Shown: piece by piece, positions 1 to 64,000 of the stretch
How positions within the stretch are numbered: the first letter of the stretch is position 1
How the letters are laid out: each line of letters starts with the position of its first letter
DNA from: Candidatus Marinacidobacterales bacterium
Lineage (GTDB): Bacteria > Acidobacteriota > Vicinamibacteria > Marinacidobacterales > DATDRI01
DNA length: 64,000 bases
Assembly: GCA_965226495.1 (NCBI GenBank)
Contig: OZ245365.1
Coordinates: forward strand, 5,408,001-5,472,000
Reading direction: 5' to 3'
Position numbers and translations under genes: made by a program
Notes under the pieces: generated by a model
What the model was told of the DNA's origin: nothing
Database searches by the model: none
Seen by the model: the letters and a program-made list of their open reading frames with translations, nothing else

Positions 1-489
1 CCCCGGCTCGCATTCGAAAGTAACCTCTTCAGCGCCGTCCCACTCCACCGACCCACGGAGCTTTTCGACGAGGGAAGAAAGCTGCCGACTACTCAAGAAG
101 GAAGGGGTCCCGCCGCCGAAGTAGACGAATTGCAGCGAGCGTTGGGAGAACGCGCGGTAGCGACTGTACAGAGCCGCCTCTGCGGCCATCGCGTTCACGT
201 AGTTTTCTACATCGTGGCTATTCTTCTCGGTGTAGACGCGGAAGTAGCAGAACTTACATCGTTTACGGCAAAAGGGAATATGCAGGTAGAGGCCGAGAGG
301 AACGGTAGGAAGAGGAATCCGGCCTAGAGCGCCCTCCACAGCCGGGAGATGCTCTTGGGACCAGAGGGAGAAGGGGGGGTAGTTAGCAACGAAATAGCTT
401 CCGACTTCAGTCTGATTTTCATCGGAACCAGAATCCTTGTGAGACCCTGAGAGAGAGCCCTCAGGGGCGCGCGAGTTCGAAAAAGCCAT
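1..489 (-). CDS. HemN/coproporphyrinogen III oxidase-like radical SAM protein (5' part; runs off the window start)
   Basis: Not in ORF track. Manual minus-strand translation from ATG 489 gives YFVANYPPFSLW...GLYLHIPFCRKRCKFCYFRVY...VYFGGGTPS...EVTFECEPG, with the CxxxCxxC motif and HemN-family YxHIPFC and GGGTPS motifs. Confidence 0.9.
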   Translation of the reverse strand, partial: MAFSNSRAPEGSLSGSHKDSGSDENQTEVGSYFVANYPPFSLWSQEHLPAVEGALGRIPLPTVPLGLYLHIPFCRKRCKFCYFRVYTEKNSHDVENYVNAMAAEAALYSRYRAFSQRSLQFVYFGGGTPSFLSSRQLSSLVEKLRGSVEWDGAEEVTFECEPG

Positions 490-635
490 GTTGGTCCTGT
501 GCTCCGTGCAGCAAGGAGATCTTCTGCCGCCCTGAAGTGAGTCTAGTTCATTCTAGCATGGTCGCCATTGGCCCATTTGACACCGACCGACCTCCAGGAA
601 TAGATGGTGCGGAGCAAACGTCTACGAGAACGAAG

Positions 636-1838
636 ATGCCATCCATCGAGGGTTCCGGTCTTCCGCTGGTTTTCAAGACCGTGGGAGCGTCGGCTCCTGA
701 GGCGAGCGAGACCCGGCCGCCAGGCAACACCGTCACCATTAGGACCGAAGTGCGCTCGCTCGAGGGCATGCAAAAAGAGGCCGTGGTGACCTGCGAACCA
801 GAGGGCACCTCCTGGCGGCTCGTCTCCGATGAAGGCCCCTATCTCAACGGGAAAGACATGGCACCCTTCCCGCTCGCGTTCTTCACCGCCGGGATGCAGT
901 TCTCGTTTTTGAGCGAGTTCCTCCAGGGGGCACGTGCGCAGGACATCGCTCTCGATGAAGCTTCGCTCGCCCAAGACAACTTCTATTCGATGGAAGGCTC
1001 TTTCTTGCGAGGGGACGCCACCGGAGGCGCCAAGCCCGCGGTGCTGCGCTTGAGAGTCAAGTCCAACGCGCCGGCTTCGAAGATCGCGGAGCTTTCGCGG
1101 ATGGCGGAGGCCAGCTCACCGGCCCAGAGCCTCATGCGGAATTTGATGCAAAACACATTCTCTCTAAGGCTGAACGGCCGGCCGCACGCCATCCATGACC
1201 TCGCGTCGTCGCCTTCTCCGAACGAACAGGACCCGGTGACTCACTTCGAGGGCGTCGTGCCCGCTTCGGAGAGCTTTCTTCCCGATATCATCAAGCGGGT
1301 GAAGACAGCCGAGAAGCGAACCGAAGTCGAAGGTGGTGCCGGCAGCAGCCTGCAAGCCGAGCAGAAGCGGACTCTCCATGTCCACGGCGACGCACGATGG
1401 CTCGGTGGCATGTTGATGGAGAGCGTCGTTCACCTCTATGAGCCCATCGGTAGTAGTTTCGCCTTCATCTGTGACGAGACCCAGCGCCAGGGAGGCAAGG
1501 CAAGCGCTCCTCCGCCCCTCGCCTACCTCAGCGCCGGAATCGGCTTTTGCTACATGACACAACTCGGGCGATTCGCGCATATCAAGAAACACACTCTCGA
1601 GGCTTATCGTATCGTTCAAAAGAGCGCTTTTCAGTTCAGTGGAGACCCGCAGGACGGAAGCCGAGCTGCGGCCATGGCTCCCGTAGACACCCAGGTGTTC
1701 CTCGATGCTCGATTCGCGGCAGACGATGACGGCCCTGAACTCGTCAGCATGGGGCAGCAGACTTGTTTTCTTCATGCCGCCATGCGGGGAGAACATCCGA
1801 GCAGAATCTCGGTCGAGCTGAACGGCAAGGAACTCTAG
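636..1838 (+). CDS. Tandem OsmC/Ohr-like domain protein
   Basis: Two OsmC-like halves (SDEG..GKDMAPFPLAFF and CDE..GGKASAPPPLAYLSAGIGFCYMTQ...QTCFLHAA). Start uncertain (537/558/636). Confidence 0.75.
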   Translation: MPSIEGSGLPLVFKTVGASAPEASETRPPGNTVTIRTEVRSLEGMQKEAVVTCEPEGTSWRLVSDEGPYLNGKDMAPFPLAFFTAGMQFSFLSEFLQGARAQDIALDEASLAQDNFYSMEGSFLRGDATGGAKPAVLRLRVKSNAPASKIAELSRMAEASSPAQSLMRNLMQNTFSLRLNGRPHAIHDLASSPSPNEQDPVTHFEGVVPASESFLPDIIKRVKTAEKRTEVEGGAGSSLQAEQKRTLHVHGDARWLGGMLMESVVHLYEPIGSSFAFICDETQRQGGKASAPPPLAYLSAGIGFCYMTQLGRFAHIKKHTLEAYRIVQKSAFQFSGDPQDGSRAAAMAPVDTQVFLDARFAADDDGPELVSMGQQTCFLHAAMRGEHPSRISVELNGKEL

Positions 1839-1992
1839 CCAAGCATTTTCGATCCGTTCAGCGGCTAAGCCTGAGTTTTCCCTTCGTCATTTCCCAAGCT
1901 AGGCCCATCGCCACATGGCACCGTCACAAATTCCCGAAATATTGACTGCGCCTTGCTCGAAAAGATGAGAGGATCTCCCTCTTAACCTGCTA

Positions 1993-3465
1993 GTGAGGGA
2001 TAGGATGAGAATTGCTGCGCTGCCTCAACACGTTCGCTTACGTTCGAGACGCTTGCCACTGCTTTGCATCACGGCTCTTTTGACCCTTCAAGCGAACCGG
2101 ATCGTGGAAGCGGTTGTCGGTCCGGCTGAAATCTCGGAGGCTCACGCCTCTTTTCTTGCAGAAAGATTCGCACCGAAATTGATTTTTCATCCAAACGAGC
2201 AATTCTTCCCCAGCAGCCCCCTCTTTTCGCTCGAGGATACGACCGGACAAGATGGGCAGTCTCTAGAAGCGGGAGACCTGTTGGAAATCCTGGGCACGCC
2301 GGAGCAACGACGTGAGCAGTACCTTGCGTTGAACCTGCGGGAAAAAGCGCGCTTGGCGACTGTGTATTACCGTGTGAATCGGCTCCCCACTGCCATCGTG
2401 ATCGAGTACTGGTTCTACTACATCTGGAACGATTACTCTGCGCGCCCGGGACTTGTACCGTTCTGGTTCAATGGCTCCCACCCGAATGATCTAGAACACC
2501 TACATATTGTCTTGGAACCCGATCCGGAGGTGCCCGCGAGCTCCGATGCTTTCCAGGCGACCAGTGTTCGCTTGGCAACCATCTACGTCAGCGCTCACGA
2601 CGGTGTGGCGCCCGCCAACCGGTACTATTCCAATGGCGAGACCCACGACGGCGAGACGCATCTAATAGTAGAACTGGGCTCACATGCGGCGGGCACCGAC
2701 GCAAACCGCGATGGAGTGTTCACACCCGGCGACGACGGTGAATCCGGTTACAAGATCCTTTGGGGAATTCGCGACCGAGGATTCACTTGGAGCCGGTATA
2801 ACCCGGCTTATATGGACAGCCGAGCCAACGGGGATGCCGTTTCGTTCTGCCCGAACGAATCGTCTAGGCGGACGGTCTGCCCGTCCAACTCATTGTCCTA
2901 TCAGCTGGTCCCGGTCGCGCAACTCTATCGACAATTCGACGAGCTGGCTCTATCTCGTGAGCAGTACCAGCACGCGTTCGAGACCAAGGTGCATCCGCTC
3001 AAGAGATTCTTTGGAAGATCGAATGGCGATTATGAAAAACTCGTTATTCCACCCGCTTCTGCTCCCGAGCGGGAAAGTTCCATCGACAATTTCTCCTCGA
3101 CGGAAAGAGGGGTCATGTTTGGACTAACTACGGTGGGATTTGATCCGGGCGTCTTTTTCGGCGGGAGGTATTCGTTTCTGCACGGATCGAAGTTTATTCC
3201 AGACTTGTTGCTTCAAGCCGACCCAGTGCTGACCTTCGGTGGGCAAGGACTTTTTTCTACCGCGGCGCTGGCGTCCTACCCGATCAGCGCCATGTCGAAG
3301 GTACTGATCGGCGTTGGTTTCATATCCGATTTTGAGGAAAGCCAGTGGGATTTGATTGCCGGTCTCGAGTTTAGGCCAGGCGGCTTTCGCTTGTCGGTAA
3401 CGGGCAGAACTCTCGGTAAGGTTACCGAGTCGGCCCTCGACCTACGGCTCTTTTACTTCTTTTGA
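1993..3465 (+). CDS. Exported hypothetical protein: Vps62/NPP1-like N-terminal domain plus C-terminal beta-barrel-like region
   Basis: 490-aa ORF with hydrophobic N-terminal segment, FAPKLIFHPNEQFFP, IEYWFYY..ND, HPNDLEH, VSAH and GSHA motifs; alternating beta-strand C-terminus ending LDLRLFYFF. Confidence 0.6.
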   Translation: MRDRMRIAALPQHVRLRSRRLPLLCITALLTLQANRIVEAVVGPAEISEAHASFLAERFAPKLIFHPNEQFFPSSPLFSLEDTTGQDGQSLEAGDLLEILGTPEQRREQYLALNLREKARLATVYYRVNRLPTAIVIEYWFYYIWNDYSARPGLVPFWFNGSHPNDLEHLHIVLEPDPEVPASSDAFQATSVRLATIYVSAHDGVAPANRYYSNGETHDGETHLIVELGSHAAGTDANRDGVFTPGDDGESGYKILWGIRDRGFTWSRYNPAYMDSRANGDAVSFCPNESSRRTVCPSNSLSYQLVPVAQLYRQFDELALSREQYQHAFETKVHPLKRFFGRSNGDYEKLVIPPASAPERESSIDNFSSTERGVMFGLTTVGFDPGVFFGGRYSFLHGSKFIPDLLLQADPVLTFGGQGLFSTAALASYPISAMSKVLIGVGFISDFEESQWDLIAGLEFRPGGFRLSVTGRTLGKVTESALDLRLFYFF

Positions 3466-3468
3466 TGG

Positions 3469-4767
3469 CTATGATTGAGCTTGCAACAACAAGCGCTTCA
3501 CTTCGCCGACTAGGAAGATCGACCCGGTAACAACGACCTCTCCTTTTTCTCCCGCCCTGCGTCGAGCGCTGGCGAGTGCTTGTTCCGGAGAATCGATTGC
3601 CTCGCAAGAAAAACCCCGACCGGCGACTCCATTCGCCACCGTCTTCGGATCTTGGGCTCTCGGATTCGGAGGTCGGGTCACGATCACGTGCTGCATATGA
3701 GGCAGGAGGGCATCGAGCATCGCGGACGATTTCTTATCCTTCATGACGCCGTAGACCAATACTCGCTCGGGATGGGGATGGTTTTCGAGATAGAGAGCCA
3801 ACGCGGTGGCCGCCAAAGGATTGTGCGCGGCATCGATGATGAGAGGGGGGGAACCTTCGATTCTCTCTAGGCGTCCTTCCCAAACGGTGGAAGCGACTCC
3901 TGCGGCCACCGATTCCTTGGTCGTCTCGAACCCCAGTTGGCTGGCGAGCTCCGCGAGCCTAACAGCGAGGACAAGATTATCGACTTGATGCGCACCGGCC
4001 AGCGGCAAGAACATTTCAGGGTAGACAGCCCGTGATGTTTCCAATCGGACCCACTGTCCGCCTTCGACTTCTTTGGTTCGTGAACGCACTTCTCTTTGGA
4101 CCTCGAACAAGGGAGAACCTTGTCGCGCGGCCTCGGAACGGATAACGGCAAGCGACTCTTCATCCACGACCGTCGTTACCACCGGCCGGGCTGGCTTGAT
4201 AGTCGCCGCCTTCTCGGCGGCGATGGCGGTGAGAGATGCGCCTAAAAAGCGTTCGTGATCGAAACCAATATTGGTCACCGCGGTGAGGTCGGCGGGGACG
4301 ATGTTGGTGGCATCCCAGCGCCCTCCCATTCCCACCTCGAGCACGCCGATCTCGACCCCCTTTCGACGAAAGAACTCGAAGGCGCACGCCGTCGTCAGCT
4401 CGAAAAAGGTTGGCTCAGTGAGGAGCTTCTCCTCCTCTCTTAACTGCACGGTCACGCGTCTCACTTCTTGGACGACGTCCGTGAGCTCATCGGCAGTGAT
4501 GGCGTCACCATTCGCCACCATCCGCTCCTCCATGCGAACCAGGTGCGGTGAGGTATAGCGCGCAGTACGATGCCCGGAGGCACGTAGAATGGATTCGACG
4601 AGTGCGACGGTAGATCCCTTACCGTTGGTCCCAGCAACCAGAATCGAACGCCACGACCTCTCGGGATGTCCTAGGGCCTCGACGAGACGGCCGATGTTCT
4701 CCAGCCCGAACTTGATACCTAAATGCTCGTGCCCGCTTAGATAGGCTACCGCCTCCGCGTAGTTCAT
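3469..4767 (-). CDS. folC: Folylpolyglutamate synthase/dihydrofolate synthase
   Basis: VAGTNGKGST, YTSPHL, EVGMGGRWDATN, DAAHNP, GSIFLVG; directly downstream of accD. Confidence 0.97.
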   Translation of the reverse strand: MNYAEAVAYLSGHEHLGIKFGLENIGRLVEALGHPERSWRSILVAGTNGKGSTVALVESILRASGHRTARYTSPHLVRMEERMVANGDAITADELTDVVQEVRRVTVQLREEEKLLTEPTFFELTTACAFEFFRRKGVEIGVLEVGMGGRWDATNIVPADLTAVTNIGFDHERFLGASLTAIAAEKAATIKPARPVVTTVVDEESLAVIRSEAARQGSPLFEVQREVRSRTKEVEGGQWVRLETSRAVYPEMFLPLAGAHQVDNLVLAVRLAELASQLGFETTKESVAAGVASTVWEGRLERIEGSPPLIIDAAHNPLAATALALYLENHPHPERVLVYGVMKDKKSSAMLDALLPHMQHVIVTRPPNPRAQDPKTVANGVAGRGFSCEAIDSPEQALASARRRAGEKGEVVVTGSIFLVGEVKRLLLQAQS

Positions 4768-4791
4768 TCAGGGGAGCCCCGTTTAGACCGT

Positions 4792-5679
4792 CTAGAGAAG
4801 ATAGGGATCCGATGGGGAGGCAGACTCACTTGGAACGGAATCAGTGAAGAATTGCAGAATCTTGCCCAAAGACTCCTTCATCTGTTTACGCTCGATGATG
4901 AGATCCAGCATACCGTGCTCCATCAAGTGCTCCGACTGCTGGGAGCCGGGAGGTACCGGCTGACGAATTGTCTGCTCGATGACTCGTGGACCGGCAAAGC
5001 CGATGAGCGCCTTGGGCTCGGCAATGTTCAAGTCACCGAGCATCGCGAAGCTTGCTGTGACTCCCCCGGTCGTGGGGTCGGTAAGTATGGAGAAGTAGGG
5101 AATCGCCGCCTCGTCGAGGCGGGCAAGAGCGGCGCTTATCTTCGCCATCTGCATCAACGAAAGAGCGCCTTCCTGCATCCGCGCTCCTCCCGAGCGAGAA
5201 ATGATGATGACCGCGGTGCGTTCTTCGGTAGCCCTCTCAATCGCTCTCGTGATTTTCTCTCCGACCACGACGCCCATGCTTCCACCGATAAAACCATACT
5301 CCATCGCCGCGACGATGACGGCTATGCCGTTGATGGTACCCTTGACCGTAATGATCGCGTCATCGAGTCCGGTCTGTTCCTTCCCCGTTTTCAGACGATC
5401 CTGGTAGCGCTTGGTGTCTTTGAAACGAAGAGGGTTGGTGGAACGTATTCCGGTATCAAATTCTTCGTATGCCCCACCGTCCAAGAGTATCGCCAGTCGT
5501 TCCCTAGCCGACAGGCCGAAATGGTAGTTGCACTTGGGGCACACATTGGAGTTACGGACAATCTCCTTTTTATAAAGGATTTCCGAGCATCCATTGCACT
5601 TATTCCACAAGCCCTCCGGCATCCGGCTCTTTTTTTCCGCCGGCGCTAGGGGCGTCTTTTCTTTCTTGAACCAGCTCAT
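4792..5679 (-). CDS. accD: Acetyl-CoA carboxylase carboxyltransferase beta subunit
   Basis: GLWNKCNGC...CPKC zinc finger, GGSMG, SGGARMQEG, PTTGGVTASFA, FAGPRVIEQTI. Confidence 0.98.
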   Translation of the reverse strand: MSWFKKEKTPLAPAEKKSRMPEGLWNKCNGCSEILYKKEIVRNSNVCPKCNYHFGLSARERLAILLDGGAYEEFDTGIRSTNPLRFKDTKRYQDRLKTGKEQTGLDDAIITVKGTINGIAVIVAAMEYGFIGGSMGVVVGEKITRAIERATEERTAVIIISRSGGARMQEGALSLMQMAKISAALARLDEAAIPYFSILTDPTTGGVTASFAMLGDLNIAEPKALIGFAGPRVIEQTIRQPVPPGSQQSEHLMEHGMLDLIIERKQMKESLGKILQFFTDSVPSESASPSDPYLL

Positions 5680-5719
5680 GATAGAAGGTGGCGGATCCTA
5701 GCAAGTCCCATTGTCGTCG

Positions 5720-6781
5720 TCAAACCGGCAGAGACTCCTCGGGATAGATGCCGCGTAACTTGTGACGCAGCAAGATCCATAGGAAGAAAGGGCCTCCCGT
5801 CAGGGCGGTCACCACGCCGACCGGAATCTCGGTGGGCGCCAGGATGGTGCGCGCTACCGTGTCACAAACCACCACGATCGCGCCGCCGGCAAACACCGCG
5901 CTCGGCATCAATACGCGGTGGTCCGGTCCCAGGATCATGCGCAGCAAGTGAGGGACCATAAGTCCGACGAAAAGAATCGGTCCGGACAAAGAGATCGCGG
6001 AGCCGGTCGCCACCGAAGCCGCGGCAAACGCCACTTTCCGCGACTTGTCCACGGGAACCCCCAAGCTCCGCGCCGTCTCGTCTCCCAAGGCCATGACGTT
6101 CAGTTGGCGCGACAACACGATCAGAACGACCAGGCCGGCTATCACCAGCGGAGCGACGACTGCCAGCCTACGCAGCTCGACCAAATCCAGCCCTCCCATG
6201 ACCCATCGAACCATTTGATAAGACTGCGTGAAGTCTGCGGTGTACTGAATCAAAAGGATGAGCGAAGAAAAGAAAAAATGAAGTGTCACACCGGCCAGGA
6301 GCATCGTGCTCGGAGCCAGGTAGCCGCGAGTCTTGGCCAACAGATAAACCAACGTCGCGGACGCCGCTGATCCCAGAAGCGCCGCCATCGTCTGAGCAGA
6401 AAGAGGACCCACCGCGCCGTCCAAACCGAGGCGGATAGTGAGTGCGGTCGCAACCGCCGCACCGCCCGAAATCCCAAGGGTGAACGGTGAGGCCAATGGA
6501 TTTCGAAGCAAGGACTGAAACGTGAGTCCCGAAGCGGAGAGCGCCGCTCCCACCAGGGCAGCCAGTAGCGTCCTGGGGAGTCGCACCGAAAACAAAATTG
6601 TGGCGTCTGGATTGAGATGGGCCGGGATCGAAAAATCGAAAGCTCGAGAAAGATCGATTTGGGTTGACCCAATGAGTGGAGCCCCAACGAGTACGAGTAG
6701 GAGGAGGACCGCCGATGCCCCGACCGTCGAGGCGAATCGCTTTGCGGTAAGCAGCTTGAGCTCGGATCCGTTTTTACTCAC
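5720..6781 (-). CDS. Iron-siderophore/cobalamin ABC transporter permease (FecCD/BtuC family)
   Basis: RLPRTLLA, QSLLRNPLASP, LGDETARSLG, FVGLMVPH, EIPVG...GGPFF; GTG start at 6781 overlapping the ATPase gene is preferred. Confidence 0.93.
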   Translation of the reverse strand: MSKNGSELKLLTAKRFASTVGASAVLLLLVLVGAPLIGSTQIDLSRAFDFSIPAHLNPDATILFSVRLPRTLLAALVGAALSASGLTFQSLLRNPLASPFTLGISGGAAVATALTIRLGLDGAVGPLSAQTMAALLGSAASATLVYLLAKTRGYLAPSTMLLAGVTLHFFFSSLILLIQYTADFTQSYQMVRWVMGGLDLVELRRLAVVAPLVIAGLVVLIVLSRQLNVMALGDETARSLGVPVDKSRKVAFAAASVATGSAISLSGPILFVGLMVPHLLRMILGPDHRVLMPSAVFAGGAIVVVCDTVARTILAPTEIPVGVVTALTGGPFFLWILLRHKLRGIYPEESLPV

Positions 6782-7556
6782 TGCGTCTCTCGGGAAGAAT
6801 GAAAGGAACCGAAGAAGCCGACCCCGCTTCGACTCGTATTGGGGTTTCGTACACCGACTCCATGAGCTCCCGATCGAGTAGTTCACGGGGCGCCCCACTT
6901 GCCACCGCGCGACCCTCTTTGAGGATGAGCATCCGAGGACAGTAAAGTGAGGCCAAGTTGATATGGTGCGTCACGCCTACGACCGTCTTCGACTGCTCCA
7001 CGACAAGCCGCTCCAATATCTCCCACATACGCACCTCGTGTTTGAGATCGAGTGCCGCGGTGGGCTCATCCAAGAGAAGTATGCGCGCGTCTTGGGCGAT
7101 GGCTCGCGCGATCAAGACTCGCTGTTTTTCGCCCCCGGAAAGGCTGTGAAACGGCCGCGAGCCGAACTCAGAAGTCTCGGTGAGCTCGAGAGCCCTAGTC
7201 ACCATCGCGAGATCCTTCTCGGTCTCGAATCGAAACGCATTTTGATGAGGATAGCGGCCCATGAGCACGATCTCGCCCACCGTAAAAGGCAAGCCCACTG
7301 TGGTTTGCTGCGGCACGTAGCTCACCATGCTGGCCAACTCTTGGCGAGAGTAGGAACCTAGGGGTCGACCCTCTAATGCGATCTCGCCGTTCTTAGGCCT
7401 GAGAAGACCTGCGAGCAGCTTGAGAAGGGTCGATTTACCGGACCCGTTGGGACCCAGGATCGCCAACAGATCTCCATCCCGAAGCTCAACATCCAGCTCC
7501 GAGATAACATCCCGCCCCACCGCGTAGGAAAAGCCAAGCTTGGAAGCACGGATCAT
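6774..7556 (-). CDS. Iron-siderophore/cobalamin ABC transporter ATP-binding protein
   Basis: GPNGSGKST, LSGGEKQR, LLLDEPT. Confidence 0.95.
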   Translation of the reverse strand: MIRASKLGFSYAVGRDVISELDVELRDGDLLAILGPNGSGKSTLLKLLAGLLRPKNGEIALEGRPLGSYSRQELASMVSYVPQQTTVGLPFTVGEIVLMGRYPHQNAFRFETEKDLAMVTRALELTETSEFGSRPFHSLSGGEKQRVLIARAIAQDARILLLDEPTAALDLKHEVRMWEILERLVVEQSKTVVGVTHHINLASLYCPRMLILKEGRAVASGAPRELLDRELMESVYETPIRVEAGSASSVPFILPERRSE

Positions 7557-7598
7557 GAAGGCTCGGCTAGCATTAACTCGACCAAGTATCGATCTCGT

Positions 7599-8516
7599 TC
7601 ACTGAGACACGTCACGCGGTACCTTGGCCTCCGGATGAAGAACCTCAACAAAACGGCGAAGCGTTTCGGTCATGCGTGGACCAGGTATAGTGGCAACGGG
7701 GTCCGGTATGCCTACGACCCGGCCCGAGCGTACTGCGTCGAGTGTGGGCAGCTTGGCCCAGATTCCGACGGTGTCCTCGCCCTCGGCGCTAAACGTGAGG
7801 TCCAAGATCACTTCCGGATCGAGAGAAACGACCTCTTCTCTGGAGATGCGTGGATAGCGGGAGATCGTGCCGGTAATCACGTTCTCTCCTCCGGCGAGGA
7901 CGAGCAATTCATTGAGGAATGTGTCCGGGCTGGCGGCGGTGAGATCTTGGAGGCTCCCCGCGGCTCGAAGGACTACGATAAGCGTCCTCGCCCTCGCGAG
8001 ACCGCGAGTGTTCTGCTCCACGGCCGTGAGCTGGCCGCGTATCCCTGCCGCTAGCAAGTCCGCCTGACCTCTTCTCCCACTTACTTCGCCAAGCTGAGTA
8101 ATCGAATCCAGAACGTCGGCAACTGTCTCGTTCGGAAGTTGTAGCACCGGGAGTCTCAGGGTTCGAAGCTTTGCGGCTACCGTTTCGAGACTCGATGGCA
8201 ACACCACGAGATCCGCCCGTAACGCGACGATCTGCTCATAGCCGAGATTGAAAGGACCGCCGATGCGCGGTTTTGCTCTCGCCTCGTCTGGATAGAGACA
8301 GTAGTCGGACACCGCGACCACCTTATCGCCGGCACCAATCTCGAACAGGATTTCTGTGAAATTCGGCGTCGTAGATACGATGCGCTGGACGAGGGTTTCT
8401 TGGTGAGCCCCCACAAGGGATCGATGGGCGGTGATTCCCGGCGAGGGTGGGGGGGAGGTCCAGGCGATGAGCCAGGGGGCCAGCACAAAAAGCGCGGCGC
8501 GCGCGACGAACTGCAT
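7599..8516 (-). CDS. ABC transporter substrate-binding protein (BtuF/helical backbone family)
   Basis: RIVSTTPNFTEILF, VAVSDYCLYP, YPRISREE, PGPR; N-terminal signal. Confidence 0.92.
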   Translation of the reverse strand: MQFVARAALFVLAPWLIAWTSPPPSPGITAHRSLVGAHQETLVQRIVSTTPNFTEILFEIGAGDKVVAVSDYCLYPDEARAKPRIGGPFNLGYEQIVALRADLVVLPSSLETVAAKLRTLRLPVLQLPNETVADVLDSITQLGEVSGRRGQADLLAAGIRGQLTAVEQNTRGLARARTLIVVLRAAGSLQDLTAASPDTFLNELLVLAGGENVITGTISRYPRISREEVVSLDPEVILDLTFSAEGEDTVGIWAKLPTLDAVRSGRVVGIPDPVATIPGPRMTETLRRFVEVLHPEAKVPRDVSQ

Positions 8517-8528
8517 CCGTTGTCGTGC

Positions 8529-8774
8529 TTATATTTGCGGCTCTTGGTCCGAGCCTTCTTCTTCGTGGTGTTCGAGCTCGTTCTCGATGCCGAGCATCGT
8601 ACAGACCGCGTCGTACATCTGGAGGGCCGTCTTGCGTTTTTCCTGAAGCCCCGCAAGGCGCTCTCTCACTTGCTCGAGCTCGCTCTCTATCTTCTCGTCG
8701 ATCTCCTCGAGTTGACGCTGCGCCACCTCGAGGGTTTGGCGGTAAGTGCGTTCTTCTTCGTCGGTAAGCGGCAT
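8529..8774 (-). CDS. Small acidic coiled-coil hypothetical protein
   Basis: 81 aa, heptad-rich E/K/L pattern; co-oriented between the kinase and the ABC operon. Confidence 0.75.
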   Translation of the reverse strand: MPLTDEEERTYRQTLEVAQRQLEEIDEKIESELEQVRERLAGLQEKRKTALQMYDAVCTMLGIENELEHHEEEGSDQEPQI

Positions 8775-8849
8775 CTATACTACACTCAACTCCTTTCCAC
8801 GCGACACAAGTTGATTGCTGTATCGGCCCCTATCTCTGATTGCGTCGGA

Positions 8850-10223
8850 CTAGAAAAACCCCGCTACGCAAGCCGCTAGTTCGGCGCTTCCCACCGCCGG
8901 CCGTCGACGCAAATAGGCATCCAGGTCCCTCAACATCTCGGAACAGTCTTGATAACGATCGTCCGGCTCTTTCTTGAGCGCTCGGGCTGTCACTGCTTCC
9001 AACTCGATAGGAATCGCGGGGTTGAACGAGGATGGTGTCAAGAATTTGGCTGCCCTAACTCTTTCCAAAATGCTCATCTCCGAAGTCCCCATGAACAGGC
9101 TGCGTCCGGTCAGCATTTCGAAGAAGACAGCGCCCAAAGAGAAAATGTCTGACCGCTTGTCCATAGCTCGCCCCCATGCCTGCTCAGGCGACATGTAGAG
9201 AAGCTTGCCTCTAAGTGAGCCACTGTCGGTGGAGGGAGCTTTGATGGCCGCCTTGGCAATGCCAAAATCTACTAGCTTGACCTCCCCTTCCTTAGATATC
9301 AGGACGTTGGGAGGACTGACGTCTCGATGCACGATTTGAAGCGGCCTCCCCGATGAGTCGCAATGCCGGTGAGCGTACTCAAGGGCGGCGGCGACCTTCG
9401 CGATGATGAGTGCGGACAGATCCACGTCCAAAATCATTTCCTTTTCCTGGATCCTAGCCAGAATCGCCCGCAAGTCCCTTCCATCAACGTATTCCATCGC
9501 AATGTAATAGGTGTCCTCGATCTTACCTAGATCGAAAATCTGAACAATGTTCGGGTGAGAAAGGCCGGCCACCATCTTGGCCTCATTGATGAACATCTCC
9601 ACGAAATCCTTGTTGTCGGATAGGTGAGGGAGAATACGCTTGACGGCGAGCATCTTCTCGAAACCTTCCACTCCCCGGCGCGTGGCTCTAAAAACTTCTG
9701 CCATACCTCCCGTTGCAACTCGATCCGAGAGCAAGTACTGGCCGTACGCACCATCATCCTGTTTAGTTTCCGAGCTAACCAGCGTGTCCATGTTGTCGCC
9801 CAACTTGGAATCCTGGAGTAGCGTTGAATACGCGAGATCTACAAGGGAGTAGTGCTCCTTCGGGAGCTCAGTCGAAGGCTCAGGCCGGCCGGATGTGCCG
9901 AACGATTCTATAGAATTTGGATTCACTGAGACGGTATCGGGACTCATGAACGGCGCGGGTCGCGAGTGATCCGGAATCGGCGAAACGGCCTGCGACTTGG
10001 AATCGATCTTCGCAGCGGCCCCTCCCGGCGGGCTGGGACTCTCGGATTCGCCATCCTGAAGCTCATCGATGATCTCACCAAAAAGATCGCTCGAGGTCAG
10101 GAGGTCTCCTTCTTGTGCCTTTGGGGCGCGTCGTCGGACCTTCTCCGAGAGCCTGCCGGTGCCCCGTTCGAACTCGCGCGGGGCATTCGGGGACAAGGGA
10201 TTTTTGTCTTTGTCCTTCGCCAT
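8850..10223 (-). CDS. Cytoplasmic Hanks-type Ser/Thr protein kinase
   Basis: GGMAEVF, AVK, HRDVSPPN, DFGIAK, YMSPEQ, DIFSLG; low-complexity N-terminus, no TM segment. Confidence 0.95.
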   Translation of the reverse strand: MAKDKDKNPLSPNAPREFERGTGRLSEKVRRRAPKAQEGDLLTSSDLFGEIIDELQDGESESPSPPGGAAAKIDSKSQAVSPIPDHSRPAPFMSPDTVSVNPNSIESFGTSGRPEPSTELPKEHYSLVDLAYSTLLQDSKLGDNMDTLVSSETKQDDGAYGQYLLSDRVATGGMAEVFRATRRGVEGFEKMLAVKRILPHLSDNKDFVEMFINEAKMVAGLSHPNIVQIFDLGKIEDTYYIAMEYVDGRDLRAILARIQEKEMILDVDLSALIIAKVAAALEYAHRHCDSSGRPLQIVHRDVSPPNVLISKEGEVKLVDFGIAKAAIKAPSTDSGSLRGKLLYMSPEQAWGRAMDKRSDIFSLGAVFFEMLTGRSLFMGTSEMSILERVRAAKFLTPSSFNPAIPIELEAVTARALKKEPDDRYQDCSEMLRDLDAYLRRRPAVGSAELAACVAGFF

Positions 10224-10257
10224 GGATGCCCCGATTCCCGCTCTCCTGGATTGAGTC

Positions 10258-10287
10258 AGTATACGGGACGGGGATGCTCACCGTCAA
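10258..10287 (-). promoter_or_regulatory. Sigma70-type promoter of the kinase gene
   Basis: Minus strand TTGACG-N18-TATACT upstream of the AGGAG RBS. Confidence 0.6.
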
Positions 10288-10469
10288 AGCCCTGCATTAA
10301 ATAGACTTGTTGTCCGCGCCGGCGGTTGGCGAGGCGTCGGTGCCAGACGCCGGGTGCGAGCAAGAGAGCCTACCTGAGGCGGAAGAACTCCGGCCTCGGT
10401 CAGCGCCGCTAGTTTGGAGAGAAGCCTTCGGAGCTAATACCGTTCCAGCTCGATTCGTTTAGAACGTGA

Positions 10470-11201
10470 CTAGGTCAGTTGGACCAGCACTAGTGGACCG
10501 CCATCGGTACCTGATCGACGTCCTCGGAAGCGACGCCGATCTGCGCCTGCTTCCTCTCCTTGAGCTCTTGGATTAGGGCTCTTGTTTTTGCCGGATCCGA
10601 CAGGTTGTCCTCGATGGCCTTCAGCACCTCGATGTCGTTGCGCCTGCTTCCTCTCCTTGAGCTCTTGGATTAGGGCTCTTGTTTTTGCCGGATCCGACAG
10701 GTTGTCCTCGATGGCCTTCAGCACCTCGATGTCGTTGCTGCCCTGATTCTTGAGAGCTTGTAACATCTTGTTGAAGTAGCCCGGAAGGTCCTCGAGAAAG
10801 TCGCGGTCGCGGAAACGAATGTCGAAGTTGACATCGCCTGCGCTGACGCGGTCGAGGCTCAGTTTCACCCGATACAACGGTCCTGCAATCTGGTTGCTCA
10901 AATATACGCCGATGATCCCCACCAGAATCATCCCGAAGAGCAGGATGAAACCGATGGCGACTGAGAACAACACCGGAGCGCTCAAGAGCGGCACCATTCC
11001 GCTGCGCGGAACCAAGTGATAGAACTGCAGAATGTGTCCCTCGTAGAAATAGTAGAGGATGATCGAGAAGAAGAGGGAGTTGGCAGCCCAGATGGCCAAA
11101 AGGAGCCCGATCAAACGGAACTGGAACGCTTTGTCTACAATGAGTCGGCGTCGTCGATTCCCTCGCCCTCCCTTAGGGCTCGGCTCGGCTTGACTGGTCA
11201 T
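10470..11201 (-). CDS. Two-TM HAMP-domain membrane protein; C-terminus frameshifted by a tandem duplication
   Basis: RRRRLIVDKAFQFR, two TM helices, SNQIAGPLYR...FRDRD HAMP; ATG 11201 with GGAGG; the single-copy allele would stop at 10490. Confidence 0.8.
   Translation of the reverse strand: MTSQAEPSPKGGRGNRRRRLIVDKAFQFRLIGLLLAIWAANSLFFSIILYYFYEGHILQFYHLVPRSGMVPLLSAPVLFSVAIGFILLFGMILVGIIGVYLSNQIAGPLYRVKLSLDRVSAGDVNFDIRFRDRDFLEDLPGYFNKMLQALKNQGSNDIEVLKAIEDNLSDPAKTRALIQELKERKQAQRHRGAEGHRGQPVGSGKNKSPNPRAQGEEAGADRRRFRGRRSGTDGGPLVLVQLT
10542..10738. repeat. Perfect 97-bp tandem duplication
   Basis: 10542-10638 is identical to 10639-10735, with TGC microhomology at the junctions. Confidence 0.95.
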
Positions 11202-11445
11202 AGGAACCTCCACGTATGCCTGCAATCGTGTTGGACTGCGGGCGAACAAAACGACCACCCGCGAGCAGCTTAATTGCGGTTCCGCAAGCTCGGATTAAGA
11301 AATACTAGAATCTGTAAATGAGAGAGATAACACAATTAGTGTATCACGGGTGGTGGGGAGCGGCAAGAGGCCTAGGGACGGACGGACACGGCCAAGCTTC
11401 GACGGTCGCCACCAATTAAGCCTTTACCTGTAGCGGCTTAGAGGC

Positions 11446-12084
11446 TCAGCCCAACGAGCGTCCGGGCATATAAAAGCGGGTCCCGCCGCCGAGGGACTCC
11501 ATCTCGTGGATCAAATCGTCGAGCCCCGTACTGGGATGGGAGAAGTCTACATCGGCGGCGTTGACGACCAAAAGGGGGGTCGCTGAGTAGTGGAAGAAAA
11601 AATAATCGTAAGCCTTCACTAACTCACGGAGGTAGGTCTCGCCTGGGCCGGCGTCGGCTCGGCGGGTTTTCGACTTCAGCCGCTTGATGAGAACCTCGGC
11701 CGGTGCCTGAAGGTAAATCACCAACTCGGGTGGTGGAACTTCCCCCTCCAACACGCGGTAGATTTTTTCGTAGAGCATCAGCTCCGTGTCATCGAGATTG
11801 AGATACGCGAAGACCTTGTCCTTAGCAAAGATGAAGTCGCAAGCGGTCACCTGACGAAAGAGCTCGCGTTGAGCCAATTCGGAGAGTTGGCGGTAGCGGC
11901 TAAGGAGGAAGAACATCTGAGTTTGGAAAGCCGCTCCCGGTTTCTCGTGATAGAAATCGCGCAGAAAAGGGTTCTCGGAGGACTCCAGAACGACGGAGGC
12001 TTCCAGGTGAGCCGCCAGGCGTTCGACGAGGGCAGTCTTCCCAACCCCCGGAGGCCCCTCTACCGAAATGTAGCGTAGGTTCAT
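11446..12084 (-). CDS. Deoxynucleoside kinase (dAK/dGK family)
   Basis: YISVEGPPGVGKT, ENPFL..FY, FQTQMFFL..R; start overlaps the folK stop. Confidence 0.93.
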   Translation of the reverse strand: MNLRYISVEGPPGVGKTALVERLAAHLEASVVLESSENPFLRDFYHEKPGAAFQTQMFFLLSRYRQLSELAQRELFRQVTACDFIFAKDKVFAYLNLDDTELMLYEKIYRVLEGEVPPPELVIYLQAPAEVLIKRLKSKTRRADAGPGETYLRELVKAYDYFFFHYSATPLLVVNAADVDFSHPSTGLDDLIHEMESLGGGTRFYMPGRSLG

Positions 12085-12608
12085 CGCAAGCTCACCGTAC
12101 GAAGAATCGGGGGTGGAGCAACCCGCACCACGGATGCCGTGTCGAGAGACTGACGGAGCAGCTCCTTGGCGGACAGGCCCAAGGTGGGGTGAACCCAATC
12201 CGGAGCGATCTCCGCAAGGGGAACCAGGACGAATCTCCTGAGGTGCAGTCGCGGGTGTGGTAGGGTGAGCTCGGGAGTCGCGACCGCTTCCTCCCCCACC
12301 ATCAGGAGGTCTAGGTCGATCGGACGCGGATCGTGATGGCCGCTACGGGTCCTTTGCCGACCTTGACGCGTTTCGATCTCTTGACAGATGGAAAGCAAGT
12401 CCCGTGGTTCAAATGGGCTAGTCACTCTGGCAACCGCATTCGTGAACCAGGGCTGGGACAGAGCCTCCACGGGCTCGGTGTGGTAAAGGCTCGAGACCTT
12501 GTCTACCGCGATCGACCTCTCCCCCAGCTGCTGCAATGCCAAAGAGACTTGCGCAGCAGGGTCGTCGAGGTTCGAGCCCAGACCTATGAATCCTTCCTGG
12601 GAGGACAC
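12081..12608 (-). CDS. folK: 2-amino-4-hydroxy-6-hydroxymethyldihydropteridine diphosphokinase
   Basis: IGLGSNL, PRPIDLDLL, LPHPRLHLRRFVLVPL. Confidence 0.96.
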   Translation of the reverse strand: MSSQEGFIGLGSNLDDPAAQVSLALQQLGERSIAVDKVSSLYHTEPVEALSQPWFTNAVARVTSPFEPRDLLSICQEIETRQGRQRTRSGHHDPRPIDLDLLMVGEEAVATPELTLPHPRLHLRRFVLVPLAEIAPDWVHPTLGLSAKELLRQSLDTASVVRVAPPPILRTVSLR

Positions 12609-12842
12609 GCGAGATTATAGGCATGGCGGCGGCGGGGATCAATGCGAGCCGATCTTTTGACAGCAATAGGAGCGGCCAACTAACATTCCACTGGCTCTGG
12701 CTAGGGCCGTCTGGCGCGTGGGATAGTGGTAACTCCGCCTGGTGACGGCTCGGGTTACGTGGTGTAATGACGGCCTTCAAGCTCGGTACCTTCGATACTG
12801 AGGCCGAACACGGACCACTACGTTCCATCGAGGTGCACTGCC

Positions 12843-14636
12843 ATGAAATTCGAAACTCTGAACGAGCTCTTCTTTGTAGCTATGGAGACTCACCGGAAGC
12901 CCGACGTGATTCGATACAAGTCGGAGGGCGTTTGGCGCTCGGTGTCCTGGACCGAAATGCTGGAACGGGTTCGCGACTTGGCCCTAGGATTTCATGAGCT
13001 CGGCGTGAAACAAGGCGACCGAGTCGTGCTCCTCTCGGAAAACCGACTCGAGTGGTTCCTCATCGACAAAGCACTTCACGTCCTCGGAGCGGCCAGCGTC
13101 CCTATCTACTCGAGCCTCCCCGCCCCGCAAGTGTCTTACATCGTGCGCGACTCCGAGTCGAAGGTCGTGATCACCTCTTCACCCCAGCAGCAAGCGAAAG
13201 TGGCCGAGACCCGCGGCGAGTTGACCGACGTGGAACACGTGATTCGCATCGACCCTCCGGGTGACAGCGAGCTGGATAGCTTGGCGCTTGACGAGGTCTT
13301 CCTCCGGGGAGCGGAGAAGGCAGCCAAAGAGCCCGAGCTCCATCGTCGGTTGGCCGCGAAGGTAACCCCGCAAGACCTGGCCAGCATCATCTACACATCT
13401 GGTACGACGGGCGACCCAAAGGGCGTCATGCTGACGCACGACAACTTCGTTTCAAATGTAAAGGCATCCTTGGAGGTCTTGCCCATTACCAAGGACGATG
13501 TGGCACTATCCGCTCTTCCCTATAGTCACGTCTTCGAAAGAATGGTCGCCCACTATCTCTATCCGTGCGCGGGTACCACCATCGCGATAGCCGAAAGCGT
13601 CGACAAGGTCGTGGATAACTTGGCGGAGATCCGACCCACCGTGATGACCTTCGTCCCTCGCTTTTACGAAAAGATGTACGCCCGTGTGCTGGAGGCGGTG
13701 TCCCAGGGGAGTCCTCTGAAACGAAAGATTTTCTGGTGGGCGGTCTCGGTGGGTCGGGAGCATGGCCGCTACCGCTTGAGAGGCAATAGGCCGCCCTTTC
13801 TCTTGGATCTCAAGTACAAGATCGCAACCGCCTTGGCTTTCAAAAAACTACAGCAGCGGGTTGGGGGTCGTTTAAGGTTCTTCATTTCCGGCGGCGCGCC
13901 ACTGTCCAAGGAGATCGCAGAATTCTTCTGGGCAGCGGGCATCACGATTCTGGAAGGGTACGGCCTTAGCGAGACGTCCCCCGTCATTGCCGTGAACCGG
14001 CCCGGTGCCATCCGATTCGGCACTGTCGGTCCAATCGCCCCGGGGGTTGAGGTCAAGATCGCCGAGGATCAAGAGATCCTGGCCCGCGGGCCCAACATCA
14101 TGAAGGGCTATTACAAGAACGAGGCGGCTACACGGGAAGCCATCGACCCCGACGGCTGGTTTCACACCGGAGACGTTGGCCACCTAGATGCGGATGGTTT
14201 TCTCGTTATCACCGACCGCAAGAAAGATCTCATCGTCACTGCGGGAGGGAAAAAGATCGCGCCACAGCCGATCGAGAACCTGCTGAAGACCAACCCTTAC
14301 GTCGAAGAGATCGTGCTCATCGGCAACGCCCGCCGCTTCACGGCCGCTCTCGTCGTGCCTGATTTCGAACATCTCCATAAATGGACACTCGAACAAGGAA
14401 TCAAATCCTTCAATAAACAGGAACTGGTGCGTAACCAAAATTTGATCGACTTCATTCAAAAGCAGATCGATGAAATGAGCTCGCACTTGGCGCAGTTCGA
14501 AAGGATCAAGAAGGTCTGTTTGCTCCCCAAGGCGTTCACTCTCGAAAGCGGAGAGCTTACCCCCACTCTCAAGGTCAAGAGAAAAGTCGTGGAGAGTCGC
14601 TACAAGAGCCAGATCGATCAACTATACTCATCATGA
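12843..14636 (+). CDS. fadD: Long-chain fatty acid-CoA ligase (AMP-binding)
   Basis: IIYTSGTTGDPKG, EGYGLSETSP, GWFHTGD, DRKKD, ELTPTLK. Confidence 0.9.
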   Translation: MKFETLNELFFVAMETHRKPDVIRYKSEGVWRSVSWTEMLERVRDLALGFHELGVKQGDRVVLLSENRLEWFLIDKALHVLGAASVPIYSSLPAPQVSYIVRDSESKVVITSSPQQQAKVAETRGELTDVEHVIRIDPPGDSELDSLALDEVFLRGAEKAAKEPELHRRLAAKVTPQDLASIIYTSGTTGDPKGVMLTHDNFVSNVKASLEVLPITKDDVALSALPYSHVFERMVAHYLYPCAGTTIAIAESVDKVVDNLAEIRPTVMTFVPRFYEKMYARVLEAVSQGSPLKRKIFWWAVSVGREHGRYRLRGNRPPFLLDLKYKIATALAFKKLQQRVGGRLRFFISGGAPLSKEIAEFFWAAGITILEGYGLSETSPVIAVNRPGAIRFGTVGPIAPGVEVKIAEDQEILARGPNIMKGYYKNEAATREAIDPDGWFHTGDVGHLDADGFLVITDRKKDLIVTAGGKKIAPQPIENLLKTNPYVEEIVLIGNARRFTAALVVPDFEHLHKWTLEQGIKSFNKQELVRNQNLIDFIQKQIDEMSSHLAQFERIKKVCLLPKAFTLESGELTPTLKVKRKVVESRYKSQIDQLYSS

Positions 14637-16075
14637 AGCGAGAGTACGAAACGGTCATCGGACTGGAGATCCACGCCCAGCTACAGACCGCGACGAAGCT
14701 TTTTTGCGGCTGCCTCACCAACTTCGGAGATCCTCCCAACACTCACGTATGCCCGGTCTGCCTGGGTCTTCCTGGTGCGCTGCCAGTATTGAACCGCAAG
14801 GCCGTGGACCTGGCGCTCCGGATGGTGCTCGCGGTGGGTTGTCGGGTCAACGAGAAGTCCGTCTTCGCAAGGAAAAATTACTTCTATCCTGACCTACCAA
14901 AGGGCTACCAAATTTCTCAATACGACCTACCCTTGGCGGTCGACGGAAAGCTCAACATCAAGGCCGGTGATCAAGAAAAGACGATCCGAATAACCCGAAT
15001 CCACCTGGAGGAAGACGCGGGAAAACTCCTGCACGAAGGTTTCGAAGATGCCGCGAACCAGAGTGGCGTCGACTACAACCGGAGTGGGGTGCCACTCATC
15101 GAGATCGTGAGCGAGCCCGATATTAGGAGCTCGGAGGAGGCGGTCGCCTATGCACAAAACATCAAAACGATCCTCGAGTATACCGAGGTCTCCGACGCCA
15201 ACATGGAAGAAGGCAATTTGCGTTGTGATGTAAACGTCTCGGTGCGACCGGTCGGCGAGCAACAACTCGGAACCAAAGTTGAGATCAAGAACCTCAATTC
15301 GTTTCGCTTCGTGGCGCGGGCAGTCGAATACGAGCTCGAACGTCAAGTGGAAACACTCGAGGCGGGCGATACCGTGATTCAAGAAACTAGACTCTACGAT
15401 ACCGTCAGCGGCCAAACCCAGCCCATGCGAACGAAGGAACAGGCCCACGATTACCGCTACTTCCCCGAGCCCGATCTGCCTCCTCTACGAGTCGGAAGCG
15501 CCTGGGTAGAACGTGCGCGCACCAATCTACCGGAGCTGCCAGAACCCAAGAAGACCCGATTCATCGAGCAATACGGGATTCCAGCCTATGATGCGGGCGT
15601 TCTTACCACATCTCGAGCGGTGGCAGATTACTTCGAGGCCGCTGCTGCCACGGCGAGGAACGCCAAGGCGGCGAGTAACTGGGTCATGTCGGAATCACTT
15701 CGCAAGATGAACGAGACCGGAGTGGGACTCGACGTCTCGCCGGTGGAACCGGAAGCCCTCGGCGAAATGATAAGACTCATCGACGATGGGACGATTAGCG
15801 GCAAGATCGGCAAGGAGCTCTTCGAAAAGATGTACTCAACCGGGGAGCAGCCCCGCGCGCTCATCGAAAAGGAAGGGTTGACTCAAATCACCGATCACTC
15901 CGCCATCGCAGAGGTAGCCCGTACTGTGCTTGCCGAGAACGTAAAACAGGTCGAGCAGTATCGTGGGGGGAAAACGAAAGTCCTCGGATGGCTGGTGGGA
16001 CAAGTAATGAAGGCCACGCGGGGCAAAGCCAATCCCAATCTCGTGGGCGAGGTTCTCAAAGACCTGTTAAAGTAA
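14633..16075 (+). CDS. gatB: Asp/Glu-tRNA amidotransferase subunit B
   Basis: IGLEIHAQL, RKNYFYPDLPKGYQISQ, HLEEDAGK, DYRYFPEPDL. Confidence 0.99.
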   Translation: MKREYETVIGLEIHAQLQTATKLFCGCLTNFGDPPNTHVCPVCLGLPGALPVLNRKAVDLALRMVLAVGCRVNEKSVFARKNYFYPDLPKGYQISQYDLPLAVDGKLNIKAGDQEKTIRITRIHLEEDAGKLLHEGFEDAANQSGVDYNRSGVPLIEIVSEPDIRSSEEAVAYAQNIKTILEYTEVSDANMEEGNLRCDVNVSVRPVGEQQLGTKVEIKNLNSFRFVARAVEYELERQVETLEAGDTVIQETRLYDTVSGQTQPMRTKEQAHDYRYFPEPDLPPLRVGSAWVERARTNLPELPEPKKTRFIEQYGIPAYDAGVLTTSRAVADYFEAAAATARNAKAASNWVMSESLRKMNETGVGLDVSPVEPEALGEMIRLIDDGTISGKIGKELFEKMYSTGEQPRALIEKEGLTQITDHSAIAEVARTVLAENVKQVEQYRGGKTKVLGWLVGQVMKATRGKANPNLVGEVLKDLLK

Positions 16076-16103
16076 ACTCGGCGCGGGAGCGACGGGAGCG
16101 GCA

Positions 16104-16760
16104 ATGATCCAGACGTACCACGTCTATAAGCAATACAACCGCGAGTCCGCTGCCCTCAGCGACATCACTCTCAAAGTCGACAAGGGCGAGTTCGCTTTCC
16201 TGACCGGCCCCAGCGGTGCAGGCAAGACCACCTTCCTGAAGCTCATCTTCCGAGAAGAGTCACCTACCCAAGGCCAGATTCTCGTGAACGGCCGCAACGT
16301 ATCGGCCATCCCTGAATCCAAGATTCCGTTCTTGCGCCGGAGCATTGGTGTGGTGTTCCAGGACTTCAAGCTGCTAAAAAGGAAAACGGTATTCGAGAAC
16401 GTCGCCTTCGTTTTGAGGGTCATGGGAGTTCCCAAAACCGAAAGAAAGCGGCGCGCCTTCAAAATCCTCAAACAGGTTGGGCTTCATCACAAGATGCACG
16501 CTTTCCCCCTACAACTCTCCGGGGGCGAGCAGCAACGGGTTGCGGTCGCGCGCGCTCTCATCAACGAGCCCGTCCTATTGCTCGCCGACGAGCCCACCGG
16601 CAACCTCGACCCCGAGCTCGCTTACGAGATCATGCAGCTCTTCAGGGAGATCAACAATCGAGGAACGACGGTGCTCGTCGCCACACACGACCGAGAGCTG
16701 ATTACCCGCTTGGGTAAACGAGTCATTCTGCTAGAAGACGGCAGGGTAATGGAGAGCTAA
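16104..16760 (+). CDS. ftsE: Cell division ATP-binding protein FtsE
   Basis: [44 protein letters not shown]. Confidence 0.95.
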
Positions 16761-16772
16761 CCTCGTCCGCGA

Positions 16773-16990
16773 AGCCCTCAGCCCGTGCGGAGCTTCAGCC
16801 GACGCGCAGCGCAGAGCGCGTGGCGGCCCGGCGACCTGGGGTGGGGCCCAACGCGCGCACTAACGGGCCGGAGGCCCGCCGGCCAGGAGGAATTGAGATC
16901 GAGTTGCGGCGCAAGGGAACCTGGCCGTGGTTTTAGGCGCGAGCGAAGAGCGAGCGCCAGGCGTTGGGGGTGGGGCCCCAACGCCACTAA
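16773..16990. repeat. Cluster of REP-like palindromic repeats between convergent ftsE and udk
   Basis: Two GGGGTGGGGCCCCAACGC..ACTAA units plus an 82-bp unit also found inverted at 34337-34418. Confidence 0.8.
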
Positions 16991-17607
16991 TCTAAAAGAT
17001 AAGCCCTGACGCGGGCGACGACCAAATCCAGTGCCACTTGGTTCTCCGCACCCTCCGGAATTATGAGATCCGCGTACCGTTTGGAGGGTTCAACGAATTC
17101 CAGGTGCATCGGGCGGACCGACTCCAGATATTGCTGCGTAACCGTCTCCAAGTCTCGGCCCCGATCCAAGATGTCACGGCGCAGTCTGCGAAGCAGTCTG
17201 ACATCGGCGTCCGTGTCGATATAGAGCTTGATGTCCAGCAGCCGTCTTAGACGTTCCTCGTCCAAAACCAGGATGCCTTCTAGGACCATGATGTGCTTGG
17301 GCTGCACCAGCCCGCCGGTTTCCTTCCTCGCGTGGGCTACGTAGTCATAAGTCAGCTTGGGCACCGGCCTGCCGTTCTTCAACTCTCCGACGTGGTGAAA
17401 AAGCAGGTCGTTGTCGAAGGCCCGTGGATGGTCGTAGTTGATCTTGGTTCGCTCCTCGAGGGATAGCTCCCGGTGGTCGTGATAGTAGGCATCCTGGGAG
17501 ATGAGCACCGTGTTCTCCGAACCGACCGCCTCGATCATTGCCGCGGCGAAGCTGGTCTTGCCGGAGCCGGTTCCACCGGCGATACCGATCAGAACTGACT
17601 TGGCCAT
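16987..17607 (-). CDS. udk: Uridine kinase
   Basis: IGIAGGTGSGKT, QDAYY, INYDHP.AFD, LEGILV, RRLRRD, VRPMHLEFVEPSKRYADLIIP. Confidence 0.97.
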   Translation of the reverse strand: MAKSVLIGIAGGTGSGKTSFAAAMIEAVGSENTVLISQDAYYHDHRELSLEERTKINYDHPRAFDNDLLFHHVGELKNGRPVPKLTYDYVAHARKETGGLVQPKHIMVLEGILVLDEERLRRLLDIKLYIDTDADVRLLRRLRRDILDRGRDLETVTQQYLESVRPMHLEFVEPSKRYADLIIPEGAENQVALDLVVARVRAYLLD

Positions 17608-17690
17608 GACGCTATGAGTCTGCGGTCAAACCAAGGCGGGGTCAAATCGTAAATGGGGAGAGGCGGCCTGGAGTATAATGGACACGCCCG

Positions 17691-18599
17691 ATGCATCTCC
17701 TGCACGCGATCGGCTATTGTTTCGAAGAGGCCTTCGCCGAATTGTGGCGGAACCGTCTGGTCAATCTGGTCTCGATCGGCACGATTGCCGTTTCCCTCGT
17801 CATTCTCGGCATCTTCGCCGGCTTATCCACCAACCTCAACGTCCTTCTGGAGGGTTGGTCCAATCGGGTGCAGGTCACCGCCTATTTGAGGGACGACGTC
17901 CCCGGCGCCGACCGAGAAGAGCTGGAATCCCTTCTCGCGTCTCTAGACGAGGTAGAGTCCTTCGAGTTTGTCTCCAAGGAACAAGCCGTCGAGAGATTCC
18001 GTTCTTATTTCCCCGAGCTCGAGGGTCTCCCCGGCATGCTGGAGTCCAACCCGTTGCCGGCGTCCTTCGAGGTACAGATCGCGGATGGGCATCGTGCTCC
18101 CGAGGATGTGCACCGATTCGCCGATGCACTTAAGGACAGGGCCGGTGTCGAAGGCGTGGACTATGATCTGCTGTGGATCGAACGCTTGACCGCCATTATC
18201 GACCTCATTCGAGTCGTCGGCGTCTTCATCGGCGGGGCGATGGTGGTCGCGGCGATCTTCACCATTTTCAACGTCGTGAAGCTCACCGTCTACGGCCGAC
18301 AGGACGAGATCGGCATCATGCGCCTGGTGGGCGCGACTCACACGTACATTCGGGGACCGTTCTTGGTCGAGGGAATGCTGCAGGGAGGTCTAGGGGGTTC
18401 GTTAGCTCTCGGCCTTCTCTACCTGGCACAGCAATTCTTACTCCGAGAAGTGCTTTCTTCTTCACGTTTGGTGCTCGACGTCAGTTGGCTCACCTTCTTG
18501 TCGCCTCAGGCCTTGGGGATGATCGTTTTAGGAGGGATGATGGTGGGGCTTTTGGGGAGTACGCTGTCCGTTCGCCGGTTCTTGAAGAGCTCCGTTTAG
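17691..18599 (+). CDS. ftsX: Cell division permease FtsX
   Basis: FVSKEQA, NPLPASFEV, EIGIMRLVGAT..YIRGPFLVEG, SVRRFL. Confidence 0.95.
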   Translation: MHLLHAIGYCFEEAFAELWRNRLVNLVSIGTIAVSLVILGIFAGLSTNLNVLLEGWSNRVQVTAYLRDDVPGADREELESLLASLDEVESFEFVSKEQAVERFRSYFPELEGLPGMLESNPLPASFEVQIADGHRAPEDVHRFADALKDRAGVEGVDYDLLWIERLTAIIDLIRVVGVFIGGAMVVAAIFTIFNVVKLTVYGRQDEIGIMRLVGATHTYIRGPFLVEGMLQGGLGGSLALGLLYLAQQFLLREVLSSSRLVLDVSWLTFLSPQALGMIVLGGMMVGLLGSTLSVRRFLKSSV

Positions 18600-18714
18600 T
18601 TCCTGCTGGCCGCCAAATTTGGATGTTGCTTTGACCGGAAGTGCCCAGGCGGTCCTTGAGCCGTTCAGGGCACCCAAACTATGTGGTTGCCGTAAGCGGA
18701 AGTGGTCAGGGGCC

Positions 18715-18844
18715 GGTGCTCGACGCCGGTTGGCTTACTTTCTTGTCGCCCCAGGCCTGGGCGATGATCGTCTTGGGGGGGATGATGGTGGGACTCTTGG
18801 GGAGCACCTTGTCCGTTCGCCGGTTTTTGCGGAGCTCGGTGTGA
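18715..18844 (+). pseudogene. Diverged duplicate of the last 42 codons of ftsX
   Basis: VLDAGWLTFLSPQAWAMIVLGGMMVGLLGSTLSVRRFLRSSV* versus ftsX VLDVSWLTFLSPQALGMIVLGGMMVGLLGSTLSVRRFLKSSV*. Confidence 0.9.
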
Positions 18845-18950
18845 GTCCATGTGGCCGCCGCAAGAGGGTGGGTGGTCAAGGCCCGCTAAAATGCGTGGTT
18901 GCCTTTAACCGGACGTGACCAGGCGGTCCTTAGAGGCCGTTCAGGCGACT

Positions 18951-19712
18951 CTAGAAACGGTAAGTCTTCCCCTGCTGGATGAGTTGAATGCGCCGCGGGT
19001 CTATCGCCCGGAGCTGACGTGCGATCCGACTACGGTGAGACGGCTTCACGTGAGTAATCAAGACGCGGATCCGGCGCTTAAACTTGCGCAAGTCCTCCTT
19101 CAGAAGCTCCGGTGTCATGTGACCGCTCATTTCTGCCCTCTCCCTATCCTCGTTGGGAAATGAGGCTTCCGTGATGATCGCCTTGAGGTTCTTCTTCGTA
19201 TTCGCTACTTCCCAAAGCCGGTCGGTAGGGCCGGTGTCGCTCGTATAGATGATGGAGCTCTTGGCATCTTCGATGAGAAAACCCACCGTAGGAGTGATGT
19301 GATTGACAGCGAGCGGGGTAAAGGTGAGCTTGTCGACTTTGAAAGCCTTATCTTCCTCGATCTCTTGAAATCGAATGGTCGGTGTATGGTTGTCAGGGAG
19401 CCGGCTGAAGTCGGGCCAGAGCACATCGTTGAACATGTGCTTCTTCAGGCTGTCCACGACCGGAGCGGTGCCGTAGACCACAGCCGGCTGCTCGATCTTC
19501 CCGTACACGTTATCGGCAAAGAAAGCCAAAGCGCAATTATGATCGAGGTGCGAGTGGCTAATAATGATATGCCTTACCGCGACCTGCTCCTCGAGCGTCA
19601 GGGTCTGGGTCAGGGCGCCAGCATCGATGGCGATGCTGTCATTCAGCAGGAAGCAGGACAAGTGACGTCCCTTAACGCTTCCACCGAAACAACCTAAGAC
19701 CCTGAGCTTCAT
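18951..19712 (-). CDS. Class II 3',5'-cyclic nucleotide phosphodiesterase (MBL fold)
   Basis: LRVLGCFGG, IDAG, SHSHLDH, FNDVLWPDF, SDTGPT, EASFPN, GHMTP. Confidence 0.88.
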   Translation of the reverse strand: MKLRVLGCFGGSVKGRHLSCFLLNDSIAIDAGALTQTLTLEEQVAVRHIIISHSHLDHNCALAFFADNVYGKIEQPAVVYGTAPVVDSLKKHMFNDVLWPDFSRLPDNHTPTIRFQEIEEDKAFKVDKLTFTPLAVNHITPTVGFLIEDAKSSIIYTSDTGPTDRLWEVANTKKNLKAIITEASFPNEDRERAEMSGHMTPELLKEDLRKFKRRIRVLITHVKPSHRSRIARQLRAIDPRRIQLIQQGKTYRF

Positions 19713-19733
19713 CCCCCCCCACGTGGCATTACG

Positions 19734-19841
19734 CTAGTACCGTTCCAACTTGTTCTGAATGGCACCCTCGTCGACAGTTTGGCGGCTGGCCGAGCCTAGA
19801 GGCGACCTGGCGTTTCGGGCGACTAGTTGAAACGGCACTAG
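19734..19841. mobile_element. MITE-like non-autonomous element
   Basis: Terminal inverted repeats CTAGTACCGTTCCAACT / AGTTGAAACGGCACTAG (15 of 17 pair), CTAG at both ends, no coding capacity. Confidence 0.65.
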
Positions 19842-20129
19842 ACGACGCGAAACCAGCTTACCCTGAACAGCGGATAAGGCACGCCGAACACAATGCACTT
19901 GGTCTCCCGATGTACTTACTAACTTCGAAGGGTGGATGATCTGAATGACTATAGCTTTGACCGTTATAGCTTGTCAAGATGGGCGTCTGGCTAGACCCAT
20001 AGCAGCAACTCCGTTTGGTGACGGCCCACAAGCGGCACCATTACATACTGACGCCGAGACGCGGAGCAATGACGCCAAACAGTCTCTAGGTGTTTGACCC
20101 TTCCTCTCACCACTAACTAGGATGATGTC

Positions 20130-20663
20130 ATGACCCAAACCCCGGAGGCAGTGCTGCGGGAGAGCTTCGGGCGGCGGGAGTTTCTCCGCCAGGGAGGGGG
20201 AGGCCTCATGCTGGCGCTCGGGGGAGTGCTTCCCGGATGCAGTAGAACTGGCGGAAGTCAAGGTGGCGGGGACACCTTTTCCAACTCCGAACGTCTTACC
20301 CTGGGTGCGATCTGCGAGCGCCTGCTGCCAGGCGGCGGACGGGCGCCGAGCGCCGGGGCGGTCGATGTCGCCGTAAAAATCGAGGACCTCGTGTCCGGGC
20401 TGGGTCCTCGGGCTGCTACCGACTTCAAGCGCCTGTTGTCACTTTTCGAATGGAGCCCCATTCTCTTCGAAGCAAGGCTCGGCCGATTCTCTACTCTCCC
20501 ACCCGAGACCCAGACCGAAATCATCCGCGGATGGGCCACGAGCCGGCTGGGGTTTCGCCGAACTGGCTTCGTCGCGATCAAACGCGTGGCTATGAGCGTC
20601 TATTACGTGCAGGAGGCAAGCTGGCCGGCCATCGGGTTCCCAGGACCCTGGTTGCAGTCATGA
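20130..20663 (+). CDS. Tat-exported gluconate 2-dehydrogenase subunit 3-like protein
   Basis: GRREFL Tat motif, LPGC possible lipobox, RFSTL, YY...WPAIGFPGP; overlaps the GMC gene start. Confidence 0.8.
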   Translation: MTQTPEAVLRESFGRREFLRQGGGGLMLALGGVLPGCSRTGGSQGGGDTFSNSERLTLGAICERLLPGGGRAPSAGAVDVAVKIEDLVSGLGPRAATDFKRLLSLFEWSPILFEARLGRFSTLPPETQTEIIRGWATSRLGFRRTGFVAIKRVAMSVYYVQEASWPAIGFPGPWLQS

Positions 20664-22211
20664 GCATCCATCCGAACGTCGTGGACACTTCCGAGGTTCG
20701 AGGCCTGCTCCGCGTCGAGGCGGAGGCGGTGGTCGTGGGATCTGGAGCCGGGGGTGCGGTCTCCGCCAAGGAGCTCGCCGAGGGTGGCGTGGCGGTCGCT
20801 CTTCTCGAAGAGGGTGCCTATCACCAGGCCGAAGACTTCAACCAGCGCGAAGCGGACATGTACCGCCGCCTCTATCGAGATCAAGGTGCCCAATCAACCC
20901 GGGATCTTTCCATCAACATCCTGCAAGGCCGATCGGTCGGCGGAAGCACGGTGATCAATAACTGTATTTGCTTCCGGACTCCGGAGCGAGTCCTGGCCAG
21001 ATGGCGTGACGAGTTCGGGCTGGTCGATCTGAGCTCCGACTCGCTCCGTCCTTACTTCGAGCGAGTCGAACGGACTTTGGGAGTGGTCCCCATCGTCTCC
21101 GCCGAAATCAACGAGAACAACCGTGTCCTGTTGGACGGTTGCGAACGGCTCGGATACCACGCCGCTACGTTTTCTCACAATCGGAGAGACTGTGTCGGTT
21201 GCGGGTACTGCATGCTCGGTTGTCCGTACGACAGGCATTACAGCGTAGACATGAACTACGTACCTCAGGCGCTAGACGCCGGTTGCCGGCTATACACGCG
21301 CTCCCGGGCGGAGGAGATCCTCATCGAAGGAGGCAAGTTAGTTGGTGTGGCCGGATCGGTGCTCGATCCGGTCTCGGGCCAGGTCCAGGCGCGAATAGCA
21401 GTCCGTGCGCCGATAGTCGTCATAGCTGCAGGGGCCATTCACACGCCTGCCCTTCTTCTAACCAATCGAGTCGGCAACCGCTCGGGCCAAGTTGGACAGA
21501 GCCTCGACGCTCCACCCCCTGGTCGCTTCCTTCGAGAAGTTCGACCGCGTGATCGACGGTTTCGTTGGCATCCCGCAATCCGCCTACTGTGACGAGTTCG
21601 AACAATTGGAGGACGGCTCGGACGGTTTCATCATTGAGGGAATCTTCGCCATGCCCGCCTTATTCGCCAGCGTCTCTCCTTCGTTCGGCCGAGAGCACTT
21701 CGACATCATGAGCAGCTACCGACATCTCGCCGGGATGTACGCCATGATCAAAGACCGGGGCCGGGGCACGGTCGGAATCGGCAACGAAGGGCGACCCATC
21801 ATCGACTACGATTTAGGAGAACACGAAAAAAAAGTGATCCGCAGAGGAATCAAGGAAACAGCTCGGATCTTCTTCGCCGCCGGCGCCCGATCCGTCACGA
21901 CCCTACGCTCCGTCCCTCAAACGCTTCGCGGTCCAGACGACCTCGAAAGCGTCGACGACCTGTCCTTGCACCCCAACGAGATGGCTCTCTTCTCCGCCCA
22001 CCCTCAGGGTTCTTGCCGTATGCATGCCGACGGTGAGCAAGGCCCGATCGACAGCTATGGCGAATCGCATGACGTCCCCAATCTCTTTGTAGCCGACGCT
22101 AGCACCTTTCCAACTTCTGTGGGTATCAATCCCCAGATCACGATAATGACCCTGGCAACCCGACAGGCGAACGAGATCCGGCGACGGCTGGGTCGAGCAC
22201 CGTTGGCATGA
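20660..22211 (+). pseudogene. GMC-family oxidoreductase with a +1 frameshift at about 21505
   Basis: VVVGSGAGG, GRSVGGST, CVGCGYCMLGC, AAGAIHTP in the first frame; HP..., SAHPQGSC, LFVADAS.FPT...NPQITIM in the next frame; removing one base from AGCCTCGACG restores VGQSLTLHP. Confidence 0.85.
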
Positions 22212-23425
22212 GCGGGATCGCGCTCTACGTCTTGGGAGGTATCAACCTTGGGATCGGCATCTACTCGTTGCTCTCCACTCTCAGCTACTACCGCTACGCG
22301 AAACGATCGCGGCGACAGAATTCGGAGGGCACCTATTGTCCCTCAGTGGCTCTCCTCGTCCCATGCTGCGGAGATGAGGAAGGTCTGGAAGAGAACCTCC
22401 GTGCTTTGATTCGCCAAGACTATGGGGAATTCAAGGTGATCTTCATCGTCGAGGACGTCTCCGATCCGGCGGTGCCTATCATCGAGCTTGTGCTCAGCTC
22501 CGAGAATCGATCGGGGGAGCTCGTTGTGGCCGGTCCCGCAGAGCGGCGCGGTCAGAAGATTCACAATCTCATAGCTGGCTTGGGACGGGCTGGAGACGCG
22601 GAGGTCTTCGCCTTTGCAGACTCGGACGGGCGACCCGACGGGTGTTGGCTCGCCCATTTGGTCTCGCCGCTCCGGGAACCGAAGGTAGGGGTCGCCTCGA
22701 GCTATCGTTTCTACCTCCCTGAACCGGGGTGCCTAGCTTCGGTGTTGCGCTCAACTTGGAATGCAGGGGTGTTGACACTCCTCGGCGATCACGATCGCAA
22801 CTTCGCTTGGGGGGGATCGATGGCGATCCGAAGGAAGATTTTTGAGAAGGCCAAGGTGGAAGATGCTTGGCGAGGAGCCCTTTCCGATGATTACGCTTTG
22901 ACGCACGCCGTGCGACGGGCTGGCTACTATGTGAAGTTCGTGCCTCGCGCTATCGTGGCCTCTCGCGGCCGCGTGAGGATGAGAGAGCTCCTTCGCTGGT
23001 GTGCCCGCCAGATGGCGATTACTCGGGTGTACTGGCCGAATCTCTGGCGCATTGGTGGAGGAAGCCAGGTGGCGTTCGTCGTCTTCCTTATTGGCGGAGG
23101 CATGGCCGCCGCCGCCGGGAGCGTCGAGGTTAGTGTCTTGTTGAGTGCGGTGCTCTTCCTCAGCTGGTTGAGCGGAGGGATTCGTGCCCGCGCAGTCCGG
23201 CTCTTGCTACCAGAATGGAGTTCCCAGCTCCGTCGATACGAGTGGGCCTATGTGCTGCTAGCACCGGTCGCAAGTTTCATCACCGTGTCCGGTTTTCTGA
23301 GCTCGGCTCTGTCGAAGCGCATCGAATGGCGCGGGAAAGTGTATGAAATGCTGTCGCCTAGCGACACGCTCGTTCTGGGCTCGGCCACGCCAAGCGTGGA
23401 GGCAAAGGTGCACAGGATAAGATAA
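22208..23425 (+). CDS. Membrane glycosyltransferase, GT2/GT21 (ceramide glucosyltransferase/HpnI-like)
   Basis: QKIHNL, FADSD, AWGGSMAI, LSDDY, RQ, IEWRG..Y. Confidence 0.85.
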   Translation: MSGIALYVLGGINLGIGIYSLLSTLSYYRYAKRSRRQNSEGTYCPSVALLVPCCGDEEGLEENLRALIRQDYGEFKVIFIVEDVSDPAVPIIELVLSSENRSGELVVAGPAERRGQKIHNLIAGLGRAGDAEVFAFADSDGRPDGCWLAHLVSPLREPKVGVASSYRFYLPEPGCLASVLRSTWNAGVLTLLGDHDRNFAWGGSMAIRRKIFEKAKVEDAWRGALSDDYALTHAVRRAGYYVKFVPRAIVASRGRVRMRELLRWCARQMAITRVYWPNLWRIGGGSQVAFVVFLIGGGMAAAAGSVEVSVLLSAVLFLSWLSGGIRARAVRLLLPEWSSQLRRYEWAYVLLAPVASFITVSGFLSSALSKRIEWRGKVYEMLSPSDTLVLGSATPSVEAKVHRIR

Positions 23426-23515
23426 GATCGCGTTCGCAGAAAGCGCGGGCCCGCAGGAAAGCTCCGGGAGTACCACGCGGCAAGGCACCAGGTGCTTTAT
23501 GCAAGAGGTCCTGTC

Positions 23516-24388
23516 ATGAAGCTCGAGAAGATTCTCGTTCCAACAGACTTTTCCGAGACCGCCGACCATGCCTTCAAACAGGCGGTTGCGTTGGCGGTCG
23601 CCCACCAGGCGAAGCTCCACGTCTTTCATAGCATTCTTCTCCACAGTGAAGACCCCGGTCATCTTCAAACCGTCCTGAAGGGTTACGCCGAGCACGTCGA
23701 AAAAGAGGCCCTCGACCTCCTTCAGAAGGCGTCCGGAGAGTTGGAAGGCAAAGGCTTACAAGCGGAGTTCTCCACGTCGCGCGCGGTATCGCCCTACGAA
23801 GCCATCGCCGAAAAAGTGGACGAGTTCGCGCCCGACCTGATCGTAATGGGAACCCACGGCAGGAGCGGAGTTGGAAAACTGCTCTTGGGTAGCGTGGCCG
23901 AAAAAGTATTGCGACATGCCCCATGCAATGTGTTGACGCTCAGGAAGGACGCCGCCATCGCTGGAGAATCGGATGGTCTGCAGCGGGTCTTGATACCGAT
24001 CGATTTTACAGACTTTTCGCGGCGAGCGTTAGAAACGGATCGCACTCTCGTCTCTGACAAAGGCTCTCTTACCGTGGTCCACGTGGTGGCGAGTCCCATC
24101 CATCCCTCTTTCTATGCGGGGGGAATCACCGAGTTCTTCCAGCTCGATCCGGAGTTGCCCAGTCGAATCAAGTCAAATTTGGAAGAGTGGTTGGGGGATC
24201 AACCCGGTGAGATCATCGTCACCGAGGGCGATGCGTCTACTGAGATTTTGAAGACTGCCGAGACGAGTCGTGCGGAGATCATCGTCATGGGAACGCGCGG
24301 ACTGAGCGGTTTAGATCACATACTCATGGGAAGCGTTACCGAACGGGTCGTCCAGACCTCCAAGGTTCCGGTTCTCACCACGAAGTAA
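23516..24388 (+). CDS. Tandem universal stress protein
   Basis: Two Usp domains: ILVPTDFS..MGTHGRSG..LGSVAEKV and LIPIDF..MGTRGLSG..MGSVTERV. Confidence 0.95.
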   Translation: MKLEKILVPTDFSETADHAFKQAVALAVAHQAKLHVFHSILLHSEDPGHLQTVLKGYAEHVEKEALDLLQKASGELEGKGLQAEFSTSRAVSPYEAIAEKVDEFAPDLIVMGTHGRSGVGKLLLGSVAEKVLRHAPCNVLTLRKDAAIAGESDGLQRVLIPIDFTDFSRRALETDRTLVSDKGSLTVVHVVASPIHPSFYAGGITEFFQLDPELPSRIKSNLEEWLGDQPGEIIVTEGDASTEILKTAETSRAEIIVMGTRGLSGLDHILMGSVTERVVQTSKVPVLTTK

Positions 24389-24519
24389 AACGAGCCGGAG
24401 GCTCCTCGGCCAGCGAGCCTTCAGCTGCCGCGGAGCCGCGAAGTCGGCGTAGCGGCTGGCGGCCGAACGAGGAGTGAGGACGCTACTAACTGCAGCCGGA
24501 AAAAAGTGGGGGACAAAAG

Positions 24520-25356
24520 TTGAACCAAGAAATTCTAAAAATTGGGCACAGCCCGGACCCTGATGACGCCTTCATGTTCTGTGCTCTGGCGCGCCGCGCC
24601 GTACGTATTCGGGACTACGCTATAGAGCACGTGATGGAAGACATTGAAACCTTGAACCAGAGGGCTCTCAACGGAGAGCTGGAAGTGACGGCCATCTCCG
24701 CACACGCCTACATATCTCTGGCGGACCGCTACTGGGTTCTCTCGACCGGAGCAAGTATGGGCGAGGGCTACGGGCCGGTCCTGGTTTCCAAGAAATCGAT
24801 TTCTGCACAAGAGCTCACCGGAAAACGAGTGGCCATTCCTGGAGAGAAAACCACCGCCGCGCTTCTTACGCGGATCTATCTGGGCGAATTCATACCTGTT
24901 GTTCGACCCTTCGACAAGATCTTCGAGACCATCGAATCTGGTGAGGCGGACGCCGGTGTTTTGATCCATGAGGGACAACTTACCTACGCCGCTATGGGCT
25001 ACGAAAAAGTACAAGACTTTGGAGAGAGATGGAACGAGGAGACCGGACTCCCGCTTCCGTTAGGCCTGGATGTGGTGCGGGCCGACTTGGGAAAAGAACT
25101 GGCGACAGAGATCAACGACGCCCTGCGTGCGAGCATCGAGTGGGCGTATGACAACGAGGAAGAAGCTCTCGATTACGCCCTTCAATTCGGACGAGGTTTG
25201 GAGCGAGAAATGGGACGGCGATTCGTCAAGATGTACGTGAGCGATCTCACTCGAGACATGGGAGAACGGGGCCGGCAAGCCCTAGCGACGCTTTTTCAGC
25301 GGGGGGTAGAGGCGGGAGCGATCACGGAAGCCCCGCAGTTGACGATGATTTCCTAG
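24520..25356 (+). CDS. mqnD: 1,4-dihydroxy-6-naphthoate synthase (futalosine menaquinone pathway)
   Basis: GHSPDPDDAFMF, DIETLN, SMGEGYGP, LIHEGQLTY, LPLPLG, MYV. Confidence 0.9.
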   Translation: MNQEILKIGHSPDPDDAFMFCALARRAVRIRDYAIEHVMEDIETLNQRALNGELEVTAISAHAYISLADRYWVLSTGASMGEGYGPVLVSKKSISAQELTGKRVAIPGEKTTAALLTRIYLGEFIPVVRPFDKIFETIESGEADAGVLIHEGQLTYAAMGYEKVQDFGERWNEETGLPLPLGLDVVRADLGKELATEINDALRASIEWAYDNEEEALDYALQFGRGLEREMGRRFVKMYVSDLTRDMGERGRQALATLFQRGVEAGAITEAPQLTMIS

Positions 25357-25384
25357 CGTCCTGCATCAGCAAACTCTTGACGCG

Positions 25385-26161
25385 TCAGCCGCGCGGCGGC
25401 CGGTTCAGTTGGTAGATGATCCGCAACCCCTCCAGGGTGAGTCGCGGATTCACAATGTCGATCTCTTTGACCCATTCCGAGACGACTTCCGCCATCCCGC
25501 CGGTGGCGATGACCTTCGGCTTTCCGCCGAGTTCCTTCTTCAGTCGACTCACCAGCTCTCTTATCAACCCTACATAGCCGAACACCAGCCCCGACTGCAT
25601 CGCGGCGACGGTGTTGCTCCCTATGACGCTACTGGGGGGGACCAATTCGACTTTCGGAAGCTTGGCCGTCCTTCGCACCAATGCGTCGGCAGATATCCCG
25701 AGACCCGGCGCGATGGCACCTCCCAAATACTCTCCCTTTTCCGAAACAGCATCGAAAGTGGTCGCGGTGCCCATATCGAGTACCACCGCCGGGCCACCAT
25801 AGAGCTTGTGCACAGCGGCTGTATTCGCAACACGGTCGCCGCCCGCCTCCGCCGGGTTATCGATGCGAATCTCGACCCCGGTCGCGACTCCTGGTCCGAT
25901 AACCAACGCCCGCTGCCCCAGATAGCGCTCTGCCAAATCCTGAAAAATCGACGTCATGGGTGGAACGACGCTGCTCATGATGACACCGCTTACGTCTTCG
26001 AAATCCAAGTCGGCGCTCGCCAAGAGGGATTTGAGTAGCACCGCGTACTCGTCGGTGAGGTAGTCGAGATGGGTGGTGACTCGCCAATCGGCTTCCCAAT
26101 GACTGTCGCGATAGACGCCAATGCCGGTTTTGGTATTGCCGATATCGAAGACCACCAGCAT
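25385..26161 (-). CDS. coaX: Type III pantothenate kinase
   Basis: DIGNT, SSVVP, GGDR, DMGTATTFD, YLGGAIAPG, ATGG. Confidence 0.96.
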   Translation of the reverse strand: MLVVFDIGNTKTGIGVYRDSHWEADWRVTTHLDYLTDEYAVLLKSLLASADLDFEDVSGVIMSSVVPPMTSIFQDLAERYLGQRALVIGPGVATGVEIRIDNPAEAGGDRVANTAAVHKLYGGPAVVLDMGTATTFDAVSEKGEYLGGAIAPGLGISADALVRRTAKLPKVELVPPSSVIGSNTVAAMQSGLVFGYVGLIRELVSRLKKELGGKPKVIATGGMAEVVSEWVKEIDIVNPRLTLEGLRIIYQLNRPPRG

Positions 26162-26336
26162 CGCGCCTTCTCCTGAGGATGAATTTGGTAGAGCATTCTA
26201 ACCCGGACCGGCCGCGAGCACCACCGGAGCTCGAATGGATGGCTCGCGGCTGACTTGCTATTGACTCGCCATTGACTCGATGGATACGCGAAGATAACCT
26301 GCCCGCGAATTCTTTGGAACTCGTGGAGGAAGAGCC

Positions 26337-27731
26337 GTGATAGAAGCCGACCGCTACGCGGAGCAGGAGAAAGGCCTCGAGCGCAAACTGAACGCGTGGC
26401 AACTCGCGATGATCGCGATGGGCGGGGCGATCGGAGTAGGTCTCTTCTTGGGAAGCGGGGCGACCATCGGATTGGCCGGCCCCGGCGTCATTTTGTCCTA
26501 CCTGATCGCAGCCATTCCCGCCGCGATCATGGGATTGGCACTCGCTGAGATGGCGAGTGTCTATCCGGTCGCAGGCTCCTTCGGCGTCTATGCAGACCGA
26601 TACTTGCACCCGTGGGCCGGTTTTGCACTTCGATTGAGCTACTGGTTCGCCCAGACACTCGCCATCGGTGCGTTGGTAACCGCCGGGGGTATCTACTTCG
26701 GCTATTGGTTTCCCTCCGTCCCAACCTGGATTTGGATTCTCACCGCGTCGCTGCTGCTGATCTCCGTCAATGCCGCGAGCGTTCGGTTGTTTGGCGCGAT
26801 CGAATCTCTTCTCTCCATGATCAAGGTTGGAGCCATTTTTGCCTTCATCCTGCTCGGGGGCGCGCTTATTTTCGGCCTCGGATCCCCTGGGCTGGGGTTC
26901 TCTAACCTCACGAGCCACGGTGGCTTCCTCCCCCACGGCTGGTCCGGTGTGTGGCTAGCTTTGACCCTAGTTACGACCAGCTATATCGGAGTCGAGGTGA
27001 TCGCGGTGACGGCGGGCGAGGCGAAGAATCCTGAGGCGTCTGTACCCAAGGCATTACTCGGCATGGTCATCGGGTTGGTCCTTTTGTATGGGGCGGCGAT
27101 CTTGGTCGTGGTAACGGTGACTCCTTGGCCAATCATTTCGGAGACCGGTGGAACTTTGAGCGGCAGTCCCTTCGTGAAAGTGTTTCACGAGATAGGGATT
27201 CCCTACGCGGGCGGGATCATGAACTTCGTAGTTCTCACCGCGGCACTTACGAGCGCCAACACCAACGTCTATCTATGCACCCGCATGTTGTTCTCGCTCT
27301 CCCGTGCCGGTTATGTACCTAAAACGATCGGCGTGGTCGACGATCGCGGAGTGCCACGCAAAGCGCTTCTCGTCTCGGCCACCGGAATGGCGATCGCCGT
27401 GATTCTCGCACTGCGCGGTCAGGCCGCGTTCCTACCTTTGTTCGGAACAGCGGTAGCCACTATGTTCTCCATCTGGATCGTCATTTTCGTGTGTCACATT
27501 CGCTTCCGCCGTGAACTGGATCCGAAAACTTTGGCTGGTTTGCGCCTAAAGATGCCGGCTCACCCGTTTCCCTCTGTCCTCGCCATCCTGTTTTTTGCCG
27601 CGCTGCTCGCGACGACTCCATTCATTCCCGGCCTCGAGTGGACGGTCCCTTTCTTTCTCGTTTGGCTCGGGATTCTAGCAGTGCTCTATCGAGCGATGCG
27701 CGGTGGAGCATCTTCGGCCAGTATAGAATAG
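26337..27731 (+). CDS. APC-family amino acid permease
   Basis: MIAMGGAIGVGLFLGSG, YIGVEVIAVTAGEAKNP, about 12 TM segments. Confidence 0.93.
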   Translation: MIEADRYAEQEKGLERKLNAWQLAMIAMGGAIGVGLFLGSGATIGLAGPGVILSYLIAAIPAAIMGLALAEMASVYPVAGSFGVYADRYLHPWAGFALRLSYWFAQTLAIGALVTAGGIYFGYWFPSVPTWIWILTASLLLISVNAASVRLFGAIESLLSMIKVGAIFAFILLGGALIFGLGSPGLGFSNLTSHGGFLPHGWSGVWLALTLVTTSYIGVEVIAVTAGEAKNPEASVPKALLGMVIGLVLLYGAAILVVVTVTPWPIISETGGTLSGSPFVKVFHEIGIPYAGGIMNFVVLTAALTSANTNVYLCTRMLFSLSRAGYVPKTIGVVDDRGVPRKALLVSATGMAIAVILALRGQAAFLPLFGTAVATMFSIWIVIFVCHIRFRRELDPKTLAGLRLKMPAHPFPSVLAILFFAALLATTPFIPGLEWTVPFFLVWLGILAVLYRAMRGGASSASIE

Positions 27732-27734
27732 GCC

Positions 27735-28712
27735 ATGGAATACTTCCCTCTCGGCCGGACCGGACTCAAGATCTCACGGCTCGGTCTAGGCTGCGGTAGC
27801 TTCGGTGGTCTCGGCTCGGATCCCAGGTTTTTCGGCATGGGGCAAAGCGAGGCCGAGGCGTTCGCGCTGATGGATAGTGCCGACGAAATGGGAATCAATT
27901 TCTTCGACACTGCCGACTCTTATGGCGGCGGTCGAAGTGAGTCGATCATCGGGAGATGGTTCAAGACGAAGTCGTCAGAAGTACGGCAGCAGATTCTGGT
28001 GAGCTCCAAAGTCTTCAACCCCATTGGCGACGGTCCCAACGATCGCGGCCTTTCCCGTCGGCACATCTTGCGTCAGGTGGACTCGAGCCTCAAGCGCCTC
28101 GGCGTCGAACGGTTGGACTTGTATCTAGCGCACGAGGTGGACGCTGAGACTCCGCTGGAAGAAACGCTGCGCGCCTTCGATGACGTCATTCGCCAAGGAA
28201 AGGCCCACTACATAGGTGCGAGCAACTGGGAGGCGTGGCGCCTGGCGCGAGCTCTTTGGGTCAGTGACAAGCTCGGCATAGCTAGCTTCTCTTGGATCCA
28301 AAACTCTTACAATCTGCTGGAACAAGAACTAGAGTACGAGATGCTGCCACTGTGCCATGACCAAGGACTGGGCTTCACCCCCTATAGCTCCCTCGGCGGT
28401 GGATGGCTCACCGGAAAATATGAAGCGGGCAAGAACTACCCCGCCGGCTCACGAATGACGATGCGTCCAGAACCCTATCAACACTTGATACAGGAGAAGA
28501 CCTTTCGAGGTGTCGGTGCCTTTCGCAAGGCGGCAACGTCTCGCGGTATCGACATGGCCACTCTGGCCTTCGCATGGGTTCTGAGTCACCCACAAACGAA
28601 CGCCGTCATCATCGGCCCCCGAAGGCCGGAGCATTTCGAGCTTGCTGAGAAGGCGCTCCGCATCCCCCTTACAGCGATCGAGCGCGCCGAACTAGCGGCA
28701 CTATTCAGGTAG
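27735..28712 (+). CDS. Aldo/keto reductase
   Basis: LGRTGLKIS, FFDTADSY, SLKRL...DLYLAH, IGASN, YSSLGGG.LTG. Confidence 0.94.
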   Translation: MEYFPLGRTGLKISRLGLGCGSFGGLGSDPRFFGMGQSEAEAFALMDSADEMGINFFDTADSYGGGRSESIIGRWFKTKSSEVRQQILVSSKVFNPIGDGPNDRGLSRRHILRQVDSSLKRLGVERLDLYLAHEVDAETPLEETLRAFDDVIRQGKAHYIGASNWEAWRLARALWVSDKLGIASFSWIQNSYNLLEQELEYEMLPLCHDQGLGFTPYSSLGGGWLTGKYEAGKNYPAGSRMTMRPEPYQHLIQEKTFRGVGAFRKAATSRGIDMATLAFAWVLSHPQTNAVIIGPRRPEHFELAEKALRIPLTAIERAELAALFR

Positions 28713-28722
28713 GTGAAGATTA

Positions 28723-29709
28723 ATGGATGTCATCGCGTTGAACCACGCCGAAGTCGAGAGGCTGTTGCCTATGGGGGAGTGTATCGAAGCGATGGAAAGC
28801 GCCTTGGCCGCGCTCGCCCGAGGTGAGGTCTACAACCCTCTCCGTTCGGTCGTCCGCGCTCCGGACGCCAAGGGCCTGATGGGTTTGATGCCCGCCTACC
28901 GGGGCGGCGACGAGGCTGCGTACGGTCTCAAAGCAGTTTGTGTCTACCCGGGAAACGCCGAGCGAGGGCTCGACCTGCATCAAGGTGCCGTCTTGCTCTT
29001 CAGCGCGGAGACCGGCGAGCTCCAGGCGGTCCTCAACGCGTCTGCAGTGACGGCCATTCGCACCGCCGCGGTCTCCGCGGTGGCGACAAAGTTACTAGCA
29101 CGCGAGGATGCACGTGAGCTCGCATTGGTCGGGGCAGGCATTCAAGCCAGGTCTCATCTCGAAGCCATGGCTGAGGTGCGAAACTTCCAAAGAGTACGGG
29201 TCGCCAGCCGCCGACCGGAAAGAGCACGCGAGTTCGCCGACTCGGTGCGAGGAAGTTTCCCCTTCACCATCGAGCCAGTATCCAGCAACGAACAAGCGGT
29301 TCGCGATGCGGATGTGATCACCACCGTGACCAGTGCACGGGAGCCGGTTATCAAAAGAGCCTGGATAGCACCGGGTACCCATATCAACGCCGTCGGATCG
29401 AGCACGCCGGAGTCCCGCGAGCTGGATACGGCGACGATCGCCGACTCGGCTCTTTTCGTTGATCGCCGCGAGTCCACCCTCAATGAAGCAGGGGAATATC
29501 GCTTGGCGGAAAAAGAAGGAGCGATCGGCCCCGATCACATCAGGGCAGAGCTCGGCGAGCTTCTAATCGGCGAGAAGACCGGCCGCTCGACGCCGGAAGA
29601 GATCACCCTCTTCCGTTCACTCGGGCTGGCCATTGAAGACTTAGTCGCCGCGCAGCACGCCTATCGTCGCGCCATAGAGACCGGAGCCGGCACGCGGATT
29701 CCTTTCTGA
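28723..29709 (+). CDS. Ornithine cyclodeaminase/mu-crystallin family (imine reductase-like)
   Basis: TAIRTAAVSAVAT, GAGIQA, HINAVG, FRSLGLAIED. Confidence 0.93.
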   Translation: MDVIALNHAEVERLLPMGECIEAMESALAALARGEVYNPLRSVVRAPDAKGLMGLMPAYRGGDEAAYGLKAVCVYPGNAERGLDLHQGAVLLFSAETGELQAVLNASAVTAIRTAAVSAVATKLLAREDARELALVGAGIQARSHLEAMAEVRNFQRVRVASRRPERAREFADSVRGSFPFTIEPVSSNEQAVRDADVITTVTSAREPVIKRAWIAPGTHINAVGSSTPESRELDTATIADSALFVDRRESTLNEAGEYRLAEKEGAIGPDHIRAELGELLIGEKTGRSTPEEITLFRSLGLAIEDLVAAQHAYRRAIETGAGTRIPF

Positions 29710-29724
29710 CGAGTCTCGCCCGAC

Positions 29725-30672
29725 ATGATTCCAATCGAAGAAATTCGTCGGGCCCGCGAAATCATCGCCGTCGATTCCATCCGCACTCCGCTCGTTCGGT
29801 TGAACGTCCTGGATTCCCCTGCCGAGATCTATTTGAAGCTCGAAAATCTTCAGCCCATCGGCTCGTTCAAGATCCGCGGCGCCTCTTACGCTGTGCGCCA
29901 AGCCTCCGCGGACGAAGTATCCCGTGGCGTCATTACCGCTAGCGCCGGCAATATGGCCCAAGGAGTCGCATCGGTGGCCCGCGCGCTCGGAGTTTCTTGC
30001 ACGGTCATCGTTCCGGAGAACGCCCCGGAGACCAAGCTTGCCGCCATCGAACGCCTCGACGGGAAGTACATCAAAGTTCCGTTCGACCGATGGTGGCAGA
30101 CCCTGCAGGAGTCTTCTTATCCAGGAGTGGAAGGCCTCTTCGTGCATCCAGTTGAAGACGAGCGCGTGATGGCGGGTAACGGAACGATTGGTCTAGAGAT
30201 ACTGGAAGACGTGCCGGATCCAGACGTCGTTTTGATCCCATGGGGAGGAGGCGGTCTGTGCACCGGCATCGCGAGCGCGATGCGTTCCTTGGCACCGACG
30301 GTGAAGGTCTTCGGCGTAGAACCGGAGACAGCTTCTCCGCTCAAAGCATCGTTCGCTAAGGGCTCGATCCAAACCGTCAATTTTACTCGTTCCTTCGTCG
30401 ATGGCGCGGGAGGAAAAACGTTGCTTCCAAAGATGTGGCCCCTGGCCCAAGAGCTTCTCGAGGGATCCCTCACCGCGTCTCTCGATGAAATCGCTTCTGC
30501 AATCCGGATATTGGCAGAGCGGAATCGGGTAATCGCGGAAGGCGCGGGTGCCTTGGCGGTAGCGGCTGCGCTCTCTGGCCGTGCCGGCACCGGGAGGATC
30601 GTGTGCGTCGTCTCGGGCGGTAATATCGATTTTACGGTTCTCGTCAGAATATTGCGGGGGGAGACACCGTAA
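29725..30672 (+). CDS. PLP-dependent serine/threonine dehydratase family (catalytic domain only)
   Basis: KLENLQPIGSFKIRG, SAGN, GGGGL, EGAGA, SGGNID. Confidence 0.92.
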   Translation: MIPIEEIRRAREIIAVDSIRTPLVRLNVLDSPAEIYLKLENLQPIGSFKIRGASYAVRQASADEVSRGVITASAGNMAQGVASVARALGVSCTVIVPENAPETKLAAIERLDGKYIKVPFDRWWQTLQESSYPGVEGLFVHPVEDERVMAGNGTIGLEILEDVPDPDVVLIPWGGGGLCTGIASAMRSLAPTVKVFGVEPETASPLKASFAKGSIQTVNFTRSFVDGAGGKTLLPKMWPLAQELLEGSLTASLDEIASAIRILAERNRVIAEGAGALAVAAALSGRAGTGRIVCVVSGGNIDFTVLVRILRGETP

Positions 30673-30737
30673 TTACATCTATCTCGGCATGCTCGGGGTA
30701 GCCACCCCACCGCTGTACGGCCTAACCTCGGAACAAG

Positions 30738-31067
30738 TCAGCGAAGTAAGCGAGCCTCCGCAGTAACCGAATCGTCGGACTCGTCATCCTCGCAGTCTAC
30801 TTCTGCCCAACCTTGCCGAACTTTGCTACCCCCACAGTAGCTCTTGCCTTGCCCCATCGGATTGTTGAGGTAGGCCAGAATGTTCGCACACGTTTCGTCT
30901 TCCGCAGGCTGGACCTTGCAAACACCCGAGTAGGCCGGGTTTTTGAAACAGCAGGTCTCTTTTGATTCCGGAGATGCGTCCTGTTCAGCCAACGAGGTGG
31001 ACCCGGTGAACGTGAAAGCCAGCATCGCCGCCAATCCCGCGGCGACCGCGATACGTTCGATGACCAT
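30738..31067 (-). CDS. Small secreted six-cysteine protein
   Basis: GGGAGG RBS before ATG 31067, signal peptide, CC-C-C-C-C pattern, acidic tail. Confidence 0.75.
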   Translation of the reverse strand: MVIERIAVAAGLAAMLAFTFTGSTSLAEQDASPESKETCCFKNPAYSGVCKVQPAEDETCANILAYLNNPMGQGKSYCGGSKVRQGWAEVDCEDDESDDSVTAEARLLR

Positions 31068-31225
31068 CTTCGCCTCCCTGAAGAAACCCCGCAAGAAGTT
31101 TACTCCTCCGGGTTCTCCCTTTCCAGCTCTCTGCCGATCAGGGGCAGTTTGCCCCAACGCGGCGGGGTCGCCTATGATGGCTGAGAGCACGTCCAAGACG
31201 TCAGGGAGGTGCGAGGAGGTGCGGG

Positions 31226-31519
31226 ATGGGAGCCGAAAACCTCAAGATCATTTGTCCCTGCTGCGATGCAAAGCTCACCGTGCATCCAAGAACCGGTGCG
31301 ATCTTGGCGCACGAAAAGCCTCCGGAAGGACCGGCGAAGAGCTTCGAACAAGCGTTTTCCGACGAAAAGAAACGCCGCGAGGACGCGGCGGACCGGTTCG
31401 CTCAATCGGTGAAGGAACACGAGAACCGGGACGAGATCCTCGAAAAGAAGTTCAGGGAAGCCTTCAAGAAGGCTGAAAAAGACGACAAGCCGCCTCCACG
31501 ACCTTTTGACTTCGACTGA
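31226..31519 (+). CDS. Small hypothetical protein with N-terminal CPCC knuckle and charged helix
   Basis: GAGGAGG RBS; ICPCCDAKLTV...PPPRPFDFD. Confidence 0.8.
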   Translation: MGAENLKIICPCCDAKLTVHPRTGAILAHEKPPEGPAKSFEQAFSDEKKRREDAADRFAQSVKEHENRDEILEKKFREAFKKAEKDDKPPPRPFDFD

Positions 31520-31578
31520 CACGTCGGCCTGCCTCTCCGAAGTTCCGGGTGTTCCAGCGAACGAAGGCAGGCGAGCGA

Positions 31579-34287
31579 CTAAATCAAAGCCCTCACGAAG
31601 GAGTGGAGGATCCCCCCGTTCTTGTAGTAGTCCACCTCGACCGCGGAATCCAGTCGAGCTCGGACTCTGAAGTTAAGCTCGGCCCCGTCGGACCGGTGGG
31701 CCTTCACCTGGAGCTCTTGACGAGGACGGATGTCGGCACCTAGACCCTCGACATCGAACACTTCATGCCCGTTCAGACCGATCGACTCAGCACCCTCTCC
31801 GTTCATGAATTCGAGGGGCAGCACTCCCATCCCTACTAGATTGCTACGGTGGATGCGCTCGTAACTTTGGGCGATCACCGCCTTGACGCCTAGAAGCAGG
31901 GTGCCTTTGGCGGCCCAATCACGCGACGATCCGGAGCCGTATTCTTTCCCGGCGATGACGAGCAACGGAATTCCTTCATCCTGGTAGCGCATCGCGGCTT
32001 CGTAGATCGACATCTGCTCCTCGCCCGGTAAATGAAGAGTGACTCCTCCTTCTGTCCCAGGGGCAAGCTGATTCCTGATGCGAATGTTGCCGAACGTTCC
32101 TCTCACCATGACACGATCGTTACCACGGCGAGATCCAAAGGAGTTGAAATCCTTCTTCTGGACGCCGTGCTCGATTAGGTATCTGCCCGCTGGACCATCC
32201 TCGGGTATGGCTCCTGCCGGCGAGATGTGATCGGTCGTCACCGAATCCCCGAGCAGCGCCAGGACTCTCGCTCTCCGGATCTCCTCGACGGGAGGTGGCT
32301 CCTTGGAGAGACCCTCAAAGAACGGCGGCTCCCGGATGTAGGTGGAGTCGGGCCGCCAATCGTACAGCTCGCCACCGCTTACTGGAACGGCGTTCCACTC
32401 CGGGTTTCCATCCCAGACGTTTCCATAGATTTCGTGGTACATCTCAGGCTTGATGGCCTGGTTGACGCCCTCCACGATCTCCCGCTGCGATGGCCATATA
32501 TCACGAAGGTAAACCGCTTTTCCTTTGGCGTCCTCACCGAGTGGGTCCTTGGTCAAATCGATATCGATTGTCCCGGCAAGCGCATAGGCAACTACCAGAG
32601 GTGGCGATGCCAGGTAGTTCGCCTTGACCAAGGGATGAATGCGTCCTTCGAAATTTCGGTTGCCAGAGAGCACGCCCGCGGCTACCAACTGTCCCTCTTG
32701 GATCGCATCGGCGACTGGTTGAGGCAAGGGGCCGCTGTTCCCAATGCATGTCGTGCAACCGTACCCCACGAGGTAGAAACCGAGCTTCTGCAGCGGATCG
32801 GTAAGTCCGGCGACATCGAGATACTGCGTTACGACCTTGGAGCCCGGGGCGAGACTGGTCTTCACGTAGGATGGTACCTTGAGACCACGCTCCAGAGCCT
32901 TCTTCGCAAGGAGCCCGGCTCCGATCATGACCGACGGGTTGGAGGTGTTGGTACAAGACGTAATGGCCGCGATCACCACGGCACCGTGCCCCATCGTTTC
33001 TTCCGTTCCGTTGAAGCCCACCGGAACGGTCCGCGATACATCCGACGCCGCTAAGCCGAACCCTCGTTCCTTCGGCGAAGCCTTCAAGGACTCCCCAAAC
33101 GCTTCCTTCATATTAGCGACAGACACTCGATCCTGTGGGCGTTTCGGCCCAGCGAGGCTCGGCTCGACGGTTGCCAGGTCCAACTCAAGCGTGTCGGTAT
33201 AGTCCGGATCGGGAGTCTCGTCGTTACGGAAGAGTCCCTGCTCTTTGGTATAGCGCTCGACAAGACCCACTAGCTCCTCGGAGCGGCCGGTGCGACGGAG
33301 GTAGTCGAGGGTTTCCTGATCCACCGGAAAGAATCCCATCGTCGCGCCGTACTCGGGCGACATGTTGGCGACCGTTGCCCGGTCGGGAAGAGACATTTGC
33401 GAGAGGCCGCTCCCATAGAATTCCACAAATTTATCGACCACTCCTTTTTCCCGTAGCTTTTGCGTAACGGTCAGTACGAGGTCGGTCGCGGTGACACCTT
33501 CACGGAGCTCTCCCTTCAACTTGAAACCGACGACCTTGGGCATCAAGAGGTAAAGCGGCTGGCCAAGCATTCCGGCCTCCGCCTCGATGCCTCCTACTCC
33601 CCAACCCAGCACTCCCAACCCATTGATCATTGTGGTGTGAGAATCGGTGCCCACCAGTGTGTCCGGGAATGCACGGAGCTCTCCTTTTTGCTCTCGCAAT
33701 CCGACGACGGTCGCGAGGTATTCCAAGTTGACCTGATGCACGATGCCGGTGGCGGGAGGAACCACTCGGAAGTTGTCGAAGACCTCCCTTCCCCAACGTA
33801 GAAACTCGTATCTTTCACGGTTCCTTTTGAACTCGATCTCCGCGTTCCTTTGGTAAGCCGTGGGGGTGCCGAAGACATCTACCTGCACGGAATGGTCGAT
33901 GACGAGATCCACCGGTACGTCCGGATTGATCCTCTTGGGATCGCCGCCCAAGCGATTGACAGCCGTCCGCATCGCCGCCAAGTCGACTACCGACGGGACT
34001 CCGGTAAAGTCCTGCAAAACAACTCGCGCCGGCTGGAAAGGAATTTCGCGATCGCCGGGATTCCTCGCCTGCAACCCGGCAAGAGCCGACACATCGTCTT
34101 CGGTTACGAGATTCCCGTCACAGTTTCGAAGGGCCGCTTCCAGCAAGATCTTTACCGAGAAGGAGAGCCGTGAAACGGCCCCCAGGCCAGCTTTCTCCAG
34201 CCGGTCGAGGCGGTAGATCGTGGCACTTCCGCTGCCGGTGTCGATGCTCGATCGAGCCCCGAAGTGGTCTTTGGGTTGCTGGGCCAT
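31579..34287 (-). CDS. acnA: Aconitate hydratase A
   Basis: [58 protein letters not shown]. Confidence 0.99.
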
Positions 34288-34336
34288 GTCTCGCCTTTCA
34301 TTACTTAATGCTCGCTCGCCTCCACGGCTCGCTCGC

Positions 34337-34418
34337 GGCCCTCGCTCTTCGCTCGGGCCCGAAACCACGGCCGGGTTCCCTTGCCATGTAGTTCGTGGGC
34401 AATTCCTCCCGGCCGGCG
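34337..34418 (-). repeat. 82-bp structured repeat upstream of acnA (inverted copy of 16877-16958)
   Basis: Shared CGCCGGCCRGGAGGAATTG-N-GCAAGGGAACCYGGCCGTGGTTT..GGCSCGAGCGAAGAGCGAGSGCC. Confidence 0.85.
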
Positions 34419-34542
34419 GCGCTCACGCGCCGGTGCTCGCTCGTGAGCTCTTCATTCTGACTGTTCTCTGTTCGACTTTCCAGTTTCTTCGTGTTCACAC
34501 CCTTCGTTGAAAGTGGGGAGTTTACTGCTATACACTGCTGCC

Positions 34543-35298
34543 ATGGCCGACAAGCAGGCTCCCTTTGATTTCGGCAGGGCGCTTCGTTTCTTCTTCGAAG
34601 ACCCCAAGTGGGTGACTAAGATTATCCTGGGCAGCCTCTTTGCCATGCTTTCCTTCTTTTTCGTGGGGACGTTTTTCATCGCCGGCTACGTCGTGGGCAT
34701 CACCCGCCGAACCGCACGCGGTGAATCACAACCGCTTCCCGAGTGGGACGATTTGGGGACTCTCTTCGTCGACGGAGCAAGGGCCCTCGCCGTCTACTTG
34801 GGCCACCTCATCCCCCTCGGCCTCCTCGCCACCGTACTTGCTCTCGCGGTGGGCGGCGTCTTTCAATCCGAGAATACCCCGGATTCGCTTCGCATCATGG
34901 CCATGCTGATCGTTTTCGCCGGCTATGTCCTCGTTACCATTGCGAGTATCGCCGTTCTCCTGTACCTCCCGGCAGCCTTCACTCGATTCGTGGTCCAAGA
35001 TAGTGTGGCCGCGGCGTTCGATGTCCGGGAGAACTTCCTGTTCATCAAGCGAAACTTGGCGAATTACGGCCTGGCCTTACTAGCGATTCTCACCGCCAGT
35101 TTTCTGTCTCAGTTCGGCATCATTCTCTTTTGCATTGGGATCTTTCCCGCCAGCTTCTGGTCCAGTTCGGTGCTGGGATTCGTCCTCGGCGAAGTCGCGC
35201 GTCAGGACGCAGGTCCGGCCTCGGAACCAGAAAAGACACCGACTACCCCACCGACGACGGACTCGGAGGGGGGCAGCTACACAGAGTTCCTGCCCTAG
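34543..35298 (+). CDS. DUF4013 family membrane protein
   Basis: FDFGRAL.F.FEDPKW..KI, GY, PLPEWDD.G.LF..G. Confidence 0.85.
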   Translation: MADKQAPFDFGRALRFFFEDPKWVTKIILGSLFAMLSFFFVGTFFIAGYVVGITRRTARGESQPLPEWDDLGTLFVDGARALAVYLGHLIPLGLLATVLALAVGGVFQSENTPDSLRIMAMLIVFAGYVLVTIASIAVLLYLPAAFTRFVVQDSVAAAFDVRENFLFIKRNLANYGLALLAILTASFLSQFGIILFCIGIFPASFWSSSVLGFVLGEVARQDAGPASEPEKTPTTPPTTDSEGGSYTEFLP

Positions 35299-35328
35299 CC
35301 GCGGTCCGACTCGTTTCACCGAACACGA

Positions 35329-35368
35329 CCCCCTCACCCTACCCTCTCCCCCAAAGGGGGCGAGGGAA
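35329..35368. repeat. CCCTCACCCT-type REP palindrome
   Basis: CCCCTCACCCTACCCTCTCCCCCAAAGGGGGCGAGGG, a widespread intergenic hairpin repeat. Confidence 0.7.
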
Positions 35369-35474
35369 TAGAGGAATAAGAGCATAACTGTTGCCGCCTT
35401 GCGATCTTCGGTTGCGCTCGCTACACTTCCAATAAGCCCCCAGCGTGCCCAATTAGGATCAAGGAGTGTTTGCG

Positions 35475-36164
35475 ATGCGTAGCCACATCGTTTTCACCGG
35501 CGTCGTTCTTTTGTCGTCCGCCGTTTTCTCGGCCGACAAGTTCGACGAGCGACTTCGACAGAGCGGTACGGTCATGAAAGAGGTTCTCGACATGCCCGAC
35601 TCCGTCCCTTTGGATCTGCTTCACAAGGCCGAGTGTGTCGTGGTGATGCCGTCAGTCAAGAAGTTAGCGTTCGGCATCGGCGGCAGCTACGGTGCGGGCG
35701 CGATGGTGTGCCGGAGCGGGAAGGGCTTCAACGGACCTTGGGGACCTCCATCCATGTACCGTCTCGATGGAGGCAATATCGGATTCCAGATCGGAGGCCA
35801 GGCCACCGACTTCATCCTACTCATCATGAACCCAAAGGGAGCAAACGCACTGCTGAAGAGCAAGGTGAAACTAGGAGCCGATGCGTCCGCCGCCGCCGGC
35901 CCCAAGGGTCGAGCCACCGGTGCCGCGACCGACGCGACGATGCACGCGGAGATTCTGACGTACTCTCGTAACCGTGGTTTATTCGCCGGCGTTTCCTTGG
36001 AAGGCTCGAGTCTGCGACCGGACAATAATGCGAACGAAGAGGTTTATGGTTACGAAATCTCGGCGCGCGACATCGTCTTGGAAAGCAAGGTCGCCACCCC
36101 AGCCGCGGCCAGCAAGCTAGTACGATTACTCCAAGAGGCGTCTCCGAAAAACCTATCCGACTAG
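35475..36164 (+). CDS. Lipid-binding SYLF (Ysc84) domain protein
   Basis: Signal peptide, AFGIGGSYGAG, GFQIGGQATD, ASAAAGPKGR, YSRNRGLFAGVSLEG. Confidence 0.92.
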   Translation: MRSHIVFTGVVLLSSAVFSADKFDERLRQSGTVMKEVLDMPDSVPLDLLHKAECVVVMPSVKKLAFGIGGSYGAGAMVCRSGKGFNGPWGPPSMYRLDGGNIGFQIGGQATDFILLIMNPKGANALLKSKVKLGADASAAAGPKGRATGAATDATMHAEILTYSRNRGLFAGVSLEGSSLRPDNNANEEVYGYEISARDIVLESKVATPAAASKLVRLLQEASPKNLSD

Positions 36165-36229
36165 CGTCTCGTCTCGGAAGTGATGTTAGCATCGAGAGCG
36201 TCGAGGCGCCCGGATCGCAAGGCGCGGCG

Positions 36230-37141
36230 CTACTTTCGGATTTCTTCCATCTCTTCCAGTGTCCGCGGCCAGTCAGCCTTGAGCAATCGCGAAAGCGCCC
36301 TATCGGCGAGAAGCTTCCCTCCCGTCTGGCACGACGCACAATAGTTCGTCTCGTTCTTGGCATAAACGATTCGTTGCACCGGCGAGTCGCAAACGGGGCA
36401 AGGCTTGCCGTAACGACCGTGCACTGCCATCGCCGGCCGGAAAGCGGTAACCTTCTTCGGGAACTCTCCACCGGCTTCTTTGCGGAGTCTTTCGGTCCAC
36501 TCTCGAAGCGCCTCGCGGGTTGCATGATAGAGCCGCTCCACCTCGTCGTCGTCGAGTCTTTGGGTCCACTTTATAGGGGATAGCCCCGCCCGATGGAGGA
36601 TCTCGTCCGAGTAAGCGTTACCGATACCGCTAAAGAGCCTCGGATCAGTCAGAGCGCGCTTCAGAGTGTGGTTCTCGCTAAGAAGAACTCTCCGAAACAC
36701 TCCCAGTTCGGCTTCCAGCACTTCGATCCCACCGGGGTTCACCGTCGAGAGACCAGCCTGCCCGCGCACTAAATGAAGCGAGGCGCGTTTCTTGGAGCCG
36801 GCCTCGGTGAGAAGGAGCGTGCCCGAGCTGAAGTCGAACGCGGCTAGCCCCCTTTTGCCGGGCATCTTGGGTCTCGTCTCGTGGCTCGCGCTTGGCTTCC
36901 ATTGAAACCGGCCCGCAATCATCAGGTGAATCACCAGGAAGACGTCTCCCTCGAGACCTATGACGATTCTCTTGCCGATCCGTCGCAGCCCGACTACTCT
37001 TCTCCCGTCGGCGTCCGCAAGCGGCGGGTCCACCGAACGCAGGAGGAACGGGCTGGCGATGCGGATCCTCTCGAGAGTCTGATTGAGAATCCTCGCTTCC
37101 AGAGCTTCGACATACACCGTGACATCGGGCAGTTCCGGCAT
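36230..37141 (-). CDS. Fpg/Nei family DNA glycosylase (second paralogue)
   Basis: PELPDV N-terminus, [28 protein letters not shown] zinc finger. Confidence 0.93.
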
Positions 37142-37315
37142 GGTGTGAGCTTCATCCTCCCATAAAGAAGCAAAGCTGGGAAAGCTCGATTAAACTCCCG
37201 GATGTATAATTGCCGTCTGCCCGGCATCTGGCCACTTTAATAATGGCACCGGGCTATTTTGATGCCCAGCAAGGTGGCACATCGTATTTTGACGCAATTG
37301 CGGAGGAGGAGTTCA

Positions 37316-38092
37316 ATGACCGATCGACGCTTCGAGGGGAAAATCGCGCTGGTCACCGGGGCTACCAGCGGGATCGGTAAGGCGACCGCGGAGGCCTTCG
37401 CCCGTGAAGGGGCGAAGTTAGCGCTGGTGGCCCGCCGAAAGGACGCCCTTGCAGAACTCGCCCGTGCCATGGAGTCCGACGGAGGCACCGCTCTCCCCCT
37501 CGCTGGGGATGTCACACGCGAGGAAGATCGAACGCGCATCATTGACGAGCTGACCTCCGAGTTGGGGGGCCTCGACATTTTGGTCCACGCCGCGGGAATC
37601 ATCGCCTTCGGCACCATCGAGAACACGAGCCTCGAAGCCTGGCAGGAGATGTTCGATATCAACGTGGTCGCAGTGTACCGACTGACTCAACTCGCCTTAC
37701 CGCTCATAACCCCTCGCAAGGGTAACGTGGTCATCGTTTCCAGCGTGACCGGTTTGCGTTCTTTTCCTGGCGTGCTCGCCTACTGCGCTAGCAAAGCGGC
37801 CGTGGATCAACTCGCGCGGTGCGCAGCCCTAGAGCTCGCCGACAAAGGGGTGCGCGTGAATGCGGTGAACCCGGGCGTGGTCGTAACCAACCTGCACCGG
37901 GAGGGTGGGCTCGAAGAGGAGGCCTACCAAGCGTTCCTGGAAAAAAGCAAGACCACCCATCCGTTGGGACGAGTCGGGACGCCCGAAGAGCTCGCCGATC
38001 TCATACTATTCCTCTCCTCGGACAACGCGAGTTGGATCACCGGCGCCACCGTACCCATCGACGGCGGGCGCGCCCTCACCTGCGCTCGCTAG
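37316..38092 (+). CDS. SDR family oxidoreductase
   Basis: TGATSGIG, YCASK, VNAVNPG, HPLGRVGTPEE. Confidence 0.94.
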   Translation: MTDRRFEGKIALVTGATSGIGKATAEAFAREGAKLALVARRKDALAELARAMESDGGTALPLAGDVTREEDRTRIIDELTSELGGLDILVHAAGIIAFGTIENTSLEAWQEMFDINVVAVYRLTQLALPLITPRKGNVVIVSSVTGLRSFPGVLAYCASKAAVDQLARCAALELADKGVRVNAVNPGVVVTNLHREGGLEEEAYQAFLEKSKTTHPLGRVGTPEELADLILFLSSDNASWITGATVPIDGGRALTCAR

Positions 38093-38175
38093 CATCCCGT
38101 ATCAGTGGCGCCCCGGGTGCTCGACGGAACGCTCTGGTAGGCCGGTCCGTGACGGCGGTTCGCATCCAGTCGAGA

Positions 38176-39831
38176 TCATCGTGCGGCGGCCCTGGTCTGT
38201 TTAAAGCGGAGGACACCCTCCACCGTCAGCCAAACCGCCAGCACCAAAAGGATCAGGCCCACCGCTAGCAGCAAATAGCTCTCCCCATTGTAGAAGTCTC
38301 TCACGTTCAAAATCATCGCTACCATCGTGGTGATCAACATGAAGATCATCGGGATCAACGTGAAGAGATAGTTCGCTCGCCGCTGGATGAGATAGAGGGT
38401 GACGGTGAGGAGGGTGAGTCCCCCAAGAATCTGGTTCGTCGTTCCGAAGAGCGCCCAGAGAGCCAATCCCGCCGGCTGGCCGTTCACTTTGAAGAACGCA
38501 AAAAAGCCGATGGCCGCAACGGCGAGAAGAGACGACACGTAGCGATTGCCCAGTGCCGGGAGTCTTACCGTCGCCGATACTTCCTGGATGTTGAAGCGGA
38601 GGAGACGGGTCCCCGAATCCAGAGTGGTCAAGGCAAAAGAAACCGCGACCAAGGCCACGAAAGCCCGGCCTGTCGACTCGGGAATCCCGAGCTGACTCAG
38701 AAAGAGCCCCGACCCGTTGATAAAGGCAGACATACTCTGGCCCAGTCCGCGCGCTACGTCCCAGCTCGCGTAGTGCTCGCGCCACGCCGTGGCGTTGGCA
38801 AAGCCAGCCGTCGTCGCCAATACCGCTGCTAGGCCAAGCAGGCTCTCTCCGATCATCCCCCCGTAACCGATGAAGGTCGCATCGGTCTCCTTGTCGATCT
38901 GCTTGGCGGTGGTTCCAGAGGAAACGAGGCCGTGGAAACCGGAGATAGCTCCGCAAGCGATCACGATGAAAACGAACGGAAAGAGCGGCGGCGCGCCCTC
39001 GGGATGGGTCTGCACCGCGGGCGCCACGAACTCCGGGTTTAGGATCAGAAATCCGACGAAAATAGATCCGAGACCCAGATAGAGGATCAACGAATTGAGA
39101 AAGTCACGAGGCTGAAGCAACAACCACACCGGGAGCACGGAAGCCAGGAAGGCATAGACGAGGAGAATGCTGTTCCATCCGTCGACGGATAGATCTGGCT
39201 TGGGCAATCGAAGTCCTAGGTAAACGGCGACTAGCGTAAGAGCGAACCCCACAGCGGCGAGGGGACCCAGCGGTACTCCTTTCTTGTAGAAGAGGATTCC
39301 GATGGCCACCGCGAGTGTCATGAGCGCGAAACTAGGAAAGACCGCCTCCGGATAGAAAGCGGAGGTAAACAGTTGCGCCACGACCTGAACAAAGACGCCC
39401 ATAGCGAGAGCGATGAGAAAGAAGATGATGGCGTGAAAGAGACTCTTGGCGCGAGGCCCGATGATGGACTCCGCCACCTTGCCGATAGATTTCCCCTTGG
39501 CTCTCATGCTGACGACGAGGGCACTGAAGTCGTGGACCGCTCCGATGAACAGCGTCCCGAAGACCACCCAAATCATGGCCGGCACCCAGCCCCAGATGAC
39601 CGCGATCGCGGGCCCCAGCATCGGGGATAGGCCGGCGATCGAAGCAAAGTGGTGACCGAACAAGACGAACTTTCGACTAGGGACGTAATCGAACCCGTCC
39701 TGGAGCTCGTGCGCGGGCGTAACCGCCTCCGGATCCAGCTCGAAGACCTTCTTGGCTAGATGCCGGGCGTACAAACGGTATCCAAGCAGGTAAGCAGCAA
39801 AGCACGCGAGAGTTGCTGCAGCGGCACTCAT
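38176..39831 (-). CDS. cstA: Carbon starvation protein A family transporter
   Basis: TPAH...DYVP, GHHFASIAG, LPVWLLLQPRD, IACGAISGFH, GYGGMIGE. Confidence 0.93.
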   Translation of the reverse strand: MSAAAATLACFAAYLLGYRLYARHLAKKVFELDPEAVTPAHELQDGFDYVPSRKFVLFGHHFASIAGLSPMLGPAIAVIWGWVPAMIWVVFGTLFIGAVHDFSALVVSMRAKGKSIGKVAESIIGPRAKSLFHAIIFFLIALAMGVFVQVVAQLFTSAFYPEAVFPSFALMTLAVAIGILFYKKGVPLGPLAAVGFALTLVAVYLGLRLPKPDLSVDGWNSILLVYAFLASVLPVWLLLQPRDFLNSLILYLGLGSIFVGFLILNPEFVAPAVQTHPEGAPPLFPFVFIVIACGAISGFHGLVSSGTTAKQIDKETDATFIGYGGMIGESLLGLAAVLATTAGFANATAWREHYASWDVARGLGQSMSAFINGSGLFLSQLGIPESTGRAFVALVAVSFALTTLDSGTRLLRFNIQEVSATVRLPALGNRYVSSLLAVAAIGFFAFFKVNGQPAGLALWALFGTTNQILGGLTLLTVTLYLIQRRANYLFTLIPMIFMLITTMVAMILNVRDFYNGESYLLLAVGLILLVLAVWLTVEGVLRFKQTRAAAR

Positions 39832-39927
39832 AATTCTCCCCCTTTGGAGTCGTTACCTACAGACGGTAGCGGATTATAGGAGAACGCGTTGCGCGGGGCC
39901 ACCCCATCAGATAGGCTTTTCAAACAC

Positions 39928-41223
39928 ATGAGACCCCTTCCAGGATTCCGGGACTTTTATCCCGATGAGCTCGCACATAGAAACTATATCTTCGATACCT
40001 GGCGAAGGGTGGCGCGGAACTACGGCTTTTCCGAATACGACGGGCCTCCGCTAGAGGAATTGGACCTGTATAAGAGGAAGTCCGGTGACGAGATCGTGGG
40101 GCAGCTCTACCACTTCGTCGACAAGGGCGGGCGGGACGTCGCGCTCCGACCTGAAATGACTCCGACCCTCGGTCGCATGATGACCGCACGTGCTACTCAA
40201 CTACCGAAACCCATCAAATGGTTCTCCATCCCCCAACTTTTTCGCTACGAGCGAAAACAAAGGGGCAGACTACGCGAGCACTTTCAGCTGAACATGGACA
40301 TCATCGGCGCCCCCGAGGTCGAAGCGGACGCCGAGCTCCTGGCGGCGGCACTGGATATCCAACGCGCGCTCGGCCTTACCGAAAAGGACGTTGTGGCCCG
40401 CGTCAACGATCGCCGAATTGTGGCCGGGGCCTTGACGCTCCTCGAAGTGACGGAAGAACAAATACCTGCGGTGTACAACGCCATCGACAAGTTTCGCAAG
40501 GTTCCCGACCTGACGTTCCGGGAGCTGCTCGGCGAGGCTGGCGTTCCCCCCAAAAGCATCGAGAGCTTAGCGGGGCTTTGCTCCGGGGACGCCCCACTCT
40601 TCGAGTGGTTCGCTCCGCAAGTCGATCGAGTCGGCCTAGAAGAGACTGCCGGGGCGCTCGCCGCGCTCGAACGCTATATGGATTTGCTGGAAAAGCAAGG
40701 GCTCGGTGATCTCGTGGAAGTCGATTTCTCTGTCGTGCGTGGCCTCGCCTACTACACGGGTATCGTTTTCGAGCTTTATGACCGGCAGGGGGAACTACGG
40801 GCGATTTGCGGCGGGGGTCGTTACGACAACCTGATTGCGGCCTTGGGTGGGCCAGATATCCCTGCCTTGGGCTTCGGGATGGGGGATGTCGTACAGACGG
40901 AACTTCTCAAAGATCGCGGACTCCTGCCTGAGGCTCCCTCGCGCATCACGGTGGCGGTGATTCCGGTGGGTGAGACGCTCACCGATGCGGCCCGCTCGGT
41001 GACCCGAAAGCTGCGGGAAGCGGGGATCTCCGCCGAAACTCCCTTTTCGCCGAACGGCGTGGCTAAGGATCTCAAGGCGGCCAATCGCTCTCACGCTCGC
41101 TTCGCCGTCGTCGTCGGACCCGAAGAGTGGTCGGCAGGGGAAGCGAAGTTGAAGGATCTTCGTTCGGGAGAGGAAGAGCGTCTCTCCATAGAGGGCATCA
41201 TAGAGATTATTGGCCGGAGCTGA
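39928..41223 (+). CDS. hisS: Histidine-tRNA ligase
   Basis: GFRDFYP, LRPEMTP, FRYER.QRGRLREH.Q, VRGLAYYTG, GGGRYD. Confidence 0.98.
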   Translation: MRPLPGFRDFYPDELAHRNYIFDTWRRVARNYGFSEYDGPPLEELDLYKRKSGDEIVGQLYHFVDKGGRDVALRPEMTPTLGRMMTARATQLPKPIKWFSIPQLFRYERKQRGRLREHFQLNMDIIGAPEVEADAELLAAALDIQRALGLTEKDVVARVNDRRIVAGALTLLEVTEEQIPAVYNAIDKFRKVPDLTFRELLGEAGVPPKSIESLAGLCSGDAPLFEWFAPQVDRVGLEETAGALAALERYMDLLEKQGLGDLVEVDFSVVRGLAYYTGIVFELYDRQGELRAICGGGRYDNLIAALGGPDIPALGFGMGDVVQTELLKDRGLLPEAPSRITVAVIPVGETLTDAARSVTRKLREAGISAETPFSPNGVAKDLKAANRSHARFAVVVGPEEWSAGEAKLKDLRSGEEERLSIEGIIEIIGRS

Positions 41224-41263
41224 GAGCATCGCACCCGTCTTGCCGACTCGTCTCGTCGTAGCT

Positions 41264-41518
41264 TTAACGAAGGCGGACTCTCTCTACCTGTACGTGCTCA
41301 CCTTCCTCGGTCACTCTGAATCGGGCGCTGATCGGAAAAAGGTTGGGAATGCGAAAAGCCGGTAACGGCCGAGAGGGGTCGCGCACGTACTCCTCGCCAT
41401 CTGGAATCAGCGCTCCCACGAAAAGGAGCTCCCTCCACTTGCGGCGCGGGATCTTGAACGAATCCGTCCCTCCTTCGATGTCCAGGAACGGCTTGTCGGG
41501 ACCGGTACGTCGTGCCAT
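41264..41518 (-). CDS. Small hypothetical protein
   Basis: 84-aa ORF MARRTGPDKPF... fills the gap between hisS and the RNA methyltransferase gene. Confidence 0.6.
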   Translation of the reverse strand: MARRTGPDKPFLDIEGGTDSFKIPRRKWRELLFVGALIPDGEEYVRDPSRPLPAFRIPNLFPISARFRVTEEGEHVQVERVRLR

Positions 41519-41536
41519 CAGAGCTATAGTGTACCA

Positions 41537-42259
41537 ATGGCTGTCGTCCGGATCGTCCTCGTTCGTCCCGAGCATTCGGCCAACATTGGTGCCGCCGCCC
41601 GGGCCATCGCCAATATGGGACTAGGGGGGTTGGATCTCGTCTCCCCACGCGATTGGCGCACCGTCGAAGCTTGGCGCATGGCCTGGCGGGCAGAGGATAC
41701 GCTAGAACAGGCCCGCGTCTTCGATTCGCTCGACGGAGCTCTCGCCGGGTCCGTTTACACCGCCGGCCTGACCGGGAGATCCGGCGGCCGCGTGGAACCG
41801 ATTCCGGTACGGGCCATGGCCGAGCAAATCGCCTCACTCCCCGACGAAGAGCAAGTGTCGCTGGTCTTCGGACCAGAATCGAAGGGCCTGGCCGAGCAAT
41901 ACCTGCTTCGTTGCCAAAGACGCGTGCGCATCCCCTCTCACCCCGATCAACCCTCTCTAAACCTGGCGCAAGCGGTAATGGTCACGGCCTACGAGGTCTT
42001 CGTGAGCGGCCCCGTATCGGGAGCCTCGGCATCCCATCATCCCGAGCGTGCGGAGCAAGGCGACGTGGAACACGCTTTTGGATTCTTGCGGGACGCCATG
42101 CTCGAAATCGGATTCCTCCCAGTGGAAAACCCGGAGGTTCGCTTCGTCGAGTGGCGTGAGCTTTTCGGCCGAGCTGGGGTTAGCGAACGCGAAGTGAAGC
42201 TCATCCTTGCGCTGGCACGCCGCATCCGCGGAGCACGCCGAGCCGCTAACAACTCTTGA
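41537..42259 (+). CDS. TrmJ/LasT-family SPOUT RNA methyltransferase
   Basis: IVLV.P..ANIGAAARA..NMG, VFGPESKGL, SLNLAQAV. Confidence 0.93.
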   Translation: MAVVRIVLVRPEHSANIGAAARAIANMGLGGLDLVSPRDWRTVEAWRMAWRAEDTLEQARVFDSLDGALAGSVYTAGLTGRSGGRVEPIPVRAMAEQIASLPDEEQVSLVFGPESKGLAEQYLLRCQRRVRIPSHPDQPSLNLAQAVMVTAYEVFVSGPVSGASASHHPERAEQGDVEHAFGFLRDAMLEIGFLPVENPEVRFVEWRELFGRAGVSEREVKLILALARRIRGARRAANNS

Positions 42260-42272
42260 GCTGTTGTTGGTG

Positions 42273-42557
42273 CTAAACGCACAGCAGAGTCGTCGTGTGG
42301 GTAACGCCCTTCAGCCCCCCGATGGTACCGGCAACCACGCCCGAAATATCTCCGAGCTCCCCGACCTCGAGGTAGACGACGATGTCAAAAGGGCCGGTAA
42401 CGGGATCGACTCCTTTTACACCAGCCATCTTTTCGAGCTCCCGCATGATGGCCGCCACCCGCCCGGGAAGCGTCTGAACTAGGACGAAGGCACGCACGGG
42501 CTTCGAGGAATGTTCGGAGCGGGCCTTCGAGGATGGCCGTCTCTGCGAACCGCTCAT
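42273..42557 (-). CDS. Lrp/AsnC ligand-binding domain protein (no HTH)
   Basis: VRAFVLVQT.PG, VTGPFDIVV, GVTHTTT; AGGAGG RBS. Confidence 0.85.
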   Translation of the reverse strand: MSGSQRRPSSKARSEHSSKPVRAFVLVQTLPGRVAAIMRELEKMAGVKGVDPVTGPFDIVVYLEVGELGDISGVVAGTIGGLKGVTHTTTLLCV

Positions 42558-42761
42558 AGTCTACCTCCTGGGGGTGGGCCTTGACTTTGACCCGAGCACC
42601 GTATCTGATAATATAGAGCTTGCGACGTCAAACCAAACTCGCTTCCGGCCCAGCTGCCAACCGAGCCGGAATTGCCAACCGCTACTGCGGAGGCCAAAAG
42701 TTCCATTAGTTCCATTGACCCCTAATGTCAGAAATTCTCCACGTGTACGTACGGTACAAGT

Positions 42762-43979
42762 ATGAACGGTCAGCAAGCGGCTGAATCCAGCACCGCCGGT
42801 TTACTCGAACTGGGCCCCCAGGGCGGCGGTCATTTGAGGGTGGCCCAGCATAATTTCCTGCCTCGGCCCGAGGACGTGCAGGTCTCCTCCCGTCTCATCC
42901 AGCAGTACGAGCTGAGGGAGGGCCAATTCTTGACCGGACCGACGGCACGACCGACGGCACGACCGACGGCCCGCGGAAAGTCGCCTCGTCGAGGCAACCG
43001 TCGGGGTGGCGGTGGCGGCGGTGGCGGCGGAGGCGGCGGAGGTGCCTCGTCGATGGAGCTCACGGCCGTCGAGACCATCAACGGACTCGCACTGGACGCG
43101 CTGCCACCGATTCGTAATTACCCCGATCTCGTGAGCGAGCACCCCTCTCAGGCCTTGAAGCTCTCTGACGGGGGTAAAGACGAACCTCTCTCGCTTCGGG
43201 TGATCGACTTGATGACGCCGATCGGCAGAGGGCAGCGCGGGCTCATCGTGGCCGCCCCCAAGACCGGTAAGACTATCTTGCTCGAACAGATCGGCAGCGC
43301 GATCGCGGAACGCCATCCGGATGTACACCTCATCGTCCTGCTTATCGACGAAAGACCGGAAGAAGTTACGCACATGCGGCGAACCGTCAACGGAGAAGTC
43401 ATCGCTTCATCCGCCGACAGTAACGCCGCTTCTCATATTCGGGTTGCCAAGCTCGTCCTGGAACGAGCTCGACGCCTGGTCGAGATGGACCGGGATGTGG
43501 TCATTCTGCTCGACTCGATTACCCGGCTGGGTCGTGCCGCCAACCGTCAACAGCGGGGCCGGGGGAAAACGATGTCCGGCGGAATCGACTCCCGGGCGCT
43601 TGAGTTCCCTCGACAGTTCTTCGGAGCAGCGCGTAATATTGAAAACGGCGGCAGCCTCACCATCTTGGGAACTGCCTTGGTCGATACCGGCAGCCAAATG
43701 GACGAGGTGATTTTTCAGGAGTTCAAGGGCACCGGCAATATGGAGCTGGTCCTCGATCGTCGGCTGGCCGAATCACGCGTCTTTCCTGCGATCGACATCT
43801 CGCGCTCCGGTACGCGCCGCGAGGAAATACTGCTCAGTGAAGAGGAGCTTCCGAAAGTCCACTTGCTGCGGCGGGCGCTAGCGGGTTTGAAACCGCCGGA
43901 GGCGATGAATCTACTCCTCACCCGCATGAAAAAGACGCCTTCCAACAAGGCGCTGCTCGACGGGATCAAAGTAGGCTAG
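42762..43979 (+). CDS. rho: Transcription termination factor Rho (short form with a Gly-rich insert)
   Basis: [70 protein letters not shown]. Confidence 0.96.
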
Positions 43980-44674
43980 TAAGACTGAAGCCGCAAGATC
44001 GCCTCGGGCGCGATCCCTTCATCGTCGTGCTTCGCGTACAGGTAGAGGTCTTCTACTTGTCCCAGGATGTCTCGAATCTGCTGATGCACCAGCTTGATTT
44101 CCTCGTCCGTGTACGGCGGTACTTTCCGCAACCGTACATAGCCGTGTGAGGCGGTTGGCTTAAAGTTCACCTCTTCGCCGATCTCAGCGTCGGCCACGCA
44201 CAGTGCCACACCGGCGTCGCGCAGCAGATCCTCCACCGCCGGCTCGTTCCAGGATTCGTGCCGGAACTCGATGGCGTATTTGTACCCGGAAGGAAGCTCC
44301 TTCAAGAAACTCTCCAAGCGATCGATCTCCGCCTTGAAGTAAGGCGGGAGCTGAAACAGGATGACGCCCAGCCGGGGCCCGAGCGGCGAGGCCGCTTTGA
44401 GGAAGTCCTCCACCGAGTCCCCTACGCTCTTGAGACGCGCCCCGTGCGTTACACTCTGATGCATCTTCAGCGAGAAAATAAACGACTCGGGAGTTTTCTC
44501 TGCCCAAGAGGTGAGAAGTTGGGTGGTGGGAAATCGCCGGAAGGTATGATTGATCTCGACGCTATTCAACCGCGAAGCGTAAAAGGCCAGGTATTCCTTG
44601 GCTGGCGTTTTGGGAGGATAGAACTTCCCAACCCACTCGCGAAAACTATACCCGGATGTGCCGGCATAGAGCAT
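43976..44674 (-). CDS. DUF72 (YecE) family protein
   Basis: GTSGYS..EW.G.FYP, VEINHTF, LFQLPP, EFRHESW, YVRLR. Confidence 0.93.
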   Translation of the reverse strand: MLYAGTSGYSFREWVGKFYPPKTPAKEYLAFYASRLNSVEINHTFRRFPTTQLLTSWAEKTPESFIFSLKMHQSVTHGARLKSVGDSVEDFLKAASPLGPRLGVILFQLPPYFKAEIDRLESFLKELPSGYKYAIEFRHESWNEPAVEDLLRDAGVALCVADAEIGEEVNFKPTASHGYVRLRKVPPYTDEEIKLVHQQIRDILGQVEDLYLYAKHDDEGIAPEAILRLQSY

Positions 44675-44709
44675 GCTTCCCACAATTTACTTCAGCCATC
44701 GCCCTTTTG

Positions 44710-45432
44710 TCAGCTATCACGACGCGTGCACAGAGCGAGAAAGTAACGTGGCTCCCCGGGAACGTCCGACAGCCGGGTCGGTGTGGGTCCATCGGCTTCG
44801 TCGTAGAGTCGGTCTGCCCACCCGCCCTTCAGCACCTTGGCCGAGCCACGAGTGATGGCGTAGACGGGTAGCCACAGCCAGAGACGGGAAACAAACCGCT
44901 GCCCCCATAGCTCCTTGATCTCGAACCGCTCGGCCAGTTCTTGCTCGAGCTCGGCGAGTCGAAATTCGTGCGCGTGGTGGGGGTTCGCCGGTCGACCGGT
45001 GAGCGGCCACCAAGGGGAGGCCACTTTGCGATTGGGTGTCGAGACGATGAACGTCCCCCGGTCGTCGAGCACGCGTGCTACTTCTCGAAGAAGAGCGCGC
45101 GGCTCCGCCACGTGCTCGAGGGTCTCGAAACAAACGACACTCCCGAAGGCTCCACTTTCGAAGGGAAGTGATTCGGCACGGGATCTGACGTAGTTGACCC
45201 TGGAGTGAGGATATCGTGTACGGGCAATCGATAGCGCGTCGCGAGATAGATCGACCCCAACGATCGAGCGGTCGCCCGTCTCCGCCAGAATGGTCGCGCC
45301 ATATCCGGTCCCGCAGGCAACATCCAACACCGGGTTACCCAACGATCGGCTCGACGCCGCGCGGTAGCGAGCCAAGTGCTCCGCCACGATGTGCTGCGGA
45401 GCCTCTCCTGGGAGAACACGCTCACAAGGCAT
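44710..45432 (-). CDS. Class I SAM-dependent methyltransferase
   Basis: ERVLP, EHLARY, VLDVACGTGYG, FETLEH, STPN, NPHH.HE; start uncertain. Confidence 0.9.
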   Translation of the reverse strand: MPCERVLPGEAPQHIVAEHLARYRAASSRSLGNPVLDVACGTGYGATILAETGDRSIVGVDLSRDALSIARTRYPHSRVNYVRSRAESLPFESGAFGSVVCFETLEHVAEPRALLREVARVLDDRGTFIVSTPNRKVASPWWPLTGRPANPHHAHEFRLAELEQELAERFEIKELWGQRFVSRLWLWLPVYAITRGSAKVLKGGWADRLYDEADGPTPTRLSDVPGEPRYFLALCTRRDS

Positions 45433-45681
45433 TATGCTATCAATGCGCGCGAACGTAGCCATGAGCCCATGCGGAGTCGCCAGTCGACGGAGCATGAGGC
45501 GTGGTAGGTAGATCGTGTCGGCCGCCAAAAGAGGTCGGTGCCACTAATCGACTTCGCCAGGCGGACACTCAGTTCCTGCTTGCCGTCAAATTGCGTGGTT
45601 GCTTTGACCGGAGCGAGCCAGACGGCGGTGGGGCCCCGCGCCACTCATGAAGGAGTGAGCGCGCATTGATACATGGGATGC

Positions 45682-46383
45682 CTAAACCTCCCGGACCCAA
45701 CGAAACCCGAAGTCGGAATAGTGAAGCAATGGCGGTAGGCTGCTTCGGGCGGCGCACCGCGTCACGACAATTTGGTGTCGCCAGGAACCGCCTCTCGCCG
45801 ACCGGCGAAGCGTGTTGCGTGCTGCGCACGGGTTTTCTTCCGGGGAGTCCAAGTAATAAGTTGAACGGTAGCCGTCGAGGCACCACTCGTGTACGTTGTC
45901 CGCCATGTTGAAAAGTCCATAACCGTTCGGCGGCGTGGTCGCCACGTCGTCGGGGCCCTCGAGCGGACCGCTAAGACGAGAATGTCCGCCGCCCGCGGGA
46001 TCGTTCCCCCACGGGAACCGAGCGCCATCGAGACCTCCGCGCGCCGCCTTTTCCCTTTCGGCTTCGGTGGGGAGTCGTATGTCGAGACCGGTTTTTTGCG
46101 AGAGCCACCGGCAATAGGCGACTGCTCCCAGCCAATTCACACCGACGACCGGTTGCCGGGCTCGTGAGAAGGCAGGGTCGTGCCACCACGGTGGCGGATC
46201 GATGCCGGTTGCGTCCAAGTAGAGCCCGTACTCCGCTCGAGTCACTGGGATGGGCGCGATTTCGAAGGCGGAGATGAAAACGCGGTGGCACGGCTCTTCG
46301 TCTCCTCGCAACCCTTGTGACCCCATCATGAAGGCTCCCTCGGGAACGAGGATTGCTTGCGCTACGGATTCGATGCGAGCCAC
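45682..46383 (-). CDS. FGE-sulfatase (SUMF1/EgtB/PvdO) domain protein
   Basis: FMMGS, PVVGVNW..A..YC.W, RLPTEAE.EKAARGG, NGYGL..M..NV.EW, RGGSW, GFR; GTG 46383 preferred over 46485. Confidence 0.9.
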   Translation of the reverse strand: MARIESVAQAILVPEGAFMMGSQGLRGDEEPCHRVFISAFEIAPIPVTRAEYGLYLDATGIDPPPWWHDPAFSRARQPVVGVNWLGAVAYCRWLSQKTGLDIRLPTEAEREKAARGGLDGARFPWGNDPAGGGHSRLSGPLEGPDDVATTPPNGYGLFNMADNVHEWCLDGYRSTYYLDSPEENPCAARNTLRRSARGGSWRHQIVVTRCAARSSLPPLLHYSDFGFRWVREV

Positions 46384-46532
46384 GGAAACAAGTTTAGAAG
46401 ATCCGGGATCCTCTGGTCGAGCCCCAAAAGCCGGTGGAGGTTCGCAACAACAGACACCGGGGTTCTCGAAGGAGGCAATTTTCACCTCCTTTTGATGGCT
46501 TGTATGTCTTGATGCCGGCGGGCTTCTGTCTT

Positions 46533-46970
46533 TTAGCTCTTGAAGAGATTATGGAACGCGGCTCGCGCGTCCTGAGTCGTGTCGGCACGCTTCCCGGTTG
46601 CATCCAGCACCTGTGCGGGTTTGTAAAGCGTGCAATCGTTGGCGGCCCCCTTGTCGGCGATACGCGCCTCGATCGGTTCCCGGCACTCAAACCGTGCCCC
46701 GGGATCGAAGTTTTTGCAATGGCGACAAGAACGGAGCGGCGTTTGACACTTCGTGCAAACCGTCTCTTTGTTAACGCTCAGTAACTCAGCAGGAACCTGA
46801 TTACCGCAGCGGCTACACCGAACGACCAGCGTAACGTTTCGGTCGACGGCGTGACGAAGCGAGCGCACCTGCTCCCGATTGCCCAAGTCGACTTGGGGTT
46901 CTCGGGGACGGGACTCCTTGCGCTCCCCTTCGTAGTCGTCGTCCCGGTAACCTCTCTGACGGTACTTCAT
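46533..46970 (-). CDS. Hypothetical Cys-rich (zinc-ribbon-like) protein
   Basis: CSRC, CTKC, CRHC, C..C; AAGGAG RBS. Confidence 0.8.
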   Translation of the reverse strand: MKYRQRGYRDDDYEGERKESRPREPQVDLGNREQVRSLRHAVDRNVTLVVRCSRCGNQVPAELLSVNKETVCTKCQTPLRSCRHCKNFDPGARFECREPIEARIADKGAANDCTLYKPAQVLDATGKRADTTQDARAAFHNLFKS

Positions 46971-47191
46971 CTAGCTCTCCTTAACCCCTCTCGAGACAAA
47001 GTTCTCGGATCCACACAATAGGGGATAGCTCTCCGCCCACTCCGGGGTACCTTCCATAGGCAGGGAAATGCAGGTTCCAAGAATAGGCAAACGCAGGAGC
47101 GTGGCCACCTTTTCCTGGGACAATAGAAGCATATCACGTTCCATAGAGGGGATCCAAATGTTCCCGGTCTAGAACGAGCGTCGGTCCCGGC

Positions 47192-48370
47192 TTAGCCGGA
47201 GGCGGCAAGCGCCTGCTCGATGTCTGCAGTCAAGTCGGCGGTGTCCTCGATGCCAAGGGCAAGCCGCACCAGACTGTCCCCAATCCCCGAGTGTTGGCGC
47301 TCCTGCGGGGAAAGCATCGCGTGGGACGTTAGGCATGGAATCGAAACCAGCGATTCCACGCCTCCCAAGCTGGGGGCAATGCGAAAAAGCTCCAAGGCAT
47401 TAACGAAACGTTTCGCGGTGTCGAGGTTGCCGTCGAGTTCGAAGCTGACGACCCCCCCACCTCCGCGCATCTGTCGCCGCGCCAGCTCGTATTGAGGATG
47501 GCTCTCGAGCATCGGGTAGAAGACGCGTCTCACGCGGGCATGACCTTCGAAGGCCTGTGCCACAGCCAGAGCCGAACGGTTGTGTTGCTCCATGCGCACC
47601 CCAAGGGTCTTAATACCCCTCAGCAAGAGATAAGCAGCATGAGGATCCATGATCCCTCCCAGAACCTTCAGGCACGACTTCACCTTCTTGATCACGTCAT
47701 GGGAAGCGGCAAGTCCGCCCCCCAAGAGGTCGGAGTGGCCGCCAAAATACTTAGTCGTGGAATGAAGGACTCCATCGATCCCGACGTCACAGGGCCGCGT
47801 ATTGAACGGAGTGGCGAATGTACTATCGACGAGGGTCTTCACACCTCGCGAGCGGGCGATCTCGGCGACGCCGGCAAGATCCAGCACTCTCAGAGATGGA
47901 TTCGTCGGTGACTCCAAGTACATGAGGCGCGTGTTATCGCGAAGGGCGCTTCGAAAACCGGCCGTATCGGTGCAATCCACCCAGCTAACGTCAACTCCTA
48001 ACCGAGGTAGAAACTCCCGCGCAAACCGAAACGTACCGCCATAGACTTCCCGCTGGAAGATGGCGTGATCACCCTTGCCAAGGAAAGACAGCAATGTCGT
48101 GGTGATGGCGCTCATGCCGGAGCCGAAAACCAACCCCGCCTCCGCGCCCTCCAGCCGGGCGAGCGTTCGCTCCACTACGGAAAGAGTAGGGTTCCCGTAG
48201 CGCGTATAGAACATGTCGCCATCAACTTCGTTGGTTATTTGCTCGTCCACGTCGGCGGCCTCGAACGTCGCCGAAAGGTAGATCGGCGACGTTACGGGTC
48301 GATTTGCTCTTTTCCCGTCGACTTCCGAGTGGATGGCACGGGTGGATAAGTGAAGCTCGCCTTTTTTCAT
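47192..48370 (-). CDS. PLP-dependent trans-sulfuration enzyme (cystathionine gamma-synthase/methionine gamma-lyase family)
   Basis: YTRYGNPT, SGMSAI, YGGT, ESPTNP, HSTTKYFGGHSD, SLGGVESL; ATGA overlap with mutM. Confidence 0.93.
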   Translation of the reverse strand: MKKGELHLSTRAIHSEVDGKRANRPVTSPIYLSATFEAADVDEQITNEVDGDMFYTRYGNPTLSVVERTLARLEGAEAGLVFGSGMSAITTTLLSFLGKGDHAIFQREVYGGTFRFAREFLPRLGVDVSWVDCTDTAGFRSALRDNTRLMYLESPTNPSLRVLDLAGVAEIARSRGVKTLVDSTFATPFNTRPCDVGIDGVLHSTTKYFGGHSDLLGGGLAASHDVIKKVKSCLKVLGGIMDPHAAYLLLRGIKTLGVRMEQHNRSALAVAQAFEGHARVRRVFYPMLESHPQYELARRQMRGGGGVVSFELDGNLDTAKRFVNALELFRIAPSLGGVESLVSIPCLTSHAMLSPQERQHSGIGDSLVRLALGIEDTADLTADIEQALAASG

Positions 48371-49224
48371 TTCTTTCTCCGTTTGGATGCGCTTCCGTCG
48401 CTCGCCCGGCTCGCCGACCTTCTCGGCTGGCAACGAGCGCAGTAATAAGTGGATCGGCCGGCCTGCACAATTTTCTTCACCGGGGCACCACAACGGGAGC
48501 AAGGTTCGCCGGCGTGGCCATAGATAAGGAAGTGATTCTCGGAATCCGCCTCGTGCAGATATTTCATTTCGTTGGATCTCTCACGCCGCACCGCCTGTTT
48601 GAGCGTTGTCCTGATGGAGTGGTGCAATCTGGAGCGCTCTTCGCCAGAGAGATGTCCCGCCATCCCCACCGGGTGGATACCCGCGTGAAAGAGGGCCTCT
48701 GCAGCTTGAATGTTCCCCAAGCCCGCAATCCGATGCTGATCCATCAGGAAGGTCTTGATCGGCAATCGTGCGGTGTCGAGAAGCTCGGAGAACCGCTTGA
48801 CCGTAAACCCCCGGTCGAGTGCGTCGATTCCGAGTCGAGCGAGGGTCTCACGCGCGGGCCGGTCCTCGATCTGAAATCGCCCGAAACGACGATAATCACT
48901 GAAAACCACACGGCGGCCCGAACCGACCTCGAGCACCACACAAGTCGCAGGTGGGTCCGGCTCCCGCCGAGCGCGGACAACGAACTTCCCGCTCATGCCC
49001 AAGTGAGCGACCGCCCCGCCCCGGTCCCCCAGATCCCAGATCAGATACTTTCCCCGACGATGGATGCCTCGGAGACGCGCGCCCGAGAACACGCGCTCGA
49101 CCCGCCGGACACTTTGACCTCGTAGCACGCGTCGATCCCTGACGCGAGCCCTCGTGATGACCCGGTTCCCGAGCCATCGCTCCAAGTTCTCTTTCGTGAT
49201 CTCGACTTCGGGAAGCTCAGGCAT
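48367..49224 (-). CDS. mutM: Formamidopyrimidine-DNA glycosylase
   Basis: PELPEVE, RRGKY, HLGMSG, D.RRFG, AGLGNI, CSRC..CARCQ. Confidence 0.95.
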   Translation of the reverse strand: MPELPEVEITKENLERWLGNRVITRARVRDRRVLRGQSVRRVERVFSGARLRGIHRRGKYLIWDLGDRGGAVAHLGMSGKFVVRARREPDPPATCVVLEVGSGRRVVFSDYRRFGRFQIEDRPARETLARLGIDALDRGFTVKRFSELLDTARLPIKTFLMDQHRIAGLGNIQAAEALFHAGIHPVGMAGHLSGEERSRLHHSIRTTLKQAVRRERSNEMKYLHEADSENHFLIYGHAGEPCSRCGAPVKKIVQAGRSTYYCARCQPRRSASRASDGSASKRRKK

Positions 49225-49741
49225 GCTCTCGTCTCAACCGCCGGGCCAACTGTCGCCAGTGGCGCAACATCTCCGGATACGTATAGTGGGCGTTTCGGCC
49301 GCTTGGGTTCGGAAGCACGAAGATCGCCGCACCCTCGATGAGTTCCTTTTGCAAACCGCAGCGAACCGGACCGCGTAGGCAGTGGAACTCGCGATAGACC
49401 GTCACCCCTACGAACCCCACCGAGGTGGGTCGGAAGCGGACCAATTTCCTCGCCAACTTGCGGCGTCCTTCTGAGAAATCATCCTTGCTCAGGTCACCGC
49501 TTCCGTGCGTCGGACGGTCGACGATGTTCGTCAACCCCACACCGCAATCGAGCAGAAGCGCATCCTCTTCATAGGAAAGTCGCCGGGGCGTGATCCCCGA
49601 ATCATGCAACAGATTCCAGAAGCGATTCCCCGGCCCCGCAAAATGATGGCCGAGCTTCGCGGAGCGAACCCCGGGGTTGATTCCCACCAAAACCACTTTG
49701 AGGCCTGGGCGGAGATAGTCGGGAAGCCCCTCGCACACCAT
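49217..49741 (-). CDS. mug: G/U mismatch-specific DNA glycosylase
   Basis: GINPG, GHHFAGPGNRFW, GLTNIV.RPT, LPNPSG.N. Confidence 0.93.
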   Translation of the reverse strand: MVCEGLPDYLRPGLKVVLVGINPGVRSAKLGHHFAGPGNRFWNLLHDSGITPRRLSYEEDALLLDCGVGLTNIVDRPTHGSGDLSKDDFSEGRRKLARKLVRFRPTSVGFVGVTVYREFHCLRGPVRCGLQKELIEGAAIFVLPNPSGRNAHYTYPEMLRHWRQLARRLRREHA

Positions 49742-49816
49742 GAAGAATCCCATTATATTCCCTGCAGAGAGAGACAGACCGGCGCTCCGGTCTACCACTG
49801 CATAGGAGGCGACACG

Positions 49817-50227
49817 ATGGCGAACAAGTGGCTGTTCAAGGAAGAGCCCACCCACTACAACTTCTCCGAGTTCCGCAAGGACGGAAAGACGGTCTGGGAG
49901 GGCGTCAAGAACCCCGTTGCCCAGAAGTACTTGAGGCAGGTCAAGAAGGGGGATCGGATCTTCTACTATCACACTGGCAAGGAAAAGGCGGTGGTAGGAA
50001 TAGCGCGAGCCACCTCCAACGCTTACCTGGACCCTAAGAAAAATGACGGCAAGACCGTGGTGGTCGACATGGCGCCGGTCAAGGCGCTCCCCGAGCCGGT
50101 CACTCTAGCGTCCGTCAAAGCCCTGGCCAAATTCAAGGGTTTCGCGCTGGTCAGGCTGCCTCGTCTATCGGTGATGCCCGTAACCGAGGGGCAGTGGAAG
50201 GCCATCGAGTCGATGGCCAAGAAATAA
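49817..50227 (+). CDS. EVE domain protein
   Basis: WLFKEEP, WEGVKN, GDRIFYYHTG, RLSVMPV; AGGAGG RBS. Confidence 0.94.
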   Translation: MANKWLFKEEPTHYNFSEFRKDGKTVWEGVKNPVAQKYLRQVKKGDRIFYYHTGKEKAVVGIARATSNAYLDPKKNDGKTVVVDMAPVKALPEPVTLASVKALAKFKGFALVRLPRLSVMPVTEGQWKAIESMAKK

Positions 50228-50239
50228 TCCATTCTTCAC

Positions 50240-50267
50240 GGAACTTTCTGTGCACCGCATCCGTATA
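50240..50267 (+). promoter_or_regulatory. ECF-sigma-type promoter upstream of the small Cys-rich gene
   Basis: GGAACTT-N15-CGTATA. Confidence 0.55.
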
Positions 50268-50291
50268 CCTATTTAAAAGAGGAGGTATAAA

Positions 50292-50426
50292 ATGCGTTGC
50301 CCCAGATGTCGTTCTCGTGTGAGGGGCGGCGGCTACACAGCCGTCGGAAAAACCTATTGCTGCAGAAATTGCGCGCGAAAGGCCTCGTGCCTGTGCCGCA
50401 ACAAAGAACACGCGAAAACTGCCTAA
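50292..50426 (+). CDS. Putative bacterial metallothionein-like peptide (44 aa)
   Basis: Manual translation MRCPRCRSRVRGGGYTAVGKTYCCRNCARKASCLCRNKEHAKTA*; RBS AAGAGGAGGT; below the ORF-track cutoff. Confidence 0.8.
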   Translation: MRCPRCRSRVRGGGYTAVGKTYCCRNCARKASCLCRNKEHAKTA

Positions 50427-50430
50427 GCGG

Positions 50431-50859
50431 TCACTTTTCAGAAGGTACGATTCGGGCCACCCGGGAAAGCGGGTGGCCTTTCGCATTTATCTCGAGCGTA
50501 TTGAACCAACCGAACGGAATTCTGGAAACGCTCAGCCCGTCTCCGCTGAGCGCCTCGCCCAACGACTGCATCGCGCGGACCGCGATTTTCGGACTGGACA
50601 GTTCCCCGAACAAGTGCGCGAAGGGGTTTAGGACAATCCGTCCGACCTTGAGCTGGGAAGCGAGCTTGGCTATTTCGTGACGAGCCGCCTGAACCGCACC
50701 CTCCAAATCTTCCTCGTCTCGCTTTTCGACACTTGCCAGAACAAGAATCGCCTCGTCCGTTTCGACGACTCTGCTTTCGGGCTCCTCGAACACCGGTGAG
50801 CGCCCCCGTTCGGTCATCTCAGAACGAAACGAGTTAACATGAATCAGCAGAAGTCGCAT
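50431..50859 (-). CDS. Free-standing archaeal-type threonyl-tRNA synthetase editing domain
   Basis: MRLLLIH, VEK.DE, PFAHL..ELSSP, PFGW, KGHPL; TTGACA-N18-TATGCT promoter upstream. Confidence 0.88.
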   Translation of the reverse strand: MRLLLIHVNSFRSEMTERGRSPVFEEPESRVVETDEAILVLASVEKRDEEDLEGAVQAARHEIAKLASQLKVGRIVLNPFAHLFGELSSPKIAVRAMQSLGEALSGDGLSVSRIPFGWFNTLEINAKGHPLSRVARIVPSEK

Positions 50860-51038
50860 TGCCAAGCAGCATAGGAGCGCCCGTGGCAGGATGTCAAGAT
50901 GTCGTTTTCCTGTTTAGAATAGGGGCCCCTGACTAAGTTGCATATAGCAACGCGGTTGATTGGGTGCCCCTCAGAAGGCTCGCGCCAAGAGTCCACAGGA
51001 GCCCGATAAGAGATGGACCAAGCTAGGAGGAGCTCATA

Positions 51039-51797
51039 ATGCGCTCAGCGGTTGTTTTCGTGTTGTTATTGGCTGTGATCTTGGGTGCGCTCTACTTCCT
51101 CTTCTTTCAACCGCAACAAAAGGCGCTCGAAGGTGCGGAACTCGATGCCAGCTTGAGCGCTCAGGAGGCGGCCAAGCTACGGGCTCGGGTCAACGACTTG
51201 GAAAGCATGTTGGGTGACCTGCGACAAACTAGTGCGGAGCTCGAGGCCGCAGTGGAAGAAAGGGAACGAAAACTCGCCGCCATGGTCGCTACCCAAGACG
51301 AGCTACTCGGCGAGCTGGAACAAGAGATCTCCGACGGTCATGTTCAGATCCAGCGCCTGCAGGGCATGCTCCGCGTAGATATGGTAGATGAGATATTGTT
51401 CGACTCGGGTGAAGCGACGGTCAAGCCGGCGGGCCAGGAAATTCTATCTCGCATTGGGACCGTCTTGAAGAAGGCAGACGACCGCCAAGTCGTCGTGCAC
51501 GGCCACACCGACAACGTCCAAATCGTCGGGCGACTGGCGGAGCGTTTTCCGAGCAACTGGGAATTATCCGCGGCTCGCGCGGTCAACGTGACGCGATTTC
51601 TCCAGGATGAGGTTGGGATGGATCCATTGCGATTGGGTGCTGCCGGCTTTTCCGAGTACCGTCCTCGCGCCGACAATGACACCGAAGAGGGGCGTCAGAT
51701 GAATCGCCGCATCGAGATTGTCCTCTCCCCCATTCCCGACGAGCCGAAGGACCTGGACAAGGGCGGCGAGCTGGACAGGTCGGACAAGCAAAACTAA
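51039..51797 (+). CDS. OmpA/MotB-family peptidoglycan-binding membrane protein
   Basis: TM segment plus coiled coil, ILFDSGEA, GHTDN, NWELSAARA, NRRIEI. Confidence 0.92.
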   Translation: MRSAVVFVLLLAVILGALYFLFFQPQQKALEGAELDASLSAQEAAKLRARVNDLESMLGDLRQTSAELEAAVEERERKLAAMVATQDELLGELEQEISDGHVQIQRLQGMLRVDMVDEILFDSGEATVKPAGQEILSRIGTVLKKADDRQVVVHGHTDNVQIVGRLAERFPSNWELSAARAVNVTRFLQDEVGMDPLRLGAAGFSEYRPRADNDTEEGRQMNRRIEIVLSPIPDEPKDLDKGGELDRSDKQN

Positions 51798-51798
51798 C

Positions 51799-52725
51799 TC
51801 ACGACTGGGAGACGAGCGCAAGCTCAGAAAGCGTCTGGCGCACCTTGTCCACCTCTTCCTCGGTCAGAGGTAGAATCGGCGGCCGCGGGTACCCACCGGG
51901 TAGGTTCCTCAGGTTCAAGGCGGTCTTGAAAATCGCTTGTGGCGAGCCGAACTTCATGGAGTAATCGGGATTGATCCAGTCCTCGAAGAGTTTTCGATCT
52001 CGCGCCCCCGACCGACGCGCCTTCTCGAGATCGCCTGCCCACACATGGTTGAAAAAATTGGGGTGGTCGGCGCCGAGTACGGCACCGGCACCGATCGTCC
52101 CGTCGCCCCCATGTCGCTCGACGAGCGTGATGCCGAGCTCCGACATCGGAATGCCGAAGTAACGGGCACGATCTTTCAAGGCAAAGAATCCGTCCAGAAA
52201 TCGTCCGATCTCTCCCGTCGAGTTCTTGATGGCGACGACAGTATCGAGCTCGGTCAATTGCTCGAGCGTCTTGGTATCCATATCGACGTTGGTCCCCCGC
52301 GGCCAGTTGTAGACGCAAATAGGTATCGCGACGGCTTCCGAAACGGTACGGTAGAACTGCACGATCTCCCGGTTACTGGGGACCACATAGGGAGGTGGCG
52401 TTAGAAGAATTCCGTCGAGTCCAACTTCTTTGGCGGCCTGGGCATATTCAATCGCCTCTCGAGGTGTGTACGCGTTGCAACCACCCAAGATCGGAATTCG
52501 ACCGCGAATCTGCCCCGCCGCCAAACGAAAGAGCTCCTTCCGCTCCTCCGGCGACAGGCTGAACCACTCACCGGTGGTCCCGGCGACGGCCACCCCGTGC
52601 ATACCCTCCGATACCATCCATTCCAAGAGCTCCTGCCATGCGGCGCGATCCAGCTCGCCATCCGCGGTAAAGGGTGTGGTGACCGCTGGCAGGTAACCTT
52701 TCCATTCAACGGAATTCCGATCCAA
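51799..52725 (-). CDS. DapA/NanA-family lyase or deaminase (LhpC-like)
   Basis: WKGYLPAVTTPF, GTTGE, YNWP, AIKNS, GYPRPP. Confidence 0.88.
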   Translation of the reverse strand: MDRNSVEWKGYLPAVTTPFTADGELDRAAWQELLEWMVSEGMHGVAVAGTTGEWFSLSPEERKELFRLAAGQIRGRIPILGGCNAYTPREAIEYAQAAKEVGLDGILLTPPPYVVPSNREIVQFYRTVSEAVAIPICVYNWPRGTNVDMDTKTLEQLTELDTVVAIKNSTGEIGRFLDGFFALKDRARYFGIPMSELGITLVERHGGDGTIGAGAVLGADHPNFFNHVWAGDLEKARRSGARDRKLFEDWINPDYSMKFGSPQAIFKTALNLRNLPGGYPRPPILPLTEEEVDKVRQTLSELALVSQS

Positions 52726-52801
52726 CCTGGTGCCTCCGAAATCGTGTTATAAACGCCGGGACGATGGGCAACCTACGCGGGGAGTCTAACCCAACTCGCT
52801 T

Positions 52802-54235
52802 ATGAAGACACCACAAGCCTCGAGCGCTGAAGCCCTACCGCCCCTGCACTTCTACGGCGGTCTTCCTGGCACTCTTGCGCCGTTCTTTCTTTACTTGGTG
52901 GGTGTCGCGTGGCTCGCCTTTTCGGGAGCGCCCGACGAGCGCGGGTTCTGGCCCATCATCCTCGCCGCCATTACACTCGGTCTCCTTCTCGCCACCGACC
53001 GTACGACGTATTGCGAGGTCTTGATCAAGGGGATGAGCCAGCCCATCACCTCGATCATGATCATGGCTTGGTTGTTGGCGGGAGTGCTGGGCTCCTTAAT
53101 GAACGCCTCTGGGTTCGTCGAAGCCCTGGTCTGGTTGGCACGCCAAGTCGGTCTGTCGGGGGGCGGGTTTGTCGGCGCGGCTTTCATCATCAGTGCCATT
53201 GTTTCGACATCAACGGGGACCAGCTTCGGAACGATTTTTCTTTGTGGCCCTCTGCTCTATCCCGCCGGGGGTGCGCTGGGCGCAAACCCAGCAGTTCTCG
53301 TCGGGGCGATCATTGGGGGCGCGACCTTCGGCGACAACGTCTCCCCGATCTCCGATACCACCATCGCGTCTGCTCTAAGCCAACTCGCCGATATCGGGGG
53401 CGTGGTGAGGAGTCGACTCAAATACGCATTGCCGGCGGCTGGGGTCGCTTTGCTTCTATACATAGCCTTTGGCACCGCAGACGGTGCCTCCACTCCAAGC
53501 GAGGCCGGACTCTCGGAGGGAAATCCCGGCGGCTTCCCCATGTTGATCGTGCCGGTGTTGGTGATCACCCTCTTACTCAAGAAACGTCACCTCATTGAAG
53601 GGCTTCTGTTCGGAATATTGGGGGGCTCGCTCATCGGCCTCGCTTTCGGTCTTCTGAAGCCTTCCCAATTTCTGTACATCGACGCGGAGAATTTCATTGC
53701 CCGTGGAATCATTCTGGATGGCCTCGAGCGCGGACTCGGCATCTCGGTACTCACCCTTTTATTGATGGGCTTGGTGACTTCTCTTCAAGCAACAGGTGTC
53801 TTGAATCGCATCGTCGAGTTCGCGCAGAAACGAAGCAAGACACCGCGCGGGGCGGAATGGTGGATTTTCGGCGCCGTGTCGTCGGCGGTATTGCTGACGA
53901 TGCATAGCGTGGTTGCCATTCTGACAGTGGGTGAGTTCTCCCGCAAGACAGGAGGGCGTTTCGGAATCTCTTCCTATCGCCGGGCCAACATTCTCGATGT
54001 CACCACTTCCTCTTTTCCCTTCATCCTCCCGTGGTTCATTCCCACCATTCTGGCGGCCGGTACGACGGTCTCCGGTGAGGGGTTTGGAATGCCGCGCGTC
54101 TCGCCCCTCGACACCGGCCTCAACAACTTCCATTCCTGGATGCTGCTGGTCATGATCGTGCTCGCCATTTGGAGTGGTTACGGCAGGACGTTCGTTCCCG
54201 ACAAGGTCAACGGAAGCAGCGAAGAAACAAACTAG
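52802..54235 (+). CDS. NhaC-family transporter
   Basis: STGTSFGT, GATFGDNVSPISDTTIAS, multiple TM segments. Confidence 0.88.
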   Translation: MKTPQASSAEALPPLHFYGGLPGTLAPFFLYLVGVAWLAFSGAPDERGFWPIILAAITLGLLLATDRTTYCEVLIKGMSQPITSIMIMAWLLAGVLGSLMNASGFVEALVWLARQVGLSGGGFVGAAFIISAIVSTSTGTSFGTIFLCGPLLYPAGGALGANPAVLVGAIIGGATFGDNVSPISDTTIASALSQLADIGGVVRSRLKYALPAAGVALLLYIAFGTADGASTPSEAGLSEGNPGGFPMLIVPVLVITLLLKKRHLIEGLLFGILGGSLIGLAFGLLKPSQFLYIDAENFIARGIILDGLERGLGISVLTLLLMGLVTSLQATGVLNRIVEFAQKRSKTPRGAEWWIFGAVSSAVLLTMHSVVAILTVGEFSRKTGGRFGISSYRRANILDVTTSSFPFILPWFIPTILAAGTTVSGEGFGMPRVSPLDTGLNNFHSWMLLVMIVLAIWSGYGRTFVPDKVNGSSEETN

Positions 54236-55749
54236 CTGCGCTCACCACCGGTCGTTTCATCCCAATAGCGGGCCAGGTCGGCGAGCGGTACTGGCTTGGT
54301 CGGCGGCCTGGCGGTAAACGAACCGATATCAGAAAAGTCATTTCCGCTTTGGGCCGCGATCAACGCCGCGACGCTGAGTGCGCAAAACCGACCCTGGCAT
54401 GGCCCCATGCCGGCGCGCGTAAAGAGCTTGACGGCGTTGGCGGTACCGAGGTGCGGATTTTCGCGAAGCGCTTGCCTGACTTGCCCGCACGAAATCTCTT
54501 CACAGCGACAGAGGACCGTTTTGTCCGACATCAGTCCTGCCAGGGCATCGAATCGTGGGGCGGCGAACTCTTGGAGGGCTCGTGCAAAGCGCCGCTCCCG
54601 GCGGAGCTTCCTTCGAATCGGGGCCGCCAGTTGGCTAGCCCGCCCCGCACCGACCCTCCCGAGGTCTCTCAGGAGACCGATCGCGGCCAGGCGCCCTTCC
54701 GAGATAGCGACGTCGGCTCCCGCTACTCCGGTGATTTCACCTGCGAGATAAATGTACGGCTCAGTCGATCGCATCCACTCGTCGTGCTCTAGAACCCACC
54801 CCCCCTCACGCGGACTCCACCGCGGACGGCAGCCGGCTTGTCGACCGAGCTCGGTGGAGGCTACAAAGCCGTAATTCAGACCGATGGTGTCACACGGGAT
54901 GGTCTCCTCGGTCCCGGGTATCACGTCCCAGGCATCGTCGACCGAAGCAACGACCGCACGCTCGACTTCGCCGTGCCCTTCCGCGCCGATGATGATCTTT
55001 CCGAACGAGACCGGAACTCCTGCTCGATCGAGGCGTCTCCACGCCGCCAGCGATTGCGCGAGTTTCTCCCAACTCGTCCAAACGTTCGGGAGCTGCTTTA
55101 TCGCATCAAAGAACGACGGCCTCGACTGGGCGAAGAAGACGCCACCGATCTCCGCTCCCTCATTGAGCAGCTGGTCGGCGATCAAGATCTGAAGGGGGTG
55201 CGCTCCCACGAAGCAGAACCGATTGCCCGGCAAGAAGCGCTGGCTTTTGACGAAGGCTTGTATCCCACCTGCCGCCATCACCCCGGGCAATGTCCATTCA
55301 GGGAATGCCACTGGCAGATCGAAGGCCCCCGGAGCGAGCAGCACCCGCCTCGCACGGAGAAGGTCCACGCCTCGCTCCCCAGATAGGGCAACTGCCATTG
55401 CCGCCGCGGACTCGCCGGCGGCGGCGGGGGTCAGCGTCATCGCTCCTGGCGATCGAACTCCAGAGACGCCCTCGACTCCGAGGGGGAACAGTCCCCACAC
55501 GGTGGTTTCGAGTCGATAACGGAGCTTCTTCTCGGAGGCGGCTCGCAAGATTTCCTTGCCAAGGGCCTGGGTCTTGCCGACGCCGCGGTCGTTAACGTCA
55601 AAGGTCTTCGGGGGCTGACGGTAGATCTGTCCCCCGGGTCTGGCCTGTTCGTCGAGCAACACCGCATCGACTCCGTGCTCGGCGAGGATCAACGCGGCGG
55701 CCAACCCCCCCGGTCCGGCCCCTACGATCGCAACGTCAGCGCGCTCCAC
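54232..55749 (-). CDS. FAD/NAD(P) oxidoreductase with C-terminal BFD-like 2Fe-2S domain (HcnB/OoxA/LhpF-like)
   Basis: GAGPGG, GGQIYRQ, WTLPGVM, CRCEEI, TRAGMGPCQGRFC, RPP.KPV. Confidence 0.9.
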   Translation of the reverse strand: MERADVAIVGAGPGGLAAALILAEHGVDAVLLDEQARPGGQIYRQPPKTFDVNDRGVGKTQALGKEILRAASEKKLRYRLETTVWGLFPLGVEGVSGVRSPGAMTLTPAAAGESAAAMAVALSGERGVDLLRARRVLLAPGAFDLPVAFPEWTLPGVMAAGGIQAFVKSQRFLPGNRFCFVGAHPLQILIADQLLNEGAEIGGVFFAQSRPSFFDAIKQLPNVWTSWEKLAQSLAAWRRLDRAGVPVSFGKIIIGAEGHGEVERAVVASVDDAWDVIPGTEETIPCDTIGLNYGFVASTELGRQAGCRPRWSPREGGWVLEHDEWMRSTEPYIYLAGEITGVAGADVAISEGRLAAIGLLRDLGRVGAGRASQLAAPIRRKLRRERRFARALQEFAAPRFDALAGLMSDKTVLCRCEEISCGQVRQALRENPHLGTANAVKLFTRAGMGPCQGRFCALSVAALIAAQSGNDFSDIGSFTARPPTKPVPLADLARYWDETTGGERS

Positions 55750-56035
55750 GTACTCCTCCGGCCCCTCCGGTCACGACCTTCATTCCTGGCCGAACCACCA
55801 TCATGCAAGATCGCAAAGCCGCCACACCGTCCACGGTCACGACGCAATCGAAACAGACTCCCATGTTGCAAAAGGGACCCCGCGGTGAGCCTCCTTCAGT
55901 GCGCCGGAGAGTGCGCCTACCGGAGGCGAGGATCGCGGTTGCCAAGGACTCGCCGGGATACGCCTCGACGTGTTCACCGTCGATCTCGATGACGATCGGC
56001 GGTGGTCGCTCCGTGTCTCTCTCGAGGCGCCGCAT
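55736..56035 (-). CDS. 2Fe-2S subunit (HcnA/LhpE-like)
   Basis: GESLATAI, PRGPFCNMGVCFDC.V.VDG...RSC...V.PGM. Confidence 0.9.
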   Translation of the reverse strand: MRRLERDTERPPPIVIEIDGEHVEAYPGESLATAILASGRRTLRRTEGGSPRGPFCNMGVCFDCVVTVDGVAALRSCMMVVRPGMKVVTGGAGGVRGAR

Positions 56036-56037
56036 GA

Positions 56038-57231
56038 CTACACAGGGTTCAAGTGATCGAGGCGATGGGGACTGTAAATATCCATGGGCAACGAAGACCG
56101 TCCCTTCAGAATCTGTTCGCTCAACAACCGTGCGTACGTAAGTCCAATGGTGAAGCCGGAGCCGCCGACGGCCACGAAGAGTCCGGGACGGCGACGGATC
56201 TCCCCCAAGACGGGGACCTGATCGGGGGTCACCCCGACGATCCCGGACCACGTGCGTAGGAGCCGCAGATCGCGTATGGCTGGTACTACCCGAGATGCCA
56301 GCGAGGCACTCCCCGACAAGGAACCAAACAAGAGCTCCGGAGAAGCGTCGATGTCCGCGTAATGCGCTCGACGACGAAGCCAGGCAGGCCATCCTCCACC
56401 GATGAGCACGTTCCCATCTCGCATCTGCTTCATTGAGAGACGGCGTCCCACGTGTTGTACGAGGTGAGAGACGGTTGGTGAGACGGCTTCAGTCGCCATC
56501 ATACTAAGCGCGACTGGAATTACCGGAAGATTCACGTTCGCCAACGCGGCCACGCGGCCGGTCCACGCGCCGGCCATCACGAGAACGGTCTCCGTCTCGA
56601 GATCGAGACCGGACTCGGTTCGCACCTTCCACTTGCCGCCGCGGCGAGCAAGGCGGTTTACCGTTTGGTTGGTAATCACCTCGGCCCCCAGCCGCTTAGC
56701 CGCCCGGGCGAGTGCGGGTGCAATGAGCCGCGGGTTGGCGTGGCCCTCTTCGGAAAAATATCCGGCCGCCTGGATCGTTTTGGAAAGATAGGGTGCCATC
56801 TTTCGCGCCTCGTCTCCGGTGAGGAGCTCGGTTTCTAGATCCCACTTACTCTCGAGCGCTTTCTTCTTCTCCAACAATTCGACTTCTTCGCGAGTCTCGG
56901 CGACGATGAAACCGCCTTCTTGTATAATTTCGAGATCTTCATCGAGCTCAGACTCCAGCCTGCGCCACCTGTCGACAGCGTCGTGCACCAGCGGGATGGA
57001 AAGAGCAAACTGCTCCGCCAGCGCGTCGCCGTGCTCGACCATCCGGTGCTCGAGTTGGAAGTGAAGGCTGCCCGCATTCTGACCCGAAGCCTGGCGATTG
57101 AGCTGTTCTTTCTCTAGAAGAACCACCCGAGCGCCCCCTTGAGCCAGGTAGTAGGAAGCGGCGCAACCCAACAGGCCTCCGCCTATTACAACGACATCGG
57201 TGCGCGAGCTAACGGATTTTTGAAGATTCAA
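56038..57231 (-). CDS. DadA-family FAD-dependent oxidoreductase (HcnC/OoxB/LhpB-like)
   Basis: VIGGGLLG, ASGQNAG, AGAWT, RTWSG...TPD..PVLG. Confidence 0.9.
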   Translation of the reverse strand: MNLQKSVSSRTDVVVIGGGLLGCAASYYLAQGGARVVLLEKEQLNRQASGQNAGSLHFQLEHRMVEHGDALAEQFALSIPLVHDAVDRWRRLESELDEDLEIIQEGGFIVAETREEVELLEKKKALESKWDLETELLTGDEARKMAPYLSKTIQAAGYFSEEGHANPRLIAPALARAAKRLGAEVITNQTVNRLARRGGKWKVRTESGLDLETETVLVMAGAWTGRVAALANVNLPVIPVALSMMATEAVSPTVSHLVQHVGRRLSMKQMRDGNVLIGGGWPAWLRRRAHYADIDASPELLFGSLSGSASLASRVVPAIRDLRLLRTWSGIVGVTPDQVPVLGEIRRRPGLFVAVGGSGFTIGLTYARLLSEQILKGRSSLPMDIYSPHRLDHLNPV

Positions 57232-57283
57232 AGGAAGCTTAGTGTATCTCCGTCAACCACTTGATTGAAGTAGAATCTCCCCG

Positions 57284-57850
57284 ATGCCCCGACGCCCGAA
57301 GCGCCTGACCGTAATGAGCGGATATTGCGCCGTGGCACCCGACCATCCGTTTCATGGGCCGTACCACGACCGGGAGTACGGCTTTCCCATTCGCAAGGAC
57401 AATCTACTTCTCGAGCGCCTAGTGCTCGAAATCAATCAGGCCGGGCTATCTTGGTTGACCATCCTAAAGAAGAGAGACAACTTCCGGGTCGCTTTCGACG
57501 AATTCGAAGTCGACCGGGTGGCGGGATACCGAAACCGGGAGCGGTCTCGCCTCCTAAAAGACGCGGGCATTATTCGCAATCGCCTGAAAGTGAACGCGGT
57601 CATCGAAAACGCGCGGCGACTCGTCGCCATCCGTGAGAGCCACGGCGGCTTCGCCAAGTGGCTGGACGCGCATCACCCCCTCAGCAAGGCCGAGTGGGTG
57701 AAGTTGTTCAAGCAAACCTTCCTTTTTACTGGCGGCGAGATCACCGGAGAGTTCCTTCTGAGCACCGGCTACTTGAAGGGCGCTCACGTACCCGCTTGCC
57801 CGGTGTACAAACGGGTGGCTCGTTTGAAACCGCCGTGGATGCGCAAATAG
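57284..57850 (+). CDS. tag: DNA-3-methyladenine glycosylase I
   Basis: YHD.EYG, EINQAGLSW.TIL.KR, GIIRNRLK..A...NA, GAH...C. Confidence 0.94.
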   Translation: MPRRPKRLTVMSGYCAVAPDHPFHGPYHDREYGFPIRKDNLLLERLVLEINQAGLSWLTILKKRDNFRVAFDEFEVDRVAGYRNRERSRLLKDAGIIRNRLKVNAVIENARRLVAIRESHGGFAKWLDAHHPLSKAEWVKLFKQTFLFTGGEITGEFLLSTGYLKGAHVPACPVYKRVARLKPPWMRK

Positions 57851-57944
57851 TACGGGGTGTCCTGGGGCCGGGCCCTGCCTTATCCGATTAGTGCGCCTCT
57901 CGCCGACGCTCGGCTGACAGGGTCCGACCCTAGGTTCTAATTGG

Positions 57945-58014
57945 AGCCCTCAGCTCGCGCGCAGTCGCCTGCCGACGAAGCGCGGGAGCCTGGGGGTGGG
58001 GCCCCAGGCATTAA
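57945..58014. repeat. REP-like repeat (GGGGTGGGGCCCC family)
   Basis: AGCCCTCAGC...GCCTGGGGGTGGGGCCCCAGGCATTAA, resembling 16773-16863 and 45610-45650. Confidence 0.7.
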
Positions 58015-58415
58015 TTAAACGTCACGCTGTGGGTGTGCGCTAGGTTGTTCGTGGACGTCGCGACCACCTGTTGACCGCTGCCGATCTGCGTGAGCTCGGC
58101 GCCGGTTAGATCCACGGTGTGGGTATGGTTGCCGTCCCCCCTGATGTCCAACGACACATCATTGCCAGCGTCTACTTGAGCATCAGTCACCGTCGCGATG
58201 TGGCCGTGGTTGGCCGAAACCCTTCCGTCGACACCGCCGGCATTCCCCCCTCCACCACCTCCGCCACCTCCGTTGCCACCATCACCCCCGTTGCTGGGAG
58301 TGGTGGGTGAGCTACTGTCCGAGCCGCACCCCGTAACGGTGATGACGACACTACTCAGAAGTGCCAGGACGGACTCTCGCGTGAACTGCCGTCGGCTCAG
58401 TAATTGGTCATCCAT
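58011..58415 (-). CDS. His-rich Tat lipoprotein
   Basis: SRRQF Tat motif, VTGC lipobox, Gly linker, NHGH / NHTH / AHTH motifs; AAGGAG RBS. Confidence 0.85.
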   Translation of the reverse strand: MDDQLLSRRQFTRESVLALLSSVVITVTGCGSDSSSPTTPSNGGDGGNGGGGGGGGGNAGGVDGRVSANHGHIATVTDAQVDAGNDVSLDIRGDGNHTHTVDLTGAELTQIGSGQQVVATSTNNLAHTHSVTFN

Positions 58416-58484
58416 GCTTTTTGTCTCCTTTGGTGAACATTCCTTGTTCGGCGCTCAGATTCGCGTCAGCGTCAATCTCAAAAG

Positions 58485-58500
58485 TGCAAGGTGGATGCCA
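58485..58500 (-). promoter_or_regulatory. Sigma-54 promoter (copy 1)
   Basis: TGGCATCCACCTTGCA = GG-N10-GC. Confidence 0.8.
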
Positions 58501-58849
58501 AAGGTAAGTGCCCAAAAGTGAAGGAGGTAGCGGGTCAGGGACCGGCCGTGCCTTACCATTTACGTAAGCAGATTACGTTTCTGGAAATAGGGAGAAGCCA
58601 ACCGACACCGGGGCGATAGGTTTGTCGAGCGGCTCGGGGACAATGGGCCTGCGTCATCAAAAAGTGCGTTTTGTAGATGGACCCAATACAGAGGCTCGAG
58701 GAGCGCCGGGGTGCCATCCTGGAACAGATACGCTCCATAAGGAGAGATTCTTTCACCCGGGCTGCGCCGGATGATGGCGCGTGCGGGCCAGGAAGAGCAC
58801 TGTCAGGGAAGGCCGTGACGACCTGAAGATATACGCGGGCATCGAGGTG

Positions 58850-58900
58850 AGCGCCAAGGACGTCCTCCGTCAGAGATATGCGGAAGGCGAGCTTAGCTGA
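58850..58900 (+). pseudogene. SHOCT-domain remnant
   Basis: Translates SAKDVLRQRYAEGELS*; truncated, with no clear start. Confidence 0.5.
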
Positions 58901-59062
58901 CCCGCAACCTCGACACGAGCACCGTGCCCGACTATGCGAACCATCCCCTGAAAGCTTTCCTGGAAAGGGGACTGCTGGCTAATCACCACCGATACCCCGG
59001 CGCTGAGCGGTATCGTCTGGCGCACGAGTTCAGGGTCGCAGCTCAGTCAATGGCTCGGGCTA

Positions 59063-59114
59063 CAAAACAGGAGAGGAGGGACATCAAGAGGAGAGGGCGC
59101 GCCCCTCCTCTCCT
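59063..59114 (-). terminator. Probable intrinsic terminator after the CHRD gene
   Basis: Minus strand AGGAGAGGAGGG...CCCTCCTCTCCT followed by GTTTT. Confidence 0.5.
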
Positions 59115-59152
59115 TGGAATGGAGAACTCAGCCGCGGCGACTTACCGGGCAG

Positions 59153-59602
59153 CTATCTTTGCAAAACGAGATAGATCTGCCCTCTGATTTCCCCGGCAGG
59201 ATGAATATCGCTGTGAACGTTGATGTACAGGAGCCCACGATTGAGAGCGTCCCGCTCCTCCTCGGTGAAAGGCCCGACGAAACCGAATTTCGGACTACCC
59301 AGCCGGTCGGAGCCCGGGTTGACGAGACCGAAGAGCACCCCTGCGGGCTTTCTTTTCACCGCGGGACCGTGAATGTGCGCTGCCGTTTCGGTTCCCTCCA
59401 GTCCTCGAAAGGTCAGCTCGTAGAAAAGCAAATTGGTCGTTTTGTTATACGTTGCGGAAAAGACACCGAGGGCATTGCTGCGGTTTCGGGGCAATGCCTG
59501 ACCCGCGCTCAGGACGGCGATGTAATCATCAGCAAGAGCAGGTAGGGGGTAAGCGGCGAGTAGCGCCGCGACTATTATCGCAAAAGACACGTTCCTCTTC
59601 AT
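59153..59602 (-). CDS. Secreted CHRD-domain protein
   Basis: Signal peptide, TAAHIHGPA, GLLYINVHS..HPAGEIRGQ; AAGGAGG RBS. Confidence 0.93.
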   Translation of the reverse strand: MKRNVSFAIIVAALLAAYPLPALADDYIAVLSAGQALPRNRSNALGVFSATYNKTTNLLFYELTFRGLEGTETAAHIHGPAVKRKPAGVLFGLVNPGSDRLGSPKFGFVGPFTEEERDALNRGLLYINVHSDIHPAGEIRGQIYLVLQR

Positions 59603-59771
59603 GTTAATCCTCCTTGCACTTAGACTTAGTATTTGCGCGAGACTTTGAGAGTTGCTTCAAGCGAGGGGAGGAGCCTGATACCAATTCCGTCAAGTCGTTG
59701 GAACTCCCCAGCGTAAGGACTGGCCTGACCCCCTCCCCCATCCAAGGGCGACACCTTGCACAAGCGGAGCG

Positions 59772-59861
59772 TCACCCCGTAACGGTGATGACGACACCAC
59801 TCAAAAGTGCCAAGACCGACTCGCGCGTGAACTGTCGTGGGCTCAGTAGTTGGCCATCCAT
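59772..59861 (-). pseudogene. Truncated duplicate of the Tat-lipoprotein 5' end
   Basis: MDGQLLSPRQFTRESVLALLSGVVITVTG*; RR changed to PR and TGA at the lipobox Cys position. Confidence 0.85.
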
Positions 59862-59928
59862 GCCTTGGTCTCCATGGTGAACATTGCTTGTTTGGGCGCT
59901 GGCTCCGCGCCAGCGTCAATCTCAGAAG

Positions 59929-59944
59929 TGCAAGCTGGATGCCA
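59929..59944 (-). promoter_or_regulatory. Sigma-54 promoter (copy 2)
   Basis: TGGCATCCAGCTTGCA = GG-N10-GC. Confidence 0.75.
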
Positions 59945-60053
59945 AGGGTAAGTGCCTAAAAAGGCGAGGGTGGGCGGTAGGGGGGCGGGCGGCGCTTACG
60001 ATTTACGTAAGCACGTTACGTTTCTGGAAACTGGAAAGGTGAGGAGTTTGCCG

Positions 60054-60926
60054 TCACTCCGCGCCGTGCCGATGTTTCCCAGTCCGCGACGCAGGGGCGA
60101 GACGCATGTCTTTGTTTTCGATCTCGGCCGGCATCAAGAGCAGGTCGGCGACCTTGGTGATGGCCTCGAAGACCTGCACGATGGTCAAGACCTCGAGGAT
60201 GCCTTCTTCGCCTGCTCCCAGGCGCAGCAGCTCGCGCCGATAAAAATTGATGCCGTAGGGCGAACGGGTCACGACCGATGCCGCGAATCCGATCATGGTT
60301 TTATAGGGCCTCGAGAGAACGCGATCGGGCAGCGTCCCACGGACATAGTCCCAGGTCGCCTTCAGGTGGGTACCGCGACCGACGAGATAGCGGAATGCGT
60401 TGGGAAGTTCTCCTCCGTAGAAATCGGTTATCTGGGTGAGAAGTTTTTGCCGAGCAGCAGGAACCTTCTCCAAGCTGGGTGGCGGATAAAGCGGCGCAAC
60501 GAGTGTCGGTCGTTCTTCATCACCATCCAGGGGAACCCCGATCGCGTCGGCGAAGGCGTTCACGTATTGTGCTGCCGCCATGGCGAAACCTGCTTCCAGC
60601 CAAGCTTCGTCGTTATCCATGCCCGCCCGCCGGGCGGACCACTGATGGATCGATGTTCAGTAGTCGCAGGCGTTCATCGCCGACACGCAAGTGGCGATCA
60701 TTTCCTTGCTAGCGGCATCCAGTTTGCCGGGAGCCCATGCCACCTTGGAAGCATTCGACTCACCGCGCCAGACTTCCGGAATCGTCGAGATCACACGGCC
60801 CATGGTGCTATCGAAGTCGATGCCGAACCGATCGCGGACCAGACGCAGGAAATCCTGGATTTCGGGGCTCTGAGATGCGATATCAGGAAGTTCGATGCTG
60901 GCACTATTCGCGTCTGGTCTGCGCAT
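60054..60926 (-). CDS. AhpD/carboxymuconolactone decarboxylase-family protein, probable selenoprotein (CxxU, UGA at 60657-60659)
   Basis: ORFs 60657-60926 and 60054-60620 are in frame and joined by 12 sense codons, reading KEMIATCVSAMNACDY[UGA]TSIHQWSARRAGM; SECIS-like hairpin immediately downstream. Confidence 0.85.
60615..60650 (-). promoter_or_regulatory. Candidate bacterial SECIS element
   Basis: ATCCAT-CAGTG-GTCCGCCC-GGC-GGGCGGGC-ATGGAT; G-initiated apical loop about 25 nt after the UGA. Confidence 0.7.
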
Positions 60927-60978
60927 ATAACGTTCTCCTTCCGCGTTCCATGATGGGCGTCCGGCGGGCGGTAAGTCG

Positions 60979-61863
60979 CTATCGAGCGCGCCAGGACGCC
61001 GGGCTCGCCACTTTCTTGTAAGCGTAAACCATCACATCTTGAAACCTGCCCGGTTGCATCGGCGTCCGGACATCTCCGCGCACCTGGTATCCGAACCCTC
61101 CACTTTCTAGGAAACCCAGAAAATCCGCCAAGCGGTCCTCCCCCGGATCGAGATGGTGATGATACTCGATGGCCATTTGGCGGATGAAGTTACTCTTTCC
61201 CGACTCGACGAGCTCACCTATGACTTGGGACTCAGCTCCTTCGATGTCGATCTTGAGGAGATCAACGGGCTTGTCAACGTATTCCGAGAGTCGCACCGAA
61301 GGAACCCTTAATGGCTGCGTCGAGTTTCTTTTGGGAACCACGCTCCCCGTTCCTGCGCCTGGCCCCTGTGGGTCGGAGTAGAACTCGACGACGCCTTCCG
61401 TGTTCGAGACTGCCTTGTTTACTAACGTGACGTCTTCAAAACCGTTCGCTTCGACGTTACGCTTCAGCAAGGAGAAGATCTCGGGGTCGGGCTCGAAGGC
61501 GAGGATTTTGCACCCAGGGTAGATTCGCTTGAAGAAGAGGATGGACATACCGAGATTCGCGCCACAGTCCACGATGAAGGGTTGGGCCGTAGTACTCGAA
61601 AAGAGATAGTCTCTCGTCAAGAATACTTCGATGAAGATGTACCGCAAAAGACGATAATCGAAGAACTCAATCTGGGCGCCCAGAATTCGCTTGCGGCGCG
61701 GCCGGCCATCGGCCGCAGGCTTGAGAACAGAGCGGAGCTCGAGACCCAAGTAACAGGCCAACGTCCTGAGCCGGCCATCCGCGGGGTCGTCGCGCAGGAT
61801 TTTTGGACCTAGGCGCAGAATTCTTGATACCGCTCGTTGGGTATCATCGAGCCATTCAGGCAT
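60979..61863 (-). CDS. FkbM-family methyltransferase
   Basis: IVDCGANLG, AFEPDP, LLKIDIEGAE, IEYH. Confidence 0.93.
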   Translation of the reverse strand: MPEWLDDTQRAVSRILRLGPKILRDDPADGRLRTLACYLGLELRSVLKPAADGRPRRKRILGAQIEFFDYRLLRYIFIEVFLTRDYLFSSTTAQPFIVDCGANLGMSILFFKRIYPGCKILAFEPDPEIFSLLKRNVEANGFEDVTLVNKAVSNTEGVVEFYSDPQGPGAGTGSVVPKRNSTQPLRVPSVRLSEYVDKPVDLLKIDIEGAESQVIGELVESGKSNFIRQMAIEYHHHLDPGEDRLADFLGFLESGGFGYQVRGDVRTPMQPGRFQDVMVYAYKKVASPASWRAR

Positions 61864-61949
61864 AGGAATTATGAAGAGTGCCACGAAGAGAATAGACCGG
61901 AGCGTAGGGCAAAGCCAAGCGAGCTCGGGGACGAACTACGCGGGCGCGA

Positions 61950-62525
61950 TCAGCCGGTGCGTTTTTCGAATGAGGAGATCTCGGCTTCCTGATCCAGCAG
62001 AAGATCGAGCTCGTCCTTGCCCTGGAGCAAGCAGTGACGCGAGAAAGCATCGATGGGAAATCGGACCTCTTTGCCGCTAGGCAACTTCATGGACTGCGCC
62101 TCTAGATCTATGACGAGCTCCACACCGGGATCGTCCATCAGAGCCCGATGCGTATCCTCGTCCACGACGACCGGTAGGAGTCCGTTCTTGAGTGCATTGT
62201 TGCAGAAGATGTCGGCGAACCGCGTGCTCACGACAGCGCGGAAACCGAAATCGAAGAGCGCCCAGGGGGCGTGCTCACGGGACGAGCCGCATCCGAAGTT
62301 GTCTCCCGCAACTAGAATCTGAGCGCCTCTTGTATTGGCTTGGTTCAGGACGAAATCGGGCTTGGGATTTCCCTGTCCGTCATACCGCCAATCTGCAAAG
62401 AGTTTTTCGCCGAGTCCATCCTTGTTGGTGACGGTCAGGAATCGGGCTGGAATTATTTGGTCGGTATCGACGTTCGTCGCCGGCAGGACGACGGTGCGCG
62501 ATTTGACGACCCGGATCGATTCCAT
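61950..62525 (-). CDS. leuD: 3-isopropylmalate dehydratase small subunit
   Basis: [35 protein letters not shown]. Confidence 0.98.
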
Positions 62526-62527
62526 GG

Positions 62528-63979
62528 TCAGCCCAGGATCTCTCGCGCGTCCGCAATTTGTCCGGTGACCGCGGTGGCGGCTGCGGTAAGCGGACTGGCC
62601 AAAAACGTTCGCGCTCCGGTTCCCTGACGCCCTTCGAAGTTCCGATTGCTGGTGCTCACCACGTATTGACCCGGCTCGACGCGGTCGCCGTTCATGGCGA
62701 TGCACATCGAGCAGCCTGGCTCGCGCCACTCGGCTCCGGCATCTCGGAAGATCCGATCGAGACCTTCCGCTTCGGCCTGCTTTTTTACTTGTCGAGAGCC
62801 GGCGACGACCAGAGCACGCACACCCGACGCCACTTTCCGGCCTTGGAACACGCTCGCCGCAAGACGCAGATCGGAGATTCGAGCGTTGGTGCAGCTGCCG
62901 ATAAAAACAACTTCCACCGGATGGCCGAGCAGCACTTGTCCCGGCTTGAGACCCATGTAGCGAAGGGCTTTATCCGTCGCAGGATCAGAACCCGGTTCGG
63001 GCAGCGGTGAGCGCAGCGGTAACGCCATCCCGGGATTGGTTCCGTACGTAATCATCGGCTGCAATTGCGCAACATCGATGCCAACTTCACGATCGAAGCG
63101 GGCGGCCTTGTCACTTGGTAGCTGTCGCCAGCGCGCCACCGCTTCGTCCCATGCGGCCTCCTTGGGAGCAAGCGGACGACCCGCGAGATATTCGAACGTC
63201 GTCTCGTCGGGCGCCATCATGCCCGCCCGCGCTCCACCTTCGATGGACATGTTGCAAACCGTCATCCGCTCTTCCATCGAAAGGGTGCGCACACAGGAGC
63301 CTCTATACTCGAAGACATGACCGGTGCCCCCATGGACCCCAATCTTGGCGATGATAGCCAGTATCAAGTCCTTGGCGGTCACTCCGACCGGGAGAGCTCC
63401 ATCCAGATGGATCGCGAACGTCTTAGGCCTTCGCTGCAGCAGGCACTGACTCGCCAACACATGTCCCACTTCCGTGGTGCCAATGCCGAAAGCCAGAGCC
63501 CCAAATGCTCCGTGCGTGCTCGTGTGGCTATCCCCGCAAACGATCGTCATTCCCGGCTGAGTAAGCCCCTGCTCGGGTCCGATAACGTGCACGATGCCCT
63601 GTTGCTCATGGCCCAGCGGGAAGAGACGGACACCAAACTCCTCACAGTTGTGCTGGAGTTGTCGTACCTGAGCTTCCGTCTGTGGACTGGAAAAGACGAC
63701 CCGGCCGTCCTTTTCGGGAGGAGTCGTCGGCGTCGAGTGATCCATCGTCGCCACGGTCCGCTCCGGGCGGCGAACAGGCAAGCTCCTTCGGCGCAGCGTC
63801 TCGAAAGCTTGAGGGGACGTGACCTCGTGAACTAAATGAAGATCGACGTAGAGAAGCGCAGGGATATCTTCGGTTTCCGAACGAACGAGGTGAGAGTCCC
63901 AGACCTTACCGAAGAGCGTACGGTTGGTGCCGCTCTCTTGTTCCTTCTCCAAGCTCTCCGTGTTAGCGGCTGGCGACAT
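62528..63979 (-). CDS. leuC: 3-isopropylmalate dehydratase large subunit
   Basis: [53 protein letters not shown]. Confidence 0.99.
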
Positions 63980-64000
63980 TGGCGAGCTCGATACTCCGGG

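Follow-up and report, generated by a model that had tools for sequence, protein, structure and literature searches.

A UGA-interrupted gene of a marine Acidobacteriota bacterium predicted to encode a two-domain AhpD/CMD-like selenoprotein

CMD-like (PF02627) and AhpD-like (COG2128/TIGR01926) selenoproteins with a CxxU motif were reported from the Sargasso Sea in 2005 and from GOS in 2008, according to the accessible parts of those papers (PMC1088965, PMC2398784), and they are listed in the accessible parts of reviews from 2022 and 2026 (PMC9312934, PMC13188914). The protein studied here is thus another case of a kind that has been described since 2005. It is encoded on the minus strand of a 64,000-nt stretch of the genome of a Candidatus Marinacidobacterales bacterium (contig OZ245365.1; hereafter the window). 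With the marine-metagenome proteins, as portrayed in the accessible text, it shares PF02627, the CxxU motif, a putative SECIS element 3' of the UGA, and the marine setting. It may differ from the published CMD-like entries, as far as these are described there, in its length of 290 aa and its two repeats, the second of which has no cysteines.

Judged by sequence, the protein belongs to the same CMD/AhpD helical fold family as Mycobacterium tuberculosis AhpD (1KNC/1GU9) and Pseudomonas aeruginosa PA0269 (2O4D); a profile of the family described here matched 1gu9 with E = 2.5e-5 and 2o4d with E = 1.1e-3. The accessible text of PMC3141380 gives the proton relays of these two proteins as Glu118/Cys130/His132/Cys133/His137 and Glu36/Cys48/Tyr50/Cys51/His55, respectively. 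The window protein has identical Glu...Cys-x-(His/Tyr)-Cys-x3-His spacing, at an offset that agrees with the structure-profile alignment. Its middle relay residue is Tyr, as in PA0269, and it has a predicted selenocysteine (Sec) in place of the second Cys of both proteins. In the window protein it is the first repeat that holds the active site, whereas the same source places that of M. tuberculosis AhpD in the C-terminal repeat. Unlike in the AhpD-AhpC partnership, no ahpC gene neighbours the window gene. The best match among solved structures was 2OUW ("alkylhydroperoxidase AhpD core", 138 aa; E = 2.8e-18), which covers profile positions 2-129 and hence the whole first domain including N-x-C-x-Y-C-x3-H. 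However, 2OUW has Cys at the Sec column and a single domain without a second repeat, whereas the window protein has a predicted Sec and two repeats.

Two AhpD-related CxxU families, NF041238 and NF041047, are modelled by NCBI as selenoproteins. The window protein shares the CxxU motif with them and belongs to neither: its score for NF041238 (AhpD_rel_CFYUT (seleno)protein) is 41 bits, where 175 are required, and no match to NF041047 (GSU3128-family (seleno)protein) was obtained at E ≤ 0.1.

Gene layout and domain architecture

The first-pass annotation of the window had proposed that an 89-aa and a 188-aa open reading frame (ORF) form one 290-aa read-through protein, and this layout was borne out on the minus strand at 60054-60926. 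The upstream ORF (60657..60926) ends in ...SAMNACDY, and a TGA (60657-60659) follows. From there, 12 sense codons (36 nt; TSIHQWSARRAG) lead without a change of frame into the downstream ORF (60054..60620), which begins with MDNDEAW at Met103. Translating the TGA as U yields 290 aa, with a terminal TGA stop at 60054-60056. The complete coding sequence (60054..60926, minus strand) thus has 290 codons, of which codon 90 is the predicted UGA-Sec. A Shine-Dalgarno-like AAGGAG (60935..60940, minus strand) lies 8 nt upstream of the ATG at 60924-60926, and the N-terminus MRRPD is kept in those orthologs that cover it. The possibility that the TGA is an assembly slip was also checked: over 59900-61100, contigs from three DNA runs of three different studies, possibly including the source sample, were letter-identical to the window. 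Taken together with the evidence below, the ORF pair is very probably one gene whose codon 90 is read as Sec.

The first CMD/AhpD-core domain (residues 61-130; 60537..60746, minus strand) contains the UGA and is the predicted catalytic domain. It matched PF02627 at model positions 13-80 of 84 with 67.7 bits (cut-off 23). The UGA (60657..60659) occupies the last variable place of N85-x-C87-x-Y89-[C/U]90-x3-H94, that is, the second Cys of the motif N-x-C-x-Y-C-x3-H seen at the same column in the Cys-containing relatives, as had been claimed. The active-site motif C87-D-Y89-U90-T-S-I-H94 spans 60645..60668 (minus strand). It is joined by Glu75 (60702-60704, minus strand), which would complete the AhpD-type proton relay, giving the pattern Glu-(11 residues)-Cys-x-[His/Tyr]-Cys-x3-His with Sec for the second Cys. 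In an alignment of two-domain Sec forms, E75, C87, Y89, U90, and H94 were invariant in 18/18.

A second CMD repeat without redox cysteines (residues 189-263; 60138..60362, minus strand) had likewise been proposed, and it was recovered with 26.7 bits against the PF02627 cut-off of 23 when residues 141-290 were scored alone. At its motif position, S222-P-Y-G225-I-N-F-Y229 (60240-60263; pattern S222-x-x-G225-x3-Y229) replaces C-x-x-U-x3-H, in line with the loss of cysteines that had been claimed.

Beyond PF02627, the protein scored above the cut-off of the AhpD core model TIGR00778 (43.1 vs 27.8 bits) and below those of TIGR00777, the true AhpD (20.4 vs 191.95 bits), and of TIGR01926, the peroxidase-related family called "AhpD-like protein" in the reviews (38.8 vs 81.8 bits). 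All 18 aligned two-domain relatives matched TIGR01926 at E ≤ 0.001, and among five Sec-form relatives and two Cys homologs that were scored, only L043 (84.2 bits) passed its cut-off. None of the family-level NCBIfam models rescues these split genes.

Conservation across the UGA codon

Five orthologs were compared: G000 (the reference), G002, G001, L117, and L118 (partial). All five keep the TGA and are collinear over all 290 codons. Differences from G000 at codon positions 1/2/3 numbered 12/5/68, 18/10/75, 5/4/44, and 2/2/27 and thus fall mostly at third positions. Downstream of the TGA, synonymous/nonsynonymous changes were 45/7 in G002, 20/5 in L117, and 15/3 in L118. The 12 linker codons carried three distinct synonymous changes, no missense change, and one nonsense change across the orthologs. 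Apart from G001, no ortholog had a frameshift or a further stop.

The G001 ortholog has an extra TAG at codon 95, five codons past the UGA, and a full-length product could therefore not be made from it as read. Past the TAG, its nonsynonymous/synonymous changes against G000 were 19/45, compared with 15/80 in the other three (Fisher P = 0.048). The G001 assembly contains selA, a partial selD, and tRNA-Sec; no selB was found at E ≤ 1e-60 in this 91%-complete, 4.7-Mb metagenome-assembled genome (MAG). The sequence suggests that this ortholog is probably decaying.

Whether the column exchanges Cys and UGA had been put forward as a check, and it does. Among 80 related loci kept from a contig search, TGA occurred in 31, all of them two-domain (233-290 aa matched) and drawn from Acidobacteriota, Dehalococcoidia, Rokuibacteriota, Nitrospinota, and Rhodospirillales. 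The remaining 49 had TGC or TGT and were all single-domain (86-172 aa matched). Full-length two-domain proteins in the databases had Cys at this column in 10 of 12 cases, with one Ser and one Gly. Coding sequence was conserved on both sides of the in-frame UGA in 5/5 orthologs and in 31/31 two-domain relatives.

These patterns bear on two other ways to read the locus. The damaged state of the G001 ortholog, with its extra TAG and relaxed pattern of change, might suggest that the gene is a pseudogene, a former CxxC gene struck by a TGC/TGT-to-TGA nonsense mutation, and a single base change would indeed turn a Cys codon into TGA. However, the TGA is retained in every ortholog and in all 31 two-domain relatives across several phyla, downstream change is mainly synonymous in G002, L117, and L118, and outside G001 there is neither a frameshift nor a further stop. 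The G001 pattern is better explained by a functional read-through gene that decays after a true stop. We thus regard a pseudogene as highly improbable.

Equally improbable is a pair of real genes, in which the UGA would be a true stop that ends a protein of 89 aa, and Met103 would be the independent start of another of 188 aa. This is exactly what gene callers report (P0100 and P0002-P0006), an ATG is present at codon 103, and in G001 the downstream ORF is still open despite the TAG that separates it from the upstream one. Yet the CMD model (residues 61-130) crosses the UGA, so that a split would break the motif between Tyr89 and His94, and all five orthologs keep the frame through the 36-nt spacer, with synonymous changes only besides the G001 stop. 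Met103 is replaced by Y, A, L, or V in relatives, and the sequence ahead of it (GGCGGGCGGGC) has no evident Shine-Dalgarno-like motif. In the 31 TGA loci, the distance from the UGA to the next in-frame start ranges from 1 to 32 codons and that to the next ATG from 9 to 126 codons; as judged from these loci, a start codon past the UGA is not conserved. Finally, homologs consistently stored as two genes would have spoken for the split, and the Cys homologs instead run uninterrupted through this point with Cys at the column.

A tree of the two-domain proteins was built without P0081, the partial L118, the G001 copies, and any single-domain protein. On it, the Sec label required three changes; well-supported branches force at least two of these, and a single change sufficed in 0% of 200 bootstraps. 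P0081 is a 309-aa protein with CxxC in both repeats. When 401 sampled genomes across the phylum were searched with the family profile at E ≤ 1e-25, G000 alone was matched; the family is thus rare in the sampled genomes, which does not imply its absence elsewhere.

The downstream hairpin and proposed selenocysteine decoding

A SECIS-like hairpin about 25 nt from the UGA had been described in the first-pass annotation. The stems exist as described, the loop lies at that distance, and the element is conserved. It occupies 60615..60650 (minus strand) and consists of a 6-bp lower stem (AUCCAU/AUGGAU; 60645-60650 with 60615-60620), a 5-nt 5' bulge, an 8-bp GC-rich upper stem (GUCCGCCC/GGGCGGGC; 60632-60639 with 60621-60628), and a GGC loop. 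In the centroid fold, the loop begins 25 nt past the UGA; the minimum free energy (MFE) of the 50 nt downstream was -21.4 kcal/mol, and the upper stem by itself contributed -14.3 kcal/mol. Both the loop distance and the early loop G agree with a bacterial stem-loop. When the UGA and six upstream nucleotides were included in the fold, a rival lower helix formed (GACUACUGA with UCAGUGGUC) and the same GC-rich apex was kept.

The hairpin stands out from chance by its conservation and not by its energy alone. Its folding energy was not significantly different from chance (z = -1.24; 21/200 shuffles as good), and the energy of the 60 nt downstream of the UGA was not unusual for GC-rich sequence (z = -0.55). 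All 14 pairs were formed in 5/5 orthologs (70/70 cells). Only 1 of the 12 third positions in hairpin codons 93-104 was variable, compared with 124/290 gene-wide (hypergeometric P = 0.011), and six of 279 sliding 12-codon windows were as invariant as the hairpin, four of which start at codons 93-96. Within the gene, synonymous constraint is strongest at the hairpin. No pair had changed on both sides among the five orthologs, because their sequences are too similar there.

The downstream sequences of the relatives were compared in two tests. The loose test followed bSECIS criteria on the MFE fold (apical loop at 16-37 nt past the UGA, a G as first or second loop base, ≤ -7.5 kcal/mol) and was run with our own script in place of the original bSECISearch program; the bSECISearch paper is reportedly the source of the loop-distance, loop-G, and energy criteria. 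It was passed by 34/35 TGA sequences and by 19/49 Cys controls, and a strict perfect-stem test was passed by 18/35 and 1/49, respectively. These counts overstate independence, since close relatedness is common among the 35 TGA sequences. Apical loops began 20-25 nt after the UGA in every case. Mean folding z was -1.33 for the 35 TGA sequences and -0.13 for the 49 Cys sequences, again among kin.

In a sister clade that includes a paralog from this genome, 4 of 7 hairpin pairs showed compensatory changes, a score reached by 0/500 shuffles. In the Nitrospinota-type clade, the hairpin is conserved, with 94.7% of cells paired, and covariation was not above that of shuffles (320/500 reached it). A search of Rfam returned nothing relevant, the sole match being fiv_FSE at chance level (E = 9.2).

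The genome (6.34 Mb) encodes the Sec machinery that the first-pass annotation had asked to be looked for. Profile searches found selA (570.1 bits), selB (377.7 bits), and selD (332.6 bits), and a tRNA-Sec with anticodon tca (70.9 bits) is present in the same genome; all four scored above curated cut-offs. The selD gene itself has one in-frame TGA, at the canonical ...SAGUASK site. Within the window, UGA serves as the stop in 20/53 stop-to-stop frames of at least 250 codons, which indicates the standard code here.

Cys insertion at Sec-UGA codons is known under selenium scarcity, and the inserted residue cannot be read from sequence alone. The UGA might be read as an amino acid other than Sec, for example as Cys, Trp, or Gly, whether through near-cognate suppression or through a changed genetic code. 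We consider this very unlikely, since UGA ends so many of the long frames in the window, the Sec pathway is complete with a selD that has its own Sec codon, and a UGA at a redox Cys column followed by a conserved 3' hairpin is the signature of SelB-dependent decoding. Under Sec decoding, SelB carrying Sec-tRNA(Sec) would bind the GC-rich hairpin just downstream when the ribosome arrives at the UGA, Sec would be inserted at codon 90, and translation would run on through the linker into the rest of domain 1 and domain 2.

Predicted function and representation in databases

The product would be a cytoplasmic protein of 290 residues, composed of two helical repeats of the CMD/AhpD type. By homology, Sec90, in place of the second Cys of the AhpD C-x-x-C, is the expected attacking nucleophile, Cys87 would resolve the intermediate through a selenenylsulfide, and Glu75, Tyr89, and His94 would act as the proton relay, as in AhpD-family proteins. 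The second repeat, which has lost its redox residues, is probably a structural partner that takes the role of the second subunit in single-domain CMD proteins. From the conserved proton-relay residues we infer thiol/peroxide reductase activity, and the protein is probably a thiol-selenol oxidoreductase for peroxide or disulfide reduction.

The flanking genes encode an FkbM-type methyltransferase and a CHRD-domain protein, and a scan of 10 neighbouring ORFs revealed no peroxiredoxin gene. A comparison of gene neighbourhoods found no neighbour common across clades. The Nitrospinota-type clade locus is flanked by an ABC-transporter binding protein on one side and by a three-subunit enzyme of the xanthine-dehydrogenase family on the other, and the paralog in the same genome adjoins a deiodinase-like selenoprotein. 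A scan of promoters and terminators gave no promoter-like sites and three terminator-like sites (2.4 expected). One 167-nt contig from RNA library X18 covered 60281-60447, but this contig may stem from DNA.

The relatives may represent a distinct, unmodelled two-repeat AhpD/CMD subfamily with a dead second repeat, spread over at least five phyla, with three SECIS designs and at least two Sec/Cys switches, and nearly invisible in databases. We hold this reading tentatively and with slightly more doubt than confidence. In such a subfamily, repeat 1 may carry C-x-Y-U-x3-H and repeat 2 may supply its partner within the same chain, so that an intramolecular pseudo-dimer results; the Sec forms may come mostly from marine MAGs and have SECIS loops of the types GGC, CGGGAA/U, and GUCA; and, going by the tree, Sec and Cys may have been exchanged at least twice.

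On this reading, the Sec forms would be nearly invisible in protein databases, since gene callers would split them at the UGA every time. As the first-pass annotation had anticipated of standard pipelines, the two halves are kept apart in public protein sets: P0100 is the 89-aa half, letter for letter, stored as a protein of its own, and P0002-P0006 are 188-aa C-terminal halves stored as separate proteins. A word-index protein search returned five 188-aa C-terminal ORFs and nothing else. Among the best 150 representatives, a hand count found 40 C-terminal fragments that start just past the Sec column and six N-terminal ones that end at it.

Knowledge of Sec decoding is unchanged by this gene, and its main value lies in annotation and in accounting for selenoproteomes. 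The window gene, its paralog, and dozens of relatives each appear in public protein sets as two truncated entries, and the use of selenium by uncultured marine Acidobacteriota (Candidatus Marinacidobacterales), Nitrospinota, and Dehalococcoidia is therefore under-counted. In addition, nature provides here a clean Sec/Cys comparison in an AhpD-type active site, the Sec being the second member of C-x-x-C, which could show what selenium buys this chemistry.

Reading frame and probable selenocysteine decoding

Reading the in-frame TGA at codon 90 (60657-60659, minus strand) as selenocysteine (Sec, U) gives a product of 290 residues with the motif C87-D-Y-U90-T-S-I-H94. The upstream ORF of 89 aa (60657..60926, minus strand) ends with ...SAMNACDY at this TGA, the downstream ORF of 188 aa (60054..60620, minus strand) has the N-terminus MDNDEAW, and the 12 codons linking them (TSIHQWSARRAG) are all sense codons in an unbroken frame, in agreement with the first-pass annotation, which had proposed one gene here. 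An AAGGAG motif lies 8 nt upstream of the ATG (60924-60926, minus strand). The Pfam CMD domain (PF02627) matched residues 61-130 with 67.7 bits and spanned the UGA. The second CMD repeat (residues 189-263) was weaker: a scan restricted to the C-terminal 150 aa gave it 26.7 bits (cut-off 23). Alignments placed S222-P-Y-G225-I-N-F-Y229 at its motif position, which bears out the earlier claim that this repeat has no cysteines. The first-pass description of the sequence thus held in all particulars.

The window sits on a single 6.34-Mb contig, and genes for each of the four Sec-pathway components, which the first-pass annotation had proposed to look for, are present in the genome: selA (570.1 bits), selB (377.7 bits, cut-off 242), selD (332.6 bits) and tRNA-Sec (70.9 bits, anticodon tca). 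The selD gene (locus L011, G000:C1:5697778-5698710) is a selenoprotein gene itself: its single in-frame TGA occupies the canonical position (...TSAGUASK...), and a hairpin lies ~33 nt downstream. Elsewhere UGA is an ordinary stop: of the window's 53 stop-to-stop frames that reach 250 codons or more, it closes 20. Overall, the analysis confirmed the first-pass observation and supported its interpretation, and we consider it very likely that the window gene is one selenoprotein gene.

Orthologs and the hairpin

Five orthologous sequences were compared: that of the window genome (G000), those of its congeners G002 (95%) and G001 (91%), and those of the metagenome contigs L117 and L118 (both 98%). 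Neither the TGA nor the frame is lost in any of the five. Differences from G000 fall mostly at third codon positions (position 1/2/3 counts of 12/5/68, 18/10/75, 5/4/44 and 2/2/27), and in the 12 linker codons three distinct changes are synonymous, one is nonsense and none is missense. The first-pass annotation had named raw reads with TGC/TGT in place of the TGA as a refuting result. Three DNA runs, each from a different study and at least one of which may be the source sample, gave contigs that are letter-identical over 59900-61100, so the TGA is not an error of a single assembly. In the contig of one run (X4), the intergenic stretch 59906-60030, downstream of the gene, recurs ~1.3 kb away with three small indels, pointing to a short segment that is dispersed or duplicated in that strain.

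The nonsense change belongs to G001 (L028, G001:C24:93124-93993), in which codon 95, five codons past the Sec UGA, has gone from CAG to TAG. Downstream of the TAG, the ratio of nonsynonymous to synonymous changes in G001 was 19/45 versus 15/80 in the other orthologs (P=0.048), and no such excess was seen upstream of it (5/21 versus 10/53, P=0.76). From this pattern of substitutions we read the G001 copy as recently broken, likely a recent pseudogene or else a strain or assembly variant. If so, the C-terminal part would need translation arriving from the N-terminal part. G001, a 91%-complete MAG of 4.7 Mb, has selA, a partial selD and tRNA-Sec, and a search for selB at E<=1e-60 returned none.

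The SECIS-like hairpin claimed just 3' of the UGA was recovered as the minimum free energy (MFE) fold of the 50 nt past the UGA, with a 6-bp lower stem, a 5-nt bulge and an 8-bp GC-rich upper stem (-21.4 kcal/mol); its loop, GGC, starts 25 nt after the UGA. Three results speak against it: an alternative lower helix, with the apex unchanged, competed once the UGA and bases upstream of it were folded as well; the folding energy was not unusual for the composition; and no covariation was found among the five orthologs, in which 13 of 14 pairs are invariant and one changes from C-G to U-G. In its favour, no other stretch of the gene is under stronger synonymous constraint (1/12 third positions variable versus 124/290 overall, P=0.011), and of the six 12-codon windows with the least variation, four begin at codons 93-96.

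Also in its favour, a hairpin whose apical loop lies 20-25 nt past the UGA recurs in every Sec clade, the sequence differing by clade (loops GGC, CGGGAA/U and GUCA). A loose bSECIS-style test on the MFE fold, modelled on criteria reportedly used in the bSECISearch paper, was passed by 34/35 TGA sequences versus 19/49 Cys controls, and a strict perfect-stem test by 18/35 versus 1/49. The sister clade, which includes a paralog from G000, showed compensatory changes in four of seven pairs, with a covariation score reached by none of 500 shuffles. In a Nitrospinota-type clade, 94.7% of cells were paired and covariation was not above that of shuffles.

The wider family

A pattern scan with one genome per species found 162 relatives, of which the best 80 were kept. 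Of the two search patterns, one demanded a codon for Cys and the second was neutral, so the search was not biased towards TGA. Among these best 80 of 162, the U90 column was TGA in 31, all two-domain (233-290 aa matched), and TGC/TGT in 49, all single-domain (86-172 aa matched), which places the UGA at the second Cys of the AhpD/CMD signature, as first proposed. The 31 TGA loci came from Candidatus Marinacidobacterales and Blastocatellia (Acidobacteriota), Dehalococcoidia, Rokuibacteriota, Nitrospinota and one Rhodospirillales MAG. The Cys/UGA interchange extended to two-domain proteins: in 12 aligned full-length database proteins the column was Cys in ten, Ser in one and Gly in one, and their second repeat also lacked CxxC. 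A thirteenth, P0081, with CxxC in both repeats, was excluded from the alignment.

An exhaustive HMMER search of the family profile against 1.84 billion representatives gave 5556 matches at E<=1e-3 and 48 at E<=1e-30. Among the 150 matches listed, hand counts found 40 beginning (residue <=9) at profile positions 80-108, directly past the Sec column, and six stopping exactly at position 78, just ahead of it. One database protein, P0100, is the 89-aa ORF of the window letter for letter. All these fragments are cut gene calls of the sort foreseen in the first-pass annotation.

A careful maximum-likelihood tree of 34 Sec and 12 Cys two-domain sequences placed the window clade on a long branch within a 14-row clade of 13 Sec forms and the Gly form (support 99/97). 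Another 21 Sec forms grouped together (98/96), with two Cys forms as their sister. On this tree the Sec label requires three changes, at least two of them forced by well-supported branches; they are counted without direction, the tree being midpoint-rooted with long branches.

The G000 paralog (G000:C1:5996474-5997220, L034/L036), outside the window, is 33% identical and likewise encodes a two-domain AhpD/CMD-like protein; it has the motif NACEYU-VKAH and a hairpin of its own, whose CGGGAA loop lies 20 nt past the UGA. Orthologs of it are present in G001, with more distant ones in Rokuibacteriota and Dehalococcoidia. Directly downstream lies a deiodinase-like gene (PF00837, L036:2331-2990, plus strand) with an in-frame TGA in the classic ...FGSYTUPPF..., at which gene-calling logic cuts it; two selenoprotein genes thus stand side by side, a pairing seen in this one genus (G000 and G001) alone. 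Upstream of the pair are a pyridine nucleotide-disulfide oxidoreductase gene and a B3/4-domain gene. In the Nitrospinota-type clade (L047-L065 and relatives, e.g., L047:1685-6768), the selenoprotein gene is flanked by a branched-chain-type ABC-transporter binding protein and, on the other side, by a three-gene molybdoenzyme of the xanthine-dehydrogenase/CO-dehydrogenase family (FAD, 2Fe-2S and Mo subunits), an arrangement kept in 18 of the 31 TGA loci and absent at the window gene.

Active site and class

Glu75, Cys87, Tyr89, Sec90 and His94 are invariant in all 18 aligned Sec forms. In AhpD, the attack comes from the Cys at the second position. The closest solved protein, the single-domain AhpD-core protein 2OUW (E=2.8e-18), covers the first domain only. 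The spacing of the five residues is that of the proton relays given, in the available text of PMC3141380, for Mycobacterium tuberculosis AhpD (Glu118, Cys130, His132, Cys133, His137) and PA0269 (Glu36, Cys48, Tyr50, Cys51, His55), and the profile-to-1GU9 offset agrees with this mapping. From homology alone, we infer a role as a thiol-selenol oxidoreductase, in which Sec90 would attack and Cys87 would resolve. The second repeat probably gives the packing surface that a second subunit supplies in single-domain CMD proteins.

The gene neighbourhood, with an FkbM-type methyltransferase gene upstream and a CHRD-domain gene downstream, offered no substrate clue. Farther off lie an FAD and 2Fe-2S oxidoreductase cluster (54232-57231, minus strand; Pyr_redox_2 with SO_alpha_A3/BFD, Fer2_4, DAO) similar to heteromeric sarcosine/opine-oxidase-type systems, a methyladenine glycosylase gene (57284-57850) and aconitase-family large and small subunits (61950-63979).

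In the accessible portions of earlier reports, CxxU selenoproteins of this kind are already described: 27 AhpD-like (COG2128/TIGR01926) and four CMD-domain (PF02627) sequences from the Sargasso Sea in 2005 (PMC1088965), abundant AhpD-like 1 (299) and AhpD-like 2 (70) sequences in GOS data (PMC2398784), and entries in the 2022 and 2026 reviews (PMC9312934, PMC13188914) and BSepDB. The window protein passed domain-level models only (PF02627, TIGR00778); it fell below the cut-offs of TIGR01926 (38.8 versus 81.8 bits), NF041238 (41 versus 175) and TIGR00777 (20.4 versus 191.95), and NF041047 gave no match. These scores make it a further member of an already described selenoprotein class, within which it may represent an unmodelled two-repeat subfamily, the published CMD-like examples being compared by description only. 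The finding brings no new mechanism; its value is modest, as a sound and useful correction of the annotation within a well-described class.
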